This document shows, piece by piece, positions 1-64,000 of a stretch of 64,000 bases of DNA. The stretch lies in assembly GCA_964106645.2 (NCBI GenBank), contig OZ067046.1; one strand, written 5' to 3'. Position 1 is the first letter of the stretch, and each line of letters opens with the position of its first letter. The stretch is from Podarcis pityusensis (lineage: Eukaryota). The notes under the pieces are model-generated. The model saw nothing but the letters and a program-made list of their open reading frames with translations, made no database searches and was not told the DNA's origin. The translations under genes and the position numbers were made by a program.

Positions 1-965
1 CAGCATAAATAACCAGTCTCTCTGCAACTCAGCAATGTTGCCTCCATGCTTACTCCAAGCCACTGTATGCTAGTACCATATAAAGGGTTTTTTGGGGGGC
101 CAGGGGAGTTTTTGGGTATCTTTTATTTATGTAAAAATAGCTTTAGTGAGAGTTTTGAGGGTTTATGTGGCAAATAAGGCACAGCTGGTAAGACAGATTC
201 TATTAATTAGGCTGCATTTATTACAGTACAATACTGGAAAGGGAGATGAAAATCTTCTGTAGATTTTCTTTTAAAAACTCTTAAAAAATATATTGTTTGC
301 ATTAATCTTCTTCTGACCTTTTAGCTGAAGACAGTCTTCAGAAAGGAATGTTTGAAGATTTTTTACTTTGTGTCTAGCTGAGTATCACATCGGGGGTAGG
401 AGCTCATTGCTCGTAAAACCTGGTTTAAGATCTGGTCTTATAAGAAGAAAGGTAGTTGTGTTTCCCTCTTTATTTTACAAATATCCCAGAAAGCCATAAA
501 CTGGAAAATCATTCCTTTGAGCTGTACAATTAAGTTCTACTTAAAGCTATGGCATTGAGATTATGTGGTGAACCAGCTGCATTGATAGGGTTCCACCATT
601 GTAGGCATTTGTTGCTGGGAGAATCATGCCAAATACAGACTGTATGTCTCAACAAGTTCACCTAAATGCCGGTCTGCATCAGCATACGGAAAGTCCACTT
701 CATTTTGTGGCAGCTGCCTTTCACAACCAGCTTGTTCTTTGGTGGTATCCGTTACAGCTTAACCACATTTGGTTCATGCTAATTCAGATGTACCTGTGAA
801 AGGTGTGGCAGTCTGGATAGGCCTTTAGGTCTGTTGTTCTGACTGGCTGAAGATCAACTACAGCATAGTGGCAAATAAGGGTCAATACTCCACTAAGTTA
901 TTATAAAATTTAGTGATCTTAGGCATATGAAACAAGGACCGGCCTTATCATTGGACCATCTAGCC

Positions 966-1063
966 CAGCCTTTTTCAACCTTGGATCCCTGATGTTAGAT
1001 TACAACTCACATCATGCCTAACCATTGGCAAAACTGGCTGGAGATGATGGGAGTTGCAGTCTG
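966..1063. mobile_element. Short hAT-type MITE (ctacaactcccatca family) with 8-bp TSD
   Basis: ATCTAGCC duplicated at 958-965 and 1064-1071. CAG...CTG ends. Internal palindrome tacaactcacatcat / atgatgggagttgca. Confidence 0.75.
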
Positions 1064-1078
1064 ATCTAGCCAATGCTA

Positions 1079-1207
1079 CAGTCTTGGGTAACCTTTGACC
1101 CTCCAAATGTTTTTGGACTACAATGCACATTATCGCTGGTATTGGCTGGGACTGATGGGAATTGAGAGTCCAACAATATCTGAAGCTCCAAAGGTTCCCC
1201 AGCCCTG
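1079..1207. mobile_element. Palindromic hAT-like MITE (~130 bp). Related degenerate copies at ~4215-4322, 9303-9395, 34425-34510, 46503-46637, 51635-51766 and 56125-56234
   Basis: Self-complementary motif aacc...ctccagatgttgttggactacaactccc...gggagttg.agtccaacaacatctggag...ggtt recurs across the window. Confidence 0.7.
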
Positions 1208-1330
1208 CAATATGATCTACTTAGACTAGCAACAGAAGTTTTCAAGGTCTCAGGCACAGTTGTGCCAGCCCTGCTGACCAGGATCCTTTTAATTGGTTTA
1301 GGACTTCGGTTATACCAAGCATGTGCCCTA

Positions 1331-1556
1331 CAGTGGTACCTCGGGTTAAGTACTTAATTCGTTCTGGAGGTCCGTTCTTAACCTGGAACTGTTCTTAACC
1401 TGAAGCACCACTTTAGCTAATGCTGCCGCCGCACCGCCGGAGCACAATTCTTATCCTGAAGCAAAGTTCTTAACCTGAAGCACTATTTCTGGGTTAGCAG
1501 AGTGTGTAGCCTGAAACGTATGTAACCTGAAGTGTATGTAACCCGAGGTATCACTG
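1331..1556. mobile_element. Tc1/mariner (Tigger-like) MITE, family A copy 1
   Basis: TIRs CAGTGGTACCTCGGGTTA / TAACCCGAGGTATCACTG with TA on both flanks. Internal TAACCTGAA repeats. Confidence 0.9.
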
Positions 1557-3959
1557 TATTAATAGGTTCCTGTGACTTGAAAACAAAATGCCAACTGAAA
1601 ACATCCCTTAAAATTCAGACCTATAAGGATTCTTTTGTTTCCAGTGCAGACTCTAGGTTACCTGTATACTAATTTACCTGTCCTTCACATTTTTAATATT
1701 ATTTCTAAGCAGTTTGTTTAATAGCTACCTTCAAAGGCAAAAAACTGATGCAAATCCAGGAACAGTTTTTGGAGGGTAGTGATACAGAATGAGAAATCTC
1801 TTTCACAGACATATAGTTGTGAAGTTAATTCCTGCATAAAGCCTAGAACTAGCCAGCTATTTCGAATTGTCTTAAAAGTTTGAAAGGTCAGATCACATTG
1901 CTTGGATTAGTGAATCTCTTTAGGGGCTTATAGTATTAGTTGAGTTCTAAGGAAAAACAATCAGGCAGATTTATGGACTGTAAGTCAAAGTCTGTCAGGA
2001 ATTACCCAATCTGAGGGGTATCCCTAAACATTGCTATGCAAGTATTTCAGAGAGTGTTACTTGTTCTGTAATTATTCTTTCCTCTTGATTTTCTTCCAAC
2101 TGTTTTTTGGTTGATTTTCATGTTGCTGCTGCACACATAGGGCTTTTTTGGTTTGGGGTTTTTTGAAGGGCAAAGGACACCTTTCTACTCACCAAACCAG
2201 TAGATTAAAGGACAAACTAGGTGTGATGGCAGCAGCTTTTAATGTGTCTGCCTCCTTTGCCTAAAGAGCAAGGGGGAATCTTACCTCAACAATAAAAATG
2301 CACATAGGAAAGAGGTCCTGAACCCTGATGCTCTGGGGACCTTTTGCAGTTCCTGGTTAAATTTGTACCCCATTATTCCTCCCAACAGAGCCCAGGTCAG
2401 CAAACAGCAAAATATTTAAACATAATTAATGTTTTGTATTCTGTTTTACTCTTTGAGGAGATTAGAAATTTCCACATCCACTTTAGATAACCCTCAGTTT
2501 CCTATTATGTCCAGATCCTAACTCTGGCTAACATAGTTAAGATTAACCACAGTTTGGGTTTGGATATTACAACAAGTAGTGGTTAATCTAAAATGGAAGC
2601 AAAAATATCTGAATTTATCACTGTAGCTGCACCCAGAGGAGGAGGGGGACAATACACATCTGGATTTTGCTGTAGCTCATTCTCATAATGTACAGGCCTA
2701 CATTTTTGAGAAATTAAAGAGAATCCTCTATCTAGGCATGATGCTGTACCCAGATTATGACACGATGCAAAATTTATGGTGCTATAACTTTCCTTCTGAC
2801 CCCAAGCCTAACACAGAGGTGGGAATTTGGAGCAGACTCTTGATTATATTAAACATTGGGCATTTGATGGTGTTGCAAGTTCCACAAAGGTCTATCTGGA
2901 ACAAATAATTAAATGGAAAAAGGCTTTTCATAGAAATATCAAAACCACATAAAAATTATGTTTGCAGCAACATTTGGAATTACAGGTTTCTTGGAAAGCA
3001 GAGAAGAGAAGCAAATGTAGAGAAAGAGGTCAAATATATCATCTAGTTTTTAATTTAGTCATACTCATAGTACCCCCATTGAAATTATTGGATCTAAGGT
3101 GCTAAATCCATACTGTGGTTATCGCCTAGTTGGTTCTCATGCAAAGTTAATCTATGTCAAGTTCACCTTTGGAAAGTTTGGCAAATTATTTTTTGTCCTT
3201 TTTAATAAGACAAATGAAGATTTCTGAAACTGTCACTTTTAAAAAATGAAGAAATATGTTCATTTCAGGCTACACAGACCTTGGTTAGGCTCAAGCAATT
3301 CGGACAATTAGTGTTTTTTGTCTCCAGACATCTTTGTCCAGAAGCTTGGTACTCAAAGAACGGTAATATAGAGTTATATTTACATTTTTAAAATCATTGC
3401 TACTTTGGAAAATATGATAGTAGCCAAGAGAATGATTTCCAGTGCAATTCTTATACAAGTTTACTAAGAAATGACTGCCACTGTATTCAATAGGGCTTAC
3501 TCTCTGGTAAGTATGACTAGTGTTTATGAGTACATTAGACTATAATTATATTCTTCTTAGAAGTCAGTGCACATTATTGAAATGTTCTCTGTATTTTCAG
3601 GCTCTATGCTAGAAGAAAAAGGTTATGTATAAAAATTGCCTATTCTGAGAAAATTATTTTTTTTGGGGGGTGAACACATATTCTACAGTAGTTCTAGAAA
3701 TGTTGATTTTTAATTTTTTAAAGAGTGGGTTATGGATTGTGGACTGTGAGGTAATTTTTGTTCACTGGAATGAACTTTTTAATTTTGGAAATGTGGTTGT
3801 TAAGCAAAGGAGTTAAGGAAGGAAGTACATCCATGAGAATTAGCATAGCTCCGAGCTAAGGAATAATTACAGTCTATTTGAGATGTTCTTTTATTAGCTT
3901 AAGATGTGTGATCTTGTGTAAGACACATACTTAATTATCATTAAATACTCATATTGCAG

Positions 3960-4044
3960 GTTCATGAGATCTTTGAGTGTCAGGAATGTGACAAGAAATT
4001 TATTTCAGCTAACCAGCTAAAACGCCATATGATTACTCACTCAG
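3960..4044 (+). CDS. PRDM5: PRDM5 internal coding exon (85 bp; equivalent to human exon 9): [28 protein letters not shown]
   Basis: Acceptor ttgcAG at 3958-3959 and donor GTaaaa at 4045. Encodes a C2H2 finger matching the PRDM5 sequence as I recall it. Phase 0 in, phase 1 out, in frame with the next exon. Confidence 0.96.
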
Positions 4045-5636
4045 GTAAAAACCTTTTTCTTTCTTTATTAAATCAAGCTTCACATAATACATTGAATTGC
4101 TATTGTATATATTTTTGTTGTTGTATTGGGCTTTGCATTAACAAACAGGTAAGACCTAATAATGAGGCTCTTTGGTAGTTGGTTCCATAACCTAGTTTTG
4201 TCAATTTAAGTGGAGGGAAGTCTGTGGCCCTCCAGATGTTGTTGGATTCCACTGCCCTTCAGGTCAGGAATAATGGGATTTGTGGCCCCAACATCTGGAG
4301 AGGTTCAGTTTATTCATCCCTGATTTAAGATGGCTGTTCACATGAATAAGGCATATACCGCAGCTCTGAACACTTGCTTGTTACACTTGCTTCCATTGTA
4401 AGTGTGTTTGGAGTTTTGGCAGCCTAAAAATGATTTAGCTAAAAGGACTGATTTAATTGGTTTGAGAGTTTCAGCCAACGCATATAATCCTAATACTTTA
4501 CAATTAATAGGTTGAGCGTTTCCTTTTAGAAAACCCCAAGTTTCTTATATAGGCTCCTGCTTCCACATATCTTTTTTCTTCTTGGACACACTTGCATCAT
4601 AATATTTGCCTTGAAACTTGATTGAATAGTTATTTTTTAAAAAAGTTAGTAGGCTCATTGTATGGTAGAAATAATGTAAGCGATGCGGAGATGGCTTGAG
4701 GAAATGGCTTTTTTCCAGGACGTTTCCTTGGGCTGAAATAAATGGGAAGGTATTTAAATTATCTATTGGTCTCTAGGTATCAACAAGATGCTTCCATTGT
4801 TTCTAAAGCAGACCATATACACCTTTAGGCAATAGCCTGAGCAGGCACCTTATCTATGATGGAACTGGCAGAGGAGAAGCCATGTAGAATTTGCAAGAAA
4901 CACTGTTTTGTCTGATTGGACTCTGCCACTTATTTCTGTTCATTAAGCTCTGGCATTTCCACATCTTTCATTCAATAATTGGAAAAAGGTGCAATCAAAA
5001 CCTGAATTTTTGTTCCCTTCCTAAATGCTTTAAAACAGGGTTTCAACATTGCTAAAACGGTTGATGTTTAGCTGCTATCTCCATTTCATTGCATGCTTGA
5101 AGTGCATTTGTTTAAACAAGCAAACAAAAAGGACTGTATCTCAGGGGCATTTAGCTGAGTTTTGAGATTCTGGATTAGAATATTCTACATTGTAGTGCTA
5201 GGCTTCATATAGCAACTGAAACACAAAAGCATATACACACCAACTCTGGTTGTTTTAAAAACGAATCTGCTATGTATATTGTTAATTAAGTTTTAAAACA
5301 TTTAAACTGTCATGCCCTCGTTCACATTTGTAGTCTGGCAAGGCTTTGCCTCTTTGAAGTCATTCTCTTTTGATTTAAGCTAATTAATCAGAGTTTAGTT
5401 TTAGCCATGATTGTTGCAAAGAACGTGCCAATTTCTCGAGATGCGCCATGGCTCATCTTTTACGAAGCGACTTAACTGTGTAACATAAAGGGCATTAGAT
5501 GTCTTTCTAATTGGTTTAATCTTAATTGGGTTGACTTCATTGCAGAAATCTCTCCAACGAGATGGCTGTCTCTGCCTTTCATCTTCTACCCCTATATAAA
5601 CAGGAGATTAAATGTCCCCCCACTCATTTTCTGCAG

Positions 5637-5794
5637 AAAAACGCCCCTACACCTGCGAGGTTTGCAATAAGTCCTTCAAACGACTTGATCAAGTGACTGC
5701 ACACAAAATAATACACAGTGAAGATAAACCCTATAAATGCAAGCTTTGTGGAAAGGGATTTGCCCACAGAAATGTTTACAAGAATCACAAGAAG
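5637..5794 (+). CDS. PRDM5: PRDM5 coding exon (158 bp; ~exon 10): [53 protein letters not shown]
   Basis: Acceptor ttttctgcAG and donor AAG|GTaaaa. Two C2H2 fingers. Phase 1 in, phase 0 out. Confidence 0.97.
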
Positions 5795-7340
5795 GTAAAA
5801 ACAAAAACAAAAACAAAAAACCACTCCGCTGTTGTTGTTTACAGCTCTGCCAGGCTTAGATTTGCAGCTGTTGCTCATTTTAGTGATGGATCAGTGCGCT
5901 TTGGCATGCTTAGAAACATGAGCTTCAAATCTTGCAAAATATATTAGCTAGCGTTCCTTTGCGATAGCCTAGATATCTAGATCATAAACGGGTCCTTTGT
6001 GATTGTTTCTTTCTTTCTAATCAGTCCAGACTAGTTCAACTGATTGCATACTTGTTTTGATTTTGTTCCTTTAGGAATTTTTTTTTTAAAAAATAGTAAC
6101 TTCTTAACTATATCTATCTATTGTGATGTTGCAGTCATTTTTTCTCTTTGTGGCAGACATTATCAGGAGAGCCGTTAAAGTTTGCACTGACGACATTTCA
6201 GTTAGACATGATTTCAGCAACAGAAGAAAACTCTGCCCCAAAGTACAGAGGGACCTCACATTCAGGCTCCACTAAACGACTCCTGGCTGTGTGATTTAAG
6301 CTCCAATCTGCCTGCCCTAATTTTGATAATGCCTGTCATTACTTTTGACCCTGGGTTACGTTTTCAATGGCACGGCTGCACCCTTGACTGCTGCCGCTGC
6401 TTCAGAATTGCAAGACTGTAAAAAATTATCTGGCTGGTTTCCTGCTTAGTCTTTGAAACCCTATTGCTCCTTCCCTCCACCCGCCCCTTGCGCCAACACT
6501 TTGATGAAATAGATATACCAATACTTACACATTTTTCACAGTTTGGCTCATGTTATATGCCATCTGGGAATCTGGCACCGGATCTTTGCACCATCTTTTG
6601 TGTTTTCAGCCATAAATCATATGAAAGTAATAATAATAACCAGAATGCTTCTAACAGGGTGAAACAATGATGACTGTTCTTTCTAAGGCAGACAGGATGC
6701 ATGAGCCCGTTGAAAGACACAAGAGCTTGCATATCAGGACCATAGCTTACATATGTAATGACCTTTTAAAAATACAACTTACAAACTGGCTACATTGAGA
6801 GCAAAGTGACTGAAAGCTATTCTGAGTAGTCAACTTTAAATTAAAAAGAGAGGGAGAGGGAAAGGAGGGGGGAAACATGTCCCGTCCCCCCAGTAATCTC
6901 TGTGTCCTGAAGCATTATTCATTCAATAAATATTGAAAACCTAGTGTGGACCTTGCCCCTGAAATTGCTTTGAGAGTCATGGAAATATGTCCACATTGGT
7001 GTATTTTTATGTAGGATGGGTTTAGATTGAATTAGGGCATTTCCATTTTGGAAAGCTCAAGCAGCAGAGCTGGGATGGGCCCCAGCCCCAGCCTCAGTCT
7101 CTGAACCCCTGGATTTGAAGCTCATTAACAATATTGGACCTAGTAGATCAGGGATGGACTTGCTTCAGTTTGCATGGTATGCTTTTCTTTCTATCTTGCT
7201 TGAATACTCCTGGCCCAACAGTGTGCTTTTACAAAGCTGGGTATCACTGATCTTCGTTGAGGGATCAAGAATATGCATGTTTGCTTAAGAAGTGCCTAGC
7301 TTGATTCAAAGCAAGATAAATCAGGTCCTACATTCGCAAG

Positions 7341-7490
7341 CAGGGGTGTCAATGTGAATAAGATATTGAGTTGGCCAAGGTAAGCCCCACCTTGCATAAT
7401 CGATCACATGATGTGGTACATTCACACCACCCCTCAGACATTTTACTGGGGGGCAAAAGCCCCCTCATCTCCTAGGAGCTGGCTTCTATG
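7341..7490. mobile_element. Degenerate hAT-like non-autonomous element
   Basis: 8-bp near-duplicate flanks TTCGCAAG (7333-7340) and TTTGCAAG (7491-7498). TIRs are poorly preserved. Confidence 0.5.
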
Positions 7491-10400
7491 TTTGCAAGTA
7501 CTGCTGCAAACAGCAGACACAAGATGGCCCCCGGCACATTGGCTTGTGGTTCACCAAGGGATTGGGACCCCCTTCCTGCCCATTCCTATGGCAGACATCG
7601 GTCTGAATGAACAAGTCTGAGACTATTCAGTGCTAAAAAAGATAAAGACCTGAATCATGGTTACCAATAAGAATAGTTGACTCAATTTGCATGAATTATA
7701 CAGATTAAGCAAATGCGTATATTCTGCATAGTTAATTCTGCACCTGTAGGTTAGGGTAGAAGGTGAAAAGCTAAGTTGCTTCCAACAACTGGAAAGTGTG
7801 CCTCTGAGCTATAGACAGGCTCAGAGAATTTTCAGCCCTATTTGTACAGCTTTAAGGGGTGAAGCTTGAAAAGAGCAAGCAGTGCTCCCTCAAAACCCTT
7901 CAATTGTTCCACGTCATTAAAACAGCAAGTAAAAATTGGCATAAACTACACTAAATGAGCTACAGTGGCTGTTACAGAAGCTTGTGAATCTCAGCTTTCT
8001 TTTTTCTCTTTTAAACCCTTATGGTTTCAAAGATAAGACCGGGAAACATGATAGCAATTTGGGCTGGAAACTCAGAAACCAGATGGCAAGTGAAAAGGAA
8101 CTGTAATTCATTCATTTTCTCTTAAGTTTACTAAAGTTCTTAGTTTTAAGCTCAGAACTGAAAGATTACAAGTCTTCAAATTTTTAGCATTTGGCGATAA
8201 TAATTCTGTAGTAAGAAGCTATCTACGCTAGTGCCTGAGACACAGCAACTGATATGAAAATACCTGCTAATTATATTGGCTATGGCTATGTACAATTGAA
8301 TATACTAGTGAGCTGTAGCAGATAGGGTTCATGCGGTTCATGAGCTGTTTGTGACTGTGGTCCAAAACAGACTGACTTCATACACTTTTCTCGCAGTCTG
8401 GCTCCACCACCAAAAGTGAGCTGAGTTCTGGAGAAAAGTTTCTGAAGCAACATATTGCAACTAGGTCAGCTGGGAAGCAGACAAGTTTATCTCATCTCAC
8501 CTATGTACAACTTTTGTTGCAAAAAGCAGACCCCACCCCTCCCTTTAAAGATGAATGAAGTATTAACCTATGTCTCTCTGTGTGGTTAAAGGAATATGAA
8601 TGGACGCCAGTACTGTAATTCTATTTTTGCCCTCAAGTCTACTTCACAAAGTGTAGTAAACCGGTCCCTGGGCTGTTGTATTTCAGTCTATATGTGGAGG
8701 CTCCCATGTTTGAACCTTCCTTCATAACAATAACAAATCACTAAGTATAGAGAAATAGCATTTCAAGGGCTGGGCAACAATACTCCTCCCCCCCCCCCAT
8801 GTCTAGCTTTCTCTAGCTTTCCCTATGCAGGTTTTGTTTGGGGGGGGTTATGGAAGAGCATTCTGTCATGTGAACCCCCACCTGCCATTTGAAATTGTAC
8901 TGTCTAGGTGAAGGGTTGACACTACCTCAGGGAAATCTACATCTGAGGTACCCACTTGTAATCTCTTTTTGTATGCATTTTGTGCTACTCTGAGTAGTGC
9001 TTCATTTGTAAAATATCAGGGGCTGGTTCTGAGTCATATAAACAAGTTTATCTGGAAATCTTCTCTTTAATCTATGGGTTTAACTGGAGTAATTGTGCAC
9101 ATTTGTTTTATTTATCTGATTTAGGAAATGAATGCACTACTGACCATTTTTAGCAAAATCTCTATAGAGTGGCTTACAAGGTGTCATAAAATGTTACAAA
9201 ACAGAAATGGGAATACAGTAAAGACATTATAAAAATCTGTTGAACCTCTTCAAACATATGCTGCTTGTTCCTGTGCTTCTCCCAGAAAACAGGTTATATT
9301 ATAGCAGCCTTCTCCAACCTTTAGATGTTTTAGACCACTTCTCCCAATAGTCAGGGATGATGGGGACTGCAGTCCTTTCACATTTGGAGGGCACCTGCTT
9401 TGGGGGGATAAATGGGAGGGAAATGCAGGAAGCAAAAGTGTAGTTTAGTGGCCAACATGTTTTGGACCTTGTTAGTGAGTTCTACAAATAAAAATATTTG
9501 TATAGTTAACAGAACTGTGCATTAGAGATAAGACCTAGTCTAATGAAGCTCTGTTTCTGTGTGGTTTTAAGAAGGGAAAAGCCATAGCTTAGTGATAGAG
9601 CATACACAGCTCAGGTTAGCTGAATTGGGAAAGAGCTCCTTTGGTGACTTTGGAGAAGCAGTGCCATTCAGAATATGCAGAATACTGGGCTAGATGAACC
9701 ATATCAAAGGCCTGCTTAGTAGCAGACATCTCCTGATCCGCAAGCCTGATTTGATCCAGTAGTTACCAAAAATTCCAAAACACATCTAACAAATCATATC
9801 AAAGCACCAACTTTGGTGCTTTATTATTCGTCTGCAACAGGCATGGCTTGGTCAGAAGAGCAAAATCCAACTCCTATAACAAAAAACATGTTTTTCAAAT
9901 TTGATACCGTCAAATATAAATCCATGATAATCTTGTGGTCTTTGCACTGAATTGGTATTAGAAACATTTCTCTTAAGAATATTTAATGAAAAACAGGACA
10001 TGGGGATTGTGCCCTCTGGGAGGGTTTTATTATATGCTTTGGGCAGAGGTTGCCTTGACGCCTATGGATAATTTTTTTATGGATACATAATCTGGTGGTG
10101 TGCTGGAGCATCAGAACAAACTTGGCTGACTCGAAGTGTGTGTTTGACTATTTTCCAAGTTTACCCAGTGCTGTAACTGATGTGGTTTAACATAGTCTTT
10201 TCACAACAAGGAGTTGATTTCATTTTGAGGTGGCCCAGTTATCCATGTGTAGCATATAAAACACTTGCACTGCAATGGTTCTTATCACCTCAGATTATAA
10301 AATGGCTAACAATAGCACCTTGGTTGTACACACTTTCATTATTTCACTTTGTATAGTGCAGGGCTTGTCTACAATGAAGTTTACTGTGTGTCTGCAGCTG

Positions 10401-13011
10401 TTAACATTCCTATTTAATTTGCACAATCTACATGACATTACCTTCCAACAATACCAACCCTGATGCTCTCCCCTTGTAAATGTGGGTTTAGCCATACAGG
10501 GATAATCTAATGAACTGGGGGAAATTTGCCCTCAAACCGCTTCACTCGGGGTCACAGACTATGTGTTGCAGTTCTTTCGGAGAGGTGAATCACCACTTTC
10601 TGCTCTTCCCCTTTGCATGACCACTACTTCCCTCGTGCTTTCATTTCCTTTTATGTACATTCTTGTAGCTATTTCTGGCACGCTCCTGAACGAAGTGTAG
10701 CCTTGAGACATTTCTTAATTTTGCTCCTTCAGATTTGCACAAAACCAGAAAATTACACAAACCAGTCACATTAAAAATGGTTTCCCGAACATTTATATTT
10801 GGCTGACTATGGGCTTTTGTTTACATCCTGGACTCAGGGCTCATCCAAATCCTGGGTAAGTCCCATAAAAGGAGGATTCTGGGGCATGACTTACCCCACT
10901 CCAAACTTAGTTTAGCTGAGTCATGTGACCGATTAACCCAATAGAATTTACTTGAGCAGAAGGGTTGGTGTAAGTCAAGGGTGGTGTAAGCTGACACAGC
11001 TGGCAGTAGCCCCACTCCTGAACCAAGTTTGGAAAAAAATTGCCCTGGCTTCCTATCATTTGGATTGCTTTATAAGTGACTAGGTCAGCCACACTCTCTC
11101 AGCCTAATCCTACCCCACAGGGTTTTTGCGACAATAACAGGCAGGGAGACATGTGTGTTACACTGATTTGTGGTGTAGGATAACAAGCTAGTTTTGTACA
11201 ATAAATGTTTCCAGCTCTGCTTTCCTGATCCATTGCCCCACCACCCTGGCAGATGCCTTTTATGTTTAACTAGTAACTGTGGAGACATTAGCAGACCCTG
11301 AGTAAAGGGGGCATGGGGATGCAAGGCAGAGAGGAAAGCACAGTGTCCCTACAGATTTGCCATAAAAAGAAGTGCTTTATTGAACGCTCCACATGCATAA
11401 GACAGAGTGTCTAATAAAAACATATGCATTCTTGGCAACTCCTCCCAATCAAAACAACTTAAAAACCCTGCTACATGCAGAGAGGTCAGTTATCTGAGAC
11501 ACCCCTAATGAGACTGGGTGCCTTTACCTGATGCGGGAGAAGAGAATCTCTTTAAGAAACTGGATCTAAAGCCTACCTGTATATACCTTTAAAGGTTTTC
11601 TCATATATCAGGCCATGGCTTCACATTACAGATAGGCTTTAAAAGATGTTTGAAATCTTCACAATGGTTTCATGGATCATGTTTCCTCACAATATAACAT
11701 GCTACTCATTTGTAATATTTGGGTAGTGGAAGAAGAGGAGGAGGACCATGTGTGTGCTTGGGCATCATAAATTCTTTTTATTTCTTTGAGAGCTGCTTTA
11801 TATCACTATGCATGTTGAATTGGTTTAGTATAGAATATGACTAGAATACTTCAGGATAGTTTGCATATTTGATTCCCTAAGAGTTGTGGAAGCGTGGTTG
11901 GGCTGTATAAGAGACCTCTGATGATTTCCCATCCTCTGATATGGCATCTTCACTCTGGGCAAAAAGAGCTAGAAAGAGGTCATAGTCTGGAGATCTCCTC
12001 TTGATCTGCCCAAGAGCTGACAGGGTCAATATTGTCATTAACAGCAATCAAGAAGGAGGTACATTTGCATTTGTAATACTGGGTGCATTTTTTTTACATC
12101 CCTTGTTATTGCATATTTATAATATTGAAAGTAATTGAAAAGGAGCAAAAATAGAATAGAAATTACATGAAGCTGATAAAATCTGAAAGAAAATAAACAC
12201 TGCTTAAAAATGTAAATTAATAAAACCATTTCCTACTAAATGAATTGCTGTACTGAGCCTCTAATTCTATTGATGTTCCAAACTCTCCATAGCTTCCAAA
12301 AGAGTGACCAAATGTATGCAGTTCAACCATCTTTACATTTATTACTTTGCACTCTGTCTACTGGTCTACTCTACTATGAGGAACTGTTCGGTCTTCCAGA
12401 GTTGTAGAACAAGCTGCTTCACTTATAACCTAGAAAATATGTGTCTTCAAACAGCAGTCAATCAGCACTGCAAATGGCTTTGGAAATTCTACATGATTTC
12501 ACTCATGTGGGCTTGTGTTAGGAAGAGAAATTAGTCAAAACTCTTGATAAATATAGGTCCTTCAAATGTGAGCACAGTCAACAAAGTTCTGCATGTAGTT
12601 AACTGAGAGCCAATTGAAACATTATAGCTCCCATGTGAAGGCTGATTAAAAAGTGTTTATCCTCATGCTTTGTATGCTAGGCATAACATTTAAAAGCCTC
12701 TTACACTATGTTTTGGCTCAAATTTGTACAAGGGGCAGCAATTGCTTGGGATGTGCATTGCTGCTACTGGTGTGAAAACACTGCACATTTTGGTAAATGG
12801 AATGACAAGCTTTTAAATGCTACTCACAATGCTTTTGGGAGTCTGTAACATTTAAAATTGGCCTGATAATTCTTGTAAGGGAGTGACAGTGGTTTTGGTA
12901 TTCAGGATAGTGGTTTAGAAAAGCCGATAAAGGGCTGTTAAGTGGCAAAGCAAGAGAAACTCTGCAGCTCTTCTGAATGAAACTTAAGGGCTTGTTTACA
13001 TGATCTAGGAA

Positions 13012-13165
13012 TAGGGTGACCAGATGCCAATTAAGACAAGATTCCTGCACCTTTTAACAGTGGCATAGGGGAGGGAATTTCAGCAGGCTAGAGTGCAAAC
13101 TACACATGCTGAAATTCATTTTTCTAAAGGTGTAGTCCTGTCTTCTTTTGCATCTGGATACCATA
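13012..13165. mobile_element. Degenerate hAT (Charlie-like) MITE
   Basis: Ends TAGGGTGACCAGATG / CATCTGGATACCATA. Internal inverted pair gaatttcagca / tgctgaaattc. Confidence 0.55.
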
Positions 13166-13518
13166 TAAGGAAAGCAGAGTTGATACAGCTGAATTAACCA
13201 TTCTTCATGCAGGAAATAAATCCCAGAGTGAGATAGTCATACTTTCAGGTTCAAGGTCTACAGTTTCCCCACTTTACTCTTTGCACAAGAGACAAGGCAA
13301 GTCCAAATACTTCTGATTATCTGGGGGTACTTTCTATGCTCTCAGTTTGGTTTAGCTTCTGATCAGATTAAAAGAAATCAGAAGGTAAATCTATTTAAGA
13401 TGTTCAAAAAGCCAGATAGCTGATCACCTAAGCAAGCCCCAAGTGTGTTATTAAATGAGGGCGGGGGATTTTTCACTCATGCATGGTGCCAGATTAACAG
13501 CCCTAGAGACTGAAGCCT

Positions 13519-13549
<31 letters not shown>

Positions 13550-14765
13550 TCAGCAGCCATGCAAGCTTTCCCACAGCAAAGTATCAACCAAATGTCTCAA
13601 CCCTGTTCTGGAGGAACCACCTGTTGAGGTGAGAAGGTAGTTCAGTCTCTTTATGTCCAGACTTGATTTGGCTTTTCTGTAGCAACTGCTGTTAAAGAGC
13701 CACACCAATAGCCCTAACAAGGATGTGGACTTTGGAGAAAAGCTTCCAGCCTTTTGTGTTGGCCACATCCATTAAAAAAAAGTGGTGTTAACTGATAACA
13801 CAGTATTTTGTTCTATGCAATGGAGGAACAAATTTGAAAATATGTCTCAATGATTTTTCTGGTTAAAGAGTTTTCACATCCCCTGCCATAGATTATCAGA
13901 AAATGACAACAGGGGAACATGGTCATTTTAGTTTCTTCTGCCTCCTGATTATTGTGAAGAGGCTGAGAAAACAAATCCTATGCTTCTCAGCAGGAAATTA
14001 TGCTGCTGTACATGCAGAAGGCATGCAGTTTTTGGTTAAAAGGGGGAAAAGGAAAGGTTTCTTCTGTCCCCCACTGCTGGTTTCAACCTTCTCTTTCACA
14101 ATGAAAGTTTGAGAAGGAGATGGAAGACTGTTGAGGCCACGCTTCACTTATTTGCTTGAGCTCTCTTGGGAAAACCTAAAGCAACTCAAGTCCCCCTTCT
14201 TGGCTGAGCATTTTCCAGAATTGTTTGTAGAGGGTGGGGGGTGAATGCAAAGTGAAGAACGATGTTGTGGTTTTTAATTTGTTTTATTTTTAAAATTTAT
14301 ATCCTGACCTTCCTCCCAAAGGAGCTCAGGGTGGGAAAATGGTGTGGGAAGTAGTTCCAGATGCACTTGAGCAGAAAGTTCCACTCTGCCTTTCCTTTCT
14401 GTCCTTCTGCAGCTAGTCTAGAATTCATATCTGTAATGGGGAAAAGGCAACAGTTACTTTGCAGCAAAACCTATGGGCAGATGGTGCATTATATGTGAAA
14501 GATATTTCCATGCCTTGTTCTACAGTAGCAATCTATTATCGATCACAATTCCTGTGATCTGCCAGAGGCTTCTCTTTGAAGGTGTTCTTAGTGCATTAAG
14601 TGAGAGGAGCAAGGCACATGATGTTTCTAGTGGCTGTTCTCTAGCTATGAAATATCCCCCTCCTTAAAGTTTGTCAAAGTCCAGAAGCAATGTTAAATTT
14701 CTTTTATTTAAGAGATACTTATTGGGATAGTTTAGCTCCATATTTTAATCTGTATTTTTTTTGTA

Positions 14766-15007
14766 CAGTGGTACCTCTGGTTACAAACTTAATTCATTCC
14801 GGAGGTCCGTTCTTAACCTGAAACTGTTCTTAACCTGAGGTACCACTTTAACTAATGGGGCCTCCTGCTGACGCCGTGCCGCTGACATGCAATTTCTGGT
14901 CTCATCCTGGACCAAAGTTCTTAATCTGAGGTACTGCTTCTGGGTTAGTGGAGTCTGTAACCTGAAGTGTTTGTAACCTGAGGTGTTTGTAACCCAAGGT
15001 ACCACTG
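14766..15007. mobile_element. Tigger-like MITE, family A copy 2
   Basis: TA|CAGTGGTACCTC...AGGTACCACTG|TA. Colinear with 1331-1556. Confidence 0.9.
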
Positions 15008-15014
15008 TAGTCAT

Positions 15015-15595
15015 ATACAATCCAGATTACAGTGATGTGCTCTATGTGTGCCTTGCTCTGCAGAGCCTGGAGACTCTTCATGTGGTGCAAAACTACTTTG
15101 GATTCATTTGCACTTGTTTCCAGTTGGTTTCTGCATGCAATGCAAAGCCCCAGTCCTAACCTACAAAGACTTAAATGGTTTGGGGGCAGGATATTTGAAG
15201 GGCTGCCTTGTCCCATGTAATGCTGTCTGTCGACTGTGCTCCGTACTGGAGGCCCTGTGTCTCACCAGTTTCAGAAGCATAAAAGACAGCCAAGCATTGC
15301 CTTTTTTTTTGTTGCAGCATCTGCATTGTGGGCATCCTCTCCCTACAGAGGAAATTCAGTTGGCTTCCTCTCTCTTATGCTTTAGGTGCCTTCCTAAGAC
15401 TTAAAAAAAAATCAAATCAAGCTTTTAATGTGGCTTAGAGCTTTGTCTCCCTGTTTCAGCGCTGAATTGTTTTATATTTCTCTTGGTTTTATTGTATGGA
15501 ACTGATTTTATTAATTTTGAACTGCTGTTTTTTGTGAGATGATTTGAGTTTGTTTTATAAATAAAAGCCAGGTATGTATATTTTTAATAAATAAA
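15015..15595 (+). mobile_element. Old L2-clade LINE 3' fragment
   Basis: Degenerate DYSDVLYVCLAL...LHVVQN (L2 ORF2 RLDYCN.L..GLP...LQ.VQN motif), followed by a T-rich 3' UTR and an aataaataaa tail. Confidence 0.55.
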
Positions 15596-15683
15596 GGAGA
15601 TGTATCCAGATACAAAACATAATAACAGCAACAAACCCAGGGCACAACTCATGCTTGTTCAATTCACTGATGGCCTTTTCATT

Positions 15684-16226
15684 GGGTTGTATCCAATGGT
15701 CCTCTTCTAGTTACGGAAGGGCTTTTGCATCCATGAACAGAAAGCAAGGGAGGCAATTTTCACCGCTTATCTCTTCATCCTGCAGCTCCCAGTTCCCTTA
15801 AATTCTGTTCTGGAGGATTTGGGAATCTCTAGCCAGTGTAAGAAGTATTGCAGGGTGCAGCAGGGGAAGAGGTAATAGGTGAAAATTGTCTATCCCAGTT
15901 AAGTTGTGGGTGAACATATCAGACGACACAGCAATTCTTCAAACAGCTCTTGTTTATTCGCAGGCCTGAACTGAACTGAAGGGTTCAGCCAGCCTGCTTA
16001 TATAGAGCTCCACTACAACACAACTGTAACAACTTTCAGTAACTATCCAATCACTGAACGTCACTTTCAATCCCTTATTTGCATATGTGGACCTGAGTGA
16101 AAACTATCTACAGTATCCCCCTGCTGGCCCAGGGTGAGAACATCAGTACATAGCAATCCCCATTCCATTATTAGGCCTTCACTTTCAGGAATTGAAAGAC
16201 CCCTTCTACTCCAATAGATACAACCC
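15684..16226. mobile_element. MITE with GGG-start TIRs and 3-bp TSD (PIF/Harbinger-like), interrupted by a solo LTR
   Basis: GGGTTGTATCCAATGG / CCAATAGATACAACCC match at 14/16 positions. ATT on both flanks. Confidence 0.6.
15897..16155 (-). mobile_element. Solo LTR (~259 bp)
   Basis: 5-bp TSD ATCCC at 15892-15896 and 16156-16160. Ends (a)gtta...tagca resemble decayed TGTTA...TAACA. On the minus strand, TATATAAG is followed by AATAAA. Confidence 0.7.
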
Positions 16227-17426
16227 ATTAATTTTTATGTAGCTGAATTTTTCTGAAGGAACTCAGTGATACTGCAAAACTACTTCATTTTTTGAAGAAT
16301 TTCAGAACTGCAGGTGGTGTTTTGGCTTCGTATTTTTTATAATAAATTATGTCTGAAAAAGCTTGTTGATTGTGTAAATGTGTAAGTGAGGCAAACATGA
16401 GGGAAAGCAGCTGTATTCTAGTAGGGCAAGAAGTTATTGCTTGAGCTGTATGTTAACCTTGGTCAACTTCAGAAATCCCTGGGAGGATATCGGTGAAAGT
16501 GACTACAAAACTTTGGTGTAATGCAGTCCTTACAGGTTCTGGTACTGGTCTAAGTCATGAGCAATGCTTTTAAATAATTTTGCATTTTACATTTAATGGA
16601 ATTTTACAACTCTCCCACCCTGCCCTATGTGTGGATACATAGAATTTGTGTTGCGTGTTCATTTTTACCTGAAGCAAAATACTGCTTTTGTGTAGTAGCA
16701 ATGCACTCTGAACTATAATGAAACAATTTTCACTGTCCTCCCAGTTAACATAAATCTAGTGACTTTTGGTTAAAGTAAGTACAGTTCTAGATCTACCCAA
16801 GGGCATTAAACAACAACAAACCTCTTTCATGTATCTGGAAATGAGAGAAAATTAAAAACACAGAAATATCTTAACAACCTGATTATCCCAGGGTATTATA
16901 CATTTTCCAGGAAGAAATCCAAGATGTATGAGGGGGGTGGGGGTGTCCTTTCAGGCTTTATGTTTTATTTATGATTTGAAGCTTATTTCAGCCACAAAGC
17001 ACTTCAAATGTGGCAACAAAAAAATCTACTGGCCAAAATTTTGATACTACTGATCTCAGTTTCAAAATAATAAACAAGGTTGAACTGAGAGATGGGATTT
17101 GAGTTCTAACTTCATTCTTAAGCTTCAGAAAATAGAGCTAAGCAGCTGGCAGAAAAGTAGGGTGCAATTAAGCAGGGAAATGTCATTCTTTTATGTTGGG
17201 CATCTGAACCACAAAAAAATCTTGAGTGCGGTTTTTATCTCTATGGCCACGTTTATATGTACATTTCTCTGTTTGGTGTTCATCTGCTTGACACCAACCA
17301 AGCATAAGCTTCTCCATCACAGGAGCATGTGGTTTTAAGCCTTTGTTGCTTTTTTGGTGAACCGAGGCAATATCTCTTCTGAACTCAGCCAGCAAGGTTA
17401 GCCACAATTATTGTAATGACTTCTAA

Positions 17427-17579
<153 letters not shown>

Positions 17580-17673
17580 TAATATAGAAGATCAAGAAGT
17601 TCCCACATATCACTGCTGTCTTGTAATCTGTGAAAGTAAGTGCACTGTTAGTTTAGAAGACTGTCTGGTGTAG

Positions 17674-17882
17674 TCAAAATAAAAAAATCCTTCCAGTAGC
17701 ACCTTTAAGACCAACTAAGTTAGTTCTTGGTATGAGCTTTCGTGTGCAAGCACACTGTATCTGAAGAAGTGTGCTTGCACACGAAAGCTCATACCAAGAA
17801 CTAACTTAGTTGGTCTTAAAGGTGCTACTGGAAGGATTTTTTTATTTTGACTATGGCAGACCAACACGGCTACCTATCTGTA
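17674..17882 (+). mobile_element. Penelope-like element remnant (inverted pseudo-LTR arrangement) with 14-bp TSD
   Basis: ACTGTCTGGTGTAG at 17660-17673 and 17883-17896. Perfect 86-bp inverted repeat. Hammerhead motif. Tail ggcagaccaacacggctacc resembles squamate Penelope ends (from recall). Confidence 0.8.
17757..17794 (+). ncRNA. Minimal type-I hammerhead ribozyme motif
   Basis: GUAU-CUGAAGA-A-GUGUG(CUUG)CACAC-GAA-AGCU-C^AUAC. Contains the CUGANGA and GAAA cores, stem II, palindromic minimal stem III, a UC cleavage site and stem I GUAU/AUAC. Confidence 0.75.
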
Positions 17883-18570
17883 ACTGTCTGGTGTAGGTTA
17901 GTATCAGAGTCTTTTCACTAAATGCACATGCGGGGGGGGATGGAGAGGGAGATTTAGAATTTAAAACTCTAACCATGACTAGTAAAGTGGCATGTAGTTT
18001 ATCAATAAACTAGTGATGCATTGTATCTTTGGCAGGGAACGGAGTCTTTGTCTGTTTGATTCAATAGAAAAAGGATCTTTAATATACCATTAGGCTGAGA
18101 GCTACAGAAAGACAAATGTGTTTATTATTTAACAAACATCCCTGGGTGGGGAGTCCTTCTGTCAATGTGGGCAATACAAATGAGTTCTTCAGAAGATATA
18201 ATCCTGGTTCAATGCTCAAAATTGACGTGCCTGTTTCCATCTACTCCTTACCCAGGAATAGCCAAATTTGTACAGCACACTTTGTCTCTCTTGTATAAAA
18301 CTCCAGTGGTGAGTATCCTTCTCCTCCTGACCTTACTGCTTAGTACCATTCACCAGTAAATCCTGCCCATTTTGTAATGAGCTTCCCTTTTTTCAAGATA
18401 TGTCATTGGCAGGCAATGGTCGGTAAACTCCTAATGACCATAATTCATGTGGTGAATGGTGGTAAATGATACACATGCAGCCTAGGACATTCACCCAAGG
18501 AATGTGGATCTCTACAGAGAGTGTGATGTATGTTCTAATTCAGTCCTTTGTGCTGCCTGTGATTAGCATA

Positions 18571-18735
18571 GGGAAGGGGCATAGGTTAGATGGTTCGATC
18601 CCTGGAATCTCCAGGTAGGGCAAGAACAGCTGCTGTCTGAAACCCCAGAGAGCTGCTGCCAGTCAGAGTGGAAAATACTGAACTAGATGGATGAATGGTA
18701 TGGCTTGGGATAAGGCAGTTTCCTGTGTTCCTATG
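18571..18735 (+). mobile_element. tRNA-derived squamate SINE. Related degenerate copies at ~9573-9720 (+), 922-1328 (-, interrupted), 58000-58175 (-) and 59310-59420 (-)
   Basis: B-box GGTTCGATCCC. Body gagagctgctgccagtcagagtg...aatactgaactagatgga. Tail ttcctgtgttcctatg. Confidence 0.7.
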
Positions 18736-19241
18736 TTAGCACACATGAAGGGGAATATAATTGTATTCGTGGATATTTGAGGGTGATATAGAAGGTGAAG
18801 TCATTGCAGAAGAATTAAAGTCCTTATGCAGAAATTTACCTCATGATTCAAATATCATCTGTGTCCTGAACTTGGTTGCCTTAGTCGTAAGTTAGCTCCT
18901 CAAGAATGGTAGCCTCAGATGATCTGCCTTAAAGAATTGCAGGAAGGATTACAACCTGATACATAAAGCATTGTGAACACTTTAAAAGCATTATATAAAT
19001 GCTAAGTATCATTGTAACCTGATACATTTTTAATGTGATGTTGCTCTCCACATGCCTGTGTTACAAGGCAAGTTTTAGCCAATAATAATAATAATTCATA
19101 CCCTGCCCATCTGGCTGGGTTTCCCCAGCCACTCAGGGAGGCTTACAGCATATATAAAAACAGCTAGAGTACTGCAGTATCCCATGTGAATTTGGGGGTC
19201 TGTTCAACAAACAAAAACATTTCAGTACCATTCCCCACTGC

Positions 19242-19410
19242 CAGTGGCGTAGCGTGGGTTGTCAGCACCCGGGGCAAGGCAAGTAATTTGCGCCCCCTAA
19301 CCCTGAGTGAGCCAGGTAGGGGCAGAGAGCTGCGAGTGCGAGCGCGCGCCCCCCCCAGATGTTGCGCCCGGTGCGGCCGGCCCCCCCGCACCCCCCACGC
19401 TACGCCACTG
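19242..19410. mobile_element. Young hAT MITE (169 bp)
   Basis: Perfect 17-bp TIR CAGTGGCGTAGCGTGGG / CCCACGCTACGCCACTG. Perfect 8-bp TSD CCCACTGC at 19234-19241 and 19411-19418. CpG-rich. Confidence 0.93.
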
Positions 19411-20439
19411 CCCACTGCTACTTTGAAGCAATTCAAAGGAAATTAAAAGTTGTGGCTGTGAAAGTCAAAGAATTCCCTATAGACTTCAAAATCTGTTTCT
19501 CCACCTTGAAATCCATTAGGCATTTTTAAAATCTCCTTAATGCCTGATCATCTTGATCGTTGTTCCTCTGGTGCCCAAGCATGCGAGTTGAGATTTTGTT
19601 TGTGTATCTTTTGTATGACTCATAGAAGACCTGAGATTCTTAGATAATCCTTTGAGACTCAAAGGTGACATGTACAGAAATGAATAAAATGTGCCATGTT
19701 TGTACAGCATAATTGTGCTTGTAACAAGTTTCTGAAGGTATTGAATGATTCTCTTGTTTGCTAGGCTGACCTTGTATAGAGTAAGCAAAATCCTGTGAAA
19801 TGCCAAACACTACCCCGGTCCAATATTGTGCTGAAACAGTTAATTTTTCATTCACTTCAAAATTGTATAGCCTTCGTATCTCTATAAAAAAATTTAAATG
19901 TGTAATGCCCAACTGTCAATAAAACAAAACCAACACAATACTATGTAATACAATAAACTGAACTGTAGAAAACACAACTTGAAAAAAGAGACAATGCACG
20001 TATTTTTGTAAACTAAGAAATCTTTAATAACAATATGTTTTTTTAAATACCATGCAATACAATAAAATTAGTATATCTGCTTGCATTTTATGTTTTGTTG
20101 TATTCACAATAGTATGTGGCTGTCTGCAGCTTGCATTAGTTTTTGTGAGTTTACATTTTTCAGTGGTTTCAGAATGGTCAGGCAGGGCCAAATATATAAA
20201 TAGTGATGACCAACATTTCCTATCTACGTTTTTAGCTGTTTCTATTTTAGCTGTAAGCCGCCTTAACTTTTTCATTGCTGAGAAATGTGCAAATTCATCT
20301 TCACTTGAGTAATTTGTAGAATAGGAAAATACCTCCAAGATACACCTGGAATGCACACTGAGTGTAGATTTCTAAAATGGATGCCTGAAAAATGTGCTTT
20401 CTTGGACATCTTTCAAGGAACTGTAGCAGGAGGATTATA

Positions 20440-20683
20440 CAGTCGTAACTTGGTTCTCGAATGGAATCCATTCAGGAAGTCTGTTTGACTTCCAAAAACA
20501 TTCAAAAACCAAGGTGCAACTTCTGATTGGCTGCAGGAGCTTCCTGCACTCAAACTGCGGAAGACACATTGGACATTCGGATTCCAAAAAAAGTTCATAA
20601 ACCGAAACACTCACTTCTGGGTTTGTGATGCTCGGGAGCCAAAACGTTTAGTCACAAGGTGTTCAAATACCAAGCTATGACTG
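20440..20683. mobile_element. Tigger-like MITE, family B
   Basis: TA|CAGTCGTAACTTGG...CCAAGCTATGACTG|TA. Confidence 0.8.
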
Positions 20684-20806
20684 TATGCCACATGAAGTTA
20701 GGATACTTTTAAAAACAGTAGTTTTATAAGCACCCCTTAGTATGATAGTGGAAGTTAAGCTAAGTCTACTACTAACATAGCTTTATTCCTTTTCTCCCTC
20801 TGCAAG

Positions 20807-20967
20807 GTGAAAGAACCTTTAAGTGTGATCACTGTGATGCAACCTTCAAAAGGAAGGACACATTGAACGTTCACATACAAGTAGTTCATGATGGCCATAA
20901 GAAATACAAATGTGATTTGTGTGACAAAGCCTTTGTGACACCGTCTGTGCTTAAGAGTCATAAAAAA
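20807..20967 (+). CDS. PRDM5: PRDM5 coding exon (161 bp; ~exon 12): [54 protein letters not shown]
   Basis: Pyrimidine tract plus aAG acceptor (20805-20806) and donor GTAAGT at 20968. Two C2H2 fingers. Phase 1 in, phase 0 out. Confidence 0.97.
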
Positions 20968-22607
20968 GTAAGTATAACCCGTAGCTTGTAAAAACTGAGG
21001 TCATTGTAATAGGTTAAATTCATTCAGTGTGTACTATGCTTACCTTTGAATATACAGATAATGGAATTTATTTTAAGGTAAATATTTTCAGCTGCGGATT
21101 GTCCATACCAACAGAGTAATAAATACTTATGAAAAGTGATAGCATATGCAAATATTAGAATTAAGGTAGCTGTAAACACAGTTTTCAAGAGCAAGCAATG
21201 AAGACCTCCAAGCTTATTGGTGTGGTCCAATCTTATTTATGAATCAGTGGAGCTGTTTTAAGACTCCCCAACAATCTTTATTCCTTTGACTGCGACTTAC
21301 TACAATTTTTTCCTCATATCTCACTCTCATTCCTTATTCTGATAACAATAGGATTGTTCATTAGCTTCAGAGAGAAATCTATGCAAGAACTTGTATTATT
21401 TTAATTGGTTGGTTTGGGAAACATTGCAAATGTGGATGTAGACAAATACCCAGAAGGGTATGAAAGGCTGGAATAAATCATTCTTTCAACATTTCTTCTT
21501 CCATTGCCTTTGTATACCTGCTGACAGCTATTGAAAAAGCCCAATGACTCAAAGTACATAGCTTCTTGGGGAAAAATGCTAAACTCTTCCCTTCTTTGTT
21601 AAGCAATTGCACGTTGTATGCCCTCTCAGGGCCAAGGCTGTGGTCTTGAGTTTGAAGTATTGACGGGTTTGTATTTGTCTTCACTTTGATTTCATTATTG
21701 TTTTGTGCTGTTGCATTTGATAAGATGAGCTATGTCAACACTCTCTCCACCTCACTCTGTAAGTCCTGACTTTCGATGAACAGAGTAAATATTGACATTG
21801 TTTATCCACTAGGGATGCAGGAGTTAGTGGCAGGATTTATTACGATTAAAAGAAGTCTCTAGAAGGTCATATCCTCTGTCACCTTACCTAACTGGCAGGT
21901 AGACTTATGGTTTTGATTAAACTCTTAACAGTTTTGTAATGGAAAAAAGTTAACTATATTGATTTTTAAAATAAAATAAAATCCTGAACTAGTAGGCAGA
22001 AGCCTAAACCTTCGTTTAGAGGATATTTTTTCTTACAGTTGTATCCATGGAGAGATCAGGAATATATGTAGAGTTTTTGCCCTCTCATTCTTCTTCATTG
22101 GTTCTTACTGTGGAAAGAACTGGAAGTGACTGAACTGGAAAATCCTGCATTCGAACAAACGCAGTCTGCCTGAACTTTGCAAGACAGCACCCATTTGAGT
22201 GGCCAGAAGCACCCAGTGTCTGCACTGTGATGTCCTTGGCTTTGATTTTTATTTATTAGAGCTTTTCTAATCAGCCCTTCAGACTCTTTCCAAATAAAAA
22301 GGTGCCAAATCTAGTTTGTGGGGCACGAGTGTTCCATAATCGTGAGTGCAGTCACTGAGAAGGCCTTTGCTCTTGTTCCAGACAGCTGAGTTTCCACCCT
22401 AGGTGGCGATGTCCTTCTGATCTATAGGAGTGGGCAGGGTAGTAAGGGAGGAGGTAATTCATACAGTATACTGGACCTAAGCTGTTTTAAAGGGAATCCT
22501 GAGAGTGTGGTATTGCTCTCCCCTCACAGTTGTCACCCTACAGTGGTGGCCTCTTTTACTTCTCACCACTTTATTTCACTGGCAGTGGCTGTTGGAGTCT
22601 TAAATAT

Positions 22608-22753
22608 ATAACTGAGTTGGTAGAACATGAGACTCGTAATCTCAGGGTCATTGGTTCATGCCTCACATTGGGCAAAAAGATTCCTGAATTGCAGAGGGTT
22701 GGATTAGATGCCCCTCACAGTCCCTTCCAACTATACAATTCTATGATTCTATG
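22608..22753 (+). mobile_element. SINE with tRNA-Lys-like head and CR1-type 3' tail
   Basis: Head gagactc.taatctcagggtc.t.ggttc..gcc.cac.ttgggc resembles tRNA-Lys(CTT). Tail cccttccaact...attctatgattctatg is a CR1-type terminal repeat. Confidence 0.75.
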
Positions 22754-23618
22754 GTGTCACCTGGGCAAGCTATATTTTGGTGTCATCAAAAAACCTTAAG
22801 TTTCCTATTTAAATCAATCAACTTAAATGTCCTTGCCATAATTATTCCCATTGTATTTTACTGTGGCTAGGTCCAGCATTCCATCTCATATTCACTAAAA
22901 TTCCAAAATGTTCTTTTAAACAAGATTGCTGGATTAAGTCCCTTTGCAATGAACATAAACTACAGTCAAAGTTGTGTAAAAAATGTACTTTCTCATTGCT
23001 ATCTAGTCACAATGAATCTTTCAAGTAGTCATCTTTCTCACAATAGTTTTTATAATGCTCAAAATCTTCTTTTCCAGCTATAGTAAAAGTGTTTGTGGGC
23101 CAAAGTCTCTTTAACAATTTTATTGAACAATAGCATTAGTAGAACTGGACACAAACAGAAGTTTTAAGTGAACTTAAGGTTATCATTAAGAAATCAAGCC
23201 AGTGTTTGCTATAAAAACTGTAGTGCAAATATGGAAGTAACAAGGGCCTTTTTCTTCAGCCGCAAGCAGTTTCAAGAACCAATAAAGATTAATTGAATTT
23301 TTATGAGCCAAACCATTTGAGAAATAAAAAACAAATTTGGCCTGTAGTTAAGTTAGATAACCTGGTTTGTTTTGCAATGAGTAGCAGTATTCATTCAGGC
23401 ATTTTGTGGTGTTGTCCTAAAGAGTAATTGTAATCTTAAAGTGTAACCATTATTAAACTCTTAAAACCTGAGTTTGATATTATAGTGTGATATGTAATGG
23501 AAGCTGAAGAAATTAGACTCTTGGAGCAATAAGAATAATAAACATTATTAATTTATGTTTTCTTTCGCAGCTAAGTTAACTCTTTCTCTTTTCCCTCCTT
23601 CCCCCTTCTTCCTGGTAG

Positions 23619-23735
<117 letters not shown>

Positions 23736-24544
23736 TGAATAACATTTCCTAGGCACTTGAATTGCACCATTTCATAGTGTAGATTTGCCTATTTGTATTG
23801 AAGGACAGTTTCCATAACTCCCCTGTAAAAATCACTGGTGCCGAAATTTGGAATTAGTTGCTTAAAAAATGAAATCTAATAGGATAATCATTATAGAGAA
23901 CCCTAACTTCTACTTACCATACTTTAATATTTTCACAATACAGTTTGCAGTGCATGTGCTCCTGGAATTTTACTTTAACCCTTTAGTTACTCTTTGCCAA
24001 AGGAACCAATCAGTTTAAACGTTCACATTTGAAACCATGCAAACACCAACCATGCTTTAAGAAACATCTATGTAGTTTATGCCCTTGTTCAACATATCTT
24101 TCTCACTCATGGTTAGGTGCTCATTTCTGATTTAGCTAGTTGACTTTTGGCCCCTGTTTCTCTTGAATGTCAGGCAAAAGCTTTTTTTCCTGCGTAAAAA
24201 TTCTTCGCAAGGAACAGCTACACGATCCCTTCTGTTTTAGACCTGCATTATGCACGCTGCCACCGCCTGTCCTTCTGCTTGTGTTGCAGCCTGCAGTGGC
24301 TGTATGTCATTCAACTGTAGTAAGCAAGGTACATGTTGTGATGCATGACACTGTGACACGTGTGGTTGGAAAACACACCATATTACACATACTGATGCAC
24401 ATTGATGTTGCACTAACATTCAGAGATACTTTAAAATCTCAAAATTCTGGAGAATTACTGTCCTAGTCTGTGCTGCTGCTGCTGCTGCTGCTGTTATTAT
24501 GTGGCTCCAAACAGAACTGATGATGATGATCATGATGATGATAA

Positions 24545-24672
24545 AGCGATAAAACATCAGACTTTAAAAACTTCCCTGTCTAAAAGTCAGACAGTTGTTT
24601 ATTTCCTTGACATCTGATGGGAAGGCATTCCACAGGGTGGGCGCCACTACCGAGAAGGCCCTCTGCCTGGTT
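24545..24672 (-). mobile_element. L2-clade LINE 3' fragment with internal deletions
   Basis: Colinear with 63726-63872 (aaaacttccct...gttgtttatttccttgacatctga...gagaaggccctctgcctggtt). Confidence 0.75.
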
Positions 24673-24861
24673 GAATTTGTAACTCTTCAAGGAAATGATG
24701 AATTACTGAGTGGACCTCCAATGTAGCTAAAAGTTGGAAGATTCGTGACATACAAAAGAATGTATTTGTTTAACAACTGTTATATACTGCTTGATTCTTA
24801 CAATACTTCTAAGTGGTTTACAAGAAATATTAAAATGATCAGTAAAAATAGTTCCTCAAGG

Positions 24862-24864
<3 letters not shown>

Positions 24865-24908
<44 letters not shown>
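24865..24908. repeat. (TTA)n microsatellite
   Basis: Read directly. Probably the tail of an adjacent minus-strand retroelement end. Confidence 0.95.
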
Positions 24909-25039
24909 TACTTGCCCTTCCTCCTACGGTCCCAGGGTGGGTTACAACAATTAAAATACAACATCAAAATAAAGTATTGTAAAAAAAAACTTACAGTCAC
25001 AAAAAATAACATGAGGGATAAAAACTTTTATCTGTCCAC

Positions 25040-25362
25040 TTTCTCCATACTGTGCATCATTTTATACAGGCCTCCTCTTATTCGTCTTTTCTCTAAACTA
25101 AAAAGCCCCAATTGTTGTAACTTTTTCTCATAAGGGAGTTGCTGCATACCCTTGAACATTTTGGTTGTCCTTTTCTGATCTTTCTCCAACTCCACAATAT
25201 CCTTTCGTGAGGTGAGGTGACCACATCTGTATATAGTATTCCAAATGTGATTGCACCATAGATTTGTATGGTGGCATTTTGATAATTTGCAGTTTGCCTT
25301 TCAGCTCCCTTCCTAATGATCCCTAACATTAAATTTGCCTTTTTCACTGCTGCCACACACTG
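25040..25362 (-). mobile_element. CR1 LINE ORF2 C-terminal fragment (frameshifted)
   Basis: Minus-strand translation QCVAAVKKANLMLGIIRKG matches the CR1 post-RT motif. Downstream frames are broken. Confidence 0.85.
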
Positions 25363-27020
25363 GTCCCAGCTCCAGTTCCCTACTTGTAGATTTTGCTGGC
25401 AATCCCTCAGTGCCATCATGTTCTTACAACTGGCTGTACGTGTCTCTGTCACCTAATATGAAGTAGTTCTACTTATCTATAGATCTGACAGTACATCGAA
25501 GACACAAATTTTGAAAACAAAGTGGATGCCCTAGAGCATTCCGTTTACCACAGACTACGTATTCGAGTAATTGGCAAGCTGCTGAGTGTTTTTGTGATGT
25601 TTGGTTTCCAACTTAAAAGGGTGAGGATTGGTGTTTGACATGCAAAGCGCTTGTTAACAAATAGTCTTCTTATGACATTCTGTTCGGTTTTGCATAAACA
25701 AATTTGGCTTGCAGGAAGATGACAGAACATGTGCACTTAATCACTTGGCTTCCTAATATGTTTGATAAGTCTTAATCACTTCCATCTCTCACGGCCACCT
25801 GTTAAGATTAAAGCTGTTTACTTGTTTGGTCCTGTTTGTAATTCTGACTGTAACCAGGACTGAATACTGATTATTCCAATGAAAATTTAGATTGTGTAGC
25901 TGAAACAGAATCTACTTCTTGGAAAGGGCTGAAATTGTAGTTCCTAACTGGAGGGTAAGGACTCAGCAGATGGTCACAGAATCCTTGTTTGCTGGTCACT
26001 GTGATGCAGGCGAATAATCCTGGGACAAAAGTTTTGGAAGAGGATATTATCTGACCCTCTGTATGTAGCTGCACATTAACACATTTGCGGTATAGGAAGC
26101 TAGTAACATTGTACTATATGGTGGTATGATCCATCAGGGCAGTAGCATCTTCGTATTTCTTAATACCTAATTTAGACCTTAAAAAATGCCATGACTGATG
26201 TAGGATTAAGTTTCATATCTCCAGAATAAAGTGCAGCGAATTATTTGTTGACAGTCCCAAGACTTGAGCATTGCACCAAACATATGGGTGTTGTGCTTTA
26301 ATCTTGTCCTCCTGTTGTAACCTTTTCTACTTGTGTGCAGTGAGGGATGGGGCAGAGCAGTGTTTCTCACCTGCTTTCCCAGAGCCAAACATTGCTGCCA
26401 ATTATTGAGAGGGGGGAGGGTTCAGTTGTGGGAAGCTCAAAGTGGGCACAGCAGTGGAGCCAATCTGATGTTCCTCTCCTCTTGATGATGCTTTGTGGTA
26501 GGAAGCCGGCTAGCAATGCTTTGCAGTCTGCACCATCCTGTCAACAACTGGGTGTCTGCCTGTGCAACATTTACAGTATAACCCTTGAAAGCCATCACCA
26601 TAAAGAAATTTAAGAAAATTTGATCTTGGAGGACAATAGACAAGCAAATTCTGCCCATCCATATTGGGGGACAGACACTAGATCTGAGTGTGATTGGGAA
26701 ATGTCCATAACATAGCCCCAAGAATTCATGGTCATTTGTCAGCATGTACTGGTCTAGTAAATCTTGTTACTAATGACAACCATGTTCTTCTCAGAGATTA
26801 GCACACACTCTCTGCAAGGCAGGAAAACTAAGCATGTTCACATTTTCCTCAACCTCTATTATTTGATGTGTGGTTAGATGGCAGTCCACAAGTATCTCTG
26901 TTTCTCCCATCCTCCTCCACCATTTCACTTGGAATTCTAATTTGTCTACAGTTTTGGTTCTCTGGAAGGCTCTTCCTTGCTCGATGTGCAGCAATGTGAT
27001 CTGCTTATACGTTTAGCTTT

Positions 27021-27427
27021 TGTAGTGGTTCTGGGGGTTGCTTGTGCGTAAGCCGGTGCAAGCACCTGGCTGGGTTGCCTGAGTGAACCTTTTCTGTCTG
27101 GACAGCCACTCACCTGTCAGTGGGCGTTTCTTAAACTTCTTCCAGCAAAGAAGCTCTTTGACGCCTAGTCTCCTCCTACTCTCCCTGCATGAAAGCCTTC
27201 TGTGCAAGGAGGGCTTAGGCAGCGGAGGACCTCTACTCTCCCCGCTGGTCCCCGGCAAGGAGTCATGGGACCACCTCGCCGCTTCCCCCATCTGCCCCCC
27301 TTCTCTGCTGGTGCTACGCTGATTCTCTTCCCCAGAAGATGGGCTGCCTCTCTCAATCCCGGGACGCTCTCCGGAATCCCTCTGGATTTTGCTCTCTCCC
27401 TCCGGCACTGATGGCAGTTCCCTGACA
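27021..27427. mobile_element. Solo LTR-like element (407 bp, GC-rich)
   Basis: TGT...ACA termini. 5-bp TSD GCTTT at 27016-27020 and 27428-27432. Sharp GC/CpG contrast with the flanks. Confidence 0.75.
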
Positions 27428-28518
27428 GCTTTTTATTAAACTTTCAGGTTTGAAAGTAAATCTGTGATTGACCACTGTGCAAAAAGAATGCTGGACTGTG
27501 AGGGCCTTTGGTCTGATCAACAGGCTTGGTCCTACACTCTTGGTCGTTGCTAAAGGGGCAAGCCTTGTGCAAGGACATAAAATCTAGCAGAAGCTTTTAG
27601 AAAATGTATTCTGTTTATATTCAGAATAAAGGTAGACGATTGCATGTTTGCATGCTTATCACAGAATCTGCACACATAAAATTGAAACATTAGGGAGAAG
27701 GTTTGGTTAGGATCCTTTACTCTGGCACTGTAATTTTCCGTGGGCAGAGCATTTTTTACATTAGGGAATTCACATAGAATACATCTCTCACTGCACCATG
27801 ACTTTTGCAAACATATCCTGATGAGATCCATATGCAGCTGAGGCTGCAATCCTATGCTTGTTTACCAGAGAGTAAGCTCCACTGAACACACTTGAACTTA
27901 ATTCTCGGTAAACATATGAAGGATTAAGTTGTGGTTTTGTAAAAGGGGCTAACATCCATTTTGTCCCCAGGCCACCACACAGCTATCTTCAGGTTTGCTC
28001 ATTATAGAGTGGTTTAGAGTTTGGATTTGGATTTGGTTTGGCCCAGTATTAATTCGCAGAGTAGGAGAAGGCTGTGACCTTAAAGCAGACATACACAACG
28101 TATGACCCATTAAGCCAAACGGATCCCTCCATCCACATATGTCAACCCAACTGCAACTCAGTTAAATGTATTTTTTTCCTTGGGATTGCAAAAATGAGGG
28201 CTGTCAAGCCCACAGCAGGACAGAGGTGGCATATTGTGTTCCATTTCATGGGTCCCAACTAAAGCAGGCCTGGCTTAAAGGAACACATCAGTAAACTAAT
28301 TGCCATCGAAATGGTTGCAGAACATTACATTCTGTATCACCTCTCTTTGTTACCGTGAACAGCAGATTGGCTTCCTAGATAGTGTAACTGTTCCTTAGGA
28401 TTCCTGTCAAAGGCATAACTCCAATGAACTGGCCTAAATGTTTCAGCATGTGGCAAATGGCTGAATCTTTCAGCAGTGGAGCTAGAGAACCAGGCAGAGG
28501 GCCTTCTTGGTAGTGGTG

Positions 28519-28710
28519 CCCTCCCTTCAGATGTCAAGGAAATAAACAACTATCTTACTTTTGGAAGACATCTGAAGGCAGCCCTGTTTAGGGAAGTTTT
28601 CAATGTTTGATGTTTTATTATGTTTCAATATATGCTGTGAGCCACCCAGAGTGGCTGGGGAAACCCAGCCAGACAGGCGGAGTATAAATAAAATTATTAT
28701 TATTATTATT
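28519..28710 (+). mobile_element. L2-clade LINE 3' end with (ATT)n tail
   Basis: Reverse complement of the element at 63646-63820. A shorter minus-strand copy lies at ~19081-19155. Confidence 0.8.
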
Positions 28711-28725
28711 GGAGTAATAACCATG

Positions 28726-29079
28726 TCTTGAGACGCAGGTGACGCTGTGGGTTAAACTACAGAGCCTAGGACTTGCCAGTCAGAAGATCGGCAGTTCTAA
28801 TCCCCGTGACGGGGTTAGCTCCCGTTGCTCGGTCCCTGCTCCTGCCAACCTAGCAGTTCAAAAGCACGTCAAAGTGCAAGTAGATAAATAGGTACCGCTC
28901 CAGTGGGAAGGTAAACGGCGTTTCCGTGTGCTGCTCTGGTTCGCCAGAAGCAACTTAGTCATACTGGCCACATGACCCGGAAGCTGTACGCCGGCTCCCT
29001 CAGCCAGTAAAGCGAGATGAGCGCCGCAACCCAAGAGTCGGTCACGACTGGACCTAATGGTCAGGGGTCCCTTTACCTT
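28726..29079 (+). mobile_element. Full-length Sauria-type SINE
   Basis: tRNA-like head gacgcaggtgacgctgtgggttaaa. Body ctagcagttc.aaagcacg...gtagataaataggtacc. Tail ctttaccttt. 11-bp TSD TAATAACCATG at 28715-28725 and 29080-29090. Confidence 0.88.
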
Positions 29080-29719
29080 TAATAACCATGAACAGTGATG
29101 CACTGAGATATAAGAGCATAGATATAAGGGAGGACAAGGTCATGGATAGCTTTGAAGAGGCTTGAGCTGGATTCAGCAGTAGAAATGAAGTAGCACTGAT
29201 GTATTAGGAAGACCTTAATTCATATATTTCCAAACAATCCTTATGTTTAATGTGCTTTAGTAAGGAAAGCAAAATTTAATATTTTATTATTTTTAGCATA
29301 GGTCTTTTTTACAAGAGGGGGTTCTTATAAGCAGTTACTCCCCAACACACTTTAATCTTAGAGTTGTTTGCACAATTCAGGGTCTATCCCAGAGGCAAGT
29401 TAATTGAGTTCAAAGTGAAGAAAGCAACCCCCCCCAAAAGAACCCTTGACTCACCTTTCTGATAAGTAGTTGCGTAAACAATAACAGAGTTGTTATCCTG
29501 GTTAGGTAGAGATTGTTTCTCATAGAGAAACAAAGATAATCTGCAAGGGGTTATGACCGAAGAAGTCTGAAATCTCCTGTTTTTCTGATGAACGAACTTG
29601 AGATTGGACTCTTCAAAACTCAGCTACCTTTGCTACCTTAGATATGTACTTTGCATATTGGCTAATTAACCTCCTTACAGTATATACTGGTATCTTGCAC
29701 TGATAATTATGATTATTAG

Positions 29720-30330
29720 TTATAAATTCAATTTAAATACCAGTCTTCACCAAAAAATCCCAGAGTGCTTTACCCAATAAAAACAAAGGAAAACATCAAA
29801 CATAGGAAAATATCAAATTAACAACTATGTTTAAATTCCACTGATACAATCAGCATACTGGGGCAGCACTGGACAAAGCAATTAAGTAGCAGCACTGCAA
29901 ATAGCCATGCTAATTCACTAACCTTGCCCAAAGACTTGTGTCAGCAGCTGACATGCGTATGTGAGTGTGGCATCCTTATCTCCATAGTGAACAAGTTCCA
30001 CAGACAAGGGGGTCACCACCAAGAAGGTCCTATCTTACAATAAATGTTTGCAGAAGGAACCATGAGATGGGCTTCCCCTGTGGACTGCAGGGCAGATAAG
30101 GGGAGAGGTTCTCCGTCAAGTATTTGGGCCCTTAGAGTTAATGTGTTCAATGGAGCCCAGCAGTAAATAGTCAGCCAGTGAAGTTCACATAGCCTTGGTA
30201 TGTTATTTCTTGCCTTATCACTCACAATACATGTGACTGTAGTCTGCAGCAGATTCCTGACTGTCCTGAATTGTATAATAAGGGATGGAAAGGCCAGTCC
30301 CCAAGACTTCTGGAAAGCTAACACCTGTCA
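29720..30330 (-). mobile_element. Old L2-clade LINE fragment
   Basis: Minus-strand remnant IPRLCELHWL (L2 I.P.L..LHWLP motif) and an L2-like 3' end near 29740-29780. Confidence 0.5.
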
Positions 30331-30469
30331 GAATAGGCAATACTGTGGTAAATTTCCTTCCCATCCTGAATCGTTATTGACTTTACCAAAATTTTAAAGG
30401 AGTAAAATTATCCTACTGAAATAAATACGTGTTTTATATTTCTGACACCGACCCCAGGAGAAGAGATGC

Positions 30470-31660
30470 AACATTGCCATTGGGGACTCAGATGGTCTCA
30501 GTGCCTAGGAGTGCCTATTTCCTTCACCAGCTGGTTTGGCCTCTTTTGAGCAGAGATGTCTTAGCAACTCTAGTAACTCACAGACTAGATTACAGTGGTG
30601 CCTCGCAAGACAAAATTAATTTGTTCCGCGAATTTTTTCGTCTAGTGAATTTTTCATCTTGCGAAGCACGAAATCCCATAGGAATGCATTGAAAATCAAT
30701 TAATGCGTTCCTATGGTCAAAAAAAGTCCAAACAAAACCAAATTTGGTACAACAAGAGTTTATTAAGTGCTCTTTAAAGTCACACATACTGTAAAGAGCA
30801 TTTCAAAATTCAAACCCAGAATTTTTTTAAAAAAACAGCAGAGTGGCCCAATGGTCACAGAAAATCATAAAAATGCAGGAAAAAAAACACACAAGCTTCC
30901 AGATTCTTGCAAACCCCTCCCCCACACCAAGTCCTTGAATTCCAAACACCCCAACCCAAAATCCAAAACCCCCCAAAAAAGTTTTAAAAGCTTAACTTGC
31001 CAAATGGCTGCAAAAGAAGTTTTGAAAAAGCTTAAAAAATCACCAAAGTCTTTAAAAACCTCAAAAAAGGCTACTATGTACACTGCGTTCTATGAGTTGC
31101 TCCTCTAAGTCAAGTCGCAACTGTATTAACGGTGTTAAGAAAAAGGAAACAAACTTGCAAGATGTTTTCATCTTGCGAAGCAAGCCCATAGGGAAATTCA
31201 TCTTGCGAAGTAGCTCAAAAAACGGAAAACCCTTTCGTCTAGCGAGTTTTCCGTCTTGCGAGGCATTCGTCTTGCAGGGCACCACTGTACTGCAATGCAC
31301 TCTACATGGAAACTGCCATTGAACAAGATTCAGAAACTATTCTGAAATGCAGGAATCAGATTAGTAGCTGGAGTTCCAGCAGAGTCGGCCCTCTTGATGT
31401 TCCATCACCTTCAGAAGTTTGGGGACTGGTGTTCCAGAAGAAGTTGTTGTCTCTGGCTGTGGATTTGCCTTTCCACAAAGGTTTGTCTGGCCCCGTCATC
31501 ATTTAGTTTTTGTAGTATGCTTAAGGCGCACTTCTTTACTGTGGTATTTGACTGTAATTTGTTCTAAACTGATTTTAATATGGTATTTTAAAATTGTAAC
31601 CTGCCCTAGAACTTCACTTTGATGGGCAGGCAAGAAATCTAATAAATAAATAATGATAGC
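30470..31660 (+). mobile_element. Old L2 LINE fragment split by a Tigger-like MITE
   Basis: LATLVTHRLD|YCNALYM rejoins across the insertion. T-rich 3' UTR and aataaataaataa tail near 31640. Confidence 0.65.
30593..31287. mobile_element. Tigger-like non-autonomous DNA transposon, family C (695 bp)
   Basis: TA|CAGTGGTGCCTCGCAAGAC...GTCTTGCAGGGCACCACTG|TA. Subterminal TCTTGCGAAG repeats. Confidence 0.88.
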
Positions 31661-34600
31661 AATAATAAATATTCTCATTTCTTCTTCTTTTTTTCTGGGT
31701 TCCCTAAAGTCCCTAAAGTATCCTTCATCTTGGACACTGCCACATAGTAAATTTCCTTGATCTTATTGCAGCCCCTCTTTATAACAAATCACTTGGGTGA
31801 TTTTTCTTTCCTTTTAAAAGAAAGAATCTGTTGTCTATAAAAATACTTTCATTCTAATAAGCCACAAAGTTAAAGAGTTCTGCATTCCTAGCACTTTGGG
31901 GTTGTACATCATTGTCTATTTTATCTCCCCGTGACAGTTAAATCTTCAAAAGTACCTGTAAAGTCTCAGGCAGATGTCAGCCTCCTGTTGGTTTGCTACT
32001 AGTGGATGAGAGAGTCACATTATTTCAAAGGATGCTTGGCTAGATTGCTAGTGACTTCTTTAGATCAAATGAATTACAACACCCAATAGGTTGAATATTG
32101 TGAGGAGCTGGAAAAAGAACCAGCACTGGGTTCACAGGGGTCAGAGATTTTAATCATCCTTCCTTCCTTCGTGTTTTTTTTAAGAGGGGGTGGTCAGAAA
32201 TACTGATTCCATCCCACTAAAAACCCAAGGCCCTCAAATCCAACAAAGAAAACATGCTTAATTCCATTGAAATCAATTGGATCAAATGTAACTTAATTTT
32301 TTTTATTATTGTACCTCAAAATATAAATTGGAGTCCTAAGGGGGAAGGTATTACTAAAGCAAGTGTGACTTATTTCCAAATAAGTATACTTAAGTGGCTT
32401 TTTCAAGTTTATTTATTTCCTGAAGACATCCTAAGTATGTAATGCTGTTTCGATTACAGTAACCATACATAGAAGGAACCAGGATTGTATCACAGTTGAA
32501 TTCATTACGTTTGTTTGTTGCTATAATTCAAGATTTCAGTGTTATACTACCATCTGATGTTTCTTTTTAAGACATCTAACTGCCAGTACTTCGCAAATTC
32601 ATGAAAGCTCTCCCCAAACCCAGTTTTCTGAGTCAGAATATATTTCAAGCTTAATAATGAGCTGGAGCTGATTTGGATTATTTATATCTATTTGGTTTGC
32701 AAAATTTGAGCATTATTTGAATGTTCTGGTTTCGTTTCCTCACTGAACATTTTATAAACAAAAGGTTTACATAATGAAATAAGCAAAAAGCCCTTTTCCT
32801 AACCTCACTTATTTCAATCACTTGGCTATCTGTCAACAAAGTGCATCTCTCATATCCTATGTGTGCTTAGAAAAACATCACCCTATTTTTGATGTTTCTT
32901 GGTCTGTTTGGATAGCTGGGTTGTACTGTATTATAAATTTCTTGAAAGCACAGGCCAGTGAGTCTTGCATGTGTAGTGCTGGTATGTTTACTGGTACAGA
33001 TTTCTATTGGTTTACTTGCCACTGAGAACTCGGCTATTGTCTTCAGTGAAAAGCTTTGTGTAGTGTTTTTTCTCTCTCTCTCCTGACAAGAATAAAATAA
33101 AATAAACACCTAACCTATGCAATTAGACAAAGTAAATTTTTCAGTGATTGCAGCAAGAGCTCTATTGCTGCAGTAGATTTTTCTAAATTAGCTAAAAGTG
33201 TAAACAAATACTTTTGTACAGCATTCTCTAAGTATCTAACAAACTTATGCTGTTCTCCGTTACCTTAACCTTTTGTCCATTCATACTTGTTATTGCCTGC
33301 TGTCGTCACCTCACACTATCTCTGATTAGAAAAGCTCTCTTACAGCTTCCTTTCTGGACTGCTCTATTGATCACCTGGCAGGGGGTGTTGAATGTGTGAT
33401 CCAGATGGCCCCGTCTCCTTCACCTCCCATGACCTCCTGCCCAGGAGAATTACCTTGATTTTGCAGATAGACTGTGGTCCCGGTTTGGTATTGTAGTGCT
33501 GGATTGCTGATGCTTCTCTTTCTCCTGTTATCTGATTTAGGATATACTTAAATAAAACAGTCAGAATTCAGGGTGAATATTCTGGATTTCTCTTTTTATC
33601 AGCAAGGATGTAGTATGGGAGTGATGAAATAAAAAGAAGTCTGCTGAAACCCAATCTGTTTGAGTCTGATAAAGAAAATCTGTTTTAACACAATGCGCTA
33701 TATCAGACTCACCACCAGTTTTACAAGAGTTCATGTGCTTCCTTCTCACCTCTCTTTCTCTGGCACAGCCATGAAGATCTAGAAGCCTTTGTTTCCATTT
33801 TAGAGTGCCATCTGAACCCGGCAAACTGTGATGAACCTTCCTTATAGTTTGTTGAAACAAGCCAACTTCAAACAATAGTTTTAAGATAGCTAAGCTTAGG
33901 CACCATTGGGAGGCTGGACATAATGCTAAACTGTGGTTGATCTGAAGTGGGATTGGATGTTTCTGAACACCTTGTGGCTGCACTGAAGGATGGGTAGGGA
34001 ACACATGAGTCCAAAGCTTGCTGCAGTTTGTGGTCATAATGCTAAGCCATGGCTAACTTTACCATTGCATGCAAAACAGCTTCATGTTGAAAACAACCTA
34101 TTCTTATGTAACTGCATAAAACTGAGTTAGACTAAATCTCCATTTCGGGCTATACCACACAGTTTGAATTTTCGCACTCTGTTCAGGAGTTGCATAATTC
34201 TTTCCCACTCCCTATATGTAAACAGGTACATTCAGGATCACTAAGGGTTCATTCACACATAATGCTTTGAGAAATATACAGAAGTGGAAAAGCCATGGCT
34301 AACTAGAGGCAGCTCATAGGCATTGCAAAACCTACTTTTGTTAATTTTGGTTTATTACTTATTTCACAACGTATTTTGGTTTGTGAAAAATACAAACACA
34401 TCCATGATTGATCCTGTATGTCTGGATTAGCCAACATGGTGCCCTCCTGGTGTTGTTGAATTACAGCTTGAATCGGCCCTGGCCATTGGTCAGTGTGATG
34501 TGGGTCTGATAGGATTGCCCTGTTAGATATTTATTCCCATGATGTGTATTTTTTTAAAAAAATATTAAAATGGTTAAACAGATTTTAAGATAATCTGATG

Positions 34601-37481
34601 GGTGCTGATGATTCATTTTTTATAAACCAATATAAGTGTAATTTTTAATTTGTTAGTACTGAGATTTAATTAAAAACCTAGTTTAAAAACCAAACAACAG
34701 ACAATTGTTACAACTGGAATTTTAAAAATCTAGTTTTTAAAAAATTAAATGAATTGTTTATGCACCTTGAAAGTAATATTTTAAATGGGCCTAAGAATGT
34801 AATTTCAAAGTGCTTTGAAAGCACTGAAATTAATGGTACTTACTTACACATAGGGATTGAAATATGAGGGAATATTTTCAGCTCTTTGTAAAGCTCCTTT
34901 GTCAAACCATAACAAAGTAAGCTGCAGAAATATTCAACAACTGTGAAATAATGTTAACTTTTGCTTATGAAAACTGAAAATAACTGGAACCAACATTTTT
35001 TCAAAAATCTCCAGCTCTTATTGTCAGCATTGTGCATTCCTATGGCTGCAGTTGTTGTATCCTGTGCTACCACAACAGATTCTTATTCTGAAGCATCTCG
35101 GTGTACTTCATAAATTGCATGACTGAGCAATCACATTGTCTGCCTGTTTTTTAAACTTAAATACTGGTCACCAGGGGGCCAGGGGTGGTTATAAATATCA
35201 TAGCTCATGCAAAGTGGAGGTTTAAGTCTCCTCTCCCCAACTTCTGTCTCTGTAAAATTTGCTCCCTGGTGTAGTAAAAAGAAGAAGAAGTTATCATTGG
35301 TGTAAAATGGGACCCTAATGCTAATTGCTGCTTGGGAGGATGAATTTCATTTCAGCGCAGCTGCGGCAGGAATTAAGATTGTTACCAAGCTGAGCAACAT
35401 GTAGCAGTGTCCAGAAAAACCCCCACAAAGACTTGCAGTTGATACATACACACAAACACCACTTCCGTTAGTCATAGCAGCATTTCATTAAGCCACTAAT
35501 TAATCCTGAGGGCTATGATTTAGCTGTAAGAGCTAAAATTGTCTGTTGCATGGGATCCTGAGCTAAGCAACAAAAGATTGAGGACACATCTATATGATGG
35601 ATGATCCAAGGCAGGTCAAAGCAGGAATAACGTTTTGTTATCAGATGCCAGTGTCGCCTTCTACCAGCATCTACTGAGTTGCTTGAATCCTAACTTGCGC
35701 ATTCATTGAATGAGGAATTCTCACCTTCATCTTTCCCCTGCAGCCCCTCAGAATTTGGGGGTTGGGAGGATGTTGTGTAAGGGGACTGCAGTGCAGTGGG
35801 TTGTTGGTTGAGATGGTTCCCCCTCATGTGAGTCGAGATCCAAGCCATATTCTTCAAGAGCTACAAATGCTAAGGTTACAAAGGACATTGAGAACAGTGT
35901 TCCTATCAGCCCTAAAGCCACCCCATTAAAGCAAATCTCTTCTCTGTAAACAAAGAATGAAGGGGGTGGGGGGAATCTCAGCACTGGCCTGTCAGCAGTC
36001 ATCTGCTTATGAATCTTTCCAAACTTTCCCCTTGAAATGCAAAAAGCCTCAGAACATTAAAATGTCAACTGGATTAATTAAATGTTTGAGTCCCAACAGC
36101 TCCTGCAGTGTCCAAAGGATGACAGCATGGATTAGTGACATCAAGGGTCACAAGAGATAGTGTCACGTTTCAAACAGATGTGAAATGGGTAAATCGGAGC
36201 GCATGGGACAGCTTTCGGGCTTTGTTAAAAAAAATTTGCTCAAATCCTTTTATTCAGAGTTAATGAGCTAAGGCAGGGTGGTGGGATAGTGGGAAAAGAG
36301 AGAGGCAATCACATTTTACAAGTACACTACTGTTCCCTCACCCTTGGGTCTTCGGGTGACTTTATTCCTACCAGTGTTAAAGCATACATGGCTAATCTAC
36401 TAAGACCCATAAAGTGGTATCACACTGCTTCAAATGTATGGTGTGGGTGTAAAGTGTTCGTGATGTGGCTTCACATCATAAAATGGCTGAGGCCTGGTTC
36501 AAAGATTCTGGAAATCAGACTAAAGGTTTAGTAACGCTGCCATAGTATGAGGGGAACTAATGAAGCATGGTCATTCTAGACAAGAATACCATGATCAGAG
36601 GGACTGACATCCATCCAAACGTTCCAGTGAATAGAGAGGATTCAACATTGTCATATGCCAAACATGGATTATACAGCAGGGCAGCCAAGACAGTTTTATT
36701 TCTGAAACCCAGTGGCTGCCAAAATCAGTTAAATGTGTGGCGCTGAAAATCTAGGGGAACAGTTGTGGTGTAATCAGGGTAACTCCTTTTGATGAACTTT
36801 TTAAAGAACAGTCGTATCACAGCATTATACAACTTCCTTTTGCTTTTGAAAATGTGGGATGAAAGTTCTGTAATATTATCAGCCATGCATGAAAGTGAAA
36901 TGGTATATTGTATGTTTTGCATTTCGTTGTTTGTTTTGCATGATAGCCCTGATTTTTGCGAGGAGGGGGAATACAGTAGGCTACGAGCCACTGAAGGCAT
37001 CTAACTAGAAGTTATGCAGCAGGAGTCACAGCAGGAGCAATCCAGCCGATCTGCTTTTAGTTAAATAAGATACATGAATAGAATGGGTTGAGGTAATTAA
37101 ATTGGATGGTGACACCCAGATGCCTCTAATGATGAACAGCTGTGAGGTCAGGAAAACATACTGTACTTTTGAATACAATTAATGACTATCCATAAAAATG
37201 GCCATAAAGTGACCGTTATAGATGTCCCACCCCGCAGTCAGCACTGTTGTCACCAGCAATATGGGGGTGGGGGTGGATTGTCATATTCATATCTTGTTAA
37301 GCCAACATCAAACAGCTGTACTTTGATGTTGCCCTGCTTGATGCAGAACTTAGTGTTCTTTTGTTCTTAAGTGCGCAGTCACTTTAAAGCATCAATGCCC
37401 TGGCCTTTCTGGCCTCCTTCACACACAGAGACAGTGTCATGGGAATAGTTTCAGTGTGGCACAGTTGCTCATTGCAGGGCT

Positions 37482-37486
<5 letters not shown>

Positions 37487-37521
<35 letters not shown>
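37487..37521. repeat. (TG)17 microsatellite
   Basis: Read directly. Confidence 0.97.
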
Positions 37522-37522
<1 letters not shown>

Positions 37523-37828
37523 TATTATAACCATGTGGACTGTGCCAATTGTGTGGATCTTTCCCATGCAATCTGTAGCCTACTGGGAACGAGGCCCTCA
37601 TTTGTATGAAGTGAACATTAACATTTGACCACAGAAATATGCCTTTGACAGACATACATGCTGTGCTTCTTTGATCTTCTAAGACAGTACGTTCTTTTTC
37701 CTGGGCCACATTTTTTTTAGACCCTGGTCATGGTTTGAAGGCACACAGTACAGCACCATTTCTGATGTGAAGCATGTCTGGATCTGGCCATTGCCTGGAT
37801 AGGAGAACATTGGTAAACCCTGCCTTGA

Positions 37829-38080
<252 letters not shown>

Positions 38081-41000
38081 TAAAGTGGACCATGGAAATA
38101 AAAATATATTGTGTAGTAGGGAATCTTTTCTCCAATAAAAAGGCAAATTTCAAAAGGAAACATTGCAGCAAGATACATACTCATAAAACTTTTCAACTTG
38201 ACTGTCAGAATCCTTATCAGATTCTGTGGAATCGCAAAGTCGTTTTTCTATCTGCGTTGTATGATTACGTATTTCGTGGTAAACGTATTTCGTGTGGCAA
38301 ACTTTTTGTTGCATAACAAACCTTCGTATTTAATCCAAATACCCTTGTTTCTAAAACAGAAAACAGAGCATTTCCACAGTCATTTAACTCAAGCCATGTG
38401 TGGCATGATGGTTTAAATAAGTTTGAGACATCATGACTGATGGTCAGATAAGAAGATGAAATGTCACATACCTCATTGCCTGTGACAAACAACACTATTG
38501 GAAATCCTTGCAGCCATGCTAAGTGTGATTTGTAAATACAGAAAGCAGAGACAGAAAGTCTGTTTGAACCCTCCAAGTTTAGTCCCCTCATGTTGTTTAC
38601 ACACTCTCTTTCTGAAATCTGAAAGTCTTTCTTGTTTATAATCCACTGAGATTTTATGTAACTTCTTGCCAGTTTATGGATCTTTCATTGCAAAATAATA
38701 GGAGCTTGCAAAGAGTTTTCAGTGAGGCAAATAAACCAGCTTCACTTCACACCAAACAAGAACCCAACATGGAGCCTGCTCTTTGAGTTTCTGAGTGAAA
38801 AGATGACTGTTTGACATGTTCTATCACAAGATATACGTAGTTGATCCTGGCTTTGCATAAGATGCTGAGCCAAACCTTGCTTGAGGGCAAGCTCTTCTCT
38901 GGGGCTACCATATTTGTGCAGTCCCAGTAAGCCATAGTTTGTTGTGCCATGAGACCTATGAAGGACGGGATTCTGAGCATCTTTTTTTTCCCTTTTAAAG
39001 CCCAAGAAATATATGCACACTTTTCATACATGGACACACTAAAGAATTGTAAATTATTTTGAAATGTTCACTATATTAGCACACCACACCAGTTTTAGTT
39101 AGAGCACATGAAGTCTATAGAACTGAGGTGTTCATTTCCCCCGCTTTTAAGTCTGGAGATTTAAACAAGATTATGATTTATTACTAATTGAACATCCGTT
39201 TTATTGCTCCAATGACAAGTTTTAAATCTGCCTTTTATTTTAATGCTTAGAGACATGCTTTCCAGATTAAAATGCTCAGCATTTAAAGAAAAGAAGCAAA
39301 GTAGTGCTCCTGAACTCCTCTTTTTTACTTTCAAAGGGAGCTAGTCTGAAAATAAACTTTTATTCATTTGTAATCACAGGCTTATTAATACATAAAAGAT
39401 ACATAATTCCTGTTACCCTTTGGCATGTTCAGAGAAAATCTTCCAGTCTCTTGTTGACTTAAAGACATTGGCCACAATCCAGCATAATTATGTATTCTAT
39501 ACTTCCTTTGAAATCAGTAGAATTTAAGAACGCTTACCTGTGTACTAGATTGCAGCCATGGCTTTTACTACTGCTGTGGGTTTGTATTTGACATATTTTT
39601 GGAATCTAGCTTTATAGGTTAGAGGTTTCTCTCTACTGAAGATGACTAATCATCGGATTTTCCAGTAGAGGGAAATGCATTTTAAAAGTTTGCTGCTGAG
39701 AATGGAACAAAATATCTCTAGGCACCTCCTGTCTGAACCAATTTTCAATAAATCCTAGGGTTCATTAAGATTTCAGGTTTATTTTCTCACAAATCTATTG
39801 TAGTTCCACAAAAAAATTTTGCAGTTCACTATTATGCCTCTATGGAAAACTGAAAAGCAATGGATCTGGTTGGCAGTCCTCAAGGTCCTTGCCTACAGCT
39901 TGACATCACCAGGATTTCTGAAGGGCTATGTGGTTTATGGAGTGGGATATTCACCATGACTAGCAATAAAATAACTTTTCCCCATTTTTCTTTACTTTTT
40001 TTTTAAAGACTACATTATGGCTTTGGAACAGTAGTCTGCTACCACAACTGTTTCACAAATAATTTCTTTAAATTGCAATCTAAGGGGCAGGACTTTTCCT
40101 ACTCTGCCTCATTTCATGAAGTCCATAGTCGGTTTCCAGACCAAAGAGGGTTGTAAGAATTTCATAGGTTCTTGTTTCTTTTTTTGTTGGTGGCATGCCT
40201 AATTCCATAGCAGTTTGCTGTTAACTGTGCTCTTGTGGGTAGATCAACCATGCAATGTGTGGGTGCTGATGTTATTGCTCTGCTGTATACATGGGCTGTA
40301 TAACATTGGTCGTCAATTGAGTTTTATTCCCCAAACTAAAAGCAAAAGGCAGTGATTATTTACAACAACTCTGTGAGAAAAGTGCATGATTTTTAACATT
40401 GGAAAGCATTAGCATAATTCCAAAATTTCATCTGGGATGTGTCATTTTTGAGCACACGTATATGTGATCTTTTTCCTATCATGCAGTCCCATTAAGCATA
40501 TTGAGCCCATATTATTAGACTAGTCAGATTTTTTGAAAATGTGAAGTATGAAAGCATTTGTGTTTGGAGTGTGTGTGCATCATTAGAAACCAGTTGTTCC
40601 TTCATTTAATAAGAAGTGCTGGCTTTGAAAGTTTAGGTTGCAAAATGTTATACTCTAGGGTTGGTATCCATATTGGAAAGTGGCTTCTGATTTTCCTGTG
40701 TCTGGACAGTGCCATTGCCTACCACAATTGAGGACTTATTCCTTAAGGGCTAAAGCTATGCTAGACACCTGATTTTCTATGTGGTATCTTGTAATATTCA
40801 ATCATGACAGCCATCTGCAATCTGCATTCAGAACTGGTACAGACCAGATAGAGGTTTACCACTTCATTTGTGAAAACTTTACCTTACTTTTCCGCATGCA
40901 GGAAGATTTTCATGTGGGGATACTTACAAACAAACTTGTGCATTCTGAGGTGCTAGTATGGTCTCTTGAGAGGATGGTACTGTATGCCTGTGTGAACATT

Positions 41001-44000
41001 TTAGCCATATTGGAGTAAGCCCAAAGAAGCAACTTTTATTTCTGCAAACCTTTCCTCTTCTAAAGAAAATGTTCCACTAAACAAAAGCAAGGACTGTAAA
41101 TAATAACAACCCTCCAAGTTTCTATTACAAGTAACTGATACTTCAGGCACCAAGAGAACATTAACAATGTGGAAAAAGATGTCGCCTGGCACGTTCTCCA
41201 CACTAGTAAATCTATACAAAACATAAAGATAAAAACTATAGCAACAATTTGGGAAGAGAATTAATGCCATTAGGAAGGACAATGGGGACACTAAAGACAT
41301 TAAAAGAAAGATGAAAAGATCTAAAAGCACAGAAAAAGAAAGGGAGGGATGGCTTAACTGTCAACAAACAGAAGGTCATCTGGAAGATAATAAAAAACGG
41401 ATTTCACAGGCACTGAATGGCTGCTAGGACTGTAAATTCCAACTGTTTATGGTGCATCTATCAGATTATAGAAGCAACTACTTCCACTCACCAAAGTAAA
41501 AGAATGTCATGTGTTTGCGTTTATTGATGACAGGAATATAAAAATGGGTTGTGGGTATGGATCATTGTCGCTGTCGCTAAGTAACTTAGTAAATATAAAA
41601 TATGCCAGTCGTAAATCAAAGCATATGTAATAAAGGAAACTCTATAACCTGTCTCTTTTATGTGAACCAACACATTGAAAACACATCTCTTGGTCATATA
41701 TTAAAACTTTAGGTTGCAAAAATTATCTTGCCACCAGTCTTTCTTTCTTCACTATTTCCTTGATCCATATTCCATCCCTATCTAACAACAAAATGCTACA
41801 TTCACTGAGAGATGTGTGAACCAGCCCTATATAGGAAAGAGTAAAGAAATGACAAGCTTATTTCATACTAGGTTGTGGAAGACTTAGGGGGCAGCCTTAT
41901 TTCATAAATCGTAGCCATGGGTTGGGCTGAGGTTACATTAGAAAGATATCTGGAGAGAAGCCAGGTAGATTTTTGGTCCTCTCAGCTTTCCGGATGAGTT
42001 GAGTGGCACTAGAAAAAAAATCTCATTACACTGTGATAGGTCCCTTTTCCTTTGTGGCCACTCTGTCTGTCTGCCCTGCTAGCAGTGAAGTTGCCAGCTA
42101 CTGCAGCTGAAGCAGCGTCTCTGACAGAAATAGGTTTAAGTACATTAAACTCAGAAAACAAGACAATGAAAATGCTTGCTCCCGATGGCCTCAGCCCAGA
42201 TAATTGTTTTCTTGGAATGGAGTGTTCTCTTCTCAGAGGTTTTTTTCATAAGGGTTTCCTCCTTCAAATGTCCTCTTCTTATGAGTCACTTTCAGAGTTG
42301 GAGTGAGCCATTCACCCAGAGTGGACGAGACAGCATCTTCAAATCACAGTGCAGGCAAATGATAAACAAAACATTTGTGAGGCATGGTCGGTAATCCCAT
42401 AGCTGTGATTGTTCTGTATACTATCTGCATTTCTTCTCATCTCAGATATGGAACTGCTTGCTACACTTTATTTTGAGCTTTTTACTGAGCAGCACATGCA
42501 GATAATAAAATGGATTTTCAGAGGGCTTACACCAAATGTGGTTTCCATTAACTACAATACAAAACAAATTAAGGCTATGTTGGTGATGCCTGTTTTTCAT
42601 ATGCCTGAGACATATACTTCTGTAAAAATTACAGGGGCCTGTCTGTGGAGTATTTACTCAATCTGTAGTCAGGGAGGGGAAAAAATCCTATTGACGCAAA
42701 AGCCTGAAGACAGGACCCGCAAGATTCTTTTCTAAATATCTTGTTTGCTAGGAAATAGACCTATTCTGATGTATTTTTTTAAAATGCTGGTTACCCAAAG
42801 TAAAATAAATATCAAAAAGCCACAAAAGTGGATAAACATTTCTCTGAAAGGCAAAACTTACACAAAAGAGCTCCATCATCAGGAGTATGTTGAGACTACA
42901 TTGAGGCGTTCTTATTCAGAGTGGTAATTTCATCATGCATTTGGCAAGTTTAAAACTAACACTAAAGTACTGTAGAAATATTAATATTATTTATAGAGGT
43001 GATGTGTGGGGATGGGAGGCATTCTTGACAGGAATCTCTGCCCAGCATTGTCAGTTAAACTGAAGAACGCGTCCACAGCCTCTCAAACTTTCAGTGTATA
43101 GACTTCCCACAATTTCTTTCCATATCGTATGCACAGATAACTACTTTTAATTGTGTGATTCTGGAAAACCCTAGGACTTGTGGTCATTGGTATTATGGTT
43201 GACAGTATTAAAAATGGCCTCAATCAAAATGTTTCTTTTGAAAATAGGTTGTAAATCAAGCTTTCTGAGACATTGCGTTTTTTAGTTATTCATATTAAAA
43301 GTTATGGAAAAACAAACACACCCACTTCCCTGAAAAACACTGGTTATGAAAGACAGAGAAAGATTCCTAATTGTTAAAGTGGAAGACAGCTCCTATTGCT
43401 GCTGAATTATTTTGAGGGGGTATTCAGTAAATTTTCGTTACAAAAATGTAGATAGCCCCCAAATGGAAGGAGTGAGAGATAAGAGCTGCAATTATATACC
43501 TACTTATTCTAGAGTAAGCGCCAATGAACTCAATTTATAGTTAGTATAGCATTGTACTGTACCTGTTGGATTTTATTGAAATGGTATGAAGTGGACATAA
43601 TTTAAAATTTAGGCAAGGAGGAAAGTTGAAGATGGAGACATGGAACTTAACAGGTTTCTTTGAAGTTGTTACAATAGCTAATATACTGGAATTGTTTTTA
43701 GGTGTGATTTTGCATTTGTAATTTTGTCTCGTTCACGATGATGAATGATAATTGTAGGAACAGTTACCCTGGATTGTATAGATTTAATAGTTTGATAAGC
43801 AAATGATGTATTGAGAGAGGGCATGGCCAGGCCTCCGGTGCAGTACAAGGTGGCAGTCTAGAGCTTTCCCACCAGATATAAAGACTTACTGAACTTTGTC
43901 TCGTGAAACTAATACAAAGCCCTCACCATCCAGTATGGAATGCTGTCCTGTTAATAGCCTGCTCTCTGCACCGAGTCACTTTAATTCCTTCTCTTGCTCA

Positions 44001-44011
44001 CTGTGCTACAG

Positions 44012-44116
44012 GAAAAGCCTTACCAGTGCTCCGAGTGCAACAAAGCCTTCAGTCAGAAACGCGGCCTAGACGAGCACATGAGAACCCACACAGGGGAGAA
44101 ACCTTTCCAGTGTGAC
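44012..44116 (+). CDS. PRDM5: PRDM5 coding exon (105 bp; ~exon 15): [35 protein letters not shown]
   Basis: Acceptor ctacAG and donor GTGAGT at 44117. Contains a TGEKP linker. Phase 0 at both ends. Confidence 0.97.
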
Positions 44117-44615
44117 GTGAGTTGGGTTTCCTTTTGATCTATTTGCGTTTAATCCAAAGATGAACCCCAAAGGGTGCAACCATACCCACGCCAACAGCAG
44201 TGGTCAGTGGGGTGGCACAGGTAGGGAGGCATTTCTCACCTGGCTTCCCAAGGTCAAGTGCCACTGCCAGCTTCAGAAGGGGCAAGGGGCAAGGTGTGGG
44301 AGCTGAGGGCAGTTCAGATGCAGCTCAGCCAGTTCCATGCACCTGCCACCCCACCCACCTCGTGTTGTGCTCTTCATGCCTCTCTCCTCGATAACTGGCA
44401 GCAACACTCAGTGTTGGGAAGCCAGGTGAGCAACACTTCTCTGCCTGTACTTCCCACCGACTGCTGCTGCACACTTACCTGTGAGTAAGTCTAACTGAAT
44501 GCGACTTACTTCTGAGTAAATATATGTTCAAGAAACATTTGCATACAAGGTTGTCAGTCTTTCTCAATCTTTGATTAATTAAAGATGGAGTAGCTAGTGA
44601 AATTTCACTCAGACA

Positions 44616-44655
<40 letters not shown>
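44616..44655. repeat. (ATT)13 microsatellite
   Basis: Read directly. Confidence 0.96.
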
Positions 44656-44656
<1 letters not shown>

Positions 44657-44877
44657 TGTGGTACCTTGGGTTAAGAACTTAATTCATTCTGGAGGTTCAT
44701 TCTTAACCTGAAACTGTTCTTAACCTGAAGCACCATTTTAGTTAATGGGGCCCTCGCTGCCACTGGGCAATTTCTGTTCTCATCCTGAAGCAAAGTTCTT
44801 AACCCGAGGTACTATTTCTGGGTTAACGGAGTCTGTAACCTGAAGCATCTGTAACCTGAAGCATATGTAACCCGAGG
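44656..44877. mobile_element. Tigger-like MITE, family A copy 3, right TIR truncated
   Basis: Colinear with the other copies. Ends TAACCCGAGG and lacks TACCACTG. Its left TA is the end of an (ATT)n tract. Confidence 0.88.
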
Positions 44878-45000
44878 ACCCCTGGACGGTTAAGTCCCAT
44901 CAAAGGCAGATTATGGGGTTGTGGCACTCATCTTGCTTTCAGGTCGAGGGAGCCAGCGTTTGTCCACAGACAGCTTTCCTGGCCAGCATGACTAAACTGC
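44876..45000 (-). mobile_element. Sauria-type SINE 3' fragment
   Basis: ggacccctg...gttg.ggc.ctcatct.gcttt...gagggagcc.gcgt...acagcttt...tggccagcatgactaa is reverse-homologous to 28955-29070. Confidence 0.75.
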
Positions 45001-45004
45001 TAAA

Positions 45005-45162
45005 ATTTCAGGTATTTGTGTGTTTATAAATATAATTAAAGAGCAATGTCAACAAGAGGGAGATCAGACACCACTGCCATTAGAAGCTGCCATTGGTGTC
45101 TGATCTCCCTCTTGTTGACATTGCTCTTTAATTATATTTAAAAACACATGAATACCTGAAAT
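45005..45162. repeat. Long inverted repeat: 69-bp arms, 20-bp spacer
   Basis: 45005-45073 versus the reverse complement of 45094-45162: 66/69 identical, with the inner 47 bp perfect. Confidence 0.95.
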
Positions 45163-46272
45163 ACTGTCATGCATTTCTCATAATGTCCAGTTTGGTCCTT
45201 TAAGTAAGTAGGACTGCAAGCTTTAGTTTCCAAACTGCTTGCAATGTCTGTGTCATTTTCCCCATAGCAATTTTTCCTAATGTTAGTGTCCATAATTACA
45301 TGTGTAGACGCCATGCACACATCAAGAATGTCTATTTAGGGAAATGTTTCTGAGACCACATCTTTTTTTGTTTGACCCTGTTTCCTTCTGGTTAGGGAAG
45401 TGATGTCAGCTAGAGAAAATTAATGCCAAGTTCTTGGCTCTTAAAATACCTAGTAAAAATGCTTGGTTTCATTAGAAATGTTAGCATCAAAAAATTAGGA
45501 TAGTGGCTTTACATTTTTGGTCATTCCTTTTTTTTCCTTTGAGTAATTGTCTAAAGGGATTAGGAATTGTTAAAGTACCATTCTCTGGAGTTTAATTCTA
45601 CCAGGTTCTTAATCTAATGGTGATGATCTAGTGTCACAAAAGATGGTACTTTTAAAAGATGCCTAAACACATAGGGAGGAGCAGTACCTGTACCAGTCTG
45701 AGAAGGAGAAGACATTCCTTTTTTCTCTGTAATAAATTCCATTTGTGTTAATATGAGTTTCATCTAGAATTTTGGCTAGAAAGGATACCTGCCTGCATGC
45801 CAGTTTTATTCAAGATCCTGCCTAGATCATTTGATCACATGCTTTCTTGACAAGGATTTCATGCTCAGATGAGCAAGGAGAAATTAGAACAGAGACAGAC
45901 TGCATACTCTCAAGCATTTCGTAGGCATTCTTTTGTGTACTGCTGACATCTCCACTTTCACATTGTGGCTGAAATCCTATGCACAACTGGCTGGGAGTAA
46001 ATCTCATTGGAACACAATGGGACTTACTTCTGAGTGAATATGCATAGTATTGCACCGTAATGATTATGGCCAGTGCATCATTTACCCACCTACTATTACA
46101 CATTACTGCTGAAGTCTCTTCTCCATCTACTCTATACTACAATCATTTATCTTTCCACAGCTTGCTATCCACAGGGTAAGCAAAACATAGCCTGTCCTCA
46201 TTATGGACCTCACAAACTGAAGTATTTGTGTACCTGCATGCTCACCAGGGACAGCATATATCTGCTCAATCC

Positions 46273-46900
46273 ACAGAATCATACAAGTTGGAAAAGGCCT
46301 CAAAGTCATGTGGTTCAACCCTTTGTAGATGCATGAAATCTTCTGTTAAGGCATTTCTGATAGTTGGCCATCAGTCTCTGCCACTAAAGGAGAGTCCCCC
46401 AGTTTCCTAGGCAGTCTGATCCAGCTCATACCGTCAAGTAGCTTGTAATTTCAAGAAGTGCTTCCTAACTTTAGTTGAAATCCCATTTCTTGTCATTTGG
46501 ACCACTGCTCTTCAACTTTGAGTCCCCATATGTTGTTGGACTACAACTCACATCACCCTTGACCAATGGCTAAGTTGGTTGGGGATGATGTGAGCTGTAG
46601 ACTAGCAACATCTGGGGACCCAAGGTTGACCAATGCTGACTTGGACCTACTATTTTGGATCACATGCCAACACACTGACCACTGTCTTCTGGCCAAGACA
46701 TTGGGTGACCTCACTGACAAGCAGCTCAAGCCTAGGGTGAGCAAATTTGCTCCATCTGCTAAGTGTCAACCAAATATCTGAAGATAGTTATCAGGTGACC
46801 TCTTAATTGTCCCTTCTCCATGCAAGGCGCACCTACCTCCTTCAACTTTTCCTCATAGTCTCCAGGTCCCTCACCATCTTTGTTGCCATTATCTGGACAT
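46273..46900 (-). mobile_element. Degenerate CR1 3' fragment with a nested MITE
   Basis: acagaatcata.aagttggaa..g.cc...aa.gtcat...gttcaaccc is the reverse of the CR1 terminus. cttcaacttttcctcatag lies further in. Confidence 0.5.
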
Positions 46901-48224
46901 GGCAACATTCCACATTCAGAGAATTAACTTTTAGAGGCCCAGTGAGATTATTATTAACTTTTTTCTATTTCCACTGATTTGTAAGAAAATCTGAAAGGTT
47001 CACTGAACTCTAGCAACTAGCATAATTCTGTGAGAAACAGACACCATGGGTAACATGAGGCGTTTCTGTTGTTAATATTAATTCAGCAATTAGCATTGAG
47101 AAATGCCTTTAGTGACAAAGATTTAAATGAGCTCAAGTTTCACTTATTGCAGTAAAACACTTTTATGTGCCTCAGGAGAATTCTGCAGTAACAAAGCACC
47201 GAGACTCCTGTGCATTAGGAAAAAGATCCTTTTAAAATGTAAATATTCCTTTCCTTCTATAATGAGAATTAAATGTAGGGGCAATTCTTTCCCACTCTGC
47301 TTTTTTCCATTCTCATCCAAATGCAGTGTGTGGAGACTGTGTGTGCTTTGTTTTTTGTTTTGTCCCCCTCCCCTTTTCATACTAGCTTCTATAATGCCTA
47401 CCCAGATTAAAATATTGGTTGCGTTCAGAATAATGCAAAACCATGATTTGCAAAGCCAAACCAGGCGTTGGCATTATGTTTGAACCAAAGCTGATTTGCA
47501 ATTCATCATTCATCAATTCATCATGGACAAACCACTGCTAGGGCCATTGCTGTGCCTTAAAAGGTTGTTGCACCATGCAGATGGTACTGAATTTATGAAT
47601 AGATCATAACTGAAACAGAGGAACACCAAAGTTTACTCAAACACATTTAAATTAATGAACCTTAGGCAGCCATGTTCCTTAATTTCAGTGGGTCTGCTCT
47701 GAGTATGACTGATTTGGAATACAACCCTAGGTCTGGAAGCTCAATTCATGGTGTGGATTCTGAACTATGGTCTGCAAAGATCATGATTTGGCATGAAGGC
47801 TGACTTGAGCCATTGCAACATTTTTGTCCTGTGCATACTTACCTACAAATAAAAGCCATTGAACCTAGCAGGATGTAGTTCTGTGCAGGCATGTATAAGA
47901 TTGCACAAAACATCAGTAGCAAGAAAAGTGTCCTGTGTGTGTGTAATCCTAACGTTAGCTAGAAATATTGTATGTTTAACTGTAATATGCTTTACGATCA
48001 TGGACCGGAATTGCAGGTTTTTATTAGACTATTTGCAAAGCAGATCATAAAAAATATCACCAATTAAATGCCTAATTAATGTCGGCAGGGGCATGGATGA
48101 AGATCTCATTGAAATTTCAATAGTTGTTCCATATTTTGTTTGGTTTACAATAAGTTTTCAAAAGCCTGAACAGTACCACTGTTGTATTTAGCAGTCTGTA
48201 ACAACTGACATCTGATGGACAGTA

Positions 48225-48449
48225 CAGTGGTACCTCGGGTTAAGTACTTAATTCGTTCTGGAGGTCTGTTCTTAACCTGAAACTGTTCTTAACCTGAAGC
48301 ACCACTTTAGCTAATGGGGCCTCTTGCTGCCGCTGCACCGCCACTGCACGATTTCTGTTCTCATCCTGAAGCAAAGTTCTTAACCCGAGGCACTATTTCT
48401 GGGGTAGCGGAGTCTGTAACCTGAAGCGTATGTAAACAAGGTACCACTG
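48225..48449. mobile_element. Tigger-like MITE, family A copy 4
   Basis: TA|CAGTGGTACCTCGGGTTAAG...AGGTACCACTG|TA. Confidence 0.9.
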
Positions 48450-48465
48450 TATTTCATAATTTTTA

Positions 48466-48556
48466 ATCAGAGTAGACCAATTGAAATTAACAGACCTAAC
48501 CTAGTCATGTTCATTAATTTCAATGAGACTACTCTGAGTAAAACTTTGTTGAATAC
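48466..48556. mobile_element. Short palindromic MITE-like repeat. Related copies at ~47630-47728, 58558-58672 and 3060-3135
   Basis: cagagtagac..attgaaattaa...ttaatttcaatg...ctactctg is self-complementary and recurrent. Confidence 0.6.
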
Positions 48557-49171
48557 TGGCAGGATTTTTTTTTAAAAAAAAAACTGGTATAAAAAATAGG
48601 TTTGTTCAAATAAAGGTTGTGTGTACGACTGAGCAAATACTAGCTTTTTGCTTGAAAATATTTGATTCTTAAAGGACTCAACATGCATAGGCTGCATTTA
48701 TAGTGCTTTAAGAATCAAAATGTGCAGCAGCCCCTTTGGTAATATAACAGACCTTGCACTGCCCACAGGGATGCCACTGAAAAAGGCATCCCCATGATGA
48801 ATTTTCTGCTTGCACCAGCTGCTGTAGCATACAACATGCCTTAGAGGCAGGATAATCTATTACTGCCACACATGGAACATTTCCACATCTTGGCATAGCT
48901 GCCAAGAATGTCCTATGGGGCATGTAGATACAATAGCAGCAATCTATGAGGTAATTCTAGGTATTAGTCAGTGTTAGGTATTTCAGTAAAATTCACCCAG
49001 GGTTGCTGTTTTCGGTGACATCACCACATTGTGTATGTGTGTTTCATCTCTCCATTGAGGTGCCTCTGTATCCTCCTTCCACCACATTTTTAAACATGCT
49101 TCTTGGACAGAAGACCCCATAGGGCATTAAAAAAAAAAATCCTGCTCCTCTTACCCTTCCAACATGGTGTA

Positions 49172-49406
49172 GAGCCAGCATGAAGTAGTGGTTAAGAGTG
49201 GTGGGCTTGTAATCTGGTGAACCGGGTTCGCATCTTCGCTCCTCCACATGCAGCTGCTGAGTGACCTTGGGCCAGTCACACTTCTTTAAAGTCTCTCAGC
49301 CTCACTCACCTCACAGAGTATTTGTTGCGGGGGAGGAAAGGAAAGGAGATTGTTAGCCATTTTGAGACTCCTTAAGGTGAGTGAAAGGTGGGATATCAAG
49401 TCCAAA

Positions 49407-49407
<1 letters not shown>
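49172..49407 (+). mobile_element. tRNA-derived SINE with microsatellite tail
   Basis: A-box-like gtagtggttaagag and B-box GGTTCGCATC. Core gtgaccttgggccagtcac...tctctcagcctca.t.acctcacag.gt. Followed by (GCT)n(TCT)n. Confidence 0.82.
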
Positions 49408-49441
<34 letters not shown>

Positions 49442-49496
49442 CTTCTTCTTCTTCTTCTTCTTCTTCTTCTTCTTCTTCTTCTTCTTCTTCTTCTTC
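49408..49496. repeat. Compound microsatellite (GCT)11(TCT)~18
   Basis: Read directly. Confidence 0.97.
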
Positions 49497-52400
49497 CAGT
49501 TTCCATGCTATAGGGAGACAGGGATGGCCCACCCACGAAGCAAGGTGAAGCAACAATTTCAGGCAGCAAGATCCATAGGGGCAGCAGATCCAGCCTCCAA
49601 GGAATGCATTGCCAGCTGTGACATGCTCCTTGGAGACTGGATCTGCCGTCTCCTTGGCATCCCTCAACCCCAATGCCACCTCTACAGTGGCCTCTTGGGG
49701 AGTAGGAGGCCCTGCTGGTCTTCCCCCACCCTTGTGTCTAATGTAGATCTTTATCCCACCCCCTGATGTAGATCTACACTTAACTCTTCTTCCCTGGTGG
49801 ACATGGGGAACTGTTTGCTTCAGGCGACAAAATGTCTTGGGCCAGCCCTAGGCAGAGCCATTGCACTAGCTTCCTGGCAGGTGGGTTGCTTACTTAGAGA
49901 GAAGAGACAGTAAGGAGGTTAAACTTTGATTTTGCTGTTGCATTTACCCTGCTGCCTTGCCCCCTCCTTCCTGAGAAGCAATAGCAGCCTATCTACCGGG
50001 AATGTAGTATGGCGTCTCTGCTCCAGCCAATGAGCCACCTCTAAGTATGACATATTTCAAAACTGAGGGAAGCTGACACACCCGGCAGAAGGCTAGAACC
50101 CTTTACCTTCACAAAAGGTTTTTGCATAGGGAGGATGATCATTCAAACCTCTGATTCTCAGCTTGCTGTCTGAACTGGTACAGTGCAAGGAAAGACTACG
50201 CCATGTGATATTTCTGAATGTGCAATTCAACTCTAAGTGTACATTTCTCATACTGAGATGCTTCCTTGTTCTGTCCAGCATTTAGCATACATATACTTAA
50301 ACTGCCCATTTAAATTCTCACACTAGGCATTTAAACACATTTAACATTAAATTAGCTACATTGAATTCTTTCTCAGCATGTTTCAAAAGCCTTTTCTTTC
50401 AGCTTTTGATGCTAGATTCTAGAATCTAGAACAGCATCTCAGCTAATAAAAAAACTGCTTTCAAACTTCAGCTTTTCAGAATGTCACAGAAAAGTTGTAT
50501 TTTGCATGACTCACCTTTCCTGTTTGAGGCAACCCATCTTATAATTTTCTCCATGCATTGCAGCTATCACTTTGCAAACTCTTTGTACTGTTTCTTTGTT
50601 TTGTTTTAACCTTGGCAGTGCACACTTCTTTATTTATTTGCAGGCTTTTGAAATGTTACAGTTATAGCATATCAAGAAGAATTTACTGCTCAGCGAGGGA
50701 TAGGTATTAAGTGTGCATCTGTAAGCAGTTTATTCTTCTCATTTTGCAAAGATAATGTGCCATTGTTAAACTGTCATCACTTGTATGATTGAGACTCATT
50801 AAGAACTACTTACTGGTAGCAGAATTTGACACAGCACATCTGCTGAAGATGATATTCCTAGAATTTATTTCCAGGAAGATGAACGATGTGTCTATGATGC
50901 TGCATAAACATATACATTCATGCAAATGTGGTCATCGGTAGTACTTACTGGGTTAAATGTTTATTTGTAGCATCTACATCTGTTAGAGGTTTCATGATTT
51001 TGGTAAAAGAGGCATTTTATACTTGCCATTTAAGTGTGCAAAAGTCACAGTCAGTATTTAATCAGTGTGGTCCAGTGGTCCACATGATTCCATTTGACCA
51101 TGTTATAATAACACAGGGAAGGCAGAGATTGCAGGCCCTTCAACATGTCCCAGGTGAAAATAGGGACATGTCATTTCCTGTGTACTCCATAGTAAGGATC
51201 ACTGCCTGAGCCTATTATCACACATTGCTGAAGGCTCTAGTCACCCAGCTGTATTTGTTTACTCTGAAATTGCCTGCCCTTCACTGATTTAGAAGCCAAG
51301 ACAGCGCCTGTTCTTTTGTTTAACTTGTGTTTTGTTTTAATTATATCTTTATCAGCAGTTCAAAATACAGTACAGCTGCTGCAGTCTGCAAAATGTTTGG
51401 CTGCACGCTGCCTTAGCGTTCATGCACATCTATTTACATGCCTGTACATTAATGGCAAGCTGCATCCACACAAACATCCCACATGCATACTTAAGAGAAT
51501 TACGTTATATCACACTACAAACATTTGCACAAGACGCCACCAAAAGGCAAAAATAGGATCCAATATATATAAAAAAATAGGAACTGATTTTGCTAAAGGG
51601 TATGGGACCATAAAGTCTACTGCATGCTATAAATCAGGGTTGGGAACATCTGTCCCTCCAGATATTGTTGGCCTCTAACTGCCATTAGCTGTTAAGGCGA
51701 AGGATCACAGATGATGGGAGCTGTAGTCCAGCAACACCTGGAGAGCCACAAGCTCCACACCCATTGCAGGCAACTGGACTGGGTGACCATAGGGTCCCAA
51801 TTCCATGGTTCTATGGTGGATCGCCCTCATTTCCATAGAGACGATTCATAGTGCACTGGATCCTCCATCTCCTTGCCGTCATTAAACTAGTTTGTTCCAA
51901 GCAGAGCTACCAAATTCATAGCTGAAAGTATGAATTTACCTGAAAGTCTTAAGTCTTGTTTGCTGCAAAAGACTAATATGGCTACTGCCATTTGCACGGC
52001 AGAAGGAGTAATTACAGTATGGAGCTGCAATAGTGCCTTGCCTTCTCCGGCCCTTTGCAGTAGTGTGTTAAGCATTAGGAGATAGAGGATTTGTCTCGTT
52101 GCTTGTTCTTCCCCAGCCCTTGACACCTATTAAAGAGAGAAAGCCCTAGCCATTTTGAAAATTCCAGTCTGGTCACAGGGAATACTTGAGTCTGTGGTTG
52201 TTTAATTTAATGGTGCACTGTAGAGGTTGCACACAACTGCTTTTCCTAGATGTGGGTAATGATCATCTGATTGCATTGCACTTATCCTTAGGTCTTCTGA
52301 TAACTAGGAATGCATTAAGCCTCTATATTCAAACTTGTAATCTACTAAAATAGGCTCGTTTGGAGCAGAACTGACCATTGGACAGTGCCTGTCATTGAAC

Positions 52401-53617
52401 ATAGTGAGGAAAGAATAACAGTTTCTGAGACAAATTCCTTTTAGGGCAAATACTCTTTTCTTCCAGTGTTTATATGGCAGTCCTTAAAATTATACCTGTA
52501 AATGATGCTGATTCAGCATTCTTATACCTTAACAGAAGTATGCTGGTACTGTTTCCAAAGGGTTATGGAAAGCAGTTCACTAATCATTGGTCTTACAGAG
52601 AAAGACTCAGCAGTCAGGATGCGTTGTATGTTTTCTCATTCAGTATGTCATTGTATTGTTTTTGCTTGCACAATGAATAATACCAGATATCCTTGGGAAG
52701 ATAGAACACTGCTTAACTCCCTATTAGGGAGACACTGTTCAAACATCAGCCTCACCCGAGTTTTACTTCTCATGCAGTTTATAAGCACAAGTAGTTATAT
52801 TATTGTTAAATTAAACCCTTAGACCAGAAAATTACTTTAGGAGGGAGAAGGAAGTACAGATATTGCTACCAACTGTCCAGAAAAATAACAGCTTAGCCCT
52901 GTTCTCTTTCTTTATCAGAGGTTTGAGATACAGAAATCAGCAGCATGGAGGTAAATATGACCATCTGCTCATGCTGAAGATCAAATACTTTTCAAAGGAC
53001 AACTTCAGGGCCAGTTCAAATGTTGTCAAGTGTAGTGGAAGTGACTTCCACTTCCTGTTCTTCATACTTCTCTTAGTGAGCACAGATTAGCAACTTACCA
53101 GGTTCTTAAGTGTTTCAGTAGAGACAGTAGAGACAACTGGCTTGGTCTTATTCTGAGGTTGCTACTGGTCCACCCCTGGTTACTAGCTTGTGGAGTGATG
53201 TTTTTTCCTCCATGCATTGCTGTACTAGTTTTCTCACTAGCTGAGGATGAGAGATAGTCACTTGCTTAACGTTAGAGAGGATGAGCAGCAAAATAGTGAA
53301 GGAGTGGTCACCTTCTTTATATCCAAACTGTGTGATCTCATAAAGCCACACAGCCTTGCTGTGTTCTCCAGGGGAAAAAGGAGGTAGCTCTACAGTGGTG
53401 CAATCCAGAGATACAACTAAAGCCTTCTGATATGATTAGATAAAAGATTAATAAAGTTAGCAGCATATCCCTGGTTCAGAAATGGTGGATAATGTTACCC
53501 TATTGCTTAATCTGGGTTGTGCATAATGTTGGGTGCCCAAATGTCTACTTATGAAATATTCTTCTGAATCATCAACAATCCACTGGTTTCCTTTTTGTCT
53601 TTTTATCATTGCTTTAG

Positions 53618-53782
53618 GTTTGTGACTTGTCGTTCAGCCTGAAGAAAATGCTGATCCGGCACAAACTGACTCACAATCCCAATCGCCCCATGGCGGAATG
53701 CCAGCTATGCCACAAAAAGTTTACAAGAAACGACTACCTCAAAGTACACATGGAAAATGTCCATGGAGAAACTGACAGCTAA
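53618..53782 (+). CDS. PRDM5: PRDM5 last coding exon (165 bp including stop; ~exon 16): [54 protein letters not shown]
   Basis: Pyrimidine tract plus ttAG acceptor. Completes the finger begun in the previous exon. TAA at 53780-53782. The C-terminus matches PRDM5. Confidence 0.97.
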
Positions 53783-55880
53783 TTTTGGCTTGCACGAAAG
53801 AGTGTCTAGTGTTTCCTTTGTAGGAGTATAAACTCCAGACTTCTCACCTGATTAGTGAACACAAGACACACACACAAAACTCTAATGTGTTCACATAATC
53901 ACTTTTTTCATGGTGTCTTGTATTTCTGTTCAGACAAAAAAGAAAAAGAGTACCCTAAATTACATGAGGCTACATCAACATAAGTTTGCATACTGTGGGT
54001 GGATTTATAAGACCATTTTAGAAGGGCAAATTGTCACCCAACACCATCGCCATTCTGTTATAGGTAAGAGTTCTTTCTAAATGCTCTATCATGTGGTGAA
54101 GTAGATAGTTAACTAAAACTGCAATCCAAAGCACACTTACTGGGTGTAAATTCCAGTCTGCTGTTCCAGTAGACATGCTTAGCTTTGCACTGCACAGGGT
54201 GTAAATGTTTTGTTGCCAGGATATGGGGAAACAGTTGCTTTCTCTAAGAAAACAATCAGTGAGTTCTCTGAAATAATAGTATAAACTCACTGTATCTCAT
54301 TCCTCAGACATTCTCACAGTCTAGTTTGAAATTTTACATATTGAGGATGGTGCTTTGAATTACCTTAATCCACCTCATAATTACACATGATTGGGTTCCA
54401 TAGAAAGCATGGGGACCTCAGCAAATGTCACCCTAGGATAATAAAGTACCGGTAAGTACCCTGTACTGGTAACTGAGAGATTGCTAAGTCTGTGCAGCAC
54501 TTTATTACGCTTTAGTAATATTATAATAGTGGCTAGATTTTTATTAACCCGGTAAATTGACTTCAATTCTGTTAACCAGCATGGCTCCTGCAAGCAAAGT
54601 TTACTCTGGTTTATACATGTTTTGATTAAATTCAGAACTGATATTGAAATACTAGAATATTTTTCAAGTGTCACTGTGCTGTGGAGAATGAGATATGGGG
54701 ACATGCTGTCTCAACTGCTTCAGCATGGTTTATTACTTTGGGTTGCTATTGTGGAAGGCAAATCAAAAGCAAGCAATGTGAGTAATTTTTGTTGAAATGC
54801 TACGTTAGCACTAATGCAATATTTGTAAATGCCAGTGCCAGAGGAAACAAAATCTCAGAATGGTATTCAACATCTGATTAAGTCAAGGAACATGTAATTA
54901 AATTGCTAGGAAGAATTTTTACCCCATGGAATTCTGCGGAGTTTAGAGTTAGGCTTGTGCAATGAATCTGTCATTCATATTCTTTTTAAAAAAATATTAT
55001 TATTTTAAAGACCAAGACTGGGTTATGAATAATTTGCTAACTACATTACTTTTTCAGCAAGTAGTTTGTCATAATTATTAATGGAAAGCCTGTAAATTCT
55101 CTTACTTGGATAAGCCAGTTAATGTTCAAGGAAGCAAATAATGCACCAAGGTGTCATCTTTGTAGGAAACAAAAGTTTTTTAATAAATTTGGTTCTAGGT
55201 TGATATTCTTTAAACAGTTTTGTCTACACTACAGCTTCCTCTTTGGAGTTTGCTGCTCATGCACCAACAAATAGGCTACAAAAGATTTTTGAGCTGTCAC
55301 AGACACAATCAGGAGGTATTTTTTGTGTCCCTTCTGTAAGTGATATAGACTACTGTAAGGTAGGTCAGACATATTTTACAAGTTGCCGCTTCTGTGTAGA
55401 TGTAATTTGAGATTCATTGTTCTGTCAAGTCTAGTTTGAGATCTTCATAAACGAACTTTCAGCTGTCAATTGCACTGACAGGCACACATGGGATTTCTAG
55501 TTTAAAAGGCTTATAGTAACTGATTTTATTGAATCATGTCATTTGTATTTAGCAGTTATCACTCACTCAAGCATATGGCTGTGTCAAGAATAGTCCAATC
55601 AGTTTTGCTAGTGCAAAGCCATGGAGCTCCGTGAAGCCTGAAGTATCAGTTCTGCAGCTGTACAATGAACACAACCAAATGGACTATCCAGACAGAAAGC
55701 CAGAGAAAGGAAGAGATTGGATATTGTATACTGCAGAAGTCGCTCTTACAGTAAAACATGTGTGTGTGTTGTAAACATGGAAATAAAAATCACAAGAAAC
55801 AAACACATACACACAATCCTGACATTCCACAAAGAGGATGCATCACTAATTAAAAGTGTAATTGACAAATGCTTTAAAAA
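53783..55880 (+). other. PRDM5: Probable PRDM5 3' UTR (~2.1 kb)
   Basis: Follows the stop codon. No repeats that I recognise until ~55900. Candidate poly(A) signals lie near its end. The end point is inferred. Confidence 0.55.
55782..55854 (+). terminator. Candidate polyadenylation signals: AATAAA 55782-55787 and ATTAAA 55849-55854 (a more proximal AATAAA lies at 55182-55187)
   Basis: Hexamers read directly from the sequence. They sit just before repeat-derived sequence resumes. Confidence 0.45.
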
Positions 55881-58800
55881 AGTTTATTTAAGAATATAAG
55901 AAAGATGCTATGCCCATTTAGTTCAGCATCACGTTCTCATAATGGTCAACCATATGCTGGTGGGAAGACCACAAGCAGGTCATGAGGACCATAGCAATCT
56001 TCTGACTGGTGCTCAGAGGCATGCAGCCTCTTGATACTGGAGGTAGTACAACTCATAGACTCTGAAAGAAAAAGAACACAAAGTCCTTCAGTGGAGTTTT
56101 CTTTGATAATTTTTCACTAAACCAATGGTAGCCAATTTGTTGCTCTCTAGATATTGTGGACTATAACTCCTATCATCCATGACCATTGGCCATGTTGGCT
56201 GGAGCTGGACACCACTACCCTTTGACTACCCCTGCACTGATTATTCTAAGGCTGGCCACTCCTCCATAGAGGCAGCATTCAGGAGGAACCTTTCTAATAC
56301 CCTAGAGATGGCCAATCCCAAAGGGAAATTCTGGTTTACCATAAATTAACAACCCTGCAAGTACTCCTAGGACAACTTACACACTTTGGCTTAGGTGGTG
56401 GCCGGGCTTCTTTCATCAAGTTCTAACCTGTTATCATTGAATTTGTGGCAGAGTCTGGTTTGATGTTCCTGTATTGTCCTCTCTATTTCATTAAATAATG
56501 CTGGAGGTCGAAGGTATGCTCCCAGATGTGGTTTAAGGCAAGGATGCCTTTGGCATAGTCAAAGTTTTTCCCGCTCTCTGCCATGAGAAGGTCACCTTCA
56601 TGAATTAGAATTTATTGCAAATCAAAATGCCCTTTTTTCACTTGGTCTTTTAATTTCAAATGTAGGAGAAGCAAACAAGGGCACTTTCCCCTCCTCCCCC
56701 CCCCACCGTCTTACAACTCAGTAGTTAATGCAGTATTGAGTGTTAAGTGACACATTAAGTGTCACTTTCCCTGTTTCTTGTTAGTTCTGCTCATGTGACA
56801 TTCATCTTTCAGGCAATTGAGGTGATGGTTAACCCTTGGTTATGTCTCGGGTTACAAAAAAAGTGAGCTCAGAGACTTTGCATGACATGAACTCTTATCA
56901 TCACCCTTCAGCGACAAAAGAACACAGGAAGGGAACAGCCACCTAGAATGACAGCGATAGGGAGAAGCCCAGATACTCCCAGTTCCCACCACAGATTCTA
57001 TCTGAAGTAGGTGAGACTACATTCCTGTGCCTCGTGATCTGGCTCTGGCATGAGATTAGCTACCCTGAGATCAGCAGGGCACTAACAGTATGAGGGAGAG
57101 GAAGGAGGCAAAGTGAAAACCTGGATGCATTTAATGTTTGGGGAAATGGCTAACATGGAGAGACAACTGAGTGAACTGCTTTGATGCATATTTCCTTTCA
57201 AAGAGATTTATAGTGTGTGAAGTTCTGAGGCCACACCAGAGACTGCAGCTGAAAGAAGCCAGGCAAAAGACTAGGTCTGCCTGAACTAAAACGAAGCATT
57301 TTTAAAGGGGGGGGGGGCATATCTATGGAACATAGGACACTTACTGTTTCTTTTGTCCCTTTGAGGACCAGTTCTCCAAAATGCTTTAAGTAGCTCTGTG
57401 GATATAACCGTTATCGAGGAAGAAGTACATCACCGGCTGTGATCATGTTTACAGTCACTGTGCCTCTGCAATGTTTCGTGCAAACAAGGCAGCTGAAAAA
57501 TGTGCCATGATCACACCAATGAATGCCCCAAAGCAGCATCTGTCAGTGTGGCAGACTTGCTGATGAGAATCCTTCCTTCATAGGATTGCGTCCATGACAG
57601 ACAATGTACTTTTGTACTCCAAATCTTTCATAATTTTAAACACAACTACAGCTTCTTTAACACTGGATACAATCTCTTGGATACACGCAGGGCTCGTCAT
57701 ATAACAATTTTGTAGCAGCAACGGGATAACTTCCCGCTTTAATTGATTCCTTTACAAGAGCATTGGTCCAGCACAGTTAATGGGATAATTGGTAACATGA
57801 TATTTTATGCATTCATTCATTCTTTTCTTTTCTTTTTAAAAATATCCTGCCAGTAAGAATTGCTTTCAGGGCAGCCAACAACACATGATAAAGCAATTAG
57901 TAACATAAAATCAAAAGCAGTAAATAGTAGGATTAGAAACAGCAAGATTTGAAACAGATAAGCTAAAACCACAAGATAAAAACTCACCCCAGCCAACATT
58001 TAGGAAGGTGCCTTATAGAAGTCACAGACTATTGGCCCATCTAATGCAGGTTTTTTTTCTGCACTGGCTGGGAGAATCTCAGCAGGATTTCAAACAGGGT
58101 TCTTTCCCCAGCCCTACATGAAGATGAACCTGAGTTCTTCTGTGTGCAAAGGATGGGTTCTGCCACTGAATTAGGGCCTGGGAAAATAAAACTGTTTCCT
58201 GATGCTTGAAGAGACTTGAGTAGGTGCCAGCCAGCAAGCATCACAACTGTCAAATGGGTGTTGGAAAGAGCAGCACTGTGCGAGAGAAGGCCTTGCTTCA
58301 TAAGGCAAACCAATGAATGCTTAAGTGCAGAGGCTTCACATTTTTATTCAAAGAAAACTGTATTTTATTATGTGGCAAGGCCCTGCTACAGCTTGGAGTG
58401 TTGTCTTTCTTACGTGCTGCCCACAAGTACTCGAGTGGCACAAAAGGGAAAGTGTTCATTCAGGAAAGAACTGAATAAAATTAAGAAACAAGTCCACTGT
58501 GGAAAGTACTAACTAAATAAACGGTGCTCAGTTTGTTCATGTGACATTGACATATCTGTGGGTGATATTCCAAGTTAGTCATACAGGAGCCCCAATGAAA
58601 TTGACAGACAGGTAATTTAAGTCCATTGATTTCACAGGGTTTGCTCTGAGTCTGACTAACATTGGATACCACACTATAGCTATATACTGAGAGAAAGGGG
58701 GCTATAAATTCCCTTTGGATTCTGAACAGTGGAAATATGCCTGCACTATTTGCAAAAATCCAAAGATCAAAAATCAGTAGGCAGGGACTGTGGACTTTCC

Positions 58801-59521
58801 TCAAAGAAGGTTCTTGAATAATGGGATTGTTTTTCTTCTCTGAGGAAAGAGGCTGTGTGTTTTCAAATCCACAATCTCATTTCCAGTTTAAACAGCTGTT
58901 CAAACACAACTGGAGGAAAATTTGAAGCAGGTTCTGTAGCAGCATTCTGTCAGGATTAACAGGTTACTGTGGACCTTGATCACTTTTAACTCTCTCAGTT
59001 CTATTTTTCCAATAAACTGAACAGACAAATATTGCAGCCTGAAATATATCTGTTTGGGAACAGAATAATTTAAAAGTTGCAGTAACCATAAGTGGAGTGA
59101 TACGTTCTGGTGTCAGGGTTGGGAGTTTTTACCTTTGTTTTCTGTGTCACATGCATGCCACAACTTGTAAATATAACATATGAGAATAAAGAAGCCTCAA
59201 CCCATTAGTGATCATAATATCAATATACATATGTAGCAGGGATTTTGTGGAATGGATCATCTTTCAGGTCCAGTAATCATCTTGTTCTGGCAGTCCTTCT
59301 GTATCTTAACATAGGAATTTGCCAATATTCCAAGTCAAACCATTGTCCCATTTAGCTCAGTATTAGCCACCTCTCCATGGTTTCAGCAAGATTTCCAGGG
59401 ATTGAACCTGGAACCTTTCTTTGGGTTCAGAACCATGCATAGTCCAATGAGTGTTGCCCTTTTAATATCTCTGAATGCATGGTCAGGTTGTTCTCCAACC
59501 ACTTGTACTGAACCTGGACTC

Positions 59522-60070
59522 CCCCAATCAATCCAATCCAATCCAAATAACTTTACTGAACTAGCCATTGGCCATGACAAATCTGAATCAAAAATAAATA
59601 CAAGCAAAAGGGATGTAGTGCCACAAATAATGGTCTCTATTTAGATCTCTGTGTCTCCCTTGCAGTTCACTGCTATATTGTCCAGGGTTTTCTTTCTGAT
59701 CTTTTTGGCCGCCAAAGCAAAAAGGGTGACTTTATGAGTCACTGAAGCATTTACATCACTAAGAAGCCATAGGGCCTTCTCTGTCGGGGAGAGACCTCTT
59801 TCATGTACGGATGGTAAGGTGAGAAATTGCCTCCTGGGTCCAATGTATAGTGGGCAATATAGCAAATAGTGCAATATGTCTTCCACCTGCAGTTGCCCAC
59901 ATAACACAGAGTCTGTCTTTGTATGGTACCCTGTTATATCATCCATCTAAGACGGGGGAAGGCATAGCTTGAAAATGCAGCTCAGTAAAAGCGAATCTAA
60001 GTGAGGCTGGCTGGAGATTCAACAGGTAGCTGGCTCTAAAATGGACTGTTTTTAGAAAGAGGAACCAAGG
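59522..60070 (-). mobile_element. LINE 3' fragment with a C-terminal zinc-knuckle-like motif (RTE-X-like)
   Basis: Minus strand reads LRFAFTELHFQ...CGQLQVEDILHYLLYCPLY to a stop at 59641, then a short UTR and an (ATTGG)n tail. Confidence 0.7.
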
Positions 60071-63000
60071 AGGAGTGCAGTGTAGGCACTCTTTTTCCTG
60101 TCAATAACTCCCTTCAGTGGTGGGAAGGAATGTGATGAAAATTTCTGCCCTCTTATATCTTAGAGCTTAATGGCCAGTGGAGAGCTCCGCAGGGAAACTG
60201 GGTCTTGTGATCATTCTTCTCACTTTCCTTTAAAACTGATTCATGTTAGTGAATGCCACAACTACCAGAGGCTAGCAACTTTATTCTCCTCCTCTGCAAG
60301 AAATTAAAAGGGATCTACTACACCACCTCAGTCAGGATATGGCAGCAGTTTGAAAGCACACTGCCCACAAAGGACCTTCTGAATTTCATTGTGAAGCCCG
60401 AGTCAAGGGTCAAGCAAAACCAGCTTGTGGTGGCCTGAGGTGTGAAAGTTAGCTGAGAGACCAAGGCAAAGATGTGTTTGAAGCAGCACCTCACCTGCAT
60501 TGCACGGCAATGAAAAAATGAGAGTTCACATTCCTCTTCTTTTTCCTCTCTCTGGAAATGATTTCAACAAGGCCTGATAATGCATTTTCAACTCCTTTGT
60601 TTTTATATGTGAAATAGCTTTCATTATTCTTTTTAGTCTTTTCCATGGGCACTCAAGTCAAGGCCTGCAATATGTATTTACTTCCTTGTTTTGTTGTTTT
60701 GAACTAGGTGCTCATTAAAGCAGGAAAGGATATATTAAGTCTACATTTAGGACTACAAGGACGCCATTTCTTTCTTCATCAAATTGGCTGTCGTGGTTCA
60801 AAAGCTTTCTGTGAAAAAGAAGGAGGAACCTCTGTAGTCAGACATGTCTTCCCAAAACCAGTTCAGAACAGGGCCAGGCTGGACTTGTGGAGCTCCTGTG
60901 TTTGCTCCAAATGGTTGTGGTAACAGACTTTGCTTATTGAAAAAAGCAAAGCTAGATAATGCAGCTGGCCTTGGCTGATCTTTCTCCACCCACTATCCCT
61001 CCTTGATAACATTTTGAGAAAAACCAGAACCACAAAAATACACTTTCCCCCTGAAGCAAAAAAAAAAAAAATGCATCACAGATGGCTCCTTGGGTTTATA
61101 TATTCTCTTTCTGATTTGCTGTAGGTGAATCCACAGCTGTTGTTGATTTTGTGACTAAATTGATAAGCACAGCTCAAGTGCCATTCAAGAAGTTAGAAAA
61201 TATATACACATTACATAGCGTTGGCTTTTTTTACATACATAAGAATAGATCCCTTGCCCCTCATGAATGCATTTTATATCTGAGGCTGCATCTTTTAGGG
61301 TACCCATCTGAAAAAAGGAATGATTTCATTATGTTTTATGTTCATCTGCTAGGATGATTTACAAAAGTACTTAAATCATTCTTCATTTTCCTAATTAGAA
61401 AATGTTCTCTTACCAATTCATCATTCAAGAAGCCTTTGCTGAAAATAAGTCTGTGATTGTTTTGGTGATGTAGTATATTCCTGATAGAACACTTAGTTCT
61501 GTTTTGCTATTTTCTACATGGTTCATTGGAAGGCTCTCTCAATCTTGACTACAGAAAAATATGAACCAGGCTTCCAGAACTGTGTCGTCCTATTGATGGT
61601 TGAGATTGTGCCTGGGATAATGTGCTTCCTGTTGTCCAGCACCGCAGTGTGTAAAACTGCACAATAGCCATGCAGGGCCTGCCCTATAAAAGGTAGAGTG
61701 AGGCAATTGTTTCAAAAGACTAATAGTTCAGGTACAGCTGTAGCTGTCTCTGGCTATTCCGCCACATAGCCTCTTTTGGGCCACCTAATCTGGCCTTGCT
61801 GCTTCAGGTGTGCTGGAGGATGCTATCCCATCACCACCATTGAACTAAGACTTAGCTGCATGTCCAGTCCACCTCTGTACATGATACTGACGGGGGCCAT
61901 GATCTTGTCCTTTGTCTCAGGCTGCAAAATGTGAAGCCAAACCAAGCAGCAGATGAATCGTGGTGGCATTTGGAACCAGGATGTGGTAGCCAGCAGGGAG
62001 TGTAGTGGCTTGGCGGTTATCAAAGGCCTTTGCCCAGTTTACAGCCTATCCTCAAATATGATAGGAAATAGGCATGCTGCTCATGTTCCACATTTCTCAA
62101 TGATTTAGGCATAATTGTGGTAAATTCATGTTCTTCAAAATGCCTTGCAGAAGGTAAAAATCCTAGAGTTTCCCAGTGCTTCCTTGATCTCCTTTCACTG
62201 CCTGGCCCACTGAGGACGAAGCATGTGGTCACTGTGCAGAAAGACAGTGTGACAGACTTTCTCAATGGATGAGTCATAAGAGCAAAGGGTCTTTTCCGTA
62301 ACTGCATCACACTTCACTTCACTTACCTCCTCATGTTTCTCATATTGCATTTCCACTCAATCATCCTTTCAGCTGCTTCTTTTTACATCTTCATTTTCAT
62401 CATGCTTAGGTAGTCTGAAAGGTTTCGGTATTGTTCTAACTGGAGCTCATGCAGAAGCATGTTAATAAAGCCCCCGCCGCTGCCGCCTGACAAGGTACAT
62501 GAAGTGGAACAGTTTGGTCTGCAGCAAACAGATGGAAGAAACAGGGTTGTGTGTGATGTAAGATGTATCCAAATGTGGAGGATCTTGCCCATTTATCATA
62601 GGAGACTGCTGACAAACAAGTGACAGTAATGAATGTGCCTCTTGAGATGCAATCTAGATCTCCTGTAGCCAAGGAAAATCTATCCATTGGCATGTTAGTG
62701 GCGAATAGCTGCCTTGCTTAATTGATTTCCAACTGTACTATATTAGAGGGCAGCAACAGTGAAAAACATACCGCTGAATTAACTGTGTGGAATTGGCGAG
62801 TACCATCCTACTGCCTTGTCACACTAACTGCTGAACAGTCCATTGCAAGGGCCCTTTTTAATGGTATGCAGTGACTAGGCCAGGTTTCAGAGGCAGTATA
62901 TCTATGGATAGCAGCTTCTGGGAGCAGCCACAGTAGGGAGTAAGAGCCTTTATATCCTGCTTGCGGACTTCTCAGAAGAATTTCATTGGCCACTGTAGAA

Positions 63001-63584
63001 AACACGATACTGATGGGAGCAGTGGATGTGATCCAGCAGGGATCTTTTTGTGTTCGTTATCTGAACTGGATGTGTTATTTGCTCATGAGAATTCACATGA
63101 GCTACCTGCTCAGCGGCTCTTTTAACAATGTATGTGAATATGGTTCTTTTTTGTACTTTTTTAAAATAAAAAAATCATGTTGGATTGAAATGCAATTCAG
63201 ACAATAATTTGCATGTTATGAAACCTCAGCACTTGCTGGTCTGTAAGTACCCATTGTGTTGTGAAACAGCAGAAAAAAACAGCCTTATGAGATTCAAGTG
63301 TTCTGTGTTAACACACAATTTATGCATACTTTTTTTTTTTAAAGCGCATTTATAGTGCAAAGCAATTTGGTCATACTTCTCTTGATTCAGTAGGCTCATA
63401 AAATACAGCATGAATCTTGAATGTCATTTATATTTGTTTTGAGTAGGGGAAGAGAGCTCATATTTCTCAAACACATATTTGTCAAACTAATTGTTGTTGG
63501 AAATGAATAATTCACGTTTTTGTCCCAGACATACCATGTCAGGTCCAAGAGCTTTGGAGGTGGGGTGCTTTAGATGACCTTTGT

Positions 63585-63645
63585 ATAATCATAATCATAA
63601 TCATAATCATAATCATAATCATAATCATAATCATAATCATAATCA
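63585..63645. repeat. (ATAATC)~10 hexamer repeat, tail of an L2 element
   Basis: Read directly. Confidence 0.95.
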
Positions 63646-64000
63646 CTTATTATTTATACCCTGCCCATCTGGTTGGGTTTCCTCAGCCACTCTGGGTGGC
63701 TCCCAGCAGAATATTAAAAGCACAATAAAACATCGAATATTAAAAACTTCCCTAAACAGGGCTGCCTTCAGATGTCTACTAAATGTCAGATAGTTGTTTA
63801 TTTCCTTGACATCTGAAGGTTGGGTGTTCCACAGGGTGGGCACAACTACTGAGAAGGCCCTCTGCCTGGTTCCCTGTAACCTCACTTCTCGCAGGGAGAG
63901 AATCGCCAGAAGGCCCTTGGAGGTGGACCTCAGTGTCCAGGCTGAACAATGCGGGTGGTGACACTTCTTCAGGTTACTGGGCCGAGGCTATTAAGGGATT
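63646..64000 (-). mobile_element. L2-clade LINE 3' end (continues beyond the window)
   Basis: RAFSVVVPTLWNTQPSDVKEINNYLTFSRHLKAALFREVF matches the L2 ORF2 C-terminal motif RAFS..AP.LWN.LP...FK..LK..LF. Confidence 0.88.

Follow-up and report, generated by a model that had tools for sequence, protein, structure and literature searches.

The window, that is, the whole 64,000-nucleotide stretch of Podarcis pityusensis DNA analyzed here, carries part of the PRDM5 gene on its plus strand. A zinc-finger exon at 17478–17571, which encodes a C2H2 peptide and whose AG/GT boundaries were read from the sequence, is followed by a 3,235-nt intron (17572–20806, with GT at 17572 and AG at 20806), and the frame runs on from this exon into the next C2H2 finger exon after 20806. 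The identity of the gene comes from its first coding exon, located ~35 kb upstream of the window, which matches human PRDM5 in PDB 6XAZ (E 7e-13). Downstream of the zinc-finger exon, the intron hosts a 223-bp insertion, and within it lies a minimal type-I hammerhead ribozyme motif (17757–17794, plus strand) with a predicted cut after C17790. The motif is in the sense orientation relative to PRDM5 and stands 186 nt after the donor GT, as a first-pass annotation of this DNA had proposed; the donor at 17572 and the acceptor at 20806 bear this out. Other high-copy repeats occupy the same intron, at about 18610–18730, 19080–19460, and 20425–20666 of the window, and a G + C-rich piece near 19241–19420 is abundant in RNA reads. 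The depth over PRDM5 exons was 0 in RNA run X23 (~12% read) and <1 in run X21 (~6% read), with no splice joint seen; both runs are labelled organism C, whose DNA run X8 is without the insertion, and they are thus silent on the allele described here.

Within the motif, a 4-bp stem I (17757–17760 with 17791–17794) encloses the CUGAAGA core box at 17761–17767, an extra A at 17768, stem II (17769–17773 with 17778–17782; 5 bp and a 4-nt loop), the GAAA box at 17783–17786, and a palindromic AGCU at 17786–17789. The sequence therefore contains the CUGANGA and GAAA core boxes together with a UH cut site. Helix II opens with G10.1–C11.1 and an extra base is present between positions 9 and 10.1, both of which are features of the class as set out in PMC4209133 (this and the other papers are cited for the sections of their text available to us). 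The letters of the motif, its core boxes, stem I, AGCU, extra A, and the cut site after 17790 are all as first described. A stem II of 5–6 bp had also been suggested; five pairs are confirmed, and a sixth is rejected as it would leave a 2-nt loop. Stem II (17769–17782) is itself a near-palindrome, which becomes perfect in copies with A at 17775; the predicted pairing of two isolated motifs through this stem (−25.7 kcal/mol) offers a possible second mode of dimer formation.

Across the window plus 80 kb of upstream sequence, a type-I descriptor matches 17757–17794 alone. In the genome, 5,455 sites match a 34-nt ribozyme pattern exactly (control, 0), and a relaxed pattern with the core boxes and stem III fixed has 9,757 matches, compared with 5 for a reversed control. 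The single descriptor match in this long stretch, along with the excess of 9,757 over 5, argues that the motif did not arise by chance. A scan of 14000–22000 against Rfam, with E values up to 10, gave 14 matches, none of them a hammerhead; this silence is probably because minimal hammerheads of Penelope-like elements (PLEs) lack helix III. The matches themselves are miRNA-hairpin models that fall on the inverted repeat described below and score under their gathering thresholds. A miRNA identity was rejected, as these matches merely reflect the inverted repeat.

Within the insertion, an inverted repeat has the motif in its loop and right arm. A direct repeat and the joint of the empty site identify a 14-bp target-site duplication, with a left copy at 17660–17673, the last 3 bases of which match the element too, and a right copy at 17883–17896. 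Between them are two arms placed head to head. The inverted arm (17671–17756, minus strand) is tail-less and is the reverse complement of 17768–17853, giving a perfect 86-bp inverted repeat that leaves an 11-nt loop at 17757–17767; it is without CUGAAGA, so that no ribozyme exists on the minus strand. The direct arm (17756–17886, plus strand) consists of the 3′ part of a pseudo-LTR (pLTR) and the tail of a Neptune-type PLE. It is identical at 131 of 132 positions to the pLTR of the full-length copy L124, and is 98–99% identical to six full-length loci. The tail of ~33 bp (17854–17886) is confined to this arm, and its last 4 bases match the right target-site copy too. Short matches are thus found at both junctions: 4 nt at the tail end and, at the inner end, 3 nt with another match of 5 nt close by. 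The direct arm also holds the first ATG of the parent element (17853–17855; codon 42 of 951), with ~11 codons present here.

Five non-RNA contig sets were compared at this site: X1 and X6 from organism A, X2 from organism B, X8 from organism C, and X7. In X1 and X6, position 17659 is joined to 17883, with 223 bases skipped and 14 letters that fit both sides; the short side of this empty-site joint is 255 letters long in X1 and 45 in X6. A single contig in X8 covers 17300–17659 and then 17883–18199, which is again the empty site. In X2, a single contig runs up to 17663 and resumes at 17904, so that the insertion is absent along with 17 more bases; loss of these bases (17887–17903) could reflect an independent deletion or imprecise loss of the hairpin. 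The contig of X7 stops 56 letters beyond 17658, a length that would fit the empty site. The insertion is therefore absent from site-crossing contigs of four of the five other samples, which indicates that it is recent and not fixed. No join of flank to element was found among the contigs listed from the five samples; carriers among them are possible. It is feasible that the insertion could serve as a presence/absence marker. As a separate observation, contigs at least 99% alike to 17660–17886 number 1,361 in X2, 1,292 in X7, 744 in X8, and 43 in X6, and loop base 17775 is nearly always A in X1, X6, and X8. Because of these counts and this loop base, the subfamily seems to be very unevenly amplified among close relatives.

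Longer copies of the family encode reverse transcriptase (RT) and GIY-YIG domains upstream. In a 422-aa piece, Pfam GIY-YIG was detected at E 1e-4 (22.9 bits, above its cut-off of 22.6), and Pfam RVT_1 at E 9e-7 with 29.2 bits, which is just below its cut-off of 29.6 for what is a partial protein. In a protein search, 150 out of 781 candidates were scored; all were 99–100% identical and several lay in frames of 951 codons. The parent unit is 3,010 bp long and stands in tandem or partial tandem at six loci, with the 130-bp arm of the window at both ends. The motifs YIDD, CNKP(R/K)CQLC (the linker), and VYGI...LYIG occur in 7/7 long frames (951 codons; six loci). The parent thus has the single open reading frame, with RT followed by a C-terminal GIY-YIG domain, of endonuclease-bearing (EN+) PLEs, along with their tandem units forming pLTRs, inverted truncated copy, one-sided tail, and target-site duplication. 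The CX4CxxC linker, present in all seven frames, is a mark of Neptune and Nematis elements (PMC8557442). Judged by its sequence, the parent is a young Neptune-type Penelope-like retrotransposon, the type being named from the linker motif. The pLTR match, the parent element, and the gene identity together uphold the original description of the motif as a minimal type-I hammerhead from a Penelope-like element, lying in sense within a PRDM5 intron. Among the full-length copies (L121–L126), L121 (G000:C9:17784000-17793500) has two complete units of 951 codons, arranged as a direct tandem, and three pLTRs; L122–L126 are the others.

The architecture of the family was sampled with a pattern 3′ of the ribozyme (4,672 matches). 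The first 100 matches listed were taken, with an additional one from the last locus; all of them lie on contig C1 and group into 66 sites. Two arms stand head to head at 31 of these sites; 33 are single-hit and 2 are three-armed. One tailed and one tail-less arm were found in 31/31 of the two-armed sites, and a target duplication of 12–16 bp in 22/22 short pairs. The PRDM5 insertion is a typical case of this architecture. Covariation within the stems had been suggested as a check on the motif; no copy out of 30 has a two-sided change in a stem pair, a result that says little for copies selected by a pattern that fixes the core in so uniform a family. In these 30 pattern-selected copies, most of the variation falls at one loop base (A in 16, T in 11, G in 2, and C in 1) and at the cut-site base (C in 19, T in 11). 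Contigs not picked by pattern show the same two frequent differences in the motif together with G17783A at 7–17% of depth, which lies in a CpG and is read as decay of dead copies. Two clusters of copies were also seen. Three of the first 30 copies (L022, L023, and L024; G000:C1:4.59-4.72 Mb) lie at a near-identical position of another repeat, pointing to a favored target or to duplication afterward. At L028–L030 (G000:C1:6051941-6052158), three tandem 74-bp units adjoin an inverted arm; each starts at stem I and holds a whole hammerhead, with a predicted P(stem II) of 0.02. This is a retrozyme-like array that might provide the dimer needed by the class.

We hold with high confidence that the locus is a head-to-head insertion of 223 bp, formed by a pair of very short copies from a young PLE of high copy number, with a hammerhead that is predicted to be locked in a hairpin and likely does not cut. 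A mechanism of origin can be proposed. The endonuclease of the element would nick both strands 14 bp apart, and each free 3′ end would anneal to element RNA through a few bases. The annealed ends would prime reverse transcription at two internal sites bounding the tail, and both cDNAs would extend toward the 5′ end of the uncut RNA before being joined head to head. By analogy, this model fits the two-strand, two-start activity of an anole PLE protein, which cuts and extends both strands, with two internal starts bounding the tail and use of uncut RNA (PMC11167929). Self-priming on an antisense template is a rival route to the same head-to-head shape (PMC3846280). The terms ‘twin priming’ and ‘pLTR’ were found together in none of the open-literature matches listed.

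The ends of family copies bear on the template used in such a process. Among 73 short arms, 27 start within the equivalents of 17754–17758, and 2 more start at the cut site; another 28 arms are longer. Genome-wide, with patterns that demanded two non-element letters before the start, 629 copies have their 5′ ends at the edge of stem I (17757). The cut site (17791) accounts for 15 starts, and the one control position with which it was compared (17793) for 11. As far more copies start at the stem I edge than at the cut site, uncut RNA is the usual template, as it was in vitro for the anole element (PMC11167929). The 15 cut-site starts include three head-to-head pairs with both arms from the cut site, one of which is explainable by a local palindrome; there are none among the 11 controls. 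Three more matches with cut-site starts form a 36-bp tandem array (L139–L141; G000:C2:30803740-30803843). This array and the two head-to-head pairs at L135–L138, whose arms begin exactly at the cut site, are possible products of cleaved RNA, and the paired cut-site starts hint that the ribozyme of the family sometimes cuts.

In the parent pLTR, an initiator-like site at the edge of stem I is preceded, ~30 nt upstream, by a TATA-like box; such TATA and Inr motifs are already on record for pLTRs (PMC3846280). A G stands just before the start in 56 of the first 100 rows listed of 17757 starts, counted by eye in rows that are not all independent and with a pattern that allowed A, C, or G at this position. 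We infer a capped transcription start at the stem I edge. A tentative proposal, which we consider possible rather than probable, is that the short copies mark the start of the RNA at the 5′ edge of stem I and that the hammerhead is a protein-gated off-switch of the element's mRNA. The capped message would then open with the hammerhead as its first 38 nt, and the cut would remove a 34-nt capped leader before the open reading frame, serving to switch the message off instead of excising a unit-length RNA. Such a role would explain why nearly all inserted copies derive from uncut RNA. Penelope-like hammerheads, the transcription start, and head-to-head arms were not found treated together in the open literature.

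Folding predictions address whether the ribozyme can cut in place. Alone or in a solo 130-nt unit, the ribozyme fold (stems I and II with an open core) has a predicted probability of 0.07–0.09. Because the inverted arm is transcribed first and pairs with it, the predicted penalty against this fold is 34 kcal/mol in nascent RNA to 17794 and 45 kcal/mol in the whole insertion. The region 17650–17910 folds as one hairpin (−174.7 kcal/mol, z −25.8) in which 17757–17767 becomes an 11-nt loop and 17768–17794 is paired to the inverted arm. In folds of successive prefixes, each base added from 17775 onward pairs with the inverted arm, before the ribozyme is complete. At 12/13 other short inverted sites with the whole motif, P(stem II) is <3e-12; the exception is a tandem array. 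No second element or descriptor copy was found in the window and 80 kb upstream, a span that covers the coding gene and includes 200 bases of N. The antisense arm emerging first would thus capture stems II and III and the 3′ strand of stem I, and the intron would be spliced out carrying an inert hairpin. From nearest-neighbor folding alone, the hammerhead likely does not cut PRDM5 pre-mRNA; unwinding of the hairpin by RNA helicases, by ADAR editing, or by element protein acting in trans is conceivable. The proposal that this pre-mRNA is a plausible self-cleaving substrate is therefore not supported, given the antisense arm made first, the predicted 34–45 kcal/mol penalty, and the lack of a second copy in the gene. 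Nor is there support for the PRDM5 instance being special, as had been thought, given thousands of genomic copies and the absence of the insertion from contigs of other samples.

Different explanations can be set against this view. Long intronic duplexes undergo editing in vertebrates, and the predicted perfect 86-bp duplex (−174.7 kcal/mol), together with an AATAAA hexamer from the inverted arm at 17678–17683, raises the idea that the ribozyme is silent and the hairpin itself acts, through A-to-I editing, Dicer, the donor 99 nt upstream, or a poly(A) signal. We consider this improbable. The same kind of structure is present at 31 of the 66 sampled family sites, which would make any effect generic; the AATAAA is buried in the predicted stem and five further copies of it occur in the same intron; and editing of an excised intron need not matter.

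Slow self-cleavage of PRDM5 pre-mRNA, helped by element protein or a trans RNA and lowering the output of the allele, seems very unlikely. The core is intact, in sense, and identical to that of full-length copies, a related organism has RNA matching the element on both strands, a few family copies start exactly at the cut site, and the hammerhead of the anole PLE cuts once protein is added, which, in the available sections of PMC11167929, it does solely when the protein is present. However, the predicted penalty in context is large, no partner copy lies in the window and 80 kb upstream, and minimal PLE hammerheads were inert as monomers in vitro and of low activity as dimers (PMC4209133). Along with this, reads of family-derived RNA have no position with many molecule starts or ends, in libraries that are weak for such ends; 98–99% of the element-matching reads come from other loci.

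We give still less weight to the inverted arm or the whole insertion being an artefact of assembly. The lack of a flank-to-element contig among those listed from the other samples would be in keeping with it, but the empty site is exactly duplicated over 14 bp, there is microhomology at both junctions, and the one-tail asymmetry and duplication length agree with 31 and 22 independent family sites, respectively. Least credible of all is a domesticated, conserved intronic hammerhead like those of amniote RECK and C10orf118: the motif is intronic, in sense, of type I, and in a conserved gene, but it is absent from site-crossing contigs of four of the five samples, 99% identical to full-length elements, minimal in architecture, and without an Rfam hammerhead match.

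The motif is thus likely to be an ordinary passenger in the PRDM5 intron, and not a switch. Its import for PRDM5 is small: the insertion is recent, one of thousands, and by prediction inert. It does provide a caution, in that intronic hammerhead motifs of PLE-rich genomes must be folded in context. Furthermore, the ends of insertions in a young, uniform family can test PLE integration (two priming sites, one per strand), and can also test what PLE ribozymes are for (PMC4209133, PMC11167929).

The class, the architecture, and the intronic location are already known. No paper in the open literature was found that treats PRDM5 together with a hammerhead, and this instance may be unrecorded, yet it is one of thousands. 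The closest likeness is to the minimal hammerheads of metazoan PLEs (Cervera and De la Pena 2014, PMC4209133), with which the motif shares the 4-bp helix I, the extra nucleotide before helix II, G10.1–C11.1, the palindromic helix III region, and the location in a pLTR, as well as an occurrence in thousands of mostly single copies and in close pairs on opposite strands. Helix II has 5 bp here compared with 7–8 in Schistosoma. The family is very uniform, as is Penelope of D. virilis and unlike most genomes in that study, and the motif here differs in being paired to its own antisense copy.

Insertions of EN+ PLEs (PMC8557442, PMC3846280) are similar in their head-to-head arms, a tail of ~30–40 bp on one arm, a target-site duplication, an inverted 5′-truncated pLTR, a pLTR that includes the first codons of the open reading frame, and TATA/Inr-like motifs, here in the parent pLTR. 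In contrast to the examples in these sources, both arms here are <135 bp with no body of the open reading frame, and the target duplications are 12–16 bp, compared with 8–10 bp in the rotifer examples. Poseidon PAc of Anolis carolinensis (Frangieh et al. 2024, PMC11167929) likewise has a tail bounded by two internal 3′ end points, copies mainly uncut RNA, and has RNA-seq reads that do not end at the cut site. The parent here differs from it in its Neptune-type CX4CxxC linker, and its first ATG is 63 nt downstream of the cut site, whereas the PAc open reading frame starts inside the ribozyme.

Non-LTR retrozymes (bioRxiv 10.64898/2026.07.22.740005) are also non-coding, derived from PLEs, and equipped with a type-I hammerhead. 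They are built of tandem units with at least two ribozymes, whereas the PRDM5 locus has one, in an inverted arrangement. In Xenopus, 42–44% of retrozyme copies overlap introns according to the same source, and an intronic site is therefore common. The amniote intronic hammerheads of RECK, CTCL/C10orf118, and DTNB (PMC6155905, PMC10761166) are alike as type-I motifs in introns of host genes; they are conserved across species and cleave in vitro. No such conservation is seen at the orthologous site of PRDM5, which is empty in X1, X6, and X8 and without the insertion in X2. Compared with these amniote examples, the PRDM5 motif stands out as minimal, of recent origin, unfixed, and, by prediction, sequestered.
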